The position numbers and the translations under genes are program-made. A stretch of DNA of 53,048 nt from a virus. Its lineage: Duplodnaviria; Caudoviricetes. The stretch is from positions 1 through 53,048 of IMG/VR virus record IMGVR_UViG_3300024302_000014. One strand, written 5' to 3'. Within the stretch, counting starts at the first letter, position 1. Every line of letters begins with the position of its first letter. The notes under the pieces are model-generated. The model saw only the letters and a program-made list of their open reading frames with translations, was not told where the DNA came from and did not search any database. Shown in pieces: positions 1 to 53,048 of the stretch.

Positions 1-71
1 CTCGGTGGAGCTATCTGGTCATCGTGTCTATTGACCGATAGTTCTAATTGGTTTATTCGTTGTTCGATAGG

Positions 72-173
72 TTACTCCGTGTTTAGTTCTACTTTATCAG
101 CTTCTTCTTGAACCCAAGCGCTGATTGCTGATAATGCGCCAACTGATGCTAGTATTATTTCTGAGAGTTCCAT
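72..173 (-). CDS. 33-aa peptide (MELSEIILASVGALSAISAWVQEEADKVELNTE), possibly a truncated or chimeric remnant
   Basis: Read manually: ATG at 173, TAA at 72-74; contains AWVQEEADKV, identical to a stretch of the 236-aa protein at 3564-4274. Confidence 0.35.
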   Translation of the reverse strand: MELSEIILASVGALSAISAWVQEEADKVELNTE

Positions 174-182
174 TCATATTCC

Positions 183-464
183 TTATGCAGGTGTGGCCAT
201 AGCAGCCATTTCTGCTTCTGATTCTGCTTGACGTACTGCCGCTGACTTAATATCTGCTGCTAGTACCACTGCTTCTTTGTCAGCAGGGATAGATGTTATT
301 GTAGGGTCTGCTGTCATACGAGCAACTTCTTCGTTATAGATTTCATCCATAGCAATTCTAGCTCTGTTTTGTAAGGCATTGTCTGCCCAGTCTTGTACGT
401 CTAGTGCTACGTATTCCATAGCCTTAGTTTCTGCGTCTGTTAGTGTTATTGTGTAAGTTGTCAT
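183..464 (-). CDS. Small virion or fibre-associated protein
   Basis: 93-aa ORF directly downstream of the C1q-domain fibre gene; AAGGA RBS. Confidence 0.6.
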   Translation of the reverse strand: MTTYTITLTDAETKAMEYVALDVQDWADNALQNRARIAMDEIYNEEVARMTADPTITSIPADKEAVVLAADIKSAAVRQAESEAEMAAMATPA

Positions 465-486
465 AATTATTCCTTTGTTTATTAAA

Positions 487-1977
487 TTAACCTAGTAAGT
501 ACCCTGAGAACGATGTTCTTGTGTTGCCCCCACTTATTGAAAAAGCAACATCAGAGTAACATCGTAATCTTACAGTGTCCCCTGCTGCTAGATTAAGAAT
601 AGTCGAGCCTCCTAATGTGTTATCACTTGTGTACTCATCGTTGACTGTTCTCCTGCCCTCAAAATATGGAGTGCTATTCACATTATTTACTAGTACCCCT
701 ATATAAAGATAGTTTGTAGTTACGTTAGAGTGGTAAGTAGCAGAAATTAGATATTTACCTGATACAGGGGCGGTGAAATATCCTGTAGATGTACTATAAT
801 CATTCCCTACATTAAAATATGTAGTATTTGGTGTTACGGAATGCCACCCTGCAGCAACTGATACACTAGCACTCAAATACGCACTAAAAGCAGGCTGATA
901 AGGCGTAGTCACAATACCTGCTGAGTCTATGCGCATACGTTCTGCGCCACCAGCGCTAAAGTATAAATCACCTGCTGCATCTTGATTCTTGATAGCAAGA
1001 TGCTTAGTGTTAGCATAGCTAATAATATAATGAGTGCCATCAATAGCACTTTGTCTAAAATGAAGCTGTGTGTTTGCCGTATTTAATACATCGCCTACCC
1101 TCACAATACTATTTGTAGCATCAAGCTGTAAAAGTTCAGTAGTAGCGTTATCATCAATACCTGTTGAGGTGAAGCCATCACAAGTAACACTACCAGTAAC
1201 ATCAACACCAGTAGAGGTTGTGGCTAGTTTGGTTACACCAGCACGTTTAATTTCTAAATCACCACCTGCTGCATCTATACTTCCTCCACTACCGCTTTCT
1301 TCTTTGAATTTAATATAGTCATATGGACTATCTCCCACTCTGAAGGCTAGCGTGTCAGCATCCGTTTGATAAAGGTAATGTTCACTACTGCCAATCTTTA
1401 CGCCAGTAGTTTTAAGAATACCAGTCATAGTACCACCAGCTTTAGGTAATGCTGCATTAGCAGTAGTTGTAGTAGATGTTAATACACCATCTCTAGTTGA
1501 AATATCTACACCATCCACCGTAAAGGTAGAAGTATCTAAATTACCACCTAACTGAGGGGTAGTGTCATTAACTAAGTCAGTAACTACGGTCTTCCAAGTG
1601 TTATCGCCTGCTAGATATGTTGTGCCACTCTTAGTACCTGTAGCGCTTAGTTGAGCAGTACCAACTACACCATCACTAGGCGTACCAATATCTACTGCTT
1701 GTCCTTGCCATACCGCCCAAAAGGTTGAGCCTGTAGCTGGTGCTGATGAGAATACAATGTTTGAGCCTGAGACCTTAAAGCCTTCAGTACCTGTGTCATC
1801 AGGTTCTTGTAATACACCGTTAATGCTTACTAATAACTGTCCTGACTTAGCAGGGTTAATAGCTAGTGATGATGCTGTTAGAGCAAATGATGTTAGCGTA
1901 CCGTTGAAGGTAGAACTTATGTCATCAACGATTTGATAATTACCAATGTTGGCTGGACTGTTACCGATATAAGCCAT
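487..1977 (-). CDS. Tail fibre-like protein with C-terminal C1q/TNF-like domain
   Basis: N-terminal MAYIGNSP motif typical of phage fibre proteins; C-terminal PAFSAY...GYFTAPVSGKYLIS...LNLAAGDTV...FSGYLLG is a C1q signature. Confidence 0.8.
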   Translation of the reverse strand: MAYIGNSPANIGNYQIVDDISSTFNGTLTSFALTASSLAINPAKSGQLLVSINGVLQEPDDTGTEGFKVSGSNIVFSSAPATGSTFWAVWQGQAVDIGTPSDGVVGTAQLSATGTKSGTTYLAGDNTWKTVVTDLVNDTTPQLGGNLDTSTFTVDGVDISTRDGVLTSTTTTANAALPKAGGTMTGILKTTGVKIGSSEHYLYQTDADTLAFRVGDSPYDYIKFKEESGSGGSIDAAGGDLEIKRAGVTKLATTSTGVDVTGSVTCDGFTSTGIDDNATTELLQLDATNSIVRVGDVLNTANTQLHFRQSAIDGTHYIISYANTKHLAIKNQDAAGDLYFSAGGAERMRIDSAGIVTTPYQPAFSAYLSASVSVAAGWHSVTPNTTYFNVGNDYSTSTGYFTAPVSGKYLISATYHSNVTTNYLYIGVLVNNVNSTPYFEGRRTVNDEYTSDNTLGGSTILNLAAGDTVRLRCYSDVAFSISGGNTRTSFSGYLLG

Positions 1978-2334
1978 CTATGTTTCTCCTGTTATTTCTA
2001 CCCAAGAGGTAGTGTCTTCATCCCAAGAGTACATTAAGTCATCTGTTGGGTATGGTACGGGTGAATCCCATAGACAAGTGTCTTCGTTAAGAATCCACGA
2101 AGCGTATGGTTGAGGTGCGATAAAAGCATCACGAACTGAATCGTATGTGTATCCTACTCCTGCGTAATTCTTTCTTAGAGGTGTGCCACCTTCTGAGTGA
2201 ACTCCACCTTGTGTGTTGTAAGATGTTTGAATCCATTCACCCGGAGATGTATCAACGAAGGTATCAAAGAACTCAGCTTCTGCAACTATCACTTGTGTTA
2301 CTAAACCATTACTTACTTTTGCATAATGTGCCAT
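1978..2334 (-). CDS. Small conserved phage protein (MAHYAKV type), partner of the glycine-rich protein
   Basis: WIQTSYN...LRKNYAGVGYTYD..RDAFIAPQPYASW motif, typically adjacent to glycine-rich virion genes. Confidence 0.7.
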   Translation of the reverse strand: MAHYAKVSNGLVTQVIVAEAEFFDTFVDTSPGEWIQTSYNTQGGVHSEGGTPLRKNYAGVGYTYDSVRDAFIAPQPYASWILNEDTCLWDSPVPYPTDDLMYSWDEDTTSWVEITGET

Positions 2335-2343
2335 ATATTCTCC

Positions 2344-3564
2344 TTAAACTACGTAGCGAATAACTACAATGCCTGAACCGCCTGAGCCACCAGGTACACC
2401 ATCGCCTGTACCTGAACCACCACCACCGCCGCCGAGGTTAGCAGTCGCTGGGATTGGGGTTCCTGTTTCTAAGATACCATTTGCTCCACCACCATCACCG
2501 CCTATCGCAGTTATGCCTGCTGCTTGAGCTGCACCAGCACCGCCACCACCAGCATAGTAAATGTTAGAACCTGTTCTTAAATTATTAGTAAGCCCATCAC
2601 CGCCATAAGCTGTAGAGTCAGTGTTGCCTGCTTCTCCTGCACCTCCACCGCCACCACCAATACCTGATGAACGAGAACCTGCTGCATTACCTTGCCCTGC
2701 TGTTCCCGAGCCAGGTGAACCATTATTACGCCAAGAACCCCCACCTGAACCACCATTACCCCCATCGTACCCGCTAACGCCTTCGCCTGAGCCACCACCA
2801 CCGCCGCCTATTGATGTAATTGTACTAAAAATACTATTACCTCCTTGACCTCCAATGGTGTTAAGTGAGCCACCACCACCTCCGCCTCCAACCGTGATAG
2901 AGTAATTTTGAGCTGAAACAGAAAATCCTGTTGCGGTTCTAAAACCGCCAGCACCGCCACCGCCACCACCAGAACGACCACCACCGCCACCACCAGCAAC
3001 AACAAGATAATCAACAGACCCTGATGCTTCAGCAGTAAACGTACCTGATGATGTAAATGTATGAACTTTGTAATTAGTACCACCTGATGAATATGTTGAT
3101 TCTGTACCACCAGTAGCAGAGAACTTATTACTCATTTGGTCCCAACCTGAGCCTGACCAAACCTTCATAGAATTAGTGCCAGTAGTAGTATCAAACCACA
3201 TATCACCTGCAGCAGGACTAGATGGAGCGCTAGTAGATTTAGTTACTGTTTCGATACCAGTTAAATTAGCACCAGAGATAGCAGGTAGCGTAGATGGGAA
3301 TCTAGCGTCAGCAATAGTACCTGTTAAGTCAGCAGCAGGTAAATCAATACCCAAGGCCTCAATAGAAGCTTTAGTAGGGTTAGTAGCGTGGGCTGTTACA
3401 CTCGCTGCTGGTAATGTTACTGTCTTGCTTGATAGGTCTAATGTGCTGTCTAATCTAGCCGTAGGAATAGTACCTGTTGTAATATTACTAGCATCTGTAG
3501 TATCTGTTGTAGCTGATGTGGCTAACCCTGATACAGCGCCACTTGTTACTTTAGTTAGTGCCAT
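2344..3564 (-). CDS. Glycine-rich domain virion protein
   Basis: ATGG..YKVHTFTSSGTF..YLVVAGGGGGG...GGSGIVVIRY glycine-rich domain; APSSPAAGDMWFDT linker. Confidence 0.8.
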   Translation of the reverse strand: MALTKVTSGAVSGLATSATTDTTDASNITTGTIPTARLDSTLDLSSKTVTLPAASVTAHATNPTKASIEALGIDLPAADLTGTIADARFPSTLPAISGANLTGIETVTKSTSAPSSPAAGDMWFDTTTGTNSMKVWSGSGWDQMSNKFSATGGTESTYSSGGTNYKVHTFTSSGTFTAEASGSVDYLVVAGGGGGGRSGGGGGGAGGFRTATGFSVSAQNYSITVGGGGGGGSLNTIGGQGGNSIFSTITSIGGGGGGSGEGVSGYDGGNGGSGGGSWRNNGSPGSGTAGQGNAAGSRSSGIGGGGGGAGEAGNTDSTAYGGDGLTNNLRTGSNIYYAGGGGAGAAQAAGITAIGGDGGGANGILETGTPIPATANLGGGGGGSGTGDGVPGGSGGSGIVVIRYVV

Positions 3565-4274
3565 TAGTTAGTCTCCTTGTATTTGGTAATTACAGCAGCA
3601 GGTGTAGCATCAACCACAGCCTGTGCTTCTACTCTTTCTAAGTTATCCTGAGTAATCTCAGGGTTCTCGATAATAGTAGTTACAGGCTCTGCATCAATAT
3701 CTTCAGAGTATGTTGTAACTTCTACTGTAGCTTCTAAAGGCTCAATAGCAGTCTGAACAATAACCTCTTCCTGAATGAATGTAGGCTCGCCATCAGTTAG
3801 CACAAGCATACCTTCAGCATCAACTACGTATTCAGTAGTGTCCTGCATCTCAGTAAGTTCAACTCTACCGTCAGCTAATACATACGCCTCTAGTCTAGCT
3901 GTAGCTACTTTGTAGGCTTGTAGTTGCTCTGCGAATAACACCTTATCAGCTTCTTCTTGCACCCAAGCAGGTACATCAGCAATCGTTGTACCACCTGTAA
4001 TAGTCTTAGGAAATCTAGTCTTAACGTCTGCTACGTGAGCCACCTGAGTGCCATCAGCAATCATACCTAGCTGTTCACCTGTAGAGGCATAACCATCTTC
4101 ACCAGTTCTTAGTGCTACATAATCAGGTTCGATAACATCAGCACCTTCTACGATAGAGATACCTTCTTTCTTAACGTCTTGTAGGAACTGTTGGTAATCG
4201 CGATTTCCGTCTGCGATGGGTACTGAAGCATTATCAGATAATCTTTGTATTGAGTCTTCGTTTAGTTTATACAT
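3564..4274 (-). CDS. Tail fibre assembly-like protein
   Basis: N-terminal IQRLSDNASVPIADGNRDYQQFL resembles fibre-assembly N-termini; follows a fibre-like gene. Confidence 0.55.
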   Translation of the reverse strand: MYKLNEDSIQRLSDNASVPIADGNRDYQQFLQDVKKEGISIVEGADVIEPDYVALRTGEDGYASTGEQLGMIADGTQVAHVADVKTRFPKTITGGTTIADVPAWVQEEADKVLFAEQLQAYKVATARLEAYVLADGRVELTEMQDTTEYVVDAEGMLVLTDGEPTFIQEEVIVQTAIEPLEATVEVTTYSEDIDAEPVTTIIENPEITQDNLERVEAQAVVDATPAAVITKYKETN

Positions 4275-4286
4275 AATAATCTCCTG

Positions 4287-5441
4287 TTAAAGTTCTGCGT
4301 CAGCTTGTATATTATCGACTTTCGGCTCTATAGGATTACCTAATGCACCGTACGAGTTTATTGCGCCATAGCCAGTAAACCCTGATTTTGATTTAAATCT
4401 AAATTCGGTGGGTGTCCATGTAACAGCCCCGCTTATGTGTGTCATATCGCAGGACAAAGTAGTCCCACTTATTAGACTGACTGTGGGTTCACTTCGCATC
4501 TCTACAGGTAGTCGAAATCCAAAAGTAGCTTGTGTTGAATGAACACTCACGCCTAGCGCACCATTAGATATACCTCTCTGATAGTACCTCTGACACAAAG
4601 CCAGTTCCTCACCATAACTACGGTGTTCAAAGTCTGTGGCTACTGAGCCTAGTTCTAGTTGGACGCCTGTAAAACGCATACTATTAGAAGTAGAGTCTAC
4701 ATTATTGACTTGGTTTGCAGTGCCATATCCCTGACCCGCTTCCCAAGTATTTGCAGTTCCTTGATAATTTGCACCAAGATAGGTGGCAAAGTATAAGATC
4801 AATCCTGTGTTTGTATCAGTTGCCCAAGTTCCAGTAGTATCAACAGGTAAAGTCGTTGTTGCCTTTTCCCAAGTGTTAGAAGTTGTTTGTGTGTATTCTG
4901 CTGCATAATGTCTATTATTAGCACCACTCTGTATGCCAAAGCTATGTGTACCAGTTTTAGTATGCTTATGCCAAAATGAAAGTGTTACATACCTAACACC
5001 TGCCTGCCCAAAACCTGCGTGAGCGATATCTTGCCCCTCTAAATGCATTCTAGTGTAGTACCTATTAGTAGCGGTAGTGCTTGTGTCAATAGTTGTACAG
5101 GTAAATTTAAGACAATTTACAAAGTTTGTTCCAGCCTCTGCAGCTGTAGGGGCATCAGCCTCTTGAGTATAGTTACCATCCGCTGCGGTGGTGTGAATAC
5201 CCGCACGCCATCTATCTAAAATATATGCACCTGAAGCTGGGTTAGTAAAGCTAGTTCCCCTCTGTGCCACTCGCATATCACCATTAATAATCAGGTTCTT
5301 TCTACCTGCACCGATAAGACTTCTTACTTCCTGAGCGGTTTCAGCTTGTAGTATCTCATTACCTTTTAGACCTTTGTTAGTCTCCAGTTCATTCAGCTTC
5401 TCACGAAGATTGATTGGTTCTTTAGTTACTTGTATAGTCAT
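4287..5441 (-). CDS. Virion protein with carbohydrate-binding-like beta-sandwich
   Basis: GRKNLIINGDMRVAQRGT ... GVQLELGSVATDFEHRSYGEELALCQRYY motif pair common in phage fibre proteins. Confidence 0.75.
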   Translation of the reverse strand: MTIQVTKEPINLREKLNELETNKGLKGNEILQAETAQEVRSLIGAGRKNLIINGDMRVAQRGTSFTNPASGAYILDRWRAGIHTTAADGNYTQEADAPTAAEAGTNFVNCLKFTCTTIDTSTTATNRYYTRMHLEGQDIAHAGFGQAGVRYVTLSFWHKHTKTGTHSFGIQSGANNRHYAAEYTQTTSNTWEKATTTLPVDTTGTWATDTNTGLILYFATYLGANYQGTANTWEAGQGYGTANQVNNVDSTSNSMRFTGVQLELGSVATDFEHRSYGEELALCQRYYQRGISNGALGVSVHSTQATFGFRLPVEMRSEPTVSLISGTTLSCDMTHISGAVTWTPTEFRFKSKSGFTGYGAINSYGALGNPIEPKVDNIQADAEL

Positions 5442-8038
5442 TATGCTTTCTCCGTAATGCGCATACCACCTTGTTGTGATACCTCTGTGAAATTACCTAA
5501 CTCTTCATCAACCCTACGTAAACCTTTGAATACTGATAGAGATGAGCTAGTTCCAACAACTAATTCAGAAGTTGAGTCATCGTATGCTAGACACTGTACT
5601 GCGTCTGACGTTCCGTTTAGAGTACACTTAGCGTTCTCTTGGAATAGAGGTTTCTCTGCATTATAAATCTCAAGTATCTGGGCAGCTGTTGGAGCTGTTG
5701 CTGAGATACGGAATAGGGCTAGTGAGCCTCCATACGGCACAGTATTGTGGGCAATACCCCTACCGATACGGAAGATATGGTCAACGTCGCCTATGCTCCC
5801 CGTGTAAGCGAAGCTCCCTTTAAGAACCCCATCCACATAGAAGAACGCTGTGTTTGCTCTACCAACCAAACTGTAGCTACTCCAAATATTCGTCCCAGAA
5901 ACTCCAGTACTATACGAAGTATTTCCGACAGTGAACCCAATAGTAGTATTCATCCATACGTAGAGCCTACCAGATGTGTCTGTAGGAGAACCAAACAAAC
6001 CTTCTTGGTCTGCCCCTAACCTCTCAAAAAGTACACTTGATGAATCTGTGCCTTTTTGCCACCACATAATACTAAAGTCACCAGTACCAAAGTCTAAATC
6101 AGCGTTGTAAGGCTGTTCAAGATAATTAGATGCACTAAAGCCACTATAAGCTACAAGGTCTGCACCCGTTGCTACAGCAGTCTTAGTGATTGTACCGTTG
6201 ACTTGAAGACCATTTCCGTTCACTGAGCGGTCTGAGTCGGCTAGGCGTAAGTCTAGTGTGTATGTTAGATTGCCACCAGAATAGCCACTATATAGGACAA
6301 GAGTAGGACTACCGCTACCAGCGGTAGTAAAAGTAATATTACCATTGAGCGTGCCTACCGATGGTGTATCAGTATATACAGTACCTGCTACAATGTTACC
6401 TATGTGATTTTTATAGATAACACTGTTCGGATAAGTAAAATCTGTTGACCAAGAAACAACATAACTTGTAGATGCCGCTAATCCATTTAAAGTAAGATTA
6501 ACATAGCCATCGCCAGAGGCTTCGTCATCGTCTATAACCACTGTGGACGAACCAGCTACATAAGAATATGATGTTACTCTAGAGGCCGTATTGAAGGCAG
6601 CTCCAGACATTAAGTTTGTACCAACTGCATTAGTAGTATCAGTATCAGATAGCCAAGCACCTTTAATATCACCAGTCATATAACCGCTGTTGTAGGTTGA
6701 GGTTAGGTAGGCTACTGAGGATAATGCGCTCGATGTAGTTGGGGAATTTTCATTATAGTCTTTAAAGAAAGTAACACCGTAACTATGTGCTCTAATTCTA
6801 TTTTCAGCAGTATGCACAGATTGGTCATTAGAAGCCCATTTAGTCCAATACGAAGGGATAGCGCCCACGTTATTAGATACTTCATAATTATTAAATGGTA
6901 GTGCAGTAACATCTCCCCAAAGCTGGTGATTAGTTCCAGCCATAAAGAATATATTACTAGTATTTGGTTGGAAAGTTATATTAGTAACAATAGCATTATA
7001 AACCAGTGTGCTATCACTAACAACACTACCATCATCCTTAATAACACTCACACCACCATCAGTAGCTACTGCAATAGTAGGTATAGGTAGTCCAGTTGTA
7101 GAGTCTATAGGAGCATTAGGTAGGACTGTCATTGCTACGTCGTTGGCTCTACTGTGCACAAGCTTACCAATACCATTATATTCTTGGTATGGTCCGTCAG
7201 CGGTTTTGTGCCTATTGGATATACTCGAGTATGACCTGCCATCCGCAGTGCTACTAATAGACCCCCAATCAGAAATAAACTGTGCAATATGAGCACCACT
7301 CCACGTTACATTCGCTCCGCTCGTATTCACAACCAATACACCTTGTAGCATTGCCACAGAGTTTATATCTTCACTTGCGGTATGAGCCCATACATAATTA
7401 TTCGCCAAGCTAAACACCATCCACATATCTAAGTCAGGTGTATCACCATCATAAATAGTTAGTTTCCGTGCCTCAGCTACAATCACAGCAACACTAGGGA
7501 ACTCTTTACGAGAACCACGAGTAGCTGTGTTTAAAGTTTCATTGTACCAAGAGGTAGCCTGTGTGCGTTTTCTCCAAGCACCACCATCTGAGTCATTCGA
7601 GGTATCGTAAATGAATACATCTACTGCGTTACCTGTGATGGCTGCTGTGTTGTTATAAGCTGCTAGGGTTGTGTCACCGTCTATTGCTAAGTCACCTGTT
7701 ATAGTACCACCAGCTTTAGGTAGTGCGTTATCCGCTGTAGTACCTTGAGTAGAAGTAGCATAATCAGTTGTATCAAATGCCTTAACGGCTGCGAGGTTAG
7801 TTACCTCAGAGTCCATCAAAGCACCTGAAGAGGTTACATTAACTGTGTCTGTTACATCAGCCGAAGCCTCAATACCATCTAACTTACTAGAGTTTAACTT
7901 AGCATCAGTAATAGAATTATCTGCAATCTCTGCTAGTTCAATCGAACCATCTACAATCTTAGAAGCGTCAATACTGTTAGCTGGAATATCATCTGCTGTT
8001 ACTGGTACCGCTGAGGGTGCTCTACCTACGTATGGCAT
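5441..8038 (-). CDS. Tail fibre or receptor-binding-like protein with C-terminal LamG/concanavalin-like domain
   Basis: MPYVGRAP start; DFGTGDFSIMWW...FFYVDG...FRISATAPTAAQILEIYN LamG-like signature. Confidence 0.7.
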   Translation of the reverse strand: MPYVGRAPSAVPVTADDIPANSIDASKIVDGSIELAEIADNSITDAKLNSSKLDGIEASADVTDTVNVTSSGALMDSEVTNLAAVKAFDTTDYATSTQGTTADNALPKAGGTITGDLAIDGDTTLAAYNNTAAITGNAVDVFIYDTSNDSDGGAWRKRTQATSWYNETLNTATRGSRKEFPSVAVIVAEARKLTIYDGDTPDLDMWMVFSLANNYVWAHTASEDINSVAMLQGVLVVNTSGANVTWSGAHIAQFISDWGSISSTADGRSYSSISNRHKTADGPYQEYNGIGKLVHSRANDVAMTVLPNAPIDSTTGLPIPTIAVATDGGVSVIKDDGSVVSDSTLVYNAIVTNITFQPNTSNIFFMAGTNHQLWGDVTALPFNNYEVSNNVGAIPSYWTKWASNDQSVHTAENRIRAHSYGVTFFKDYNENSPTTSSALSSVAYLTSTYNSGYMTGDIKGAWLSDTDTTNAVGTNLMSGAAFNTASRVTSYSYVAGSSTVVIDDDEASGDGYVNLTLNGLAASTSYVVSWSTDFTYPNSVIYKNHIGNIVAGTVYTDTPSVGTLNGNITFTTAGSGSPTLVLYSGYSGGNLTYTLDLRLADSDRSVNGNGLQVNGTITKTAVATGADLVAYSGFSASNYLEQPYNADLDFGTGDFSIMWWQKGTDSSSVLFERLGADQEGLFGSPTDTSGRLYVWMNTTIGFTVGNTSYSTGVSGTNIWSSYSLVGRANTAFFYVDGVLKGSFAYTGSIGDVDHIFRIGRGIAHNTVPYGGSLALFRISATAPTAAQILEIYNAEKPLFQENAKCTLNGTSDAVQCLAYDDSTSELVVGTSSSLSVFKGLRRVDEELGNFTEVSQQGGMRITEKA

Positions 8039-8053
8039 ATTAGTCTCCTAAAA

Positions 8054-8398
8054 TTAAGTGATTTCCATAATTGATAACACTGCATCTAATGCAGAAGCCG
8101 TATCACTCTGGATTTTAATAATGTCCCCTGCCTCAAGATTAATCTTGTTGCCTGACATCATCTCTACAGATGAGCCAGAAGGTAATGGGATGTTTCTAAT
8201 GAAGTACACATCGTCTGCGTTCTCTCCTGTGGTAGAAGCTGTCACAATCTGTGCACTAGCTGTTACTGAAGCTCCTAAGATATTAGCTACTGTCAGCCCG
8301 ATAACTACCGTAGTGGTACTTGCAGGTACTGTGTAGACCGTAGTAAGCGCCGTGCCTACTGCTGCCTTTGTTTTTAATTTAAATGTATTTGTTGCCAT
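8054..8398 (-). CDS. Small virion structural protein
   Basis: MATNTFK...VYTVPASTTTVVIGL...SIMEIT family, usually found after fibre genes ending in AIALG. Confidence 0.7.
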   Translation of the reverse strand: MATNTFKLKTKAAVGTALTTVYTVPASTTTVVIGLTVANILGASVTASAQIVTASTTGENADDVYFIRNIPLPSGSSVEMMSGNKINLEAGDIIKIQSDTASALDAVLSIMEIT

Positions 8399-8408
8399 TT
8401 ATATTCTC

Positions 8409-9881
8409 CTATCCTAATGCAATTGCCATAGCGACGGCTTCTGCCGTCTTGCTATCTAGCATTGTCTGTAAATTAACCACCTCTGAAATTGAGTGAGTAG
8501 CTGGGTGTGTGTAGTTAGTGGCACTTTCTTCAATATTGTCTAATTTCGTCTGCAATGTAGTTGTGAAGTTCTTTTGCGTTAATCCATTGTCGCCCACTGA
8601 ATAAGTTGTATCAGTGTAGTTGCCAGCATGTAAGTTTGTTGCGCCTTGGTCTGCTGTCCAATCAATATGCTCATTAGCCACAAAGTCACTTAAACCATCA
8701 TGAGTCACTGATACTGCGCCTGTATCCCCATTAACACTTGATACTGCATCAGTAGGAGTTGCTAGCAACGTGTAGTCAGCCATAGTTCCTGCTGTACCCC
8801 CGTTATGGCAGTAAGTCTTATTCTCATCAGAGCGAACAACAATATCACCTTCCTGAGCCGTTAAGGCTAGTTGAGTTACTTGATTAGTCGCTGTCTGTAC
8901 TGATGTTAAAGCTAAAGGGCTTGCTGAAAAAACAGTGCCTGCTAGTGTAAGACCTGTGCCTGCTGTATATGTCGTGTTAGTATTTGTATCAGTTGAAGAT
9001 ATTGTGCCGTCACCAGCGATAGTCACATTAGTTCCCGCTGTTAAAGCAGAAACAACATTAGTTGTGTCTGTCACATCAGCGCTTGCCTCAACACCATCAA
9101 GCTTAGTTTTAAGCGTGGTAGTGAAATTCTTTTGAGTCAATCCGTTATCACCAACCGAATAAGTAGTATCAGTTGAACTAACCGTACCCCCCGCTGAAAT
9201 TGCAACATTAGTGCCTGCTGTCAATGAAGCTACAACATTAGTTGTGTCCGTCACATCAGCGCTATCTTCAATACCTGATAACTTAGTCTGTTCAGCATCA
9301 CTGAATTCATTAGTATCTGTATTAGACTCGTAAGCTGTTTTAATCTCACTGGCAGACTGGTCAGCTGTAGCACTATCCTCAATATTCCCTAACTTAGTCT
9401 TTTCAGCGCTAGTGAAGCTCTTCTCCGATAACTCACCATCTTGTACAGAATAAGTTGTGTTATTATCAGGTATGGTAACTACATCTGTTGACCCATCTCC
9501 TCTCGTAAGAGTGATTGTATGGTCACTAATCGTCATTGCATCCGTTGAAGAGCTTAAAGACTGATTAGACGTTTTATTTGTTTTAGTACCTAGAGCTGTA
9601 GTAACAGTTGAAGCATAAGAAGCATCATCATTAATTGCTTCTGCCAGCTCATTTAGAGTATCTAAGGCTCCAGGAGCTCCTCCTACTAAGTCTGATATCT
9701 TCGTATCTATTGCAGACTCTGAAATAGTAAGAGTAGGTAAATTATCCCAAGGGGCAATACCGTCACCTATTTTTAGTATACTATTGCTAGTATCTTGTCC
9801 TATCTCTCCTTGAGAGAGTATCGGATTTACAGAAGCCCAATTTGCTGCTGTGTCTCTTCTAAATTGAATTTTTGCTGCCAT
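8409..9881 (-). CDS. Tail fibre protein with Mtd_N/hyaluronidase-like N-terminal domain and internal repeats
   Basis: IQFRRDTAANWASVNPILSQGEIG..KIGDG..W N-terminus; APGALDTLNELAEAI motif; two copies each of DTTYSVGDNGLTQKNFTTTL and ADVTDTTNVV; ends AMAIALG. Confidence 0.8.
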   Translation of the reverse strand: MAAKIQFRRDTAANWASVNPILSQGEIGQDTSNSILKIGDGIAPWDNLPTLTISESAIDTKISDLVGGAPGALDTLNELAEAINDDASYASTVTTALGTKTNKTSNQSLSSSTDAMTISDHTITLTRGDGSTDVVTIPDNNTTYSVQDGELSEKSFTSAEKTKLGNIEDSATADQSASEIKTAYESNTDTNEFSDAEQTKLSGIEDSADVTDTTNVVASLTAGTNVAISAGGTVSSTDTTYSVGDNGLTQKNFTTTLKTKLDGVEASADVTDTTNVVSALTAGTNVTIAGDGTISSTDTNTNTTYTAGTGLTLAGTVFSASPLALTSVQTATNQVTQLALTAQEGDIVVRSDENKTYCHNGGTAGTMADYTLLATPTDAVSSVNGDTGAVSVTHDGLSDFVANEHIDWTADQGATNLHAGNYTDTTYSVGDNGLTQKNFTTTLQTKLDNIEESATNYTHPATHSISEVVNLQTMLDSKTAEAVAMAIALG

Positions 9882-11311
9882 TATGCGGCGCCTCCATCAT
9901 ATTGTAAGTCGCTTGAAGTGAAAACTGTACTAGCAGCACCTCCGTCTAAGTTTATATCTATAAGTGTAATAGGGCCGAAGCTAACTATAATTATATCATC
10001 CCCTACCGCAGCTGCTTCTACCAAAGTTATAGAAGTGCCATTGTCCGCTGTATAATCCGCTTTAGGTAATCGGAACCCGTTCAAATATACAGCTTCTTTG
10101 TCTATAGCGTAGTCTGCCGTAAACACGGTCTGCCCAGCAGTAGCCACAAAGTCTGTTTGAGTAAGTACTGCGTTACTTCCGGAGTATACCTCGTTCACTA
10201 TAATGGAAATAACGTCCCCGTCAGTAGTAGTAATCCCTACTAAAGATACTGTAGTGCCTAAGGTAGCCGTGAAATCTTCATCTGCTAGCCTAAGTCCATT
10301 GAAGAACACTGCTGTTACGGTGCTTGCGCCATAAGGTACACCAAAGCTTGTTTGCCCTGAAGTAGTTGAGTCTAGTATAAACTCGTGTTGAGTGGATACG
10401 GAGGATGAAGTATCCCCACCACCTCCTCCAGATACTGGGAACCACTGAGAAACTCCGGCAGAGTCTTGAATATATTTATATAGTAAAGAGTCGTCGGTAT
10501 CCCACCACTCATCTCCTAAAGTAGGGTTCGCTGGTTGAGAAGTACTAAAGCTATTAGTATGCCCGTCCTCTAGACCTATGATTAATTGCTTTGGAGTAGT
10601 GCTACTGTCGGTAGTAATAACAACGTTATTACCTGCCACAATTTGTAGACTTTCTTCTCCTGAAGGAGATAGTGTAGTTTGTCCAGCAATAAGCAGGTCT
10701 TTCCAATGAGAACCTAAAGATACCTTAACGGCTCCACCTGTTAAATCTGTGACATTAAAGCCAGTTCCATCGTCAAATCGTATCTCGGATACATCAGTTA
10801 TTACATTAGTACCACTAACATCTTTGACCGTTAATGTCGATGGAAGATTTTGCCAAGAAGTTGTAGTACCATTTGTTGATAAAAATTTACCACTATTAGA
10901 TGACTGTGCGGGAAGTCCTCCACCACTGGTAGCAAAAGTATGCCCTACATGTTCTGATATAGTGTCTGCAACAAATGTCTTGTTTGCAGCGTCGTATGAA
11001 ATAGTAACATCATGAAAGTGGCTAGCAGCAGTACTAGAACGTACTGCTATAGTAGTTCCGTCCTTTATTAAATTGTAAGCTTGTTGTCCTGTAATTGACA
11101 CAGAATGAACGTGCCCGTTAAAATTAGTTAGCTGGAATACTTCTCCAATACTAATTTCAGATATACTAGGGGTTACTCCGTCTGTTTGATGGATAAATAT
11201 TTTTCCATCATGCGTATTGAGCCCTATCTCCCCCAGCTCTAATTGAGTTGTAGAAGGTATATTGTGTTGAACGGCAGATCTAATGTGCTTAATCAGATTT
11301 TGTCTTGCCAT
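9881..11311 (-). CDS. Fibre or virion structural protein with a His-rich module
   Basis: N-terminal LELGEIGLNTHDGKIF; GHVH and HFH motifs; two ATAGQTVF/VYLNG..L...DY-type repeats; ends YDGGAA. Confidence 0.7.
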   Translation of the reverse strand: MARQNLIKHIRSAVQHNIPSTTQLELGEIGLNTHDGKIFIHQTDGVTPSISEISIGEVFQLTNFNGHVHSVSITGQQAYNLIKDGTTIAVRSSTAASHFHDVTISYDAANKTFVADTISEHVGHTFATSGGGLPAQSSNSGKFLSTNGTTTSWQNLPSTLTVKDVSGTNVITDVSEIRFDDGTGFNVTDLTGGAVKVSLGSHWKDLLIAGQTTLSPSGEESLQIVAGNNVVITTDSSTTPKQLIIGLEDGHTNSFSTSQPANPTLGDEWWDTDDSLLYKYIQDSAGVSQWFPVSGGGGGDTSSSVSTQHEFILDSTTSGQTSFGVPYGASTVTAVFFNGLRLADEDFTATLGTTVSLVGITTTDGDVISIIVNEVYSGSNAVLTQTDFVATAGQTVFTADYAIDKEAVYLNGFRLPKADYTADNGTSITLVEAAAVGDDIIIVSFGPITLIDINLDGGAASTVFTSSDLQYDGGAA

Positions 11312-11400
11312 ATTGAGCTCCTATATACTGTATTCAACAGTTCCTTTTTCTAAGTTCTTTTGTAGCTGGGTAAGTTTTTACAGCTCTATTTTTAAAATCA

Positions 11401-11440
11401 ATTATACGCAACTTTGACCAAATTGTCAAGAGTTATTTTT
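11401..11440 (-). promoter_or_regulatory. Consensus sigma70 promoter for the distal fibre array
   Basis: Minus strand TTGACA (11429-11424), 17-nt spacer, TATAAT (11406-11401); upstream AAAAATAAC tract. Confidence 0.9.
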
Positions 11441-11454
11441 CTTTCGTCAGACGT

Positions 11455-11488
11455 AAAAAAGGGGGCAACGAATCCGCTGCCCCCCTTT
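11455..11488 (-). terminator. Rho-independent terminator
   Basis: Minus strand GGGGGCAGCG-GATT-CGTTGCCCCC followed by TTTTTT, just after the stop of the 893-aa gene. Confidence 0.85.
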
Positions 11489-11499
11489 AAGGTCACTGG

Positions 11500-14181
11500 T
11501 TAGTAAGTCCCGCCGTCTAACGTATTAGACATCTCAAACTTGTACCCGCTAGCACCATCGGAAACTACTGTTAAGTGTTTTCCTAAGTGTGTAGCGTCCA
11601 AGGCTGAAGGTACTTCTCTTTCCCCAGATAGTGCTGCTTCGCCAATTGGGTTAACCCAAAGCTCTTCATACACCTTCTGCCATTGCTCAGATCTGTTAAC
11701 CATAGTGGTTTCACTATCGCCCAACTTAATCTCTTTAGCAGAAATTGGAGCTGTTTGAACTGTACTGATAGTAGCACCTTCAACATGGTCTGCACCAAAT
11801 ATGAAGCTTTCTCTGCTATCGTCCCAACCCATGAAGCCCATTCGTGCTTGAGTATCAAAGTATGGGAATACAATTCCTAGATCATTAGTGGTAGCCGAAG
11901 TAGGAGTTTCATCTCCTCCAATACGGAAAGTAGCATCATCAATAGTAACCACGGTTGAGTTAACAGTAGTCATGTCGCCATTAACTGTTAAGTTGCCCCC
12001 AATTACAGTGTTGCCCGCTACATCCAAATTACCTAAGTTATCTACTGATAATTTAGTAATACCTGAACCACCTGAAACCTTGAATAGATCAGGGTCTTTA
12101 AAGATGGTTTGGTTACTAAAGGCAGATGAGATATCGTCTGTAACTACTAGTACTGTACCCGAAGTTACAGAAGTAACCGTAGTTACTTCAGCACCAATCT
12201 TAACAGACATACCTTCAGTAAGCCCATGAGTGCCTCCGAACGTCCAAGTCTTGTTACCTGCACCAGATGAAGTAGCAGTGTGTGCACTAGCAGGAACACT
12301 AAGATCACCTTTTGAGTATACAAGGTTATTGTCCGTAATAGTAGAACTATCTAGAACAACACTTGTAAGAGTACCGTCATTAATATCAACTTTATTAATA
12401 TTAACTTCGCCCGCAGCAGATGCGTTAATATTGATATTACCAGAAATAGCTTCAATAGTATTACTACCATCGAATTCTAGATTACCAAAAGTAACTGCAC
12501 CTCTTAAACGAGTCCAACCTTTAACATCAAAGTTAGGATCTGCTCTAGTTCCGCCTGTACCATGTACAATAACATCACCATTACCATTGACCTCAAATTC
12601 TAAACCACCCGCTTTGCGTAGTTGAATACCCGAGAATCCATCCAGAGTTAAAGCACCTGCTGTAGTCTTAATTTCAGTAGCTGCACTGAACGTTAAGTCC
12701 GTAGCTCCTAAATCTAAGGCCGTAGCTGAGTTTAACACAATAGAGTTGGCATCGATAGAAACAGTACCTGTCGCATCAATGTCTACACCACCTGCTGAAT
12801 TAACAGTAATGTTCTTACCTGCTGCATCATTATTTAAGTTAATACCGCCAGCTAAAGTTTTGAGCTCAATTGCTCCAACTCCAGTGCCTTGAGTATTCTC
12901 AATAACAATTGTATCATCTGTACCGCCATTAGCCTGTAGGTTAATAGCGTTAGCACCATCTCGGTTAGAAGCTATCTTAACGCCACCAACATCTGATTGA
13001 ATGCTTACAGAAGTATCCCCTGTGCCTTGATTAGACAGGATAGAGATCGTTTCAGACGCACCACCATTCGCGTGCAGCTTAATAGCATCTGCAACGTTAC
13101 CTGTAGAGTATAAGTTTACCCCACCAGCATCGGAAGATAGTTGAACCGAAGCGCTGCCACTTGTAGCGGAAGTACCTTGATCAGAGTGAACACGTATAGT
13201 ATCACTCGTACCACCATCCGTATGGATGTATACAGCATCAGCTTGATTACCTGTTGAACTGATAGTTACACCACCAGCTACTGAGTCAACTTTTACTGAG
13301 TCTACACTAGTACCTTTCTGAGCCTGTACTAAAATAGTTCCAGAGGTACCACCGTTTTCAAGGATAGTAACAGCAGAGCCATTATTAGTAGAGGTTAGAT
13401 CAATAGTACCTAAAGCACTAACATCGATACCACCTTGTGAGGTAATATCAATTGCTTGTGAAGAAGTACCATTTGAATCGATCTTAACAGTTGCAGCACC
13501 AGTACTATTACTAGCTATTAGCTGAACAGCACCTGTGCCATTTTCACCACCATCTAGTATTACCTTACCACTTGTAGAATCTAAAGTAATAGTCCCAGCT
13601 GCCCCGTTGGCCGTTAAGGCTACGTTTGCTGCAGAAGTTACTGAGTAACCTGCATCGCCAGTACTAATACTAATTCCATTTCCTGTTCCAGTATTGCTAA
13701 TATAGTCAATATTAAGTAAACTAATCTTACTATTAACATCTTTCTTATCTAGTACAACTGTACCATTTAAGCTATAACCATACTTGGAATCTGTACCATA
13801 AGTAGCTCCTGTTCCATCATCGGAACGAACTACTAATTGATTTGTAGTATTTTCAGAATCATATACTACGAAATCGGTTCCAGAGGTGAATAAACTAACA
13901 TCGTAACTGTTAGAGCTCCCCTCTGATTTAAAGCGCATCGCACGAGAATTACCACTAGCAGCGTCCGCAGTACCTATTAGGAAGTCCTGCAGAATTACGT
14001 TAGATGATTCATCAAGTTTAAAGAATTTACCTTGTCCGCCGAGTTCTGTTATGTTCCCGTTAGCTTTAGTAATATATAGAGTTTCATTTCCATCTGAATA
14101 AGATAGTAAACCAAACTCCGTTGCGTTTGTACCCGGCGGGAGTAATCCCGTGGTACGTTTTATTTTTATTAAATTTGCCAT
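11500..14181 (-). CDS. Long tail fibre-like beta-repeat protein
   Basis: Gly/Ser/Thr-rich repeats (GGV.I.S..N.ADAI..HA.GG..TI); GNLTVNGDMTTVNSTVVTIDD motif; ends LDGGTY. Confidence 0.75.
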   Translation of the reverse strand: MANLIKIKRTTGLLPPGTNATEFGLLSYSDGNETLYITKANGNITELGGQGKFFKLDESSNVILQDFLIGTADAASGNSRAMRFKSEGSSNSYDVSLFTSGTDFVVYDSENTTNQLVVRSDDGTGATYGTDSKYGYSLNGTVVLDKKDVNSKISLLNIDYISNTGTGNGISISTGDAGYSVTSAANVALTANGAAGTITLDSTSGKVILDGGENGTGAVQLIASNSTGAATVKIDSNGTSSQAIDITSQGGIDVSALGTIDLTSTNNGSAVTILENGGTSGTILVQAQKGTSVDSVKVDSVAGGVTISSTGNQADAVYIHTDGGTSDTIRVHSDQGTSATSGSASVQLSSDAGGVNLYSTGNVADAIKLHANGGASETISILSNQGTGDTSVSIQSDVGGVKIASNRDGANAINLQANGGTDDTIVIENTQGTGVGAIELKTLAGGINLNNDAAGKNITVNSAGGVDIDATGTVSIDANSIVLNSATALDLGATDLTFSAATEIKTTAGALTLDGFSGIQLRKAGGLEFEVNGNGDVIVHGTGGTRADPNFDVKGWTRLRGAVTFGNLEFDGSNTIEAISGNININASAAGEVNINKVDINDGTLTSVVLDSSTITDNNLVYSKGDLSVPASAHTATSSGAGNKTWTFGGTHGLTEGMSVKIGAEVTTVTSVTSGTVLVVTDDISSAFSNQTIFKDPDLFKVSGGSGITKLSVDNLGNLDVAGNTVIGGNLTVNGDMTTVNSTVVTIDDATFRIGGDETPTSATTNDLGIVFPYFDTQARMGFMGWDDSRESFIFGADHVEGATISTVQTAPISAKEIKLGDSETTMVNRSEQWQKVYEELWVNPIGEAALSGEREVPSALDATHLGKHLTVVSDGASGYKFEMSNTLDGGTY

Positions 14182-14241
14182 TTAATTGTCCTCAATACTC
14201 TATATAGAGTCGTGTGAGATCCGATATATATCGGGTTAAAA

Positions 14242-14625
14242 TTAATAGTTCCCCCCGTCTAGGGACTCCATATCAACTGTTGTGTAATCGTACACTCCTC
14301 CTACTGGAATGTCTCCGCCCGCTAGGGCTAAGACTCTCCAATCCAAGGTACCTGGCGATGTCTCCCGATAAACCAGCATTTGGTTATCGTTCGTGTCATA
14401 CCAGAGGTCACCCTCAGACGCTGTAGTTGGGGCGTCGTCTTGCACAAATTGTTGATCCGCTATTTGTTCTAATGCAGCTTGTACATTAGTAGCGGTTATA
14501 GTGCCATGTGGGGAGAAAGCAAGATACTGTGCTTCTCCTATACCTGCTATCGTTGTTGCTATGGTCTCATTATTAGTAACCGTTACGTTACTAATAGTTT
14601 CAGTGACTGTTACCGTAATACTCAT
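14242..14625 (-). CDS. Small fibre-associated virion protein
   Basis: ATNVQAALEQI and APTTASEGDLWYDT motifs; ends LDGGNY. Confidence 0.65.
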   Translation of the reverse strand: MSITVTVTETISNVTVTNNETIATTIAGIGEAQYLAFSPHGTITATNVQAALEQIADQQFVQDDAPTTASEGDLWYDTNDNQMLVYRETSPGTLDWRVLALAGGDIPVGGVYDYTTVDMESLDGGNY

Positions 14626-14960
14626 CGAGTAACTCCAGGAGATACTGTAACAGTTCCCTCGATAATTCGAGTAACTGCACCAGTATCAGAAGTAACCTCA
14701 ACGTCGTACACATGTGTAAATGCCGGATTTAATGCATCTGTCTGGGTATCTGTTAATGAAATATTAAAAGACCCCATTGGCCCATTTACTAAACTAGTAG
14801 TAAATGATGCCGCCACATCTGACGAATAGTGAGATTTCCTCACCTGAGATTCGAAAGTATAGTTGGTAATGTCGACTGGAGAACCATTCTCCTCAACTCT
14901 GACTTGCATGTTGTAGGTAGCACCTTGCTCTAGTGTTATATCGTGCTTTCCTGCAGCCAT
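14622..14960 (-). CDS. T5 p132-like collar or fibre-anchor beta-sandwich protein
   Basis: DITLEQGATY...PVDITNYTFESQVRKS...YDVEVT...TRIIEGTVTVSPGVTR. Confidence 0.7.
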   Translation of the reverse strand: MAAGKHDITLEQGATYNMQVRVEENGSPVDITNYTFESQVRKSHYSSDVAASFTTSLVNGPMGSFNISLTDTQTDALNPAFTHVYDVEVTSDTGAVTRIIEGTVTVSPGVTR

Positions 14961-14964
14961 TTGC

Positions 14965-16446
14965 TTAGCTCCTTTGTAGTTGCGCTTCTAGAGACTCTAC
15001 TTTATTCGTTAATTCCTTAACAGCTTCCACTAGAACGGCAGTTAATCTACTATAATGTAGAGCCTCTGCTTTGCCGTCTTTCGAGCTGACTACTTCAGGA
15101 ATAACATCCAGGACATCATCTGCGATGAGTCCCAACTCCTTTTGCCCGTTGGATTTCTTATTGTAAGAAACACCTTCGAGTTTGAGAACCTTGCCTAAGG
15201 CCCCCATAATTGGTTTAATATTTTCTTTTAATTCTCTTGCAGAACTTTCGTAGATTGTTCCACCTACGTATAAGTTCTTAGCTACTGTTGCTCCACCTTT
15301 AACTGTGAGGGATACAGAGCTGTCCGAAAGACTTGTTGCCTCTGCTGTATTAGATAGGTATAGCCTGCCATCGTTATACATATACAAAGGAGTAGTCGAT
15401 GCCCCTGCTACAGTTGCCTGCCCATGCATAGTAAATTGACTATTCACTCCATACATAGTAGCATTTCCGGTACCTCCTGCAACTTTAAAGTACTGCCCAG
15501 GGTCTTCTGTGTACCACTTAAAGTCCCCATTATTATTGCCGTCACTTCCTGCAATAAAGCTATTATCATTGTCCATAGTAATAGCTCTAGTAGTTATACT
15601 AGAGTTGAAGTCTGCAGTTGAAGCTACTGTTAAGGTGCTTGATAAGTTTAAGGCATCTTTAATATCCACTGTGTTACTTGCACCGTGTATATCACCGTTA
15701 ATTAATATAGTATCTGCAGCTGCGTTGCCTAAAGTAACATTACCATTTAAGGTAGTGGCTCCCGCAACTGTGATTGCGCCTCCTACTGTTAAGTCAGTAC
15801 TTGTACCGGATAGAGTAACGTCCCCATTAAAAGTCGTGGCACCTACTGTTCCAGTTAACGTAATAGTATCGGAACTAGCGTTACCTAGAGTAGTGTTACC
15901 TAAAACACTTAGGCTGCCCGAAGTGGCTAAACTACTACCAAAGGAAGTAAGCCCGGAAACGTTTAGCGTGCCTGTAACCACAGCATTGCCCCCCACAGTA
16001 AGATCAGTTGTTGCCCCCTCTAGTACTACGTCCCCCTCGAAGGTGGTACTCTGAAACTTGCCGGTAACTGTGATATTATCAAGAACCGAGTCTCCAAGTA
16101 CGGTATTGCCCTTTAGGGTAGTAGTGCCTTCTACTGTTACATTAGAAGAAAATGTTTTTACTCCTGATATAGTCTGAGTAGAAGCTACGTTAACGTACTC
16201 CGATCCAGTTAAGTTGTCTAGCTTATTTACGTTTATTTGATATTCACTACTAAGGTCTGACCAACCTGTAATAGTTTTCAAATTAAATTTATTCGTGCTT
16301 CCGTCCCACCCGATAACTCCAATAGGTAAGTTAGTAGTTCCCGTGCCGTTAAACATCTTTGCATGATCATCTGCTCTGTCTACTAGTTCATCTCTGAAAT
16401 CTGTGTATAATGAATCTAGGGTTGGTTTATTCCAATTTGCTGCCAT
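14965..16446 (-). CDS. Tail fibre with C-terminal intramolecular chaperone (peptidase S74)
   Basis: SSARELKENIKPI..AL.KVLKLEGVSY...GLIADDV...YSRLTAVLVEAVKEL C-terminus; repeated GNTTLGNA..DTI units. Confidence 0.8.
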   Translation of the reverse strand: MAANWNKPTLDSLYTDFRDELVDRADDHAKMFNGTGTTNLPIGVIGWDGSTNKFNLKTITGWSDLSSEYQINVNKLDNLTGSEYVNVASTQTISGVKTFSSNVTVEGTTTLKGNTVLGDSVLDNITVTGKFQSTTFEGDVVLEGATTDLTVGGNAVVTGTLNVSGLTSFGSSLATSGSLSVLGNTTLGNASSDTITLTGTVGATTFNGDVTLSGTSTDLTVGGAITVAGATTLNGNVTLGNAAADTILINGDIHGASNTVDIKDALNLSSTLTVASTADFNSSITTRAITMDNDNSFIAGSDGNNNGDFKWYTEDPGQYFKVAGGTGNATMYGVNSQFTMHGQATVAGASTTPLYMYNDGRLYLSNTAEATSLSDSSVSLTVKGGATVAKNLYVGGTIYESSARELKENIKPIMGALGKVLKLEGVSYNKKSNGQKELGLIADDVLDVIPEVVSSKDGKAEALHYSRLTAVLVEAVKELTNKVESLEAQLQRS

Positions 16447-16447
16447 T

Positions 16448-19400
16448 TTATTGTACTCCTCGTGCGTTCCAAGTTAATTTTCCTTCAAAAGATTTTATAG
16501 CCCCAGTAAGGGTGCCATAGTCACTTTTATCTAATATGTACACATAAAAGAAGGATGGTGTAGGCACATCTTCGAAATCATGTATAGTGAACCTAGAAGG
16601 TACTACTGACCCATCTAGTTCTGTTGTGTAGGCTGTATTTAAGTAATTAATATCCTTAAAATCTTTAAGGAAAAAGACCCTAAATACCTTCATACCCTCT
16701 TTTGTGCTGTGCCACTCGCCTCCTTGGGTGTTACAAACCACTTCGTTATTATCTGGTTGGCGAGAAATTCCTGCGCCATCTGTATAATAAAAAGGAGCTC
16801 CGTCCTCTCCACTGCCGTAGACGTTACACAGCCCCGAATTTGTGTCAACAGTCTCGGACCCAGAGTCCGTGACCATCTTAAGGCTTAGCTTAAGCTTGAA
16901 CTCGTCCAAGGCCATTAAGTCGTTATTACCCCCGTCAGTATTAAATACCGTATGAGCTTTCACATACCTAAAAGTGTGGAGTGCCATAGTGGAGGTACCC
17001 ACTACTTTAGTCCATCCTGTCTCATTTGTTAGTACTCCAGCATCGGGATCAGTATTACTATAATATAAAGTAGTCGAAGGGGTCACCGCCCCGTGTAGTA
17101 CCCTAGTATTCATAGCTGCTTGAATAGAGCTCGGGTCTAGTGTAACACCGAAATCCCACTTCTGCCAGAAACTAGCAGATGAGGTACCTGGTTCTAGGTA
17201 GAACGGGTACCCTGCAGAAACCTGCGACTGAGGACTAGTAAAACTATTATTAACAAAATGCTCTCTCCATGTCTCCACCGTATTAACCGGTAGGAACGCG
17301 GAAGTAGCTCCTTTATGTATACTAGTAGTTTCAATAGTAGTTACTTCTGTAGGGTAACTAGCGGGATTATCTTCATCTAAGGTAGAGTTTCTGTTTTCAA
17401 TAAGTATGAAGTCAGGCGGCTCAGATACGATAGCTACTGTACTTAGAGCAGGAGACATATTACCTGCGCTATCTACGGACCTAATCCAATACTTAAACGT
17501 CCCTCCTATAGTTTCCATATGAGATATAAATAAGCCTGCCGTAGTAGACACAGGCTCTAAAACGCCCCATTCAGCCTCGGTAGACGAGCTACAAGAAGGT
17601 GAACCATCTGGGCACCTTTTTACTTCATAGCTGTTAATATCTAGTTTTGCTACATTAGAGGCACTTGGCCATCTAAGTAGTACGTTGTTATCCACTACTT
17701 TAATATTTAGAGTGGCAGGAGCATCCGGTACAGGTACATCCACAGCTATATCTGTAGCAACCCCGTAGTTGCCTGCGGAATCTTTAGCTACAATAGTAAA
17801 GGTTACAGGACTACCCGAATGCCAAGTAACAGGAGTAGAATATGAAGTAGAGTACGTAGTCTTTAGGACAGCCCCCGTACTGTCTCTAATCTCATATAAG
17901 TCTACAGGTAAGTAGCCTCCGGCGGAGTCCCCCGCATGTACAGGAGCTGTCCAACTTAATAGAGTCATTATACCAATAAAAGAATTAGATAAGCTCTGTA
18001 CTTGTCCCAGTCTCTCTACTTCTGCTAATACCCATCCCGTTCCCTCTGCTTGCACAGAGTGTACGGGCTCCTCTGAGTAGTTACCTGCAGAGTCTATCGC
18101 TCGGACAAAGAATCTTGTATCATCAATATTATTTGCAGGGTCATAAGGTCTCCAGTCCACTCGTAATGTGTGGTCTAGTGTCAAAGCCCTGGTTATAGCC
18201 GAGTTAGCCGTGTTGTCTAGTCTCTTGGCCCAGGTTGCTCCACTTCTTAGTTCGTACTCTACAATATCTAAATCTGCGGAAGGGGCAGACCATTTAATGG
18301 TAGTATTCCCTCCTGAGATACTATAAGTTACTCCATAAGGTATTGCAGGATTATTAATAGTAATATCTATACTATGGTTGGTACCTTTATTTCCTGCGGA
18401 ATCTATTGAGGTTACCCAGTACCTTCTAAACTGTCCTCCACCCCAGGTTACCTTTTCAGAATACCTAGTAGAAGACTTACGAGGGGATAGTATAGTGGCA
18501 GAACCATACGTGTCTCCCTTTTTAATTTCCCAGAATTTAACAGGAAGTAAGTAATCTACATTATTATCGTAGTCCGCCTCCCCTGCCGTCTGTACTCTCC
18601 AATTCGTTACTTGATCAGGCCCTACTAAAGTGTAGGCCAAATCCTTTATATCTACAGGGTTACGTATCTCTACAGAGTGTTTCTGCCAAGGGCTAAGGTT
18701 CCCAGCACTATCTATTGCTCTAACCCAGAAGTCTCTAGAGGGCTCTCCCGAAGAAGGGCCCCAAGTTACGTTCTCGGAATGAGTAGTAGTCTTAATAAGA
18801 CCAACTAAGGTGGCAGAGTCTCCTGTAAGGCCTCCTTGCCTGATTTCATAGTTGGAAATAGGTAAAGACCCTATGGTAGGGCTTACCCAAGAAAGAACTG
18901 CCGCACCCGTCGAGTCCAAAGTATGAACTACAGGATTAGTGGACCAGTCTGGGCTCTCCACTAAAATGTCTATACTGGCTGGTGCGCCATAATTTTCTGC
19001 CATATCTTCGGGAGCTACCCAGTACTTTCTAGTACCTCCCCAGCCTACATTAATGCTAATGCTGGGCGCCCCTAGGTTGTGTATTCGGGCGGCGTAATTA
19101 GATGACCAAGTATCTCCATATCTAATGTCATATTCATTAATTTTATAAAAGCTATTTACTCCAGGTACCCAACTAATAACAACATTTGTACCTACGAAAG
19201 AGTAGGTTAAAGAAGTAGCAGGGTCTGGAACTGTGACTTCAATAGAAGCTTCTGCATCATACGTAGAGTACACCCCACTTGTATCTTTTGCCCTCAATAG
19301 GAAGTTATGTGTTCCCGCTTTTAAGTACCAACCCCCCTCTGCTCCAAATGATAGAGAGTTTTCTTTTAGTAATACGGTATTAGAGGCGTCTCCCCAAGTA

Positions 19401-22400
19401 CTCCCTTCTTGTATCTCATAGTACCTTAGGTCTAAATCCTTAATAGGCTCCCAGTCCAGTCTAGTACCAGTACTTTTATCTGTGGTTATAGTGAACTTAG
19501 AAGAGTCTGTAGTCCACACGTTGCCGTCTGACACCCATTGGCCTACACAGGCGTTAGATACCCAACTATGGTTTAAATCACCACACCTAGTTTCGTCTGA
19601 AACGATGGCTCCGGTTGCAGGGTCTATAGGACTTTGTGCAGTACACAGGGCCTCACTATTTAGTATAGAAGAGCCATCTAACGTACTACATCTACCTTGG
19701 CCCTCACAATCAGACTGTGTTCTAGCGTACGTTAATCCACTACAATACTTGGTAACGGATGAAGGCGGTTTAGCTAGTCCTAGTACCGTTTTTGATACCT
19801 GCACATACATAGAAACGTTATTAGTTATAATACTCTGAGCTCTTACTTTTACCTCGTAGGTACCTTTAGGAGCGTCTAATACTTCTGTGTTTAAAAATTC
19901 GGTGTCTGGCAAGTCTACCCAAGTACCTTTATTAACACGATACTTTACAGAGTACAAGCGTATATAAGGGTAATCTGTTGGAGCCTGCCATTGAATAATA
20001 ACTTTATTACGTACTTGACCATCTGACCCTACGTACGAAGTCTCGTACACGTCTAGGTCCGCTGGAGGCGGTGTAGCTACTAGAATATTAGGAACATTGC
20101 TAATATTTCTCTCGTCTAGCTCACTAAAGTCTAGTCCCTCTTCTATTATGCGGTACTTATCCTCATGGTACTCCATGGCAAGTACTTCATACTCATTCTT
20201 TTTTGACTCTTTAACCCCGACAGTGCGCCATACCTGCGCGTCTACTACACCTGTCTCTTCTAACAGCCACATATAATCTGCTTTAGGTTCGTTAGTCAAA
20301 GAATGATGGTACTCTATACTATCAGGAGCCGAGGCAAAAGACGTGACATCTACATGCACCTCATGGTCTGCAACTATATTAGTAATAGTGGCGGTCGCTC
20401 CTGTAGTTTTATTAGTTACAGTTCGTCCCAGGTACTTACTAGAAAAAGACATCTTGCTATCGTATATTGAGAAAGGTGTCCCAGGTACTCCTGTACCCCC
20501 CTCAGACGCACTAATTTCGGTATCTAAGTCTATGTCTTCAGTAACTAAACTGTCTATAGTTACAGGGTAATTCTCTACGAATAAATAAGGAGCCCACTGG
20601 CCTCCGTCACTTATACAAACTTCCTTAGCTTCAAGACCTGCTACAGGAGCGGTAGGGTAATAAAGCTCACCTGCGTGCGGGTGAGCCACCCCGGGAGAAG
20701 ACTCCTGAGGCTTTAAACACGCTTTATCTGTGTGTATTACATTTAATGTATAGTTTGCTCCGGGGAGCATCTGTACAGCACTATCTAATATAATATTTGT
20801 TTTGGTGGAGCCCGACTTAATTCGCCCTCCGTATCTATTGCCAGAGCGAGTAGGGTCCTGTACTTTTATTAGGTCTCCCGGACGTAGTACTGCAGCTTCT
20901 AAGCCAGACTTGAAACTTAACGTCTCTGTCTCTAGAGTATCGGTTAGTAGAGTCCAAGTACCTATTCGGTGTGCTTGCCCCCTAGAAGTACACCCAAAAG
21001 ATGTAATGTCTGTCTTACGTATACCGTATCTATCTACTCCTTCCCTGTCCTCAACATACTCTACTTTTCTTCTATAGAAGTCGTCAGGGTCGTTCCAGTT
21101 CACCAAAGCCACGGTCTTTCGTGCCTTCTGTGAAGTACCTGAGTAAGAGAACTCTCCTCCTAATACGTTAGCGGAGGTAAATAATTGAGTAGGCTCTTTT
21201 GGAGAATCTTGTACAGGCACTAATTGCCCATTAGCCCAGTAAGATAGCCCTCTAAATGCGAAGGCTAAATCTTGTATTACTTTTATAGCCTCTTGTTGGT
21301 CCTGTATGTACACGTTACACGCAAACCTAGGCTCCAACAAGGTAGCACCTGCAGCGTCTTTAAATCCGGATTTTACACCTACAAAGTCTCCTGCATCATC
21401 GACTGCGTCGCAGTATCTTGCAATCTGGTATAGGGCCCATTTATCAATTTGCGTACCTCTAATGTACTCCCCGAGTCCGTAACGTTTATTGGTAATTATG
21501 TCATAGTAGATCCACGCAGGGTTGCTGGTCCACATTACATTATTGAAAGTGCCGTCCCAGTGCCCCGAATATAGGTTGTCCCCCGCTGCTAAAGTGTCTG
21601 GATCATATCCGTGGTAGTTTGTAGGAACCTTACACTTTATGCCTCGGATATGGTAAGCTCTCTTAGGTATACTACTGAACTGCCTAGCATTAATTTGAGT
21701 AGCTATCAAAGCAGTATGCGGGTATCTTAATTTGTTATCAATAATACGGGTAAAACTTTCCCAGTAAATAGTATCATTTAAAGCACTATCACTAGCTTCG
21801 TCCGTTAGCCTAAGTATCTTTATAGTAACTTCAGTGCTATAAATCGTCTTATCTAAGTTAATTCTGTGTTGTCTAGTATACTTTGACGTGGTCTTTCCAT
21901 CGAAAGAAGCGGATACAACTTTATGCCAGTTACTATCATTATTATACATAAGGTAGATTTCATAGTCTACCTTTGCACCGTGTATATCGCCATTTTCCTT
22001 ATCTTGAGTCGTCAACTGATTACAAGAGATAGTTACTGCTATAGCATCTAGGTCTCCATTATATATAGTAATAGGAGGAGCGGTTCCCACTCCTTTTTTA
22101 ATTTCAGCTTGCACAGCTTCCTGACCCCTAATACTGCCCGCATCCGGAATCACCTCTTGATCAGTTGTTCCCATAACTGAGTATGTCTTAACATTATCAA
22201 AGTTATAAGTACCGTTAGTATTCATCAGAGGGGTCTCATTATAGAAGATACTCTCATGGCCGGCTACTAGACCTACTATTTCTCCCTCAGAAACTGCGTC
22301 TAAAACCTGGGCGTACTGTACAGAATGGAGAGTATCTGGGTCCTCAACTGCCTGTCGAGGAGACCCTCCGCCTTTTCCTCCACCACCTGAGCCTCTTAAT

Positions 22401-22417
22401 ACGTTATTACTGGCCAT
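16448..22417 (-). CDS. J: Central tail fibre / host specificity protein (lambda gpJ-like) with FN3-like repeats
   Basis: GSGGGGKGGG..AVEDPDTLHS..DAVSEGEI.G N-terminus; TSNPAWIYYD; GCTSRGQAHRIG; about 7 repeats ending in RAIDSAGN-like motifs. Confidence 0.9.
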   Translation of the reverse strand: MASNNVLRGSGGGGKGGGSPRQAVEDPDTLHSVQYAQVLDAVSEGEIVGLVAGHESIFYNETPLMNTNGTYNFDNVKTYSVMGTTDQEVIPDAGSIRGQEAVQAEIKKGVGTAPPITIYNGDLDAIAVTISCNQLTTQDKENGDIHGAKVDYEIYLMYNNDSNWHKVVSASFDGKTTSKYTRQHRINLDKTIYSTEVTIKILRLTDEASDSALNDTIYWESFTRIIDNKLRYPHTALIATQINARQFSSIPKRAYHIRGIKCKVPTNYHGYDPDTLAAGDNLYSGHWDGTFNNVMWTSNPAWIYYDIITNKRYGLGEYIRGTQIDKWALYQIARYCDAVDDAGDFVGVKSGFKDAAGATLLEPRFACNVYIQDQQEAIKVIQDLAFAFRGLSYWANGQLVPVQDSPKEPTQLFTSANVLGGEFSYSGTSQKARKTVALVNWNDPDDFYRRKVEYVEDREGVDRYGIRKTDITSFGCTSRGQAHRIGTWTLLTDTLETETLSFKSGLEAAVLRPGDLIKVQDPTRSGNRYGGRIKSGSTKTNIILDSAVQMLPGANYTLNVIHTDKACLKPQESSPGVAHPHAGELYYPTAPVAGLEAKEVCISDGGQWAPYLFVENYPVTIDSLVTEDIDLDTEISASEGGTGVPGTPFSIYDSKMSFSSKYLGRTVTNKTTGATATITNIVADHEVHVDVTSFASAPDSIEYHHSLTNEPKADYMWLLEETGVVDAQVWRTVGVKESKKNEYEVLAMEYHEDKYRIIEEGLDFSELDERNISNVPNILVATPPPADLDVYETSYVGSDGQVRNKVIIQWQAPTDYPYIRLYSVKYRVNKGTWVDLPDTEFLNTEVLDAPKGTYEVKVRAQSIITNNVSMYVQVSKTVLGLAKPPSSVTKYCSGLTYARTQSDCEGQGRCSTLDGSSILNSEALCTAQSPIDPATGAIVSDETRCGDLNHSWVSNACVGQWVSDGNVWTTDSSKFTITTDKSTGTRLDWEPIKDLDLRYYEIQEGSTWGDASNTVLLKENSLSFGAEGGWYLKAGTHNFLLRAKDTSGVYSTYDAEASIEVTVPDPATSLTYSFVGTNVVISWVPGVNSFYKINEYDIRYGDTWSSNYAARIHNLGAPSISINVGWGGTRKYWVAPEDMAENYGAPASIDILVESPDWSTNPVVHTLDSTGAAVLSWVSPTIGSLPISNYEIRQGGLTGDSATLVGLIKTTTHSENVTWGPSSGEPSRDFWVRAIDSAGNLSPWQKHSVEIRNPVDIKDLAYTLVGPDQVTNWRVQTAGEADYDNNVDYLLPVKFWEIKKGDTYGSATILSPRKSSTRYSEKVTWGGGQFRRYWVTSIDSAGNKGTNHSIDITINNPAIPYGVTYSISGGNTTIKWSAPSADLDIVEYELRSGATWAKRLDNTANSAITRALTLDHTLRVDWRPYDPANNIDDTRFFVRAIDSAGNYSEEPVHSVQAEGTGWVLAEVERLGQVQSLSNSFIGIMTLLSWTAPVHAGDSAGGYLPVDLYEIRDSTGAVLKTTYSTSYSTPVTWHSGSPVTFTIVAKDSAGNYGVATDIAVDVPVPDAPATLNIKVVDNNVLLRWPSASNVAKLDINSYEVKRCPDGSPSCSSSTEAEWGVLEPVSTTAGLFISHMETIGGTFKYWIRSVDSAGNMSPALSTVAIVSEPPDFILIENRNSTLDEDNPASYPTEVTTIETTSIHKGATSAFLPVNTVETWREHFVNNSFTSPQSQVSAGYPFYLEPGTSSASFWQKWDFGVTLDPSSIQAAMNTRVLHGAVTPSTTLYYSNTDPDAGVLTNETGWTKVVGTSTMALHTFRYVKAHTVFNTDGGNNDLMALDEFKLKLSLKMVTDSGSETVDTNSGLCNVYGSGEDGAPFYYTDGAGISRQPDNNEVVCNTQGGEWHSTKEGMKVFRVFFLKDFKDINYLNTAYTTELDGSVVPSRFTIHDFEDVPTPSFFYVYILDKSDYGTLTGAIKSFEGKLTWNARGVQ

Positions 22418-23051
22418 CTGTTTCCTCCGTAGTTACTCCGGCGCTAATAAGAGCGCCACCAACTATTAATTCTCCGTAACACAAAGGTATTGGTAGTCCT
22501 TGTGCAGAAGTATTTACTGGGCCATTAAAGTTGTAAGACTGCCCGTTGTTTACCTCACTAGTCTGAGGCTTGTTTGGCTTAGGGGCCAGCATCTGCGCTA
22601 TCCCTGACATCATTAAACTCATTCCCGCTTGAAGAGCAAAAGATGACAAAGATACCGCAGTACTTGCCCCAACACCAAAGGTACCCATGCCGACTGCCCA
22701 GGTACTAGCAAATGTTGAGCCAGTGCCCACGCCAGTAGCTAGCCCTGCCAAATAAGGTGCAAATACAATAAGAGCCCCTAGTAGTATCATGCCTACTCCA
22801 GAACTCTTAGAGCCGCTAATAATAGGTATAAACTTTAGGTCTCTCGAACCTAGAGGGTCCATTAAGTGCTGCTGCCCTAAGTATTCTTCTGCAGAGGTAA
22901 CGTGGTACTCTCTGTCCATAATGTACTCGTAAAACCCCGGCATATTGGCCTCTATAGCCTTTGCTGCTTCGTGGGGGTTTGACACGTCTAACGTCCACTC
23001 CCTCCCGAACTTCTCTCCTAAGTCCCCGTATAATGTTACTTTTCTTAACAT
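22407..23051 (-). CDS. I: Tail assembly protein I (lambda gpI-like)
   Basis: LRKVTLYGDLGEKFGRE; C-terminal SYNFNGPVNTSAQGLPIPLCYGELIVG. Confidence 0.9.
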   Translation of the reverse strand: MLRKVTLYGDLGEKFGREWTLDVSNPHEAAKAIEANMPGFYEYIMDREYHVTSAEEYLGQQHLMDPLGSRDLKFIPIISGSKSSGVGMILLGALIVFAPYLAGLATGVGTGSTFASTWAVGMGTFGVGASTAVSLSSFALQAGMSLMMSGIAQMLAPKPNKPQTSEVNNGQSYNFNGPVNTSAQGLPIPLCYGELIVGGALISAGVTTEETDGQ

Positions 23052-23773
23052 AATGATTTGTGCCTTAATACATGTGTGGTGTTCTTTTGGTATGCCTCTC
23101 CATATATATCTTTTGTAGAGAGCCTCCCCATTAAATGGTGTAGTATCATATTATTACCTAAGTAGATAGCTAAGTGGTTAGAAACATTAGATAGTACCTT
23201 CATTAATATTACATCATGTTTCTCAATCTTTGTGTGGTCTTTAACCTCTATAAAATCCCCCTCAGTCCAGCTATCCCAGTTGTCTGCATAGTAGTCTTTG
23301 CCTGTTGCCCACCAATCGTACTCAGAAGGGAACATCTTGTACTTAACACCGAATTCTTGCTCATAGTAATCTATGAATAAGGTTTGGCAATCTAACACCC
23401 CGTAAGCAAATACTCGCCCTGTTAAAGGGGCAGAGTAGGCTTCCGGGAGTAACTTCGACCACTCTTTTGCGGGCCAAGAGATTATGTGCCAAGGGAGTCC
23501 TGACCTACTGCAGGAAACCTTGTCTGCCTCACTAGGGGTGGAGGACGCATTTGGGTGGCTATGTATAACAGCCAGTATTTCTCCTAAGTCTTCAGCTTTT
23601 GCGTAATCATAAGGGTCTAGTACAAAGTCCTGCTCCTCATGGCCTTCTGCTATATTTTTACACTTAAAGTACTTTTGCTTACCCTTAATATTTAGCAGCA
23701 GACCACAACACTCTTGGGGAAACGCGTACTCAGCATGCTCTTCTATAGCCTCTTTGGTTTTATCTGATATCAT
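23045..23773 (-). CDS. K: Tail assembly protein K (JAB/MPN plus NlpC/P60)
   Basis: PQECCGL, HSHP..S.AD JAB motif; GVLDC and HLAIYLG..ILHH NlpC/P60 motif. Confidence 0.9.
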   Translation of the reverse strand: MISDKTKEAIEEHAEYAFPQECCGLLLNIKGKQKYFKCKNIAEGHEEQDFVLDPYDYAKAEDLGEILAVIHSHPNASSTPSEADKVSCSRSGLPWHIISWPAKEWSKLLPEAYSAPLTGRVFAYGVLDCQTLFIDYYEQEFGVKYKMFPSEYDWWATGKDYYADNWDSWTEGDFIEVKDHTKIEKHDVILMKVLSNVSNHLAIYLGNNMILHHLMGRLSTKDIYGEAYQKNTTHVLRHKSLC

Positions 23774-26073
23774 CTTCGTAGTCCCAGCCCTACTCCAGGG
23801 AAGCCCCCGTAAGGTAGTATAGCCTTGTTTAAGTTCCAGCAGCTTCCTGTGGAACTATTCCAGTAGTGGTTTTCAAGCACACAAGCTGCTTCAGTTGTTG
23901 CTGAAACATAAGGTTCTGCAAACCTCAGCTCACAGCTTGTAAGCTTCTTAGCGCAGTAGTCCTTTGTTGCATCAGAAGTAGGCTCATCATCTTTAGTATA
24001 GTACTGGGTGCCCGTGTAACCACACTCTCCTCCTCTATACTTCCATAAGCAAGTATTCTGTATAATCTCTCTTTTAGGTAGTTTAATTCCTTCCACGTCC
24101 CAAGCAGGGGCTAACTCGAATTCTATTAGTATCTTATTTTCTGCCACCTTGCGGTCTATAAAGTATATATCATCTTCGAAAAACGCCTCAGGGTCTGAAG
24201 TATTGATAACTAGATTATTATAGTACGTTAAAGTGTGCCCGTCTGTGCCCGAGATACTACGAGTACGTAAGTCACCTCTAGCCCAGGTCTGACTTACTTG
24301 GAAGTTATCAACTAGTATTTCATCATTAGATCCTCCCGCGCCTCCAGATGCAAATATCTTGAAACGGGTTCTAGAAGCTCTGCTCCTATCTGCCAAATAT
24401 AAGGTTGTACTAAAATTTAAGAATCCGGAAGACGTAGGTGAAGTGTATATGTACCCCGGCATAGTATACCCTGCTGCTACGTACAAATCAGACACTAAAG
24501 CATACGATGCCTCTGTAGTCCAGGTGCCGTCTCCATTATCTGTCTCTACAACTAACTTCTGAGTACTGCCTGTAACTATTCTGTAATCGAACTCTATGCT
24601 ATACTCTCTATTAGCAAAAGTGTTAACGTCAATAAAGGCCCAATCTAATATGCCCGAGGCTTCCACTCTTAAACACGTATCGTGGGAGGTGCTGCTTGAG
24701 TCGTATACTGAGGTGAGTGTTGTACCGGCACTCCCGTACCATGAAGTGGTTGCACCTGTAAAGTTGCTATTAACCCCCTCGACTAGCTTCAACTCTTCCG
24801 AGCCTTCATACATATATTCTAGTACTATATTATGGGCATGAGCAGTAGGACGAGGGAGTAATACAAGAACAGCATCCAAACGGTATCCTGCTCCCCCACT
24901 TATAGTAGTATAACTTTTCAAAGCCCCTTCAGGGGTTAGTTCTATGGAGTTAAATGACGCAGGTACTAAACTACTAGGGTAGTACGCGTAGTGAGGGACT
25001 TCTCCCGCCATAGGGGTATGATTAGTAGTAAATAATATAGTAAATAGTTTGGTAACGTTACTCCACTGCACGGATACATTATGAGAATGGCCCACAGAAC
25101 TACTAGTTACGGCGGATATAGTTAGCCCAGGGGTTTCTAATAAGGAGTATAGCTCTTCGTCTGTAAGTAGTACCTCGTGTGCGTGAGGGACGGAGGCGGG
25201 CCCTACTACTGCTACCCCGTCTGATAGCAAAGGAGGCTGTGCAACCTCTAAATAGACTCCGTCAGCATAATTATACCCCATACCTTGGGTAGCTTCTGCA
25301 TTACTAATTTCAAGTATAGACCCCGTACCATCAGTCTGAAGAATAGGCTGGGACACTAAAGAGATGCTGTTAGTACTTGCGGTTGTGGTAATTTGGGCAC
25401 CATCGCCTAAAGCACATACTTCAGCATTAGTAAGGGTTACTTTATGCGAGTGGTTATGTGTAGCCTCTGGCTCAAGTCTTAACCCCTCAGGGGCGGCTAT
25501 CTCTTTCCACTCAGTATTATGGTTTACATACCAAGTACCCCCAGCAGCCGCACACGTAGCACAGTCGTACTCCCCCCAGCTATTCCCAAAGCTAAGGCAG
25601 TCAGACTTGCTATCTTGGTAGGCTGTATCAGTACAAGTCCCTGCCACTACAGTATTATCCGCTAGTTTACAGAAGTTATCTAAGAACCTGCCATAGGTTC
25701 TTTTTCTGTTGACCTGTACACCCACTAAATCATTATAATCTCTAGTTAGCCCCGATATCACCCCTCTAGCATCTCCAGACGCCGTAGTGGTGATATTGGC
25801 TAAACTCATACTTGGTCTAGGTATTTGTTTAGACCCTGTGGCCTCAAAACCCTTAACCTCTATCGGATAAGGGTAGTATACGTCTCCTTGCCATATGATT
25901 TCTCTGTCGATATTATTTGTACCAGCGTGAAATCGCAGTATATCTGTATTCCCTATAGAAGGTACAGAGCCTACATCCACAGTAAATAGCTCAATTAAAG
26001 CATCCGTATTAAGGGACGACGATATTTGAGATATAGTGGACCTCTCCGCGATTTGTACTAAGGATTTACTCAT
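23770..26073 (-). CDS. L: Minor tail protein L (lambda gpL-like) with large internal insertion
   Basis: LIELF..RFHAGTN..IIWQG..Y.PYPIEVKGF N-half; CLWKYRGGECGY..CAKKLTSCELRF..PYGGFPG C-terminal Fe-S cysteines; 767 aa versus 232 aa for lambda gpL. Confidence 0.85.
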   Translation of the reverse strand: MSKSLVQIAERSTISQISSSLNTDALIELFTVDVGSVPSIGNTDILRFHAGTNNIDREIIWQGDVYYPYPIEVKGFEATGSKQIPRPSMSLANITTTASGDARGVISGLTRDYNDLVGVQVNRKRTYGRFLDNFCKLADNTVVAGTCTDTAYQDSKSDCLSFGNSWGEYDCATCAAAGGTWYVNHNTEWKEIAAPEGLRLEPEATHNHSHKVTLTNAEVCALGDGAQITTTASTNSISLVSQPILQTDGTGSILEISNAEATQGMGYNYADGVYLEVAQPPLLSDGVAVVGPASVPHAHEVLLTDEELYSLLETPGLTISAVTSSSVGHSHNVSVQWSNVTKLFTILFTTNHTPMAGEVPHYAYYPSSLVPASFNSIELTPEGALKSYTTISGGAGYRLDAVLVLLPRPTAHAHNIVLEYMYEGSEELKLVEGVNSNFTGATTSWYGSAGTTLTSVYDSSSTSHDTCLRVEASGILDWAFIDVNTFANREYSIEFDYRIVTGSTQKLVVETDNGDGTWTTEASYALVSDLYVAAGYTMPGYIYTSPTSSGFLNFSTTLYLADRSRASRTRFKIFASGGAGGSNDEILVDNFQVSQTWARGDLRTRSISGTDGHTLTYYNNLVINTSDPEAFFEDDIYFIDRKVAENKILIEFELAPAWDVEGIKLPKREIIQNTCLWKYRGGECGYTGTQYYTKDDEPTSDATKDYCAKKLTSCELRFAEPYVSATTEAACVLENHYWNSSTGSCWNLNKAILPYGGFPGVGLGLRR

Positions 26074-26423
26074 AGATCATGTACTCTAGTGAACTTGGCT
26101 TGCACAGTTAGTACACCTAGCTGAGGGTACGACACGCTCCAGTTATTTACAATTACTTTAATAGCTTCTGTACCATAAGGGGGTGTCCATGTAATGGCTT
26201 GGATACCTCCAGTACTGTCAAAGAAATTAGTTAATTTCTCTCCATCTGCTTGTTTGCGGTTTTTCCACGTTAAGTCCCAGGTTTCTGTTATAGTATTAAT
26301 ACCGTCACGAGACCTTTGCATATACCCATCCCCAAATTGGGCGGCCAAAATACGGGGCTTCATGTCCTGCTTTAGTGCCTTATCTGGGTTAAACCCTACT
26401 GTTACATCATAATTATATGCCAT
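26070..26423 (-). CDS. M: Minor tail protein M (lambda gpM-like distal tail protein)
   Basis: AQFGDGYMQRSRDGIN...WTPP motif; sits between the tape measure and L. Confidence 0.9.
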   Translation of the reverse strand: MAYNYDVTVGFNPDKALKQDMKPRILAAQFGDGYMQRSRDGINTITETWDLTWKNRKQADGEKLTNFFDSTGGIQAITWTPPYGTEAIKVIVNNWSVSYPQLGVLTVQAKFTRVHDL

Positions 26424-26426
26424 ATC

Positions 26427-29400
26427 TTAAATTTCCGAAAGTATTCCACCAGGTCTCTTTTCTTCCATAAGAACCTGTTGTACTTGTCCTGCAATCATAT
26501 CGCCTAAAGCTTCTATGTCGCCCCCGTTATCCTTACTGGAAGAAGACTCAGCCTTCGCAGTACCTTGTTCCATATTGATGGTGACAGCTACATTATTGTA
26601 CACTTCCCCACCTGAACCCCCTGGAGGGGTATTCTGTATAACTGGAATAGACTTACCGTCTGGTAAAGGTACAATTGCTTCATTGTGCTTACCTTCCCCT
26701 ACTAAACCTAAAGTAGGTTTATTTACTAAACCTCCATTAGCGAAAGCTTTGAAGCCTCCAGCAGCAACTCCGCCATTTGCGAACATTGCCCCTACTAACA
26801 GGTCTACTCCGGTATCTACCGCTTTACTCATCAATACATTACCAATGCTAAAAGCGATGCTGGATAGCATTGTCTTCCACTCAAACTTACCAGTTCTAAG
26901 AGCTTCGCCCAATGCCATTTTCATGCTACCAGCTGCAATACTATTTATCTGGGTCATCTCAATACCAAATTGATGAGTAAGTTTGCCAAAGTCTGAGTTA
27001 TTCATCTTCCAGTCTCTAGCTCTTTTATCTCCTGCTGCTTCGTTGTCTTTTGCTTGTCTATTTAAAAAGTCAGTACCTGCAGCAGAATTATCTGCCGCAT
27101 ACTTTTCCGCATCCTCTTTACTAAAGCCATTTCTTGAGGCGTCTCCTAGAAGCTCCGCTCTGCTAGTAGCTTGAGCTTCTATACTAGTAAGTATACTGTT
27201 TAAGGTTCTATAGCTATCAGCACTTATAGTAAGTTTCTCAGCCTCTGATATCTTACCATCCTCTCCTATACCTATTAAGAGTTTAGTGGTAGCTGCGTCT
27301 TCGCTTAGGTATCTTACCTGAGCCTCTGCTGCCGTATACAAGTCTTTAAATATAGCAGCTTTATCCGGAGATATATAAGCTTCTGGGTCTCCTCCCGCAT
27401 ATTCAACTAACCCCGTGGAAGGGTTGCGAGTAGCTGAACCGCCTAAAGCTCTTAATAAAGCTTTTTCACTTTTATTAACATGAGCTAACTCAGTGTCGCC
27501 GTTGCGTCCTCTAGAAGCAAGTCCGCCATTTGCGAACCCGAACATTCCTTTAGTCTTAGAATACCCATTTTCTGCTTCTTCCGTCCAGTACTTATCAGCG
27601 TCTGGGCTAAGTAGTCTACCTAACTCGAAACCACCCCAACCTGCAAGTCCTACAAGTCCTACAGTGCCTCCCATGGTAGGCTTAGCGCCCATGAATGACC
27701 CTTGTAATCCGAAAGGCATTTTTCCAGCCTTCCACCATGCACCAGTACTTCCTTTAGAACCGAAGGCGCTTTCAAACATTCCGTTTGGTAACCACCCTTT
27801 ACCCATTCCTTTAGAGTTCATTAAAAATTCTGCGAATTTAGCCGCAGAAGCTCCAAGACCAAAGTTAGTCCAGTAATCCTGGTTAGCCTTGTTAGCGTCT
27901 TTATCAATTCCCCACGTATTTTTGTAATTCTCATTAGCAGCTTTACCACCGTTAGAGAACTTCTTCATAGTTATAGGGTTAATACCTTTAGTAGGTACAG
28001 AATCCATAACACTTTGCTGTTCTTCGTTAGACTCCATGTACCAGTCAATTAACTCTGCTATAGAGAGTCCGATACCTGCAGGACCTAGGCCCCACTTTAG
28101 GAATGACTTACCGAATCTAGCTGCATTAGCTCGCATAGAAGGTCCGCTGCTTCTAGGGATACCTGCCCCTTTGAAAGGTAGCTGTCCTTGAGGGAACAAG
28201 TCTAGTTGACCTGTACCTCTATTAACATTAGCTAAATCTTTTACAAACTGTTTCTTCCACTTATCAGAGTATACATTCTTAGAGTCTACACCCGGTAACC
28301 CTGGTTGATGGCCTGCGCCTTTCAACCACTTCTGGTCAAAACCTTGGTTACTCTTAAACAACGAAGACTGTGTAGCTTTAGGCTTCCCGAAGGCACCTCT
28401 AGCTTCTTGTTCCCCTATAGTCTCAAGTACATTAACACCGTGCAACGCAGCCATAGACTTCCAACTATTAAGAGCCTGAGTCCCCCCGTTCACACGCTTA
28501 TTAATACCGTATCCTTTCTTATCTGCAAACTTACTTCCAGTACTTGTTTCTAATGGGTCGATTTGACTAATGTTTGGGTTGGTATTCAGTAGCTTGTTTA
28601 GTAACTGTAGAGAGTTTGGACCCCCTTTAGGGGCGTTCATACTTATAGAAGTTACTTTAGTACCTGTCTTATCTAATGTGTAGGTTAAAGAACCTTTAAC
28701 CCCATTCTTAGTGCCGGAGACTTCCCCTGCTCTCCACTTATCTGCAGGGTAATGTTGCATAGTTACACCTTTACTAAATCTACCGTCGAAGATAGCCTTA
28801 GCGGAGCGCATATTATACTTACCAGTAGGGCCGCCTTCTGAAAATCTAGGTACTCTATCTTCGTTAATTGCTTCGATTAGCCCTTGATGCTTCTTGGTCG
28901 CGGCTGCATTAATTACATACTCACCATTAGACAACCAAGCCGGAATCTTATCTTCTTTAGGACCGCCTGGTCCAGCGATGTGTCCACCTGCAGCAAAGGT
29001 ATTAGGCACTTTATTTGCCTTATCACCTAAGGTAGAGGTTACCCCCGCGCCTGTTGTAAGTTCTTTAAACTTATTGGAAAGTGCTAGTACCTCCATCCCC
29101 AGTGTTTTAAAAGGGTTTGCCAAGTCTGCAATAGCCGTAATGGTATTAGTTATACTACCGGAAACCTGTGGAGATAACCTGTGGTCTATAGAAGCCAATA
29201 AAGAAGCTGTAGTTACCAAACTCTTGGCACTTTCTTTTGCTCTATATAACTGCTCTGCAGCTATAGCTTCCGCCTTAGCTAGTTTATCCTTCTCGAAGTC
29301 GGATAACATAGCCTGCTTAATCTCTGAAGCACCTTGATCAATGAGCTGGTCTCCCAGTCCTCTCCAAGTGTCGTTCCAAAACTCGTTGTACCCGTCTTCC

Positions 29401-32400
29401 CCGTATAAGCTGTTGTCCCCTTTTAGATTTTCTGCCATCCTGTCTATAGGGTCCAAGAAGGCTTCTTCCCACAAGTCTGCTGCGAAAGTAATGCTGTCTC
29501 TGAAGTCCTCCTGGAACTCCACAAATCTATAGTGCATTTCATCACTGAAAGCACTTCCTGCAGCAGAGGCGCTCTCTTTGCTAGTAAATACAGAGTCAGT
29601 TTTGTATACTTCTTTAGTTAGCTTGTGTTCGTCTTCGAAAGTATCTAAAATACGTTTACGATTTACTAAGAACAACTCCTGCTGCTCTAATTGTAGGGTG
29701 CTTAACTCTATCCCCGAAAGGGTCTTAGTGTTAAGGTCGTCCCCTGCCTTAACTATAGTATCCTTAACATTCTTTATCTTCTGTTCTATAGACAGGTACT
29801 TCTTCTGGTAAGAAGCTGTCTCTGCTAATTTCTTAATTGTAAGAGTATTAATACTGTTAAAGAACTCATACTCTTTTGAGGCAACGTCTAATGCTTTATC
29901 TGCCAAGGCACTCTCTGCCTCTCTCTGTGCGTTTAAATCAATATAAAGGCTTAGGTACTCTTTCTCTACTCGTAGCTTCTTCTGCTTTAAAGACACTATA
30001 GCTGCTTCTTTGGATAGAGAGTCCTGTAGCTCTTTGTTACCAGTTTCTTGTGCTAGTGAGTACTTTAACGATGTCTCCCACGCTGCTACTTCTAGCTTAT
30101 TTGTTCTATCTTGCAGATCGTACCTGGTCTTCTGGCTATCAGTATGCAGGACTCCGAAGTCGTAGATCTCTTTGTGTAGGTCCGCAGTAGCACTGTAGTG
30201 GCCAGTTTCTTTCGCCATCTTATTACTTTTAACTTCTACGGTCTCCCTCTCTTTAGCTAGACGTAAAATTTGCCCCTCTACCTTGTACTGTGCAAGGTAT
30301 AGGTCTAGTTTTTTGGTTAGACGTGCTTCTTCAAACTGCAGGAATATTTGGCGATCCTGAGTCTGCTGAGCACTAGGTTTTTTGCCTCCAGTTTCTGCAT
30401 AAAGTTTCTTCTTCCTGTTCTCAAAGTCAACTAAATCTTTTGCTGCTTTATTAGTATAGTCCTGGAAGGACTTAGTAGACCCGTGATTAGCTCTACTAAT
30501 TACGGCGTTCTCTTTTGAAACAGTCCCTGCAGCTTCTTGTGCTGCTAATAATGATCTGTCTAGCTCTAATTCTTTTGTCTTTATGTCTAAAGTGTTTTGG
30601 TACGCCCTGTAATTCTTATTTAAAAGTATGTTGCTAAGGCCATGTAACTTGGCTTGCTCTGCTTGTATCTTAGCCCCAGACTTAAGGATACCTAGTCTGA
30701 TCTCCTCTCTTTTTGCCTGGGACAGTTCCTTCGCAGGGTTTAGTAGAGATGCTTCAGCTAACTTCTTCTCGTGCTCTAGTTTTTTAATATTGGTGTTAAC
30801 CTGTGCGTCTTCGTGTGTCATTTTCTCAGAAACACTTTGAGCAGACTCAAAAGGAGCGTAAATTTTTGAAAGTCTCCCTTGTTTAGCGGCTAAGTCATTA
30901 AGAGCTGAGTACTCTGCTCTTAGTTTAAATAAAGCCATCTGCAAGGCTTCTACAGCTACTTTTGCCTCGTTGTGCGTCTCAGCACCTTCTAGAGCTATAG
31001 AAAGCTTGCTTCCCTTCAACATACTATCTACGTGTTTTGCTAGACCTACCCAAGACTCGGTAAACTGCTGTAGATTTAACTTAGACAGAATAGTTTTTAG
31101 TTCCTTAGAATCTTTTGCAGCGTCTAACGCAGGTTTCAGTTTTGTGAAGTCTCGAAGAAGGAAGTTATCCTTAGCTACAATATTATTCTGGCTATCAAAA
31201 GAACGCTTTATTAGCGCTTTAATATGCATAATATGCATGGCACCATTATTACTTTGGCTATATAGGTGCTCGGAGACCGCGTCTTTAATTATTTTTTTAG
31301 CCTCAGGGGTGTCTAAAGACGAAGCGGTGTCCCCCTTCAAGTTATACTTACTTTGGTAGTAAGAGGCGCCTTGTGATAACTCTACTTTCTTCTCTTCCTT
31401 AGGTGAGTATATACTATCAAAAGCAGACGCGGCGGCCTTCAAGTCCTTAGACATACGCTCAGTTAGCTCAGCAAACTTATCATAGGGGGTAGCCGAGAAT
31501 GCGGTTGTAACTTCAGACCAGGCCTTGCCCAGCTCTTTAGATACATCTTTCATGCTCTTCAAGGCAGCTTCTAGGTTCTTAAACTCAAGAGTACGCTTCT
31601 TAAGTGCCTTGTCTCCTTTCTGCAGGACTTTTAACATCTTCGCTTCACTACCAGACCAGAATCCAGTAGCGTCCTCTATGTCCTTAGTATCTGTACCCAA
31701 GTCTTGTAAGGTCATACCATGTTTGGCAGCTGCAAAGGTTAGAGCCTCGAGACTATCTCGTGCTGCGTCAAATTGAGTTTCAGAAAGACCTAAGGAAACT
31801 ATGTCCAGGACATCATCCCAAAAAGCTCCCCATCCAGTACCTAATTCTTGCCACTCTTGAAGTTTAGTAACGTTCTCTGACAGTGCATCAGACATACTAG
31901 AGTATGCGTTAGCTGCTAGAGAAGCTAGTCGTATCTGAGAGTTAATGCCTCCGTCCGCTTCTAGCATAGCACCTGCTACATTGTTAGCGGCAATAGCTTG
32001 AGTATCCATGACATTAACTAGACTCTCGGTAGAGTCTGCGTACTCGTCTGTGCTTATCTTAGAAAGCCCTAGTGCTTTCGAAGCAGAATCTAACATTGCA
32101 CCTATCATTGGCACTATAGCGAAGGCTGCTAAAGCTCCCATAGCTAAGCCCTTTATTGCGGAGCCAAAAGTATATAGGGCTAAAGTGGAGGTTTTTAAAC
32201 CCATCTGCAGGTGTAGTAGGCTCTTATCTACGAACCCGCCCTTTCCAAAACCTTTAAAGTTCTTTGCTGTGCGGTTCATCTCACGATCGAACGTCTTATG
32301 CATCTCGCTATACTCTGTAGAGATATTCTTACGCATCTTTCTATTTTCGTGTAGGAATGCTCGGGTCTTAGACACGCCCCTACCCGTCTGCTTATCTACC

Positions 32401-34457
32401 TGGGTCTTAGACTGTGATAGCTCAGAATCGGCGTAGTTAGCTACTGCCTTATGTTTTACTTTATTTAATGATTTTTGTGCCTTTACTGCTTCCCACTTAA
32501 GTTTAGTATTTCGGCTTAAAGATCTGTTTTCAGCGGCAACAAAACGTGCATTAGCGTCTCTGTCCATAAGACCTTCAGGAGCGAATTGACCCTGTGTAAA
32601 GCCTCCAAAGCTGGAGTTCCAGCTGGTTCTGCTATAATGGTTCTTTCCTTGGCTCATAGCGCGGGTTTTTTTTGCTGCGTTAAGCTTTTGCCCCATTAGT
32701 CTCTGGTACGCCTTCTCTTTGTTAGAGTACCCTTTTGCAAATTGTTCGCTATTCTCTGGAGTGCCTTTGCCTAGAATCTTACTCATAGGGTTTTTGAGAG
32801 TATTTTTAGCTAGGAAGCCTAGTAGGGTGGCAAAGGCTGCTACTAGCAGTTGAGGAACTGCCAGTATCCCATTAATAATTGGGGAGATGAGCGTATTAAT
32901 GCCCTCGCCTAAACGAAGACCCATCTCCATCATCTGGGCTTCTAGTCTACCAAAAGGGTTAGACTCTACTGATTTGCCCACATTACCAAACTTCTCTTCT
33001 GTTTGAGTAAGTACTTCGTTTAGTACTGCCTGAGATTTTTCGAATGTAGTCAATTCTTTTGCAGTCTTGCCTAACATTTCCGCATACTTTTTAGTGGCAG
33101 GCTCTAGTCTTAGAATGATACCTAATTCGTCTAGCACTTCTGGCTCCGCTTTTACTACACCACGTGTTAAGCGATCTAGTGCATCTCCCATGTCTCTACC
33201 TAGTGCAAGAGCTGCCATTTTTGCAGCCTCTCCCATCTTCTGAATTTGACCTGCATCAAACCCTGCAGCAGTTGCTAGCGTAGTGGTTTGGGCTGCTTGT
33301 TTAAAGTCTACCGTCATATCCACAGCTTTCTGTAGGTTCTTAGTGATATTAACTAAGTTAATATTCGTAGAGTTTCCGTATGCTTCCATACTACCTATAA
33401 GCACCGTCATGTCCCCTGCACTCTTTAAAGCACGAAATGCTGCACCAATTGCGAATACTTTCGCAGCGATGTCAGCATATACCCCTACTAAGGAGTTGGG
33501 AGCATCTACCCCGCCCTGATTCATTAAGGAGAAGCCTTTTGCCCCTCTATTAACATTTCCAGCTACAGCTCTATTCCTACCATAGTTACTTTTTTCAGGT
33601 GCCTTAGCTGTGTTAGTGCGCACTGCTTTAGAGTTTGAGGCAGTTGCACCTGTGTTTTTTTCAATAGCAATCTGTAAAGACTTAGAACTTTTTGCGGTAC
33701 CTTTTTGCGTGGTGTTTCTAAGTGTCCAGGCAGAGTCTGCCTTGCGGGCTTTTCGGACACTAGGGTCTTTATTTAGTTGTTCTTTCCACTGCTCCCGAGA
33801 AACGACTGCGCCATTAAGAAGGTACCCTTCCCCTTTATGAATCTGCTGTCTAGCGGCTTTACCTACGGCAACTTGCCTAAGTATTCTCGTTTTGGCAGCA
33901 GGACTTACTAGAGCACCTACTAGATCCGCTATGCCGCGGGTTAGCATTTCCATATTACGGTTTAACAGGTTCATCTGTCTGTTTTGCTTACTAAAAGTAG
34001 TATCCATCTTCCGGAAAATAGATTCCATCTGCTCAAAGGCTTTAATAGACGTCTGAACACCTACCTTAGTGTCTTTCTGAAGCCCTGCGCCTGCAGCTAT
34101 GCCTAAGTTACTTCCTAAGTTGGCTCCTTGTGTAGTAGTACGTGTAGTACCTCGGCCTGTAACTCTAGCACGTAGATTGATGCCTCTTTTCTCTAGTAGT
34201 TTGATCTGACTAAGCATAGAACTACGGAATAGGGTCTTATTTATGGTAGCATTAACCTTAAGGGCACTCGTGCCTCCAGTCTTACTAATAATAGCAAGAG
34301 CTTGGGATATACTAGACTTTAGATGCGTTCGGTTAACCTCAAGTTTTACCTTTTTGGTCCCTTTCGCCATAGTATTTAACTGTTTAAGGTCCTTTAGTAC
34401 GGGTTTTAGCCCGCTACTGGTTACTTTAACTACTACTTTTTTCTGTTTATCAGCCAC
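26427..34457 (-). CDS. Tail tape measure protein (T5 pb2-like N-half) with modular C-terminal region
   Basis: 2676 aa, mostly helical; T5-like LGRDMGDALDRLTRGVVKAEPEVLDELGIILRL; hydrophobic segments; C-terminal FANGG and EKRPGGIL motifs; follows the tail chaperones. Confidence 0.9.
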   Translation of the reverse strand: MADKQKKVVVKVTSSGLKPVLKDLKQLNTMAKGTKKVKLEVNRTHLKSSISQALAIISKTGGTSALKVNATINKTLFRSSMLSQIKLLEKRGINLRARVTGRGTTRTTTQGANLGSNLGIAAGAGLQKDTKVGVQTSIKAFEQMESIFRKMDTTFSKQNRQMNLLNRNMEMLTRGIADLVGALVSPAAKTRILRQVAVGKAARQQIHKGEGYLLNGAVVSREQWKEQLNKDPSVRKARKADSAWTLRNTTQKGTAKSSKSLQIAIEKNTGATASNSKAVRTNTAKAPEKSNYGRNRAVAGNVNRGAKGFSLMNQGGVDAPNSLVGVYADIAAKVFAIGAAFRALKSAGDMTVLIGSMEAYGNSTNINLVNITKNLQKAVDMTVDFKQAAQTTTLATAAGFDAGQIQKMGEAAKMAALALGRDMGDALDRLTRGVVKAEPEVLDELGIILRLEPATKKYAEMLGKTAKELTTFEKSQAVLNEVLTQTEEKFGNVGKSVESNPFGRLEAQMMEMGLRLGEGINTLISPIINGILAVPQLLVAAFATLLGFLAKNTLKNPMSKILGKGTPENSEQFAKGYSNKEKAYQRLMGQKLNAAKKTRAMSQGKNHYSRTSWNSSFGGFTQGQFAPEGLMDRDANARFVAAENRSLSRNTKLKWEAVKAQKSLNKVKHKAVANYADSELSQSKTQVDKQTGRGVSKTRAFLHENRKMRKNISTEYSEMHKTFDREMNRTAKNFKGFGKGGFVDKSLLHLQMGLKTSTLALYTFGSAIKGLAMGALAAFAIVPMIGAMLDSASKALGLSKISTDEYADSTESLVNVMDTQAIAANNVAGAMLEADGGINSQIRLASLAANAYSSMSDALSENVTKLQEWQELGTGWGAFWDDVLDIVSLGLSETQFDAARDSLEALTFAAAKHGMTLQDLGTDTKDIEDATGFWSGSEAKMLKVLQKGDKALKKRTLEFKNLEAALKSMKDVSKELGKAWSEVTTAFSATPYDKFAELTERMSKDLKAAASAFDSIYSPKEEKKVELSQGASYYQSKYNLKGDTASSLDTPEAKKIIKDAVSEHLYSQSNNGAMHIMHIKALIKRSFDSQNNIVAKDNFLLRDFTKLKPALDAAKDSKELKTILSKLNLQQFTESWVGLAKHVDSMLKGSKLSIALEGAETHNEAKVAVEALQMALFKLRAEYSALNDLAAKQGRLSKIYAPFESAQSVSEKMTHEDAQVNTNIKKLEHEKKLAEASLLNPAKELSQAKREEIRLGILKSGAKIQAEQAKLHGLSNILLNKNYRAYQNTLDIKTKELELDRSLLAAQEAAGTVSKENAVISRANHGSTKSFQDYTNKAAKDLVDFENRKKKLYAETGGKKPSAQQTQDRQIFLQFEEARLTKKLDLYLAQYKVEGQILRLAKERETVEVKSNKMAKETGHYSATADLHKEIYDFGVLHTDSQKTRYDLQDRTNKLEVAAWETSLKYSLAQETGNKELQDSLSKEAAIVSLKQKKLRVEKEYLSLYIDLNAQREAESALADKALDVASKEYEFFNSINTLTIKKLAETASYQKKYLSIEQKIKNVKDTIVKAGDDLNTKTLSGIELSTLQLEQQELFLVNRKRILDTFEDEHKLTKEVYKTDSVFTSKESASAAGSAFSDEMHYRFVEFQEDFRDSITFAADLWEEAFLDPIDRMAENLKGDNSLYGEDGYNEFWNDTWRGLGDQLIDQGASEIKQAMLSDFEKDKLAKAEAIAAEQLYRAKESAKSLVTTASLLASIDHRLSPQVSGSITNTITAIADLANPFKTLGMEVLALSNKFKELTTGAGVTSTLGDKANKVPNTFAAGGHIAGPGGPKEDKIPAWLSNGEYVINAAATKKHQGLIEAINEDRVPRFSEGGPTGKYNMRSAKAIFDGRFSKGVTMQHYPADKWRAGEVSGTKNGVKGSLTYTLDKTGTKVTSISMNAPKGGPNSLQLLNKLLNTNPNISQIDPLETSTGSKFADKKGYGINKRVNGGTQALNSWKSMAALHGVNVLETIGEQEARGAFGKPKATQSSLFKSNQGFDQKWLKGAGHQPGLPGVDSKNVYSDKWKKQFVKDLANVNRGTGQLDLFPQGQLPFKGAGIPRSSGPSMRANAARFGKSFLKWGLGPAGIGLSIAELIDWYMESNEEQQSVMDSVPTKGINPITMKKFSNGGKAANENYKNTWGIDKDANKANQDYWTNFGLGASAAKFAEFLMNSKGMGKGWLPNGMFESAFGSKGSTGAWWKAGKMPFGLQGSFMGAKPTMGGTVGLVGLAGWGGFELGRLLSPDADKYWTEEAENGYSKTKGMFGFANGGLASRGRNGDTELAHVNKSEKALLRALGGSATRNPSTGLVEYAGGDPEAYISPDKAAIFKDLYTAAEAQVRYLSEDAATTKLLIGIGEDGKISEAEKLTISADSYRTLNSILTSIEAQATSRAELLGDASRNGFSKEDAEKYAADNSAAGTDFLNRQAKDNEAAGDKRARDWKMNNSDFGKLTHQFGIEMTQINSIAAGSMKMALGEALRTGKFEWKTMLSSIAFSIGNVLMSKAVDTGVDLLVGAMFANGGVAAGGFKAFANGGLVNKPTLGLVGEGKHNEAIVPLPDGKSIPVIQNTPPGGSGGEVYNNVAVTINMEQGTAKAESSSSKDNGGDIEALGDMIAGQVQQVLMEEKRPGGILSEI

Positions 34458-34782
34458 TATATGATACCTTATTAGGATTCGCTTTTTTATCGCGCTCCTT
34501 GGCCGTTCTCTCAGCCTTTTTAGTCAGTATGCCCGAACGGACATTGTCAATCATTTTTATAAATTGGAGGGTTATTTTCTTATCTAGTACTTCTTCTATA
34601 TCACAAAAGTCCGAGAAGGGACCTAAGTCTTTACCCATGTAAGTACCGGACATGCCTTCCCATTTATCCCCTAAAAGGTTGTAAATGTTAAAAGCATCTT
34701 GAACTTCATAAGGAAAATCCTCCATAGTAGGAGGTATATCTTCCTCATCGGGCTCAGTGCCTAACTGTTCGTGGATTCGCAT
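34450..34782 (-). CDS. Tail assembly chaperone C-terminal part (T-like), probably expressed as a -1 frameshift fusion
   Basis: Frame is open upstream to the slippery site at 34866-34872; T5 p138-like position. Confidence 0.75.
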   Translation of the reverse strand: MRIHEQLGTEPDEEDIPPTMEDFPYEVQDAFNIYNLLGDKWEGMSGTYMGKDLGPFSDFCDIEEVLDKKITLQFIKMIDNVRSGILTKKAERTAKERDKKANPNKVSYSG

Positions 34783-34850
34783 TATACTATCTAAATTGAA
34801 TCCTTGTTCTTGGAACTTGAACAGTTTGTTAACTAAGTCCTCTACAGCTT

Positions 34851-35291
34851 CTAGCTGTTCTTCGTAAAATTTTGCAGGTCACCTACAGTCTCAGCTACGA
34901 AGTTATCAAAGTCTGGAGAATTCTTCATTAGTGTGTATGCATTATCTTCTGAGTAATCCATCATAGACTCCCCATCTACACCCTCTAATTCTACAAGTAA
35001 GAAATCACCTAAATACTTATACTTAAATCCTGTCCAGCCTTTTACTACTGCTGCTACGTATAATTGTAAGAATAAATCATCATCTACTTCTTCAATTGGT
35101 TGACGCGTTTTACGGTCAAACTTAGTTGTAGAAGACTTCTTACGTAACTTTAGTAGCTCATCACGACCTAAGAATGTTAGTTTAAGTTTAAAATCTTTGT
35201 ATCCTGGGAATTCTACTTCCGTAGTCTTACTTGGAGTCATAAGTGACTCTAGGCTTGGCTTGATAATCGGGGTTGCGGGGGCGTTTGCCAT
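34851..35291 (-). CDS. Tail assembly chaperone (G-like, T5 p139-like)
   Basis: Between tail tube and tape measure; EVEFPGY..FKLKL...VKGWTG. Confidence 0.85.
   Translation of the reverse strand: MANAPATPIIKPSLESLMTPSKTTEVEFPGYKDFKLKLTFLGRDELLKLRKKSSTTKFDRKTRQPIEEVDDDLFLQLYVAAVVKGWTGFKYKYLGDFLLVELEGVDGESMMDYSEDNAYTLMKNSPDFDNFVAETVGDLQNFTKNS
34866..34872 (-). other. Programmed -1 ribosomal frameshift site A AAT TTT
   Basis: In-frame X XXY YYZ heptamer in CAA AAT TTT ACG; the -1 frame reads YEEQLEAVEDLVNKLFKFQEQGFNLDSI-MRIHEQ without a stop. Confidence 0.8.
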
Positions 35292-35356
35292 GTGTGTTTC
35301 TCCGTTGTTAATAATAAATTGGTTTTACATAAAAATAACACCTGTTATCCTTATGG

Positions 35357-35386
35357 AAAACCACCTGCGCCGAAGCACAGGTAGTT
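35357..35386 (-). terminator. Terminator or attenuator hairpin after the tail tube gene
   Basis: Minus strand ACTACCTGTGC-TTCG-GCGCAGGTGGT followed by TTT (C-UUCG-G tetraloop). Confidence 0.75.
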
Positions 35387-35401
35387 CAAAGATTTACAGT
35401 T

Positions 35402-36532
35402 CTATGTGATAGAGTTGTAGTATGCTACAGTCATCTCATTGTCTGAACCAATCTCGTAGTCTCCAGCACCATTAGTACCTTGTGCACTAAATGAAATAGT
35501 GGTGGCAATAACGTCCTGAACGTCTACTGTTGGAATCTGTAACTGACAAGCTGGAATGTCGAAAGTAACTGAAGGAGTACCCTTCGCACCTGTTCCACCC
35601 ATAATCATGCTCAATGCATGATAGTTCTCAGTTTCAGTAAATGCAGCCATATCATCAAATAGATCGCCAGTGTCGTTTGCACCCGCAGTACCTGTTTTCA
35701 AGTAAGCATTTAAAGTTCCACTGATAGTACGAGAACCAGTAAATGAACCAATAGGCTCGTTACGTACACCCAACTCTTCTGGAGTTAAGTATGTGATTCC
35801 GTTATCAATAGAAATAGACCCGCCTGTTAGAGCTAGAGTATAAGTCTTTGCTGTGTGACCCGCAATCCCTGCTTTTGCAGTTCTAGCTAAAGTAACAGTT
35901 GACAACTTGTTACGGATGAAGTCTGCTGAAGTAGGTACTGCCATGTAGTCAGTTCCTGCAGTCCACGAACCTTTAGTAGCAGTGAAGTCTGTAATCACGT
36001 TAGCGAATCCAGACCAAGTTGCTTGTGCAATTCCATCAATACTAAAGTCAATCTCTACAGAGTTAACAGTAGCATCAGATAGATGGTACACAGTACTATC
36101 CATTACGAAGTACAATTGCATCTTCATAGCTTCCGCAATATTAGATGTAGAAGTAGAGACACTCATTGTATCTTTCGTACCGTGTACACCTTCATCAGCG
36201 TCTGCTAGTGCATCACCCCAAAGGCCTGCCCATAAGATACGCTCGCCAGATGAGTTAACATCGTCAGTGCCATCATTACGTTGGAAAGGACGTACGTAAG
36301 TTGTGAACGACCAGTCTACTGGTGCTAAACTATCATTGAAAGAACGGTGTCCACGTTGTGGAGCTGTTCCTGCTTCATTTAAAGTAATGTCTGTTGCGTT
36401 TGTAGCCTGTGAAAAGCTATACCCGTCTAAAACATTAAGTTCAAAAGTATTAGCTGTTGCTGCGGCACCCGACCAACCGGATGATACAGTAGATGCTAAT
36501 ACTTTGGTATTACGACTAAGATTTAAAGCCAT
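35402..36532 (-). CDS. Major tail tube protein (T5 pb6-like)
   Basis: LSRNTKV..ST...DITLNEAG..PQRG.RSFNDSL...WSFTTYVRPF matches the pb6 N-terminus; 376 aa, shorter than pb6 (464 aa), apparently without the C-terminal Ig domain. Confidence 0.9.
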   Translation of the reverse strand: MALNLSRNTKVLASTVSSGWSGAAATANTFELNVLDGYSFSQATNATDITLNEAGTAPQRGHRSFNDSLAPVDWSFTTYVRPFQRNDGTDDVNSSGERILWAGLWGDALADADEGVHGTKDTMSVSTSTSNIAEAMKMQLYFVMDSTVYHLSDATVNSVEIDFSIDGIAQATWSGFANVITDFTATKGSWTAGTDYMAVPTSADFIRNKLSTVTLARTAKAGIAGHTAKTYTLALTGGSISIDNGITYLTPEELGVRNEPIGSFTGSRTISGTLNAYLKTGTAGANDTGDLFDDMAAFTETENYHALSMIMGGTGAKGTPSVTFDIPACQLQIPTVDVQDVIATTISFSAQGTNGAGDYEIGSDNEMTVAYYNSIT

Positions 36533-36605
36533 TTTTATTTACCTCTTATATACTTTGAGCTGTGGTATGTTGATCGCTATTGTCGTCTCACCCACTTAGC
36601 TCAGT

Positions 36606-37046
36606 TTAAGGACTTACTTCGTATAACACTTCTAAAGTTAGTTCTCCTACTCCATAGGGAGCAAGTAACCCTTCGTCAGTGGAAATAGAGTTAAGCCGTA
36701 TTTCCTGAGTAACCTTACCTGTATCATAGGTTAACTCATTATTATCGTCGATAACGCGTTCGATATCAACTAATAATTTCTCTAGTTCTATTACGGGCTC
36801 TTCTTGCTGTACGTAACATCTGATTGTTACTGCAAGATGCCCCCATTTAAAACCGCCAGGGAGATAATCCCTAAATTCGTTGCCAGCTACTACGCTGACG
36901 GAAGGAAAGTCAAATACTTCGTCCCAGAACTCTAACTTATTAGTAACGTTACTGTTAACGTCTATGTTATAAGGACTGGAACCATTGATTCCTTTTAATT
37001 TTGCTACTAGTGCGTCTACTATCGCTCCACGGGCTTTACCTGCCAT
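36606..37046 (-). CDS. Tail terminator (T5 p142-like)
   Basis: KLEFWDEV.DFPSVSV..G.E.R.YLP...SISTDEGLLAPYGVGE; immediately upstream of the tube gene. Confidence 0.85.
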   Translation of the reverse strand: MAGKARGAIVDALVAKLKGINGSSPYNIDVNSNVTNKLEFWDEVFDFPSVSVVAGNEFRDYLPGGFKWGHLAVTIRCYVQQEEPVIELEKLLVDIERVIDDNNELTYDTGKVTQEIRLNSISTDEGLLAPYGVGELTLEVLYEVSP

Positions 37047-38341
37047 TACATTCTCCTAGTTCTTAAATCAAACTTGTTGTGTATGTACATCTCTGCTACT
37101 TCACGTATTGATTTATCAATTAATCTTCTAGGGTCTCTGAATTCGTTTCCCTGCTTATAGCCTCTTTCGAAAGTTTGGTAAGGTCTTTTCATGTACTCAT
37201 AAAAAGCGGTAACTTGGCCCTCTCTCGTAAAGCTCATTTGAGTAACCTTAACACTTGAAGCAAGTCTCCCACTTCTGTAAACTAGTGCAGGGGCCTTCAT
37301 GTTCTGCTTCAGTTGACCGTGTAGTAACGCATTGATCATACTGGTCACGTTTACTAATGAAGTAAATCGACCTCGTGGATCTTGAAGCCTTTGTGTTGTG
37401 GCCACCTTCTTAGCTGCACTCTTAGCTGCCATGCTCTTGGATTTAATAGAAGCTAAAGTAGGTACGACTAACCTCTTTTTTGCTTTCTTCCTAGATACCT
37501 TTTTTGAGGCTTTGGAGGTAGAAGGGGTTTTCTTTGAGTCAAACCCATCTAGTGCTTTATCTATTGAAGTATCTACGTACTTTAAAACAGAAGGACTGGC
37601 TTTAGTGTTCCCCCAATTCTCATCATTTGCGATAGCTAATACTGCTTTCTCAAGTGCTACTTTAAACTGTTCGTTCCCTTTTCTCTCTGCCGCAGCCAGC
37701 GTACCTTTATTATCTTTAGCTAGCTGTAAGTCTACGTATAGAACAAAAGCTTTTTTTATGTTACCTGCAGTAGTGAAAGTGGTAGATGCCTGTGTCTTAA
37801 TAGTAACACTATCTAAATCCAGCTTTGTACCTGCTGCAGACTGTAAAAATACTGCATCTAAGGCATTTTCTGCTACTTGATACTTTGCTGCAAACTTCTG
37901 CCACTCTTTGTAGGCCAGTAGAGTTCTGTACTCTACTGCCGCTAATACTGTATCGGACCCGTGCCCTATATTAAAAGCAGTGGAAAACTTAGGCGCACCC
38001 TCTCCTAGTATATTTACAAAATCAGGGTCTGTTGCTAGCCCAGCTTTCCACTTGCTTAGCACACCATAGCTTTTTGCACTATAATAGTTATATGCTCCAG
38101 AGGAAGTACGTGTATCTTTGAACTTAGTATTTAGCGAGTTAACTACCATAGTAGCTGCTTTAGAAGCAGAAGCTCTGTCTAAGTCATACACCCCTTTATC
38201 CATAAAGTGTGTAATTAAAGATGCATGCCCTACTCGAAAGCTATGGCTAACACCGCCCTTTTGTAGCTTTGGCTCTCTTAGGTCAGTACTTAATCTTCTT
38301 GTTATTCTTTTTACTAATAATTCTAGAGATTTTTGAGACAC
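37046..38341 (-). CDS. Tail completion or neck protein (T5 p143-like)
   Basis: C-terminal GRF.S...LVYRSGRLASSVKV...YMKRPYQTFE...RDPRRLIDKSIREVA; T5 gene order. Confidence 0.75.
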   Translation of the reverse strand: MSQKSLELLVKRITRRLSTDLREPKLQKGGVSHSFRVGHASLITHFMDKGVYDLDRASASKAATMVVNSLNTKFKDTRTSSGAYNYYSAKSYGVLSKWKAGLATDPDFVNILGEGAPKFSTAFNIGHGSDTVLAAVEYRTLLAYKEWQKFAAKYQVAENALDAVFLQSAAGTKLDLDSVTIKTQASTTFTTAGNIKKAFVLYVDLQLAKDNKGTLAAAERKGNEQFKVALEKAVLAIANDENWGNTKASPSVLKYVDTSIDKALDGFDSKKTPSTSKASKKVSRKKAKKRLVVPTLASIKSKSMAAKSAAKKVATTQRLQDPRGRFTSLVNVTSMINALLHGQLKQNMKAPALVYRSGRLASSVKVTQMSFTREGQVTAFYEYMKRPYQTFERGYKQGNEFRDPRRLIDKSIREVAEMYIHNKFDLRTRRM

Positions 38342-39369
38342 TAAGCACTCCTGTACAAATCAAGTATACGTTTGATATGTGCAGGAAAGTCTTGAGGTTT
38401 ATCTGTTGGAGACGTTTTCGACGATATAGTCACACCATCAGAAATTGCTTTCCTAGGTGTAGACTCTTTCTTGTAATAGTACGTAACTAAATCGTAACAG
38501 GCAAGTTTTAAATCATCAGGAGTAGCTGGGTAGCCACCCTTGTATGTAACTTTAACCGTGTCAGGTCCAGTAGGGAATTGTGAAATTAACCCTTGTGGTC
38601 CTACTCTTACTAAGCGGTCTGATTCGGCATCGAACATGTACTGAGGCTGGGCAACCCAAAAGTTGCCTGCGCTAGTACATGCTGCTGCGTTAGTGAAGCC
38701 AGAGGCACTGCAGTCCCCGGTCCATCTGTTGGCAGTAAAGTCCCATGTGTCACCTGCGGTGTGACCAGTAGTTGCTCCAAGTGTAACAGACAGCCCATTC
38801 TCTAAAGATTGTTCTGTACCTGTTACTGCGATTCCCGTTTTATACCAATTTGCACCCCCGTCTCTAGACCACTTTAAAGTGTCCGGAGATCCTGCGCTTT
38901 CGATTTCTACTCTATATTGACGACCCACCTCACCTGTAGTAGTGGTGGACTGGTAACTTTTGAAAGACAAGTCATTTAAGCCTGCCCCCGAATAAGTAAC
39001 TGCATGACATGCAGCTTCCGTCGTCTTTGTAGAATCACTACACTGAGGTTGATTAGATACTAATAAGTGATAGTTTTCAGCATTTGCTAAATTATCTTCA
39101 ACTGTTTTCTTATCTAATGTGTTGGTTTTACGTTCCTCAACTGAAACAATTTCCTTGATAGGAATTTCTGTAAGGTATATAAAGTCGTGACCTCCACCGT
39201 TAAAGTATTCTACTTTATCAGTTGTATAGAAGTCAAGAAAAGACCTATTGCAATAGGTTTTTACAAGAGCAGAAACATGGCCGATAAGCGTATTAAGCTT
39301 AGCGTCAGCAGTAGTACTATTTATATTTGTGTAGGCTTTATAATCACCTAAATCTACTAAATTTGCCAT
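38341..39369 (-). CDS. Head-tail adaptor (T5 p144/gp6-like) with internal insertion
   Basis: LVDLGDYKAY...SALVKTYCNR N-terminus and VKVTYKGGY...PDDLKLAC..L...FPAHIKRILDLYR C-terminus, flanking a Cys-bounded insert. Confidence 0.8.
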   Translation of the reverse strand: MANLVDLGDYKAYTNINSTTADAKLNTLIGHVSALVKTYCNRSFLDFYTTDKVEYFNGGGHDFIYLTEIPIKEIVSVEERKTNTLDKKTVEDNLANAENYHLLVSNQPQCSDSTKTTEAACHAVTYSGAGLNDLSFKSYQSTTTTGEVGRQYRVEIESAGSPDTLKWSRDGGANWYKTGIAVTGTEQSLENGLSVTLGATTGHTAGDTWDFTANRWTGDCSASGFTNAAACTSAGNFWVAQPQYMFDAESDRLVRVGPQGLISQFPTGPDTVKVTYKGGYPATPDDLKLACYDLVTYYYKKESTPRKAISDGVTISSKTSPTDKPQDFPAHIKRILDLYRSA

Positions 39370-39389
39370 CTGATTCCTTCTGTCCTTGT

Positions 39390-39424
39390 AAAAACCTACA
39401 GCCCCCGTAGGGACTATAGATTTC
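39390..39424 (-). terminator. Terminator-like hairpin after the capsid gene
   Basis: Minus strand TCTATAGTCCC-TACG-GGGGCTGTAGG (with G-U pairs) followed by TTTTT. Confidence 0.6.
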
Positions 39425-39448
39425 TATATTACTAAGTGTTAAGTACGA

Positions 39449-41446
39449 TTACGCGAATGTACCTACAGCTAGTCCACCTGATAAGTTACCTGCACCAGTT
39501 CCGCTTCCAGCAATGATTTGCTTGAAACCGAAGCGCTGTGTAGCAACTAATACACGTGATTGCTTCTCTACGTAGTACTCAGACTGAACGTTGAAACCAC
39601 GTTGACGAGGCATTAGGAAGTTAGCTTTATCAACCATTACTCCCCAAGTAGAGCCCGCAGTAGTAACATTAGGCATCTCTGGAGATACAATTACTGCCAT
39701 GCCGAACACTGTACCAACTTGACCGTTAAGTTTAGTAGCGTTATCAGCACCTACTAAGTTAACATCAGCAAACTCAGTATCTTGTAAAAGATCCCAGTAA
39801 GTATTCTGAGAAACAACACAAGCTAAGCCATTAGTGTTTAATCCGTACTTACCTAACTCACGACGTAACTTAAGAATATCAAGAGCCTTCACTTCTGTAC
39901 CCGCAGCTACAGTAGTTCCACCTTTAACAGCGATGTTAGTTAAACCCATAAACGGATCACCTGCACCAGTGTCACCAGCTAATAACTGCTCTTCAACTTT
40001 ACGTGCATGACCACGAACTAAAGAATCTTTAAGTAAAGGCATCATAGCGATAATTGAATCTTCATCAAATTCGTCGATCATAAATGTCTTACTTGCCATC
40101 TTAGCAGTTGTTAAGTAGATTTCACTCAATGTAACTGTCTTCTCAGCACCAGTTGTAGCGTCTGTACCATAAGTACCCGTACCAACCCAGTCAGCCTTAG
40201 CAGCATCAGGAGCAATTGGTAAAGTCATTTGAGCCGCGTTTAATTTGATTTCACGGAACAAAGGAGCAACTACTAGATTTTCTTGAACTTCTTTCTCAAT
40301 GTTATTTGAGATAATATGCTCATAATCTGTAGAAGAGATTTGACCTGATTGTGCACCACCGATTAAAGAAGTTGCTGCACCACCGGCTTTAAGCATTATG
40401 CCTAAGTCACCAGCTTTCTCAAGCATTTCACGACCGTGCTCAGTTTCGCCTAGTTGCTTACCAAGTAAAGAAGCAGTTAAAGCTGCAACTTCGAATTGAC
40501 CGTAGTCTACTTCGAAACCTTTAGTTCCTGCATGGTCAGAGAATTCCATCTTGTTTGAACGTAAAGCTTCGATTTCAGCTGCTTTTTCAGCGATCTCGTT
40601 CTTCATTTCAGACATTACAGTCATTGCGTCTTCTTGCTTCTCAGTAATACGTGCTTCTAGTTCTTTAACTAAACGCTCTGCACCTGTTTGGCCCATTTCG
40701 ATAATAGCAGCCTTTTGAGCTTCAGCTTCTGCTGCCGCTTTAGTTGCTGCTTCAGCAGTAGCTTTAGCTTTCGCTGCAGTCTCTGCTTGTTTCATAGCGA
40801 TATCAGCTGCAGTTTTCTTTGCTACTTCTGCCATCATTTCTTTGATTTGATTTTCATCCATTGTTTTATTTTCCTGTTCTAAATGAGCACCTATGGTGTC
40901 ATCCTTAGCACCAGTCATTGGTGCATCATTTTTTACATATTGAGATTTGAAAGCCTCAAACTCTTCGTTAGACCCATCAAAACCTTTAGCCAACGAAAAG
41001 AGGCTATCAGCGTTTGCTGGTATTGATACTACAGATACTTCGTGCAACTCTAAGTCTTTAATAACGAAAATATCTGTATCAGCGTCATAATCAGCGTCTT
41101 TAACTCTAAAGCCGACTGAGAATGCTTTGAGTATACCTTCTTTTACAAGATCGTATACTACTCCGGCAGATTTACTGATCTCTGCCACAATCTCTAAACC
41201 CTTATCTGTAACACTATAATCGACCATCTGACCTATTGGTTGTGCTCTATCATGGTATGCCAGGATAATTGGGTTTTTGAGATAATTAGTTAATGCGGAC
41301 TCTGTTCTCCAAGCCTCTTTTACGATAACATCACCAACTCTATCTTTGCTGGTAGTGTTTGCATATCCACGTACTGTAATAGTACCGTCTTCTGCCTCCG
41401 ATTTTGAAGATATTAAAGAGTCTAAATGAAAAGACTTATTTAGCAT
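39449..41446 (-). CDS. Fused HK97-type prohead protease and major capsid protein
   Basis: Probable start ATG 41446 with GGAGG RBS; protease motifs ILAYHD, AFSVGF, EVSVVSIPAN; coiled-coil delta domain and T5 pb8-like capsid fold in the same frame with no stop between. Confidence 0.9.
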   Translation of the reverse strand: MLNKSFHLDSLISSKSEAEDGTITVRGYANTTSKDRVGDVIVKEAWRTESALTNYLKNPIILAYHDRAQPIGQMVDYSVTDKGLEIVAEISKSAGVVYDLVKEGILKAFSVGFRVKDADYDADTDIFVIKDLELHEVSVVSIPANADSLFSLAKGFDGSNEEFEAFKSQYVKNDAPMTGAKDDTIGAHLEQENKTMDENQIKEMMAEVAKKTAADIAMKQAETAAKAKATAEAATKAAAEAEAQKAAIIEMGQTGAERLVKELEARITEKQEDAMTVMSEMKNEIAEKAAEIEALRSNKMEFSDHAGTKGFEVDYGQFEVAALTASLLGKQLGETEHGREMLEKAGDLGIMLKAGGAATSLIGGAQSGQISSTDYEHIISNNIEKEVQENLVVAPLFREIKLNAAQMTLPIAPDAAKADWVGTGTYGTDATTGAEKTVTLSEIYLTTAKMASKTFMIDEFDEDSIIAMMPLLKDSLVRGHARKVEEQLLAGDTGAGDPFMGLTNIAVKGGTTVAAGTEVKALDILKLRRELGKYGLNTNGLACVVSQNTYWDLLQDTEFADVNLVGADNATKLNGQVGTVFGMAVIVSPEMPNVTTAGSTWGVMVDKANFLMPRQRGFNVQSEYYVEKQSRVLVATQRFGFKQIIAGSGTGAGNLSGGLAVGTFA

Positions 41447-41717
41447 CTTTAACCTCCGCTTTTGGAGCCGCTTTTGGAGCCGCTTTTGGAGCCGCTTTTG
41501 GAGCCGCTTTTGGAGCCGCTTTTGGAGCCGCTTTTGGAGCTGCTGCAAATTGCTTTGCAATAAATCTTTGGAATCTAATATAAGACCCATAAGCTCTATT
41601 AATTACTGCGTAAGGGACAGGAACTTCTGCATCACTACGATACTCGCCTCTGTCCAATACTTTACCTAGCTTTTGAAAGTAACTTAGTACTTTTGATTCT
41701 AGTTCTGTTTTTGTCAT
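41436..41717 (-). CDS. Small basic protein with (AAPK)7 tail
   Basis: 93 aa, between portal and protease; 12-bp tandem repeat encodes APKA units. Confidence 0.7.
   Translation of the reverse strand: MTKTELESKVLSYFQKLGKVLDRGEYRSDAEVPVPYAVINRAYGSYIRFQRFIAKQFAAAPKAAPKAAPKAAPKAAPKAAPKAAPKAEVKDAK
41456..41539. repeat. 12-bp tandem repeat CCGCTTTTGGAG x7
   Basis: Seven perfect copies read directly. Confidence 0.95.
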
Positions 41718-41719
41718 TG

Positions 41720-42913
41720 TTATTCCTCTGAGTTTGGTTTAGGCTTTTTCGGAGCCCCACCTTCCTGACCTGAGACACCAGATGCTGAGCCAGATACATT
41801 TGCCGGAATTCGAACTTTTTCTAGTTCAGGATCCGATATATCCTCAAGTCTAAGCCTACTTCTTGCCTCGGCACCCGTCATAATTCCATTATTAACTAGT
41901 GCTGAGTAGTACTGGGCTTCATCTTTAAGTTCAGGTCTTAGGGCTTCTACACCTTGCACAACAATTTCCATGTCATACGAAAAGAACCTTTCTAAACCTG
42001 CTACTAACTTTCGTACTATTGGAAGTACTGTACTTAAGTAAAATAGTCGCAGATTCGGGTTTATATTAGCATTGTTACCGGAGTCTAGAAGGATAGGAGG
42101 AACTCCTAATGCCTTTAGGATTCTAGTCTCGTGCGCAGTAACTGCGTCTTCAAAATCTAAGTCTTTAAACGACTTCTGATTTATAGTATCTAACTCTAGT
42201 CCACCATCTAAGATTAGAGGTCTTCTGCCTCCTGATCTAGGGTTATACTTTCTGATCCAAGATTCTAGTAATCTTTCTTTAACTTTGGCAGATAATGTAT
42301 TAGGACTTTTTATTACAAGTCCTGGTACTGCGCCGTTGCTAAAGAAGTTATCTTGGAAGTCATGCATTTTAGCTAGTGTATCTAATGACCTTGTAGCTGA
42401 GGACAGTCTGGAGTCCCCTCTAAAGATAGAGTTTGCAGAGTTCTCCTTTATATGAATTATCTCTTCTGGCTTAAATTTCTTTTGCTCGTACTTATAGTGA
42501 TTAATAAAAGTTTTTTTGTCTGATATAATCTCTACGTTCTGTGCGGGTAGATGGTATAAGTGTGCTCCATCAAAGTACATAAATATGTTACCCTCAGTAA
42601 TAAAATCTAGGAATATAGCGCGTCTAAACGTACTACTATCCTGGTAAGGGTTCGGTTGATAATTTATCAACTGGTCAATTTTGTTCTTTCTAAGAAGAGC
42701 GTTCCCTGCGAAGGGTAACTTATCTCCTACATCTATGTTAATTGAAGCTGCGGCGTCTACAATAAGGTTAATACCTCTGTTAACTACCTCTACTTCTTTG
42801 TATGCTACGTTGTATCTTCTCCACGGTTTCGTCGATGCTGAAGAGCTTTCAGATCCGTGTATATCAGGCTGTGCTGGATTTAGTTTTGATACAAACTTAT
42901 CAAATAGTCCCAT
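41720..42913 (-). CDS. Portal protein (HK97 family, T5 pb7-like)
   Basis: KLNPAQP; PNPYQ..FRR...EGN.F; EIIHIKENS..SIFRG.SRL; NFFSNGAVPG; ILKALGVPP. Confidence 0.95.
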   Translation of the reverse strand: MGLFDKFVSKLNPAQPDIHGSESSSASTKPWRRYNVAYKEVEVVNRGINLIVDAAASINIDVGDKLPFAGNALLRKNKIDQLINYQPNPYQDSSTFRRAIFLDFITEGNIFMYFDGAHLYHLPAQNVEIISDKKTFINHYKYEQKKFKPEEIIHIKENSANSIFRGDSRLSSATRSLDTLAKMHDFQDNFFSNGAVPGLVIKSPNTLSAKVKERLLESWIRKYNPRSGGRRPLILDGGLELDTINQKSFKDLDFEDAVTAHETRILKALGVPPILLDSGNNANINPNLRLFYLSTVLPIVRKLVAGLERFFSYDMEIVVQGVEALRPELKDEAQYYSALVNNGIMTGAEARSRLRLEDISDPELEKVRIPANVSGSASGVSGQEGGAPKKPKPNSEE

Positions 42914-43277
42914 ATTCTTTTTTCCTACGTTTTTGTACCCAACGTTCTTGCTTTGGGCCGGTAGTCAGATTAGGCTTCTTACCATATATACTGTGAAGTT
43001 TCAGATGGTGCGTATGGCAGAGGGTTACTGTTTCGTCGTACACTTTCGCGTGCTCCTCTTCAATAAATCTGTCACGAACTCCCATGATGTCATCTACAGT
43101 ATTAATAGTAATTCCGTTCTCTTTCAACCATTTCTCTAATAACTCAGTCATTCCATAAAAGTGGTGAAAGTCTAATTCCTCAGTACTGCCACATATTTTA
43201 CACTCAGAGTCTTTATCGTATGCGCTCTTAGCGCGGTCACGGACATACTTTACTATGTCCCTCTTTAATTCTGTCAT
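42900..43277 (-). CDS. HNH endonuclease (T5 nicking endonuclease-like)
   Basis: CKICG..EELDFHH ... VTLCHTHHLKLH; between TerL and portal as in T5. Confidence 0.85.
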   Translation of the reverse strand: MTELKRDIVKYVRDRAKSAYDKDSECKICGSTEELDFHHFYGMTELLEKWLKENGITINTVDDIMGVRDRFIEEEHAKVYDETVTLCHTHHLKLHSIYGKKPNLTTGPKQERWVQKRRKKEYGTI

Positions 43278-43333
43278 ATAATTAACCTTGAATAATCAAG
43301 TATTTTTCTTATATCTCTAATTTTTATACAGTA

Positions 43334-43373
43334 ATTATACTTGTGTTGGAGCAAAAAGTCAAGACATATTTTT
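43334..43373 (-). promoter_or_regulatory. Consensus sigma70 promoter for head genes
   Basis: TTGACT (43362-43357), 17-nt spacer, TATAAT (43339-43334); upstream AAAAATATG. Confidence 0.85.
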
Positions 43374-43386
43374 CCGGTGTCCTTAA

Positions 43387-44688
43387 TCAAAAGGTAACGT
43401 ACGCAGCTACGAAGGTATATAAACTGTACCTAAGAGCATCCGCCATATGCGAAGCCATGTTATGAACGGGCTTCTCCTTTAGTAAATTCAAATTTGGATC
43501 CCATTGATACTGATCCAAGGAAGCTAAGGACTTTTTACATCTCTGATCTACTATAAGTTGGTTGTTCTCTACTATTGTAGCCACCGAGGAGATTCCCGCC
43601 AAAACATCTTTTGTAGCGTTGACCGTCGAAATATCGTAGTCTTGAGCCAGGTCCCACCGCATTTGCTGCGCGGCGGAATCAATGTAAATGACATCGATGT
43701 CCCACTTCTCTATTAAATCTCGAATAACTTCAGCATGCTGCTCAGTAGTTTTCTCGGCTTCCATGTATTCGTCGACAAGATAATATAGCTCTGTTTCCCA
43801 ATCGTAAGCCATTACACAAAAGGCAGTAGGGTCTCTATATCCGACATCGAGACCTGCAAACACATCCATATTGCTAACATCTAGATCCTCTAGGTCCTCT
43901 ACACAATTCTCGAAATCGAAGTCCCAAATCTGTCCCTCAAACTGGTTGAAGTCCGCAAGGTACTCCTGTGAAAATTCAGCCTTCGACATTCCCTTTTTAG
44001 CTTCTTCAATATCTTTAGCACTTACACGGGGATTTTCATGGTATGTAGCATGTATACTAGCCCAGTCCGTGAATTCTTCACTAAAACCTCGATGATAGAA
44101 GTCTGCGAACCAGTTGTTTCTACCACGAGGTGTAGATATGAAAATAGCCTTGGAATTTGGCTTGTCAAGAGTAGGTCTAAGAGCAACATTAAATGCCTCT
44201 AAGCCGTCTGATAATGCAGCCTCGTCGAAGATAATCAAATCATACGAACGACCAACCACGGAATCTACTTGATTCACAGAGCCCATACGAATAGTAGAGC
44301 CATTGGAAAGTTCAATAATTTTATCCTTCGCATTGTCTCGAGTTACCTCAAGATCGAAATGTTTGATCAGGCTACGCTGTAGATCGAATGAAATTTGAGA
44401 AAGTGAGTAGTTGGGACTCATTATCAGGATATTAGTACCAGGAACTAAGGCAGATAGCTGCCCTATAATATTTGATATATATGTTTTGCCCTGGCGTCGA
44501 GATAGTGCAGCAACAATAAACCTATACTTAGGGTTGTTAACTGCATTAAGTAGGGCTACCTGGGACCTAATCGGTTGAATCCCTAGTAACTCCATGTAAC
44601 TATCTATAGGTAATTTAATAAACCTATCTGCTTTGTCGAAAGTTTGAATACTTTCGGCACTAATATCATCTCTGCTAATCTCTAACAT
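43387..44688 (-). CDS. terL: Terminase large subunit (T5-like)
   Basis: Walker A SRRQGKT, Walker B LIIFDEAA, ISTPRG, nuclease GLDVG and SHMADALRY. Confidence 0.95.
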   Translation of the reverse strand: MLEISRDDISAESIQTFDKADRFIKLPIDSYMELLGIQPIRSQVALLNAVNNPKYRFIVAALSRRQGKTYISNIIGQLSALVPGTNILIMSPNYSLSQISFDLQRSLIKHFDLEVTRDNAKDKIIELSNGSTIRMGSVNQVDSVVGRSYDLIIFDEAALSDGLEAFNVALRPTLDKPNSKAIFISTPRGRNNWFADFYHRGFSEEFTDWASIHATYHENPRVSAKDIEEAKKGMSKAEFSQEYLADFNQFEGQIWDFDFENCVEDLEDLDVSNMDVFAGLDVGYRDPTAFCVMAYDWETELYYLVDEYMEAEKTTEQHAEVIRDLIEKWDIDVIYIDSAAQQMRWDLAQDYDISTVNATKDVLAGISSVATIVENNQLIVDQRCKKSLASLDQYQWDPNLNLLKEKPVHNMASHMADALRYSLYTFVAAYVTF

Positions 44689-44691
44689 TTA

Positions 44692-45126
44692 TTATCTCTT
44701 CATTGCGGCTGACCCAAAGTAAAAGCCTATAATATTCATAATAGCTACAGGTAGCCACTCTGGGGTTACAAACCCCTGTAAAGTAATGTACTCAGTTACA
44801 GTATGTGTAGTATCTATAAATAGGAACTTAACCCCCTCTGTAATCTCAATAGGTACATTGGTTTGAATCCCCAGAATAGGGGCCAGGAATACAATTCCGA
44901 TCCCTGCCATTAAACTCATAATAACTATGAAGCGCCTAATCCAGGCTGCATTAGGGTTCTGCATCTGACGTGCATTATTAACGCCCTTCTCTACTTGTAG
45001 ATTAGACTGCATTAACATTTTATGTTGCTCAGCTTTATCAGCCTGCGCCTGCCCCCACATCTTCATTAGTCCACCCATTGCGGTGGACCCTAACATACTT
45101 ATTGCTTCAATTGGTAATCCAAACAT
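44692..45126 (-). CDS. Holin-like membrane protein (3TM GTA-holin-like)
   Basis: Hydrophobic segments; WIRR and C-terminal IIGFYFGS motif. Confidence 0.6.
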   Translation of the reverse strand: MFGLPIEAISMLGSTAMGGLMKMWGQAQADKAEQHKMLMQSNLQVEKGVNNARQMQNPNAAWIRRFIVIMSLMAGIGIVFLAPILGIQTNVPIEITEGVKFLFIDTTHTVTEYITLQGFVTPEWLPVAIMNIIGFYFGSAAMKR

Positions 45127-45136
45127 ATATTCTCTC

Positions 45137-45442
45137 CTATTTCTTGCAATTGCAAGTAGTTTTCTTAGGTGTATCTAGCAGCTTATCAGCTACTTTGTAC
45201 ACTACTGCTTTTAGTCCAAAGATCACTAGTACTAGTATGCCTACGATAGTAGTGTACCATTCTGGTGCTTTGCCTAAGTTTTCCCACGCCTGAGCAAGAG
45301 TTACCTCGCTAAAGATAGGGGCTAGAAAGTTCATGACAATAGGGAAAGAGAATACAATTACTATTGCTTCATCCTTCCAACTATTGTCCATGCTTTCTTC
45401 TGCAATTTGATGATCTAGTTTCTTTTCTTCTTCCATATTCAT
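45137..45442 (-). CDS. Holin-like two-TM membrane protein
   Basis: SWKDE...P..PEWY...FG motif family with two hydrophobic helices and a basic C-terminus. Confidence 0.6.
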   Translation of the reverse strand: MNMEEEKKLDHQIAEESMDNSWKDEAIVIVFSFPIVMNFLAPIFSEVTLAQAWENLGKAPEWYTTIVGILVLVIFGLKAVVYKVADKLLDTPKKTTCNCKK

Positions 45443-45547
45443 ACTCTCTTACTCCTTGCCTAACAACAATACATAAATGGGGCCCAATCACAGGTCGCCA
45501 TGAGTAATTCACCATTTATATATGGCAAAAGTGCTACCCCTCCCATA

Positions 45548-46051
45548 TTAATTTGCAAGAGGATTGTCTAATGCTCGTTGTACCTTAGCATTTAACCTAT
45601 CCTCCAACTCTTTTATGTCTGTTTTATTAGATGCCCTTAATTGGTCACGTTTAGTTTCAAATCGTACTTCAGCATCATCAATCATATCTCGTACTTTATC
45701 CTCTAAAGCATTAACATCATCTTCTGTTCTATCCGATACCTTTTCAATTCTACTAATATCATCACGTAATCCGTTTTTGATATCTCTTGTATAATCCAAT
45801 GTACTTTCAATCTTAGCATCCATCAAATCCATTTGAGTTTGATAAGCACCAACATCTAAGTTAGCAATACCTTCAATCTTCTGATACATAGTGAATCCAC
45901 CATACAACGTACCCATCACTGTAGATAATACAGCGAATGCCATACCTAATTGTGTAGGGGTCAGTTTATAACCAAGGATACTAAATTCACCGTTGGCGAA
46001 CTTATCCTTAATTGCATCAATTTTATTTAAGTCTTTGCTTAGGTCTGACAT
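45548..46051 (-). CDS. Single-TM membrane-anchored coiled-coil protein
   Basis: TM segment LGMAFAVLSTVMGTLYGGF followed by a long heptad-rich region ending ALDNPLAN. Confidence 0.7.
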   Translation of the reverse strand: MSDLSKDLNKIDAIKDKFANGEFSILGYKLTPTQLGMAFAVLSTVMGTLYGGFTMYQKIEGIANLDVGAYQTQMDLMDAKIESTLDYTRDIKNGLRDDISRIEKVSDRTEDDVNALEDKVRDMIDDAEVRFETKRDQLRASNKTDIKELEDRLNAKVQRALDNPLAN

Positions 46052-46052
46052 A

Positions 46053-46451
46053 TTAATTCTCGAATTGTAATCTTCTAAGTTTCTTCAACTCTTGTTCTAA
46101 CTTCACCACTTCTAATCGTTTCTTTCTAAGTTCCAATTGGTATAACGTGTTACAGTTTATACGTTCCTTTGGAGCATTCAATGGTATTACTATCCTTGCA
46201 TATAAACCCAAATCCTTTGTTGTAGGATTATCTGGATCATCAGAACTAAATGGTGTTTGAGCATTATTAACAATACCTGTTATACCAAACTCCATATTCA
46301 TTGTACCACCAATAGCATTAGAACAATCTAAATTACCTGCTCTAAACTTATCAGATGCATAGCTATTTGTCATAGATGGTAACTGTAAAGACAATGCATT
46401 ATTAGCATTCACATTTAAACTTAACATCATTAATATAAAGAAGTATCTCAT
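46053..46451 (-). CDS. Exported protein with Cys-flanked amphipathic beta-hairpin and C-terminal coiled coil
   Basis: Signal peptide MRYFFILMMLSLNVNA; strands TMNMEFGITG and LGLYARIVIPL between two Cys. Confidence 0.7.
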   Translation of the reverse strand: MRYFFILMMLSLNVNANNALSLQLPSMTNSYASDKFRAGNLDCSNAIGGTMNMEFGITGIVNNAQTPFSSDDPDNPTTKDLGLYARIVIPLNAPKERINCNTLYQLELRKKRLEVVKLEQELKKLRRLQFEN

Positions 46452-46849
46452 TTTATCTTAGAACAAATCCTAGATGCTATACCTGTTGATATAACATCAC
46501 TCTTAATTAGTTTAGACTTAGAACAAATATATGTTGAATTACTCAAGTCTTTAGTATTAATGTATAAATCAAATGACACCGTTTCAAGATAATCCATTTT
46601 CATTATCTTATACGTTGTTACGAAGGGTACTGGTTCCCATTCAGAATCAAATACCCCTATTTCGTAATATGAAACATCACTTCGTCTATTGAATAATCTC
46701 ATCTTAGTTTTTTGAATACCTGAAATAAATGAGGATTCAAATTTAGGATAAGTTGGAGTCATCTCATGTGCTTTCGCGTCAACTGTCAATACTAGCCCTG
46801 CAATGAAAAATGCAACGCATATTAATATTGTGACTCCACTATTATTCAT
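46448..46849 (-). CDS. Exported protein, putative PapD-like (Ig-fold) chaperone
   Basis: Probable start 46849 (TAAtATG coupling); signal peptide ending AKA; beta-rich MRLFNRR..YYEIGVFD..W..VPF; C-terminal Cys pair. Fold is inferred. Confidence 0.55.
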   Translation of the reverse strand: MNNSGVTILICVAFFIAGLVLTVDAKAHEMTPTYPKFESSFISGIQKTKMRLFNRRSDVSYYEIGVFDSEWEPVPFVTTYKIMKMDYLETVSFDLYINTKDLSNSTYICSKSKLIKSDVISTGIASRICSKIK

Positions 46850-46850
46850 A

Positions 46851-47345
46851 TTACTTAGCGATACACTCAGCAACTAATACAGCACTGTATACACCACCTG
46901 GGAATGCTTTGTCATACCCGTTTGTGGCTGATAGAGTGGCAGAGAACCAAGTTGAGCCAGCAACCGTTAGGTCGTATTCAGTAGTAGCATCATATGTTAC
47001 CTTTGCCGCTTCATAACCAGACATACCAGCATCAGAAGTTTGTGCTACCGCAGTTGAACCAGTCCAAGTAACTGTATCAATTAAAGCAGGTGAAGATGAG
47101 AAACTTGTAGGAGTTGTAATCTTTGCTTTGTATGAATCTGCTAATGTGATATCATATCTTACAACTGGTAATACACCACCTGATGCAACTGCTGTACTTA
47201 ATGTATGTGGGGTAGGGTTGCCATACACACCTGGAATATCCGTTGTGATTAGACATCTCATTTGAACATTACCTTGTACAGGCACATCTGTTGCCATTAC
47301 GTTTAAAGCCAAAGTGGCTGCTACTACTGTTAATACGTTTTTCAT
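46851..47345 (-). CDS. Exported protein, putative fimbrial/pilin subunit
   Basis: Probable start 47345 with GGAGA RBS; signal peptide MKNVLTVVAATLALNVMA; N-terminal VPVQGNVQMRC and C-terminal PGGVYSAVLVAECI resemble chaperone-usher pilin termini. Fold is inferred. Confidence 0.55.
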   Translation of the reverse strand: MKNVLTVVAATLALNVMATDVPVQGNVQMRCLITTDIPGVYGNPTPHTLSTAVASGGVLPVVRYDITLADSYKAKITTPTSFSSSPALIDTVTWTGSTAVAQTSDAGMSGYEAAKVTYDATTEYDLTVAGSTWFSATLSATNGYDKAFPGGVYSAVLVAECIAK

Positions 47346-47346
47346 A

Positions 47347-48237
47347 TTATTCTCCGTTATATTGCATTTCAACCATTTCATTATGTTTTTGCTGTTGAGC
47401 AAGACCCATTCTTGCTCCTTTCTTATTATCGGGTAAGTGTTTATCCTTTAGACTTATTGTCTCTTTGTAAACACCACCTTGAATCTTTTTATCGTAATAA
47501 CTTTGTACGTTCACACTTAAAGTCATTGCCTTCATTAAATGATTTTGAGCAACAGTTTGTGCCGCCATAATACTATTATCAATCTCAGATAATAGATTCT
47601 CAATATCAATTTCTTCTTCCTCTTCATCTTCTGACACTTCATCAGTATCATCGTCTTTTAATTCTGTTTTACTACTTAATGCATTCTTAACATTATCATC
47701 ATCCATTGCATCATATGCTTCTGCTGTTGGAATACCTTTTAATGTACTCAATAAAGCATCATTGTATCCAGGACAACTCGGATCTGACAATGCTGTAATA
47801 CAAGAATCGTCAAATTTATAACTATAAACAACAGAAGCATCAACAACAGAACCTGTGCCTTCGACTTCAATAGAACCATCCCCCCAATATTCTTGAGGAA
47901 CATTTGGTACACCAATCACTTTATTAATAGGTGTGCCCCCTGGTCTGCCACTCCAATCATCTGTCTCTCTAAAGATATATCCACCGTTCACAGCATCTTC
48001 ATTCTGCACGTGGACTTTCATATCATCTTCAGTATTCTTAATTGGTGTATATTGATAATACACACCGTTAACACTTAGGTTATTTGCTTCAGGAAACAAG
48101 TCAGGCATTCCCCAACTGCTACCATTTGCTGCAGCATTACCTGTTGTTCCGTATGTCCAATTAGAGTAAGAACAAGACGCCGAGAACAGTACTGCCAATG
48201 CCAGTAAGTAACTCAATCGGATCGATACCTTCATCAT
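47347..48237 (-). CDS. Exported protein with beta-rich N-domain, Cys pair and acidic linker (adhesin or tip-like?)
   Basis: Probable start 48237 with AAGGAGG RBS; signal peptide; CITALSDPSCPGY; acidic run DEVSEDEEEEEID. Confidence 0.65.
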   Translation of the reverse strand: MMKVSIRLSYLLALAVLFSASCSYSNWTYGTTGNAAANGSSWGMPDLFPEANNLSVNGVYYQYTPIKNTEDDMKVHVQNEDAVNGGYIFRETDDWSGRPGGTPINKVIGVPNVPQEYWGDGSIEVEGTGSVVDASVVYSYKFDDSCITALSDPSCPGYNDALLSTLKGIPTAEAYDAMDDDNVKNALSSKTELKDDDTDEVSEDEEEEEIDIENLLSEIDNSIMAAQTVAQNHLMKAMTLSVNVQSYYDKKIQGGVYKETISLKDKHLPDNKKGARMGLAQQQKHNEMVEMQYNGE

Positions 48238-48730
48238 CGTTACCCTCCTTAATAGGTTTTGCATCTACATCATTATCCCAAGCAATTCTAGCATCAGAAC
48301 CAATGATACCATTATACGGACAAGGTGTTCCTGCCATCAGCATAGCATCAAATACTCTAACGTCTTGGCATAGTACTGATACCGCGGCAACTTTCATTCC
48401 CATATCATATAATGTTTTTGCATTCTTTAGACGTTCACAGTTTAAATCTCTACTTGTTGTACCAGCACTTATACCAAGTATCTGTGTTTGAACAGCACCT
48501 GCTACACCAACAGTACAAGAATCTGAATTAGAACTACCATTGAATGTAGGTGTAATTGCAGAAGGGGGTGGAGACTTCACCGTAGTTGTCACGTCACCTG
48601 TCGAGTGTACTGTACTGCTTGTTGTTGAATCTGTTACAATAGGGTCTAATGCCACTACTTCCGAACCATAGAAAAATAGTGCTAAAACCAGTACTAACCA
48701 GGTCCACGCTATTTTCTCTTGTGACTGCAT
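48161..48730 (-). CDS. Exported or membrane protein with Cys-flanked beta-hairpin and C-terminal hydrophobic anchor
   Basis: Signal-like N-terminus; SCTVGVAGAVQTQILGISAGTTSRDLNC; LCQD..GTPCP; C-terminal LLTGIGSTVLGVLFLL. Confidence 0.7.
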   Translation of the reverse strand: MQSQEKIAWTWLVLVLALFFYGSEVVALDPIVTDSTTSSTVHSTGDVTTTVKSPPPSAITPTFNGSSNSDSCTVGVAGAVQTQILGISAGTTSRDLNCERLKNAKTLYDMGMKVAAVSVLCQDVRVFDAMLMAGTPCPYNGIIGSDARIAWDNDVDAKPIKEGNDDEGIDPIELLTGIGSTVLGVLFLL

Positions 48731-48731
48731 A

Positions 48732-49442
48732 TTAATACCCTCCTTTATGAGTTAAATATTTAGCCTGAATATACGCCTTTACTAAACCACTTCGAACAAT
48801 ATCTTCTGCTTGGAAGTGGTTGGTAGCAAACCATCTGGGCATCGAACTCAACACATCTACAAATTTACAAATGTTTTGATCTGATCTTTTTGTAAAATCA
48901 GTCTGCATAAAGTCTCCACAGAACAATGCAATAGAGTTCTGCCCTAATCGTGTTAATACGGAATCAGCCTCATGGGACGTACAGTTCTGAAACTCGTCCA
49001 TAATCAAGATGCAATTGTCTAAGGTTATACCTCTAACATAAGAAGTAATCATAAAACGTATTACACCATGCTTTATTAGAATTTCGTACGCGTCATCTCT
49101 CCCGAATAATTCTGAGCATATCTTCCTATAGGGTAGTTCGTAAACTTGAGATTTCTCTTCCAAGTTACCCGGTAAGAATCCTATATCACGCGTAGGAACA
49201 GCACTTCGTACTATTACCAACTGCTGGACGTCTCTTCCACCTGTCATAATGTCTTCGAATGCTTTATACATGCTAAGGAAGGTCTTACCCGTTCCTGGGA
49301 ACCCCATAACTAGTTGGGATCTACCCGTATCGTAGTTATCGAAAAAGCTTTGCTGTGCCTCAGTCATTGCCTCTATTGAACATAAGCTAAGATTAAGTTT
49401 TGCTATAGCGCTTGACGCTGTTATTTTTTTCTTTTTGGACAT
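48732..49442 (-). CDS. phoH: PhoH-like ATPase
   Basis: Walker A GFPGTGKT; RSAVPTRDIGFLPG; RGITLD; DEFQN; TRLG; GD..QTD; DIVRSGLVK. Confidence 0.95.
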   Translation of the reverse strand: MSKKKKITASSAIAKLNLSLCSIEAMTEAQQSFFDNYDTGRSQLVMGFPGTGKTFLSMYKAFEDIMTGGRDVQQLVIVRSAVPTRDIGFLPGNLEEKSQVYELPYRKICSELFGRDDAYEILIKHGVIRFMITSYVRGITLDNCILIMDEFQNCTSHEADSVLTRLGQNSIALFCGDFMQTDFTKRSDQNICKFVDVLSSMPRWFATNHFQAEDIVRSGLVKAYIQAKYLTHKGGY

Positions 49443-49445
49443 TAA

Positions 49446-50801
49446 TTAATAGTGTGAAACTACAAAGCTGAAGTCGCACGAAACACTGGGACCGCCTACG
49501 GTTGCAGGTGCGGCTGCTATAAGGTCGGCTATAGAAAAGGTTACGAAAGGGCCATTCAAGAACGCAGGTATTACAGCAGCAGCAGTTCCCGGCCCTGCAA
49601 ATCCTCCCATAACATCATAGGTTACCATCACCCCGTGTAAGCTTGAAAGCTGTGACATACCGTTTCCCATGCCTGCAGCACTAATTTCAATGCTTCCCAT
49701 ACCGTTATCTATAGCAGTCCATAGCATTCCTGTAGTACCTGGAGGGTTACCAATAAAGTTTACAGCTCCATTTACAAAGTCTACTACTAAGTTAGCGCGG
49801 TATGTAGTAGCTATAGGCGGCAACTCTCTTACCGTCATAGAATTTAATAGCGCGTCCCAAACCGCAGAACCGTTAGTCATTAGCCCTACTACTAAGGCTT
49901 GCTGCCACGCCGAACTACTAGTAGAAGTGCTAGAGTCCGCTGGGTCGAACACCCAAGGGACAACATCTACAGTACCAGAGGAAACCGCCGTATCGGTAAG
50001 TCCTATCATAGTGTTAGACCCAGCAGGACCGGTAGCCCCGTCATTTCCAGCAGGACCGGTAGCTCCGTCACTTCCAGCAGGACCGGTAGCCCCGTCACTT
50101 CCAGCAGGACCGGTAGCCCCGTCACTTCCAGCAGGACCGGTAGCCCCGTCACTTCCAGCAGGACCGGTAGCTCCGTCACTTCCAGCAGGACCGGTAGCCC
50201 CGTCATTTCCAGCAGGACCGGTAGGACCGGTAGGACCAGCAGGACCAGCACTTCCTGTAGCTCCGTCATTTCCAGCAGGACCTTTCCCGCCTTCATCGTC
50301 TACAAAGTCTGTTTCGGAGTACATACTAGGAGTAGCTATGTCGGAGAAGCCAATATCAGTTAGGAACTCAGTCCAATGATATAGAGCAGGGTTATATGAA
50401 GCGTCCGCAGGGTCACATAATGGATCTCCTGGGTAGTACGCGGTTAGTGCAGCAATCAGGTAATTTTCGTCCGGGTACGTACCTGGTACTACTCTAGAGT
50501 CCGCTAAGATTCCTGCAGGGGTGACTCCCGACACCTTCTTAGCAATCCTAACCTCTCCTGCAGAAGTAATGGCAATCTTATGCTCATCTCCAATAAATAG
50601 GGAGTTAGTTGATACGAAAAGGTCTTTTACTTTCTTAGAGGCTGTTCCTATAGTGAGTGTGTCGTCTCCTGAAGGAACTAAATTACCTGCTGAGTCCTCT
50701 GACCAATTAGATAGTGATCTATCGTTTAACTCACTAAAGTTATTGTCCATTTCGGCATGAGATAGCTCTATGCCTTTACCAATTCGTGTTACTATTGCCA
50801 T
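49446..50801 (-). CDS. Collagen-like fibre protein
   Basis: N-terminal [17 protein letters not shown] virion-anchor motif; Gly-X-Y tract of GPAG[SN]DGAT repeats. Confidence 0.8.
50020..50283. repeat. 27-bp coding tandem repeat (collagen GPAG[SN]DGAT)
   Basis: Seven tandem near-identical units of CCAGCAGGACCGGTAGC(C/T)CCGTCA(C/T)TT plus one offset copy. Confidence 0.9.
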
Positions 50802-50859
50802 GTTTTCCTTTTTTGTTTAATGTCAGAGCACTACCAACGCTAAGAATCCCCGATTATCC

Positions 50860-51048
50860 TTAGTGTAGGGTAGGTCTCTGAACCTCTGTGAAGCTTAAAT
50901 GTCCGTACGTGAAAAGAAGTCCATTGCATAAGTTAGACACACCTTCGTCTTCTATTTCCAGATCTTTATCTGCACAATAGTCTAAGTGTTCTTCGCATAT
51001 AGCAGCTAGACTGTCTAGCCAGTTCTTCTCGTCCGTAGTTATTTTCAT
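50860..51048 (-). CDS. Hypothetical 62-aa protein
   Basis: ATGA overlap with the upstream gene; same orientation as the operon. Confidence 0.55.
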   Translation of the reverse strand: MKITTDEKNWLDSLAAICEEHLDYCADKDLEIEDEGVSNLCNGLLFTYGHLSFTEVQRPTLH

Positions 51049-51422
51049 TTAACTGCTTCTGTTCCTATTAGCATCAATTTCTTCTCTATACGTGTTAGAG
51101 CCTTTTCGATGAACAAAAATGAACTTTCAATGCGCACTACTCTTTCGGTAATATCTAAGTGTCGCTTGTTGTCCATTTCCATATATACTTTCTCACGGGC
51201 AGCTATAAAGTTCTGAACCTCAGTCTCGACGACATAAGGTTCTTGCTGTAACTGTCTGAGGTCTTGGTGAACCCCCGCTGCCCACCATATAACTGTAAAT
51301 GTTTGTACCAGTAAGGCAAGTATAATGCCTGCGGGTACTTTCTTTGAGGACCCGCATCCTTCATCACATCGTTGTTCTAATCTACCTAGCTGTGCTAGTA
51401 TTTCATTTGTTGTTTCCGACAA
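51045..51422 (-). CDS. Single-TM coiled-coil membrane protein (holin or XhlA-like?)
   Basis: TTG start; TM GIILALLVQTFTVIWWAAGV; C-terminal RVVRIE...LTRIEKKL heptads. Confidence 0.55.
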   Translation of the reverse strand: MSETTNEILAQLGRLEQRCDEGCGSSKKVPAGIILALLVQTFTVIWWAAGVHQDLRQLQQEPYVVETEVQNFIAAREKVYMEMDNKRHLDITERVVRIESSFLFIEKALTRIEKKLMLIGTEAVK

Positions 51423-51426
51423 AATA

Positions 51427-51891
51427 TCATCCCTCTTTTAAAAGCTTTTGCATCAGCTCTCCGTAATTGCCAGATCCGAAAGGGGTCTCATTGATCTGTA
51501 CATTTGTTTGTTGTTTTATTTGGCTATGTTCCGCCTTTACTAGCTCGGTTTGAGCCTTTAGTTCTTCCATACGCATCTTGTGGGCTAAAGCCAGCAAGTC
51601 TGCTATATCTTTATTAGAGCCCATTTCTGACTCGTCAAGTTCTTCCAGTTTTTGTTCAATTATGCCATCTAAAGCCGAGGCAAGTTTAAACTTATTACGA
51701 TATCCTACATCCATAAAGACTGTATCAACATACCTCTTGACTTCTTTTTTGGCAAGGTACGTTGTTACTTCTTGCTCACTGATGCCCAGGTCTCCTGCAG
51801 TGTCTGCTATGTTCATGGATTTCAGGTAAGCTTCAGCCACAGAAAGTGCTTCGGGGGCAATTTGCGTAACTAAAGCTGGTTGATCGGTCAT
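51427..51891 (-). CDS. terS: Terminase small subunit (T5-like)
   Basis: PEAL.VAEAYL...EVK.Y...FMD.GYRN...KLEELDESEMGS.KDI.D.L..AHKMRMEE...QTNVQ...NY matches the T5 TerS pattern. Confidence 0.9.
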   Translation of the reverse strand: MTDQPALVTQIAPEALSVAEAYLKSMNIADTAGDLGISEQEVTTYLAKKEVKRYVDTVFMDVGYRNKFKLASALDGIIEQKLEELDESEMGSNKDIADLLALAHKMRMEELKAQTELVKAEHSQIKQQTNVQINETPFGSGNYGELMQKLLKEG

Positions 51892-51917
51892 TTTATTTCT
51901 CCAAAATATATCTGACT

Positions 51918-51957
51918 ATTATATCAAATTTCACCAAAAATGTCAAGCGTTATTTTT
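51918..51957 (-). promoter_or_regulatory. Consensus sigma70 promoter upstream of terS
   Basis: TTGACA (51946-51941), 17-nt spacer, extended -10 TGaTATAAT (TATAAT at 51923-51918); upstream AAAAATAAC. Confidence 0.9.
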
Positions 51958-52208
51958 ACCCAGGGGTGGAATAAATTTGAAAAATTTTTGGAGGTTAGCC
52001 TTAGGGGAGAAAAATTGGGGTAGTCTGTTTTTAATTGTGGGTGTACCATTGAAGCATCATTGGCTTCTCGCCTGCTCAGCTCGCGTCAATTAGTGCCTTT
52101 CTTGAAATAATTGAAAAGTTTACATGTGGGGGAGCCCAGCGAGACGTGGGTCATCTTGGTCTAATAACCCCCCTATTCGATAGGGTGGGGTAGGCTACCC
52201 CCGATTAT

Positions 52209-52310
52209 TTATTTCCACATGGTGAATCCATCTGAAATCCAATATGCCATAGCGAAAGCAAGAACAACACAACCTAATAAAACTAAAACTGGGACTGGGA
52301 TAAAAACCAT
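52209..52310 (-). CDS. 33-aa hydrophobic single-TM peptide (MVFIPVPVLVLLGCVVLAFAMAYWISDGFTMWK)
   Basis: Read manually; AAGGA RBS and its own promoter at 52343-52370; below the ORF-track length cutoff. Confidence 0.6.
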   Translation of the reverse strand: MVFIPVPVLVLLGCVVLAFAMAYWISDGFTMWK

Positions 52311-52342
52311 TTTCTTTTCCTTTTCTTATTTAATATATACAT

Positions 52343-52370
52343 ATTATACCACGAAAAACACACGATGCAA
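52343..52370 (-). promoter_or_regulatory. sigma70-like promoter for the small peptide
   Basis: TTGCAT, 16-nt spacer, extended -10 TGgTATAAT. Confidence 0.65.
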
Positions 52371-52406
52371 CACTTTATTTTATTTAATTTAATTTCACAA
52401 ATAGGC

Positions 52407-52434
52407 TTGACTTCCTTTCAAACTTCTGTATAAT
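52407..52434 (+). promoter_or_regulatory. sigma70 promoter for the A2-like gene
   Basis: TTGACT (52407-52412), 16-nt spacer, TATAAT (52429-52434); AT-rich upstream element. Confidence 0.75.
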
Positions 52435-52490
52435 GGTATTCAGAGGTTAAGCAAAGGGCGTAACCCAAAACTAGATAAGGAAATACTAAT

Positions 52491-52802
52491 ATGAATACTA
52501 CTGTTAAGAACTACACGAAAGAACAAGAGGCTCAAATGATGGCGGACTACTCACTAGAGCCAACACGCTCAACGGTTGATGCATTGGCGGAGGATATGGG
52601 TAAGAGCGTGAAATCAATCATCTCTAAACTTGTAACACTTAAGGTATATGTTAAGGCTGTTAAGGTAAGCAAATCAGGTAAGGAGGTTGTGCGAAAATCT
52701 GCACTGGTTGAGCAAATCAATTCACACTTTGGCTTTGAAATGCCATCTTTGGTTAAGGCAACAAAGGCGGACTTACAGAATATGGTGGATAATTTAGGAT
52801 AA
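52491..52802 (+). CDS. T5 A2-like pre-early DNA-binding protein
   Basis: LAEDMGKSVKSIISKL...Y...VRKSALV..I...SLVKATKADL resembles T5 A2; TAAGGA RBS; own promoter and terminator. Confidence 0.7.
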   Translation: MNTTVKNYTKEQEAQMMADYSLEPTRSTVDALAEDMGKSVKSIISKLVTLKVYVKAVKVSKSGKEVVRKSALVEQINSHFGFEMPSLVKATKADLQNMVDNLG

Positions 52803-52848
52803 TGTTTAACGAAAACCTCTGGCACTTAATCCATAGAAAATAAGGACT

Positions 52849-52870
52849 TCCCCGAAAGGGGATTTTTTTT
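52849..52870 (+). terminator. Rho-independent terminator
   Basis: TCCCC-GAAA-GGGGA followed by T8. Confidence 0.9.
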
Positions 52871-52888
52871 CGCCCACCAGATCCCAAA

Positions 52889-52909
52889 TGCGAATGATTC
52901 TCATTCGCA
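52889..52909. promoter_or_regulatory. 9-3-9 palindrome, Fur-box-like
   Basis: TGCGAATGA-TTC-TCATTCGCA; 13/19 match to GATAATGATAATCATTATC. Confidence 0.5.
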
Positions 52910-52918
52910 ACGCGCCAA

Positions 52919-53035
52919 AATCTATATTAGAATATTATAATATAATGATACTCTAATATGCGCCGATTTTACACTAAAAACAAGGCGATGTCAAATTTAT
53001 TTCGAAAATAAATTCAATCTATATTAGAATATTAT
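52919..53035. repeat. 20-bp direct repeat AATCTATATTAGAATATTAT
   Basis: Copies at 52919-52938 and 53016-53035. Confidence 0.85.
52966..52994 (-). promoter_or_regulatory. sigma70-like promoter between the direct repeats
   Basis: TTGACA (52994-52989), 17-nt spacer, TAAAAT (52971-52966). Confidence 0.6.
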
Positions 53036-53048
53036 TATATTAGGATAT

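What the first reader, a model, noticed from the sequence alone, without database searches (positions are those of the whole stretch)
45548..48730. Phage-encoded six-gene exported cassette resembling an usher-less chaperone/pilin surface-appendage system
Seen: six tightly coupled genes (TAAtATG junctions at 48732/48730, 47347/47345, 46851/46849, 46053/46051, plus two overlaps). Five have Sec-type signal peptides and paired Cys; the sixth has one TM helix and a long coiled coil. Established: virion proteins assemble in the cytoplasm, so signal-peptide proteins like these should act in the host envelope. Inference on roles: 46851-47345 is a pilin (N-terminal V.GNV..C strand, C-terminal PGG.YSA.L strand as in chaperone-usher/Csu-type subunits); 46448-46849 is a single-domain PapD-like chaperone; 47347-48237 is a tip or adhesin; 46053-46451 and 48161-48730 are pore candidates; 45548-46051 is an inner-membrane tether. 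No ~800-aa usher is present. A lytic phage building a fibre or pore on the infected cell (aggregation, superinfection exclusion, uptake, or a non-canonical outer-membrane lysis step) would be an undescribed system as far as I know.
Basis: partly seen in the sequence, partly recalled or inferred. Interest (0 to 1): 0.88.

Follow-up and report, generated by a model that had tools for sequence, protein, structure and literature searches.

The report
Phage six-gene exported envelope cassette
A marine phage carries six tightly linked genes for proteins exported into the host cell envelope: three form a module common in ocean phages and often beside lysis genes, and three resemble a rare bacterial pilus-like operon; none matches a named protein family.

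Summary
Six translationally coupled minus-strand genes (45548-48730) encode five proteins with signal-peptide-like N-termini and conserved cysteine pairs, plus one membrane-anchored coiled-coil protein. All 69 related viral loci that are long enough keep all six genes in the same order.

The cassette is a composite.

- **Core (g6, g5, g1).** These three occur without the other three in many marine phages, including cultured Pelagibacter and Roseobacter phages. They usually follow tail-fibre genes. An endolysin from one of three families lies within 5 kb in 29 of 88 loci.
- **Inserted trio (g4, g3, g2).** It matches, in the same gene order, rare five-gene operons of marine Alphaproteobacteria that lack an usher and carry three g4-like genes.

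g4 is faintly like SCPU/Csu-type pilins and g3 faintly like the PapD N-domain. Both links are weak. No usher, CsgG or lipoprotein was found.

Phage-encoded fibre secretion is already in print (curli T8SS in pelagiphages), so the concept is not new. This cassette, however, matches no Pfam, NCBIfam or PDB family.

My best reading, at moderate confidence, is a Sec-exported assembly that spans the envelope and acts around lysis. A surface fibre remains a live rival.

The parts
48161..48730 (-). g6, 189 aa. It has a signal-peptide-like N-terminus, a Thr/Ser-rich spacer, an SPPPSA-type motif, a very conserved four-Cys domain, a charged linker and a C-terminal TM-like tail. Core component.
   Evidence: Alignment A5 has 37 sequences at 52-82% identity with 4 invariant Cys. 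All 8000 scored candidates match at E<=0.001, which is the cap, with no Pfam hit and no name. Relatives occur in 13 cultured-phage records. No Pfam or PDB hit.
47347..48237 (-). g5, 296 aa. It has a signal-peptide-like N-terminus, a ~130-aa Trp/Tyr/Gly-rich domain with a Cys pair, an acidic linker and a conserved C-terminal tail ending near ..MQY. Core component, here in its short form.
   Evidence: Alignment A7. Large 460-850 aa forms with the same C-terminal tail sit between g6-like and g1-like genes in three-gene loci. None of 10 large forms has a Pfam domain.
46851..47345 (-). g4, 164 aa. Exported protein with an N-terminal alternating V.V.G.V.M.C strand and a C-terminal FPGG.Y....C strand. 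It is a candidate SCPU-like (Csu-pilin-like) subunit.
   Evidence: Alignment A3. 121 representatives at E<=0.001. Atlas SCPU lead. hhalign to SCPU via distant relatives. Three paralogues per bacterial operon. No Pfam SCPU hit.
46448..46849 (-). g3, 133 aa. Exported single small domain. The mature end starts at an invariant His (HEMTP), with an LFN.R.DV..Y motif and a C-terminal Cys pair. It is chaperone-like only by faint PapD_N likeness.
   Evidence: Alignments A4 and A10. 2912 clusters at E<=0.01, none with Pfam. Atlas PapD_N score 0.83. hhalign 8-38%. Bacterial counterpart at HMM E 3e-5 to 2e-7.
46053..46451 (-). g2, 132 aa. It has a conserved N-terminal S-L-N-L-Q-L-P strand. Two ~10-residue amphipathic strands flank a 14-32 aa variable loop, stapled by C43-C100. 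A charged C-terminal coiled-coil-like helix follows.
   Evidence: Alignment A6. Column hydropathy and loop lengths. Bacterial counterpart at HMM E 1e-11 to 3e-16. No Pfam or PDB hit.
45548..46051 (-). g1, 167 aa. It has a short cytoplasmic N-terminus, a Gly-rich membrane segment, a periplasmic coiled coil and an invariant C-terminal Q.AL.NPL motif. The architecture is i-spanin-like. Core component.
   Evidence: Alignment A8. Only coiled-coil hits below cut-off. g1-like genes lie 2-3 kb after g6-like genes in three-gene loci. In HTVC023P the NPL-ended TM/coiled-coil gene abuts a peptidase M15 gene.
45137..45442 (-). gB, 101 aa membrane protein directly downstream of g1. Holin-like by shape only.
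   Evidence: ORF. phrog_2524 at E 4.8e-18, function unknown. The same family flanks the cassette in 7 loci.
44692..45126 (-). gA, 144 aa multi-pass membrane protein between gB and the large terminase.
   Evidence: ORF. phrog_38283, function unknown. The family flanks the cassette in 14 loci.

Best explanation
The six genes form a mobile accessory module whose products go through the Sec pathway into the host envelope. They are not virion parts and not a true chaperone-usher system. The module has two layers.

**Layer 1, the core (g6, g5, g1).** This three-protein set is widespread in marine phages.
- g6 is held in the inner membrane by a C-terminal anchor. It projects a highly conserved four-Cys domain and a long spacer into the periplasm.
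- g1 is held in the inner membrane by an N-terminal anchor. It projects a coiled coil that ends in an invariant NPL motif.
- g5 is soluble. It carries a variable N-terminal domain on an acidic linker and a conserved C-terminal docking tail.

**Layer 2, the inserted trio (g4, g3, g2).** It was probably taken once from a rare alphaproteobacterial operon.
- g4 is a distant SCPU-like beta-sandwich subunit.
- g3 is a small Ig-like escort.
- g2 is a disulfide-stapled beta-hairpin protein with a C-terminal coiled coil.

**Working model (inferred).** Late in infection these proteins build an assembly that spans the periplasm. g2 sits at or in the outer membrane and reaches down by its coiled coil to g1. 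g3 and g4 form the part nearest the outer membrane. g5 and g6 dock to the core. The assembly acts at the lysis stage, either in disrupting the outer membrane or in timing it.

**Shown:** gene coupling, co-inheritance, the export-type features, the composite origin, and the neighbourhood of lysis genes.

**Inferred:** topology, contacts, polymerisation, and the lysis role.
For: - **Coupling and coordinates:**
- **Export-type N-termini and conserved Cys pairs:**
- **Co-inheritance:** 69 of 81 loci have all six genes collinear, 12 are truncated, 0 are exceptions.
- **Mobility:** the flanks vary, and the cultured T5-like Vibrio phage PG07 lacks the cassette next to its terminase.
- **The core occurs alone.**
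  - g6 ... g1 without g4, g3 and g2 in 15 loci classed as three-gene (first seen).
  - Gene maps include Pelagibacter phages HTVC115P, HTVC023P and Mosig and Roseobacter phage CRP-810.
- **Six-gene form nested among three-gene forms:** in the quick g6 tree, 67 of 68 six-gene rows fall in one group; 2 changes are needed and 1 is not excluded.
- **Bacterial counterpart:** the array g4L-g3L-g2L-g4L-g4L occurs in three loci of two Alphaproteobacteria MAGs. No g1, g5 or g6 is there.
- **Lysis neighbourhood.**
  - GH19, SleB-like or M15 endolysin families lie within 5 kb in 29 of 88 loci that have at least 3 kb of flank. This is a lower bound.
  - In HTVC023P the g1-like gene abuts peptidase M15.
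  - Small holin-like membrane genes are interleaved.
- **g1 has i-spanin architecture:**
- **g2 hairpin and coiled coil:**
Against: - No fold or complex prediction could be run, so every contact is conjecture.
- No protein has a lipobox: 0-2 members per family. Only 3 of 34 g1 genes hold an out-of-frame lipobox ORF, so there is no Rz1-type partner.
- Only 1 of 34 g1 members touches a 'Rz-like spanin' PHROG, at E=0.0011.
- Six genes are far more than outer-membrane disruption needs in known phages.
- The hypervariable N-domain of g5 fits recognition of a variable host structure better than a generic lysis step.
- One clade with the cassette also has a 60-aa cationic amphipathic peptide gene between the holin-like gene and the endolysin. 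That peptide could already do the outer-membrane step (my inference).
- 59 of 88 loci showed none of the three probed endolysin families within 5 kb. No endolysin was identified next to the cassette in the window itself.
- Lysis genes often follow tail genes anyway, so adjacency may reflect a shared late or variable region rather than function.
Confidence: 0.4

Rival explanations
1. The cassette, or at least g4-g3-g2 with g5 as a tip, builds a Csu/SCPU-type fibre on the infected cell without an usher. g3 chaperones g4, g4 polymerises by donor-strand exchange, and g2 forms the outer-membrane exit. The fibre would serve aggregation, 'sibling capture' or superinfection defence, as proposed for phage-encoded curli.
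For: - Atlas leads to SCPU (0.95) and PapD_N (0.83).
- End-to-end hhalign of g4 relatives to SCPU; mature-only score 24 against a shuffled null of 10.1 +/- 1.7, max 15.1, n=60.
- g3 to PapD_N at P=3e-4, while the other families tested (the five other cassette families, plus SCPU as a cross-check) gave P>=0.059.
- Three g4-like paralogues per bacterial operon, as in fimbrial operons.
- Weak StfA fimbrial-subunit hit on one of them, E=0.0097.
- Invariant Gly in the middle of the alternating N-terminal strand of g4.
- Amphipathic hairpin with a variable loop in g2.
- Precedent for phage-borne fibre secretion: PMC9599517, passages read.
Against: - No Pfam SCPU, Fimbrial or PapD hit in any of 39 g4 members, 10 distant relatives or 10 bacterial proteins.
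- hhalign probability drops to 13% once signal peptides are removed, and the phage-only profile gives nothing.
- No usher in the record or in three bacterial genomes that carry the operon.
- g3 is half the size of a PapD-type chaperone.
- The invariant Cys pair ties g4's N-terminal strand to its own C-terminal strand. That may complete the fold in cis and leave no groove for a donor strand (inference).
- The trio is missing from the three-gene forms, so a fibre cannot be the module's core function.
Confidence: 0.22
2. A superinfection-exclusion or receptor-masking module. The envelope proteins block entry of other phages, or stop progeny from adsorbing to lysed cells. The variable g5 domain would recognise a host surface or periplasmic structure.
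For: - The module is accessory and mobile between unrelated phage backbones.
- It usually sits directly after tail-fibre or host-specificity genes.
- The N-domain of g5 is hypervariable, while g6 is very conserved.
- All products are envelope-directed.
- Recalled knowledge, not tested here: known exclusion genes such as T5 llp lie beside receptor-binding genes.
Against: - Known exclusion systems are one or two small proteins, not three to six.
- There is no sequence link to any of them. PADLOC was not searched.
- The recurrent endolysin and holin-like neighbourhood is not explained.
Confidence: 0.18
3. Virion-associated ejection or tail-accessory proteins with hydrophobic segments, carried in the particle and inserted into the host envelope at entry.
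For: The module lies in or beside structural gene regions, after tail fibres. Its proteins have hydrophobic ends.
Against: - Five families keep conserved Cys pairs and cleavable-looking N-terminal signals. These fit periplasmic folding, not cytoplasmic virion assembly.
- The same module occurs on contigs of about 20 to 155 kb with unrelated flanks. It is also in cultured phages of different types, including the Kyanoviridae phage Mosig and the pelagiphages named.
- The trio has chromosomal bacterial counterparts with no phage genes around them.
Confidence: 0.05

Closest known systems
Archaic (sigma/Csu-type) chaperone-usher pili with SCPU-domain subunits (Pfam PF05229, PapD_N PF00345, Usher PF00577)
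   Same: - Small Sec-exported subunits with an N-terminal alternating strand followed by a Cys, and a C-terminal G.Y-containing strand.
- Several subunit paralogues per bacterial operon.
- A small Ig-like partner gene next to the subunit gene.
- Weak profile and language-model links.
   Different: - No usher.
- The partner is one ~105-aa domain, not a two-domain PapD chaperone.
- No Pfam match.
- The disulfide joins the N- and C-terminal strands, rather than the two cysteines about 40 residues apart in the N-terminal half seen in the fetched SCPU proteins.
- Extra g2, g1, g5 and g6 components.
Two-component spanins (i-spanin Rz / o-spanin Rz1) of phages of Gram-negative hosts
   Same: - g1 has the i-spanin build: an N-terminal membrane anchor and a periplasmic coiled coil.
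- g1-like genes lie beside endolysin and holin-like genes in many loci.
- The set could bridge the inner and outer membrane.
   Different: - No lipoprotein partner, embedded or adjacent.
- No convincing match to spanin families.
- Three to six components.
- No Cys in g1.
- A strongly conserved four-Cys protein (g6) and a variable-domain protein (g5) have no spanin equivalent.
Phage-encoded curli type VIII secretion (CsgG, CsgF, CsgA/B plus 'HK', 'FecR', 'AC') of Pelagibacter phages (Wittmers et al. 2022, PMC9599517; passages read)
   Same: - A multi-gene, Sec-dependent envelope or fibre module carried as an accessory cluster by marine podo- and myophages.
- Apparently of alphaproteobacterial origin and moved between phage families.
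- Abundant in ocean viromes.
   Different: No CsgG, CsgF or curlin repeat. The protein families are entirely different. It is a parallel case, not the same system.
Tad/Flp pilus loci
   Same: One bacterial copy of the g4L-g3L-g2L-g4L-g4L array lies directly after secretin, CpaF-type ATPase, TadB, TadC and a TPR lipoprotein.
   Different: A second copy has no Tad genes within 10 kb. g4 has a Sec-type signal, not a prepilin signal. The phage cassette has no Tad parts.

Membership tests
Chaperone-usher pili (incl. archaic Csu/SCPU type) | Outer-membrane usher (~800 aa, PF00577) encoded with the subunits | tested here: not met
   No PF00577 match at E<=1 in the 53-kb record, which is 43% complete. 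None at E<=0.001 in 3 bacterial genomes that carry the homologous operon. No ORF of that size lies in or next to the cassette.
Chaperone-usher pili (incl. archaic Csu/SCPU type) | Subunit belongs to a pilin family (SCPU PF05229, Fimbrial PF00419 or relatives) | tested here: inconclusive
   - Pfam: 0 of 39 g4 members, 0 of 10 distant relatives and 0 of 10 bacterial proteins hit SCPU.
- PF05229 search of the record found nothing at E<=10.
- hhalign to 22 fetched SCPU proteins: 75-91% with signal peptides, 13% (P=0.002) without them, and nothing for the phage-only profile.
- Atlas lead 0.95.
Chaperone-usher pili (incl. archaic Csu/SCPU type) | Two-domain PapD-like periplasmic chaperone (PapD_N + PapD_C, ~220-250 aa) | tested here: not met
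   g3 is 133 aa, about 105 mature, and is a single domain. It has no Pfam hit. Its likeness to PapD_N is only faint (hhalign 8-38%; Atlas 0.83).
Chaperone-usher pili (incl. archaic Csu/SCPU type) | Incomplete Ig fold completed by donor-strand complementation or exchange | not testable with these tools
Two-component spanins | i-spanin: N-terminal TM anchor plus periplasmic coiled coil | tested here: met
   g1 has a hydrophobic Gly-rich segment near residues 35-58 and then a helical, heptad-like charged region. Its only hits are of coiled-coil type. Topology is inferred, not measured.
Two-component spanins | o-spanin: outer-membrane lipoprotein (lipobox), with its gene embedded in, overlapping or next to the i-spanin gene | tested here: not met
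   Lipobox-like starts occur in 0 of 34 g1, 2 of 40 g2, 0 of 46 g3, 0 of 39 g4, 1 of 43 g5 and 0 of 37 g6. Out-of-frame lipobox ORFs occur in 3 of 34 g1 genes, and none in the window copy.
Two-component spanins | Placement in the lysis cassette with endolysin and holin | tested here: inconclusive
   An endolysin of three probed families lies within 5 kb in 29 of 88 loci. There is direct abutment in HTVC023P. In the window itself only two unnamed membrane proteins follow g1.
Curli type VIII secretion | CsgG pore lipoprotein, CsgF and curlin-repeat subunits | tested here: not met
   No Pfam hit for any of the six proteins at E<=0.1 to these families. No PF03783 match in the record at E<=1.

The most novel reading that the evidence does not exclude
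The cassette joins two undescribed systems.

(a) g4, g3 and g2 are a new pathway for assembling SCPU-like subunits without an usher: a single-domain escort, a subunit, and a small oligomeric hairpin/coiled-coil outer-membrane component. It is of bacterial origin.

(b) g6, g5 and g1 are a new three-component phage complex that spans the envelope. It is one of the most abundant unnamed modules of ocean phages and replaces or controls the outer-membrane step of lysis in phages that lack lipoprotein spanins.
Probability: 0.25. Interest if true: 0.85.

Novelty: new variant of a known kind. Interest (0 to 1): 0.68.

Why it matters
The module is very common. g3 has 2912 clusters. The core is present in cultured phages of SAR11 and Roseobacter, the dominant marine heterotrophs. 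Yet every member is 'hypothetical' with no Pfam family.

If the core acts in lysis, it would show how many marine phages without recognisable spanins breach the outer membrane.

If the trio builds a fibre, it would be a second case, independent of curli, of phages giving infected cells a surface structure. It would also be a new minimal route for assembling pilin-like subunits without an usher.

Either way, the bacterial five-gene operon and the cultured carriers make the question testable at the bench.

Tried and rejected
No model could be made, so fold search could not be used.
- Complex prediction (g4 x2 + g3) was not available.
Data Set S1 of PMC9599517 and Table S3 of PMC12753301 may bear on expression and on whether related genes were catalogued.

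**Family and structure-by-sequence searches that gave nothing usable**
- Pfam and PHROGs on the six proteins.
- Pfam on all 39 g4 members, on 10 distant g4 relatives, on 10 large g5 forms and on 10 bacterial operon proteins.
- NCBIfam.
- PDB profile searches of all six families. Only coiled-coil noise appeared for g1, including viral fusion proteins, which I do not count as evidence.
- PHROGs on 34 g1 members gave scattered coiled-coil hits.

**Context searches that failed**
- g4 patterns in genome contigs.
- P0211 in viral contigs.
- P0239 in genome contigs.

**Other comparisons**
- DUF4402 gave at most 57%.
- A g2 HMM hit in L191 fell in what looks by eye like an autotransporter-type barrel ORF. 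I treat it as spurious, or at most as a hint of composition.

**RNA libraries**
- Near-identical sequence is held by 16 seawater runs labelled metatranscriptomic, from 13 studies.
- Contigs of 3 of the 4 runs laid cover the whole 8.6 kb evenly. One 3244-nt contig spans 45409-48652.
- Even cover of all genes and the contig-only data do not show transcription. I draw nothing from it.

**Literature**
- Searches: 'spore coat protein U' + bacteriophage (6 papers, listing only); pelagiphage + spanin (12 papers, listing only); HTVC023P (10 papers).
- Passages read in PMC9599517, PMC12753301 and PMC11288001.
- None describes this cassette. Three searches do not show that it is not in print.

**Considered and dropped**
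- Membership in Tad pili: adjacent in one of three bacterial loci only.
- Fap or curli systems: recalled resemblance in gene number only.

Full report
**What is there.** The window is a 53-kb IMG/VR viral record judged about 43% complete. Its large terminase is about 50% identical to those of T5-like Vibrio phages.

Genes in the region examined (about 42.7-51.9 kb) lie on the minus strand. Between a PhoH gene (48732-49442, Pfam E 2.7e-39) and two small membrane-protein genes plus the terminase lie six ORFs:
- g6: 48161-48730
- g5: 47347-48237
- g4: 46851-47345
- g3: 46448-46849
- g2: 46053-46451
- g1: 45548-46051

There are four TAAtATG junctions, an ATGA overlap (g3/g2), and a 77-nt overlap (g6/g5) with a strong ribosome-binding site.

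**Export features.** No signal-peptide predictor was available, so I used a crude hydropathy test on family alignments. An N-terminal hydrophobic stretch is present in 27-36 members of each of the g2-g6 families (69-89%). A C-terminal TM-like tail is present in 29 of 37 g6.

The cysteines are conserved in pairs. Two are invariant in each of g4, g3 and g2, four in g6, and two are nearly invariant in g5. g1 has none.

g1 has a Gly-rich membrane segment and then a region that gives only coiled-coil-type hits. Paired cysteines behind cleavable-looking signals are what one expects of periplasmic proteins. That step is inference from general knowledge.

**Is it more than chance?** Yes.
- A search of viral contigs with g4 gave 114 relatives, of which 80 were kept.
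- Of 81 loci with a g4 hit, 69 have all six genes collinear on one strand. The other 12 are cut by a contig end. There is no exception.
- Identities fall to 30-60% while order is kept, and the flanks differ.
- The families are large:
  - g6 filled the cap, with all 8000 scored candidates at E<=0.001.
  - g3 gave 2912 clusters.
  - g4 gave 121 representatives at 50% identity.
  - None carries a Pfam domain or a name other than 'hypothetical'.
- The cultured T5-like phage PG07 has no such cassette beside its terminase. In this lineage the cassette is therefore an accessory insert.

**No known family by sequence.**
- Pfam gives nothing for g2, g3, g4 and g6. g1 and g5 give only noise below the cut-off.
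- PHROGs gives weak hits to families of unknown function.
- NCBIfam gives nothing.
- PDB profile searches give nothing except coiled-coil noise.
- No usher and no CsgG are in the record.

**The cassette is a composite.** HMMs of the six families were run over 34 genome-collection loci found with g6, all on MAG or SAG contigs of scattered phyla, and over cultured-phage loci. Two forms appeared.
- **Full six-gene form.**
- **Shorter form.** A g6-like gene is followed 2-3 kb later by a g1-like gene.

Reading the loci of the shorter form shows a common plan:
- g6-like gene first.
- Then a large exported protein of 460-850 aa. It has a variable N-terminal part and an acidic linker. In most loci read it also has g5's conserved C-terminal tail. 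HTVC023P gp46 and its Mosig counterpart gave no g5 HMM hit and end in a coiled coil instead.
- Then, sometimes, small membrane proteins.
- Finally a g1-like protein ending in the same NPL motif.

Carriers of this form include Pelagibacter phages HTVC115P, HTVC023P and Mosig and Roseobacter phage CRP-810. Ten large g5 forms have no Pfam domain.

In a quick tree of the g6 domain, 67 of 68 six-gene rows form one group nested among three-gene forms. The careful search did not finish, and sampling is biased because most six-gene loci were fetched through g4. So g6, g5 and g1 form a core, and g4, g3 and g2 look like one later insertion.

**Origin of the trio.**
- The profile search with g4 found distant full-length relatives of 152-169 aa. 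They have the same N-terminal strand plus Cys and the same C-terminal FP.G.Y...C.
- One further relative (P0259) led to two chromosomal contigs, of 286 and 204 kb, from uncultured Alphaproteobacteria MAGs.
- There, and at a second site of one of those genomes, the gene order is g4-like, g3-like, g2-like, g4-like, g4-like. HMM E-values are 1e-9 to 1e-25 for g4-like, 3e-5 to 2e-7 for g3-like, and 1e-11 to 3e-16 for g2-like.
- There is no g1, g5 or g6 in these loci.
- One copy follows a Tad pilus locus; another does not.
- None of the three genomes with the operon has an usher.
- The operon is rare. g2-like genes were found in 3 of 401 genomes sampled from that class, and one of those hits is doubtful.

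**Testing the pilin/chaperone idea.**
- *Language-model leads.* The Atlas lists an SCPU-named bacterial cluster for g4 at rank 23 (score 0.95, 182 shared features). For g3 the nearest named cluster is a PapD_N chaperone cluster, at only 0.83. These are leads, not tests.
- *g4, with signal peptides.* The distant g4 relatives align end to end with SCPU at 75% (P 2.6e-5). With the bacterial paralogues added the figure is 91% (P 1.3e-6). The five other cassette families give at most 2.5%.
- *g4, without signal peptides.* Much of that score came from the signal peptides. With both sides cut to the mature part the probability is 13% (P 0.002). The score is 24, against 10.1 +/- 1.7 (max 15.1) for 60 column shuffles. 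The phage-only profile gives nothing.
- *g3.* g3 against PapD_N gives 8% (phage only, mature) to 38% (with bacterial members; P 3.3e-4) over 52-56 columns. The other families tested against PapD_N (the other cassette families, plus SCPU as a cross-check) give P>=0.059.

My reading is that g4 is probably a distant member of the SCPU-like beta-sandwich world, and that g3 is an Ig-like domain of uncertain kinship. Three paralogous subunits per bacterial operon fit a fimbrial-type logic.

Against a classical mechanism:
- There is no usher.
- The partner has a single domain.
- An invariant disulfide ties g4's first strand to its last.

Donor-strand exchange could not be tested, because structure and complex prediction were off.

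**g2.** This family has two ~10-residue strands with alternating hydrophobicity (residues 52-61 and 81-91). They flank a loop that varies from 14 to 32 residues. The base is stapled by C43-C100, and a charged helical tail follows. That fits a hairpin that could join an oligomeric barrel with a periplasmic coiled coil. It equally fits part of a soluble sandwich. This is inference only.

**Neighbourhood and function.**
- Recurrent neighbours are small membrane proteins and endolysins. PHROGs confirms a GH19-type and a SleB-like endolysin family.
- I seeded a search with these two families plus the M15 peptidase of HTVC023P. An endolysin lies within 5 kb of the module in 29 of 88 loci that have at least 3 kb of flank (17 GH19, 11 SleB-like, 1 M15). 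Both six-gene and three-gene forms are included.
- This is a lower bound, since only three families were probed. It is not a proof, since late genes cluster anyway.
- In HTVC023P the NPL-ended TM/coiled-coil gene ends where the M15 gene starts.
- g1 therefore looks and sits like an i-spanin. But no lipoprotein partner exists in any family or embedded in g1, and spanin families do not match.

I therefore favour, at 0.4, an assembly that spans the envelope and is tied to the lysis stage. A surface fibre (0.22) and superinfection exclusion (0.18) are rivals. A virion role is unlikely (0.05).

**Comparison with what is known.** Passages of Wittmers et al. 2022 (PMC9599517) report complete curli type VIII secretion clusters in podo- and myo-pelagiphages. 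These clusters are of alphaproteobacterial origin, moved between phage families, and make up about 0.1% of viral proteins. The proposed roles are aggregation, 'sibling capture' and superinfection defence.

That is a close conceptual precedent, but the proteins are different, because no CsgG or CsgF is present here. My three literature searches found no description of this cassette. That is not proof of absence.

**Verdict.**
- This is a real, abundant, unnamed, composite envelope module.
- Its function is open and testable in cultured carriers.

Noticed in passing
window 49446-50801 (-): A 451-aa protein with collagen-type G-x-y repeats (Pfam Collagen E 2.5e-13; tail-fibre PHROGs) lies just upstream of PhoH. 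Contigs of one seawater run show two 9-nt deletions in the repeat, at 50172 and 50232, so the repeat varies in length in nature.
   Followed up: partly
window 51427-51891 (-) and 43387-44688 (-): By eye, a 154-aa helix-turn-helix-like ORF resembles a small terminase subunit. It lies about 6.7 kb upstream of the large terminase. The fibre gene, PhoH, the cassette and two membrane-protein genes sit between them, as if inserted between terS and terL. No family search was run on it.
   Followed up: no
L057:10225-10407 and 11 other loci: A ~60-aa Lys-rich amphipathic peptide gene lies between a holin-like two-TM gene and the GH19 endolysin, just downstream of g1, in one clade. It might be a disruptin-like outer-membrane agent (my recollection of that class). 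It has no PHROG hit.
   Followed up: partly
L046:5302-5637; L106:12739-13182; L099:5222-5569: A family of ~110-150 aa proteins has an acidic, EF-hand-like DxDGDG N-terminus and C-terminal membrane segments. It travels with the module: directly after g1 in 17 loci, or between g5 and g1 in three-gene loci. Only an unknown PHROG matches (phrog_27150).
   Followed up: partly
L002:4609-4869 (Roseobacter phage CRP-810): An unannotated 86-aa ORF has a good lipobox (LSAC) and a partial g6-like Cys domain (HMM E 6.5e-4). It lies immediately upstream of the g6-like gp53. It is the only lipoprotein-type relative of the module seen. The g1-like gp51 in that record is annotated 'lysozyme', which its sequence does not support.
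   Followed up: partly
L185:531-7612: One bacterial copy of the g4L-g3L-g2L-g4L-g4L operon follows a full Tad-type locus (secretin, response-regulator-like protein, CpaF-type ATPase, TadB, TadC, TPR lipoprotein). A vWA protein of 705 aa lies 3 kb further on. A functional link to Tad pili is possible but is not seen at the second locus.
   Followed up: partly
L107:9272-10429 and L099:2274-3443: Some g6 homologues carry 150-250 residues of Asn/Thr-rich low-complexity repeats between the conserved N-terminal tip and the Cys domain. The spacer is therefore not a fixed-length ruler.
   Followed up: no
L025:6828-7121 and 7 other loci; L002:6595-6888: A ~97-aa very basic protein family ending in ..AAYWADKVKW (phrog_7595, E 2e-42, function unknown) recurs near the module.
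   Followed up: no
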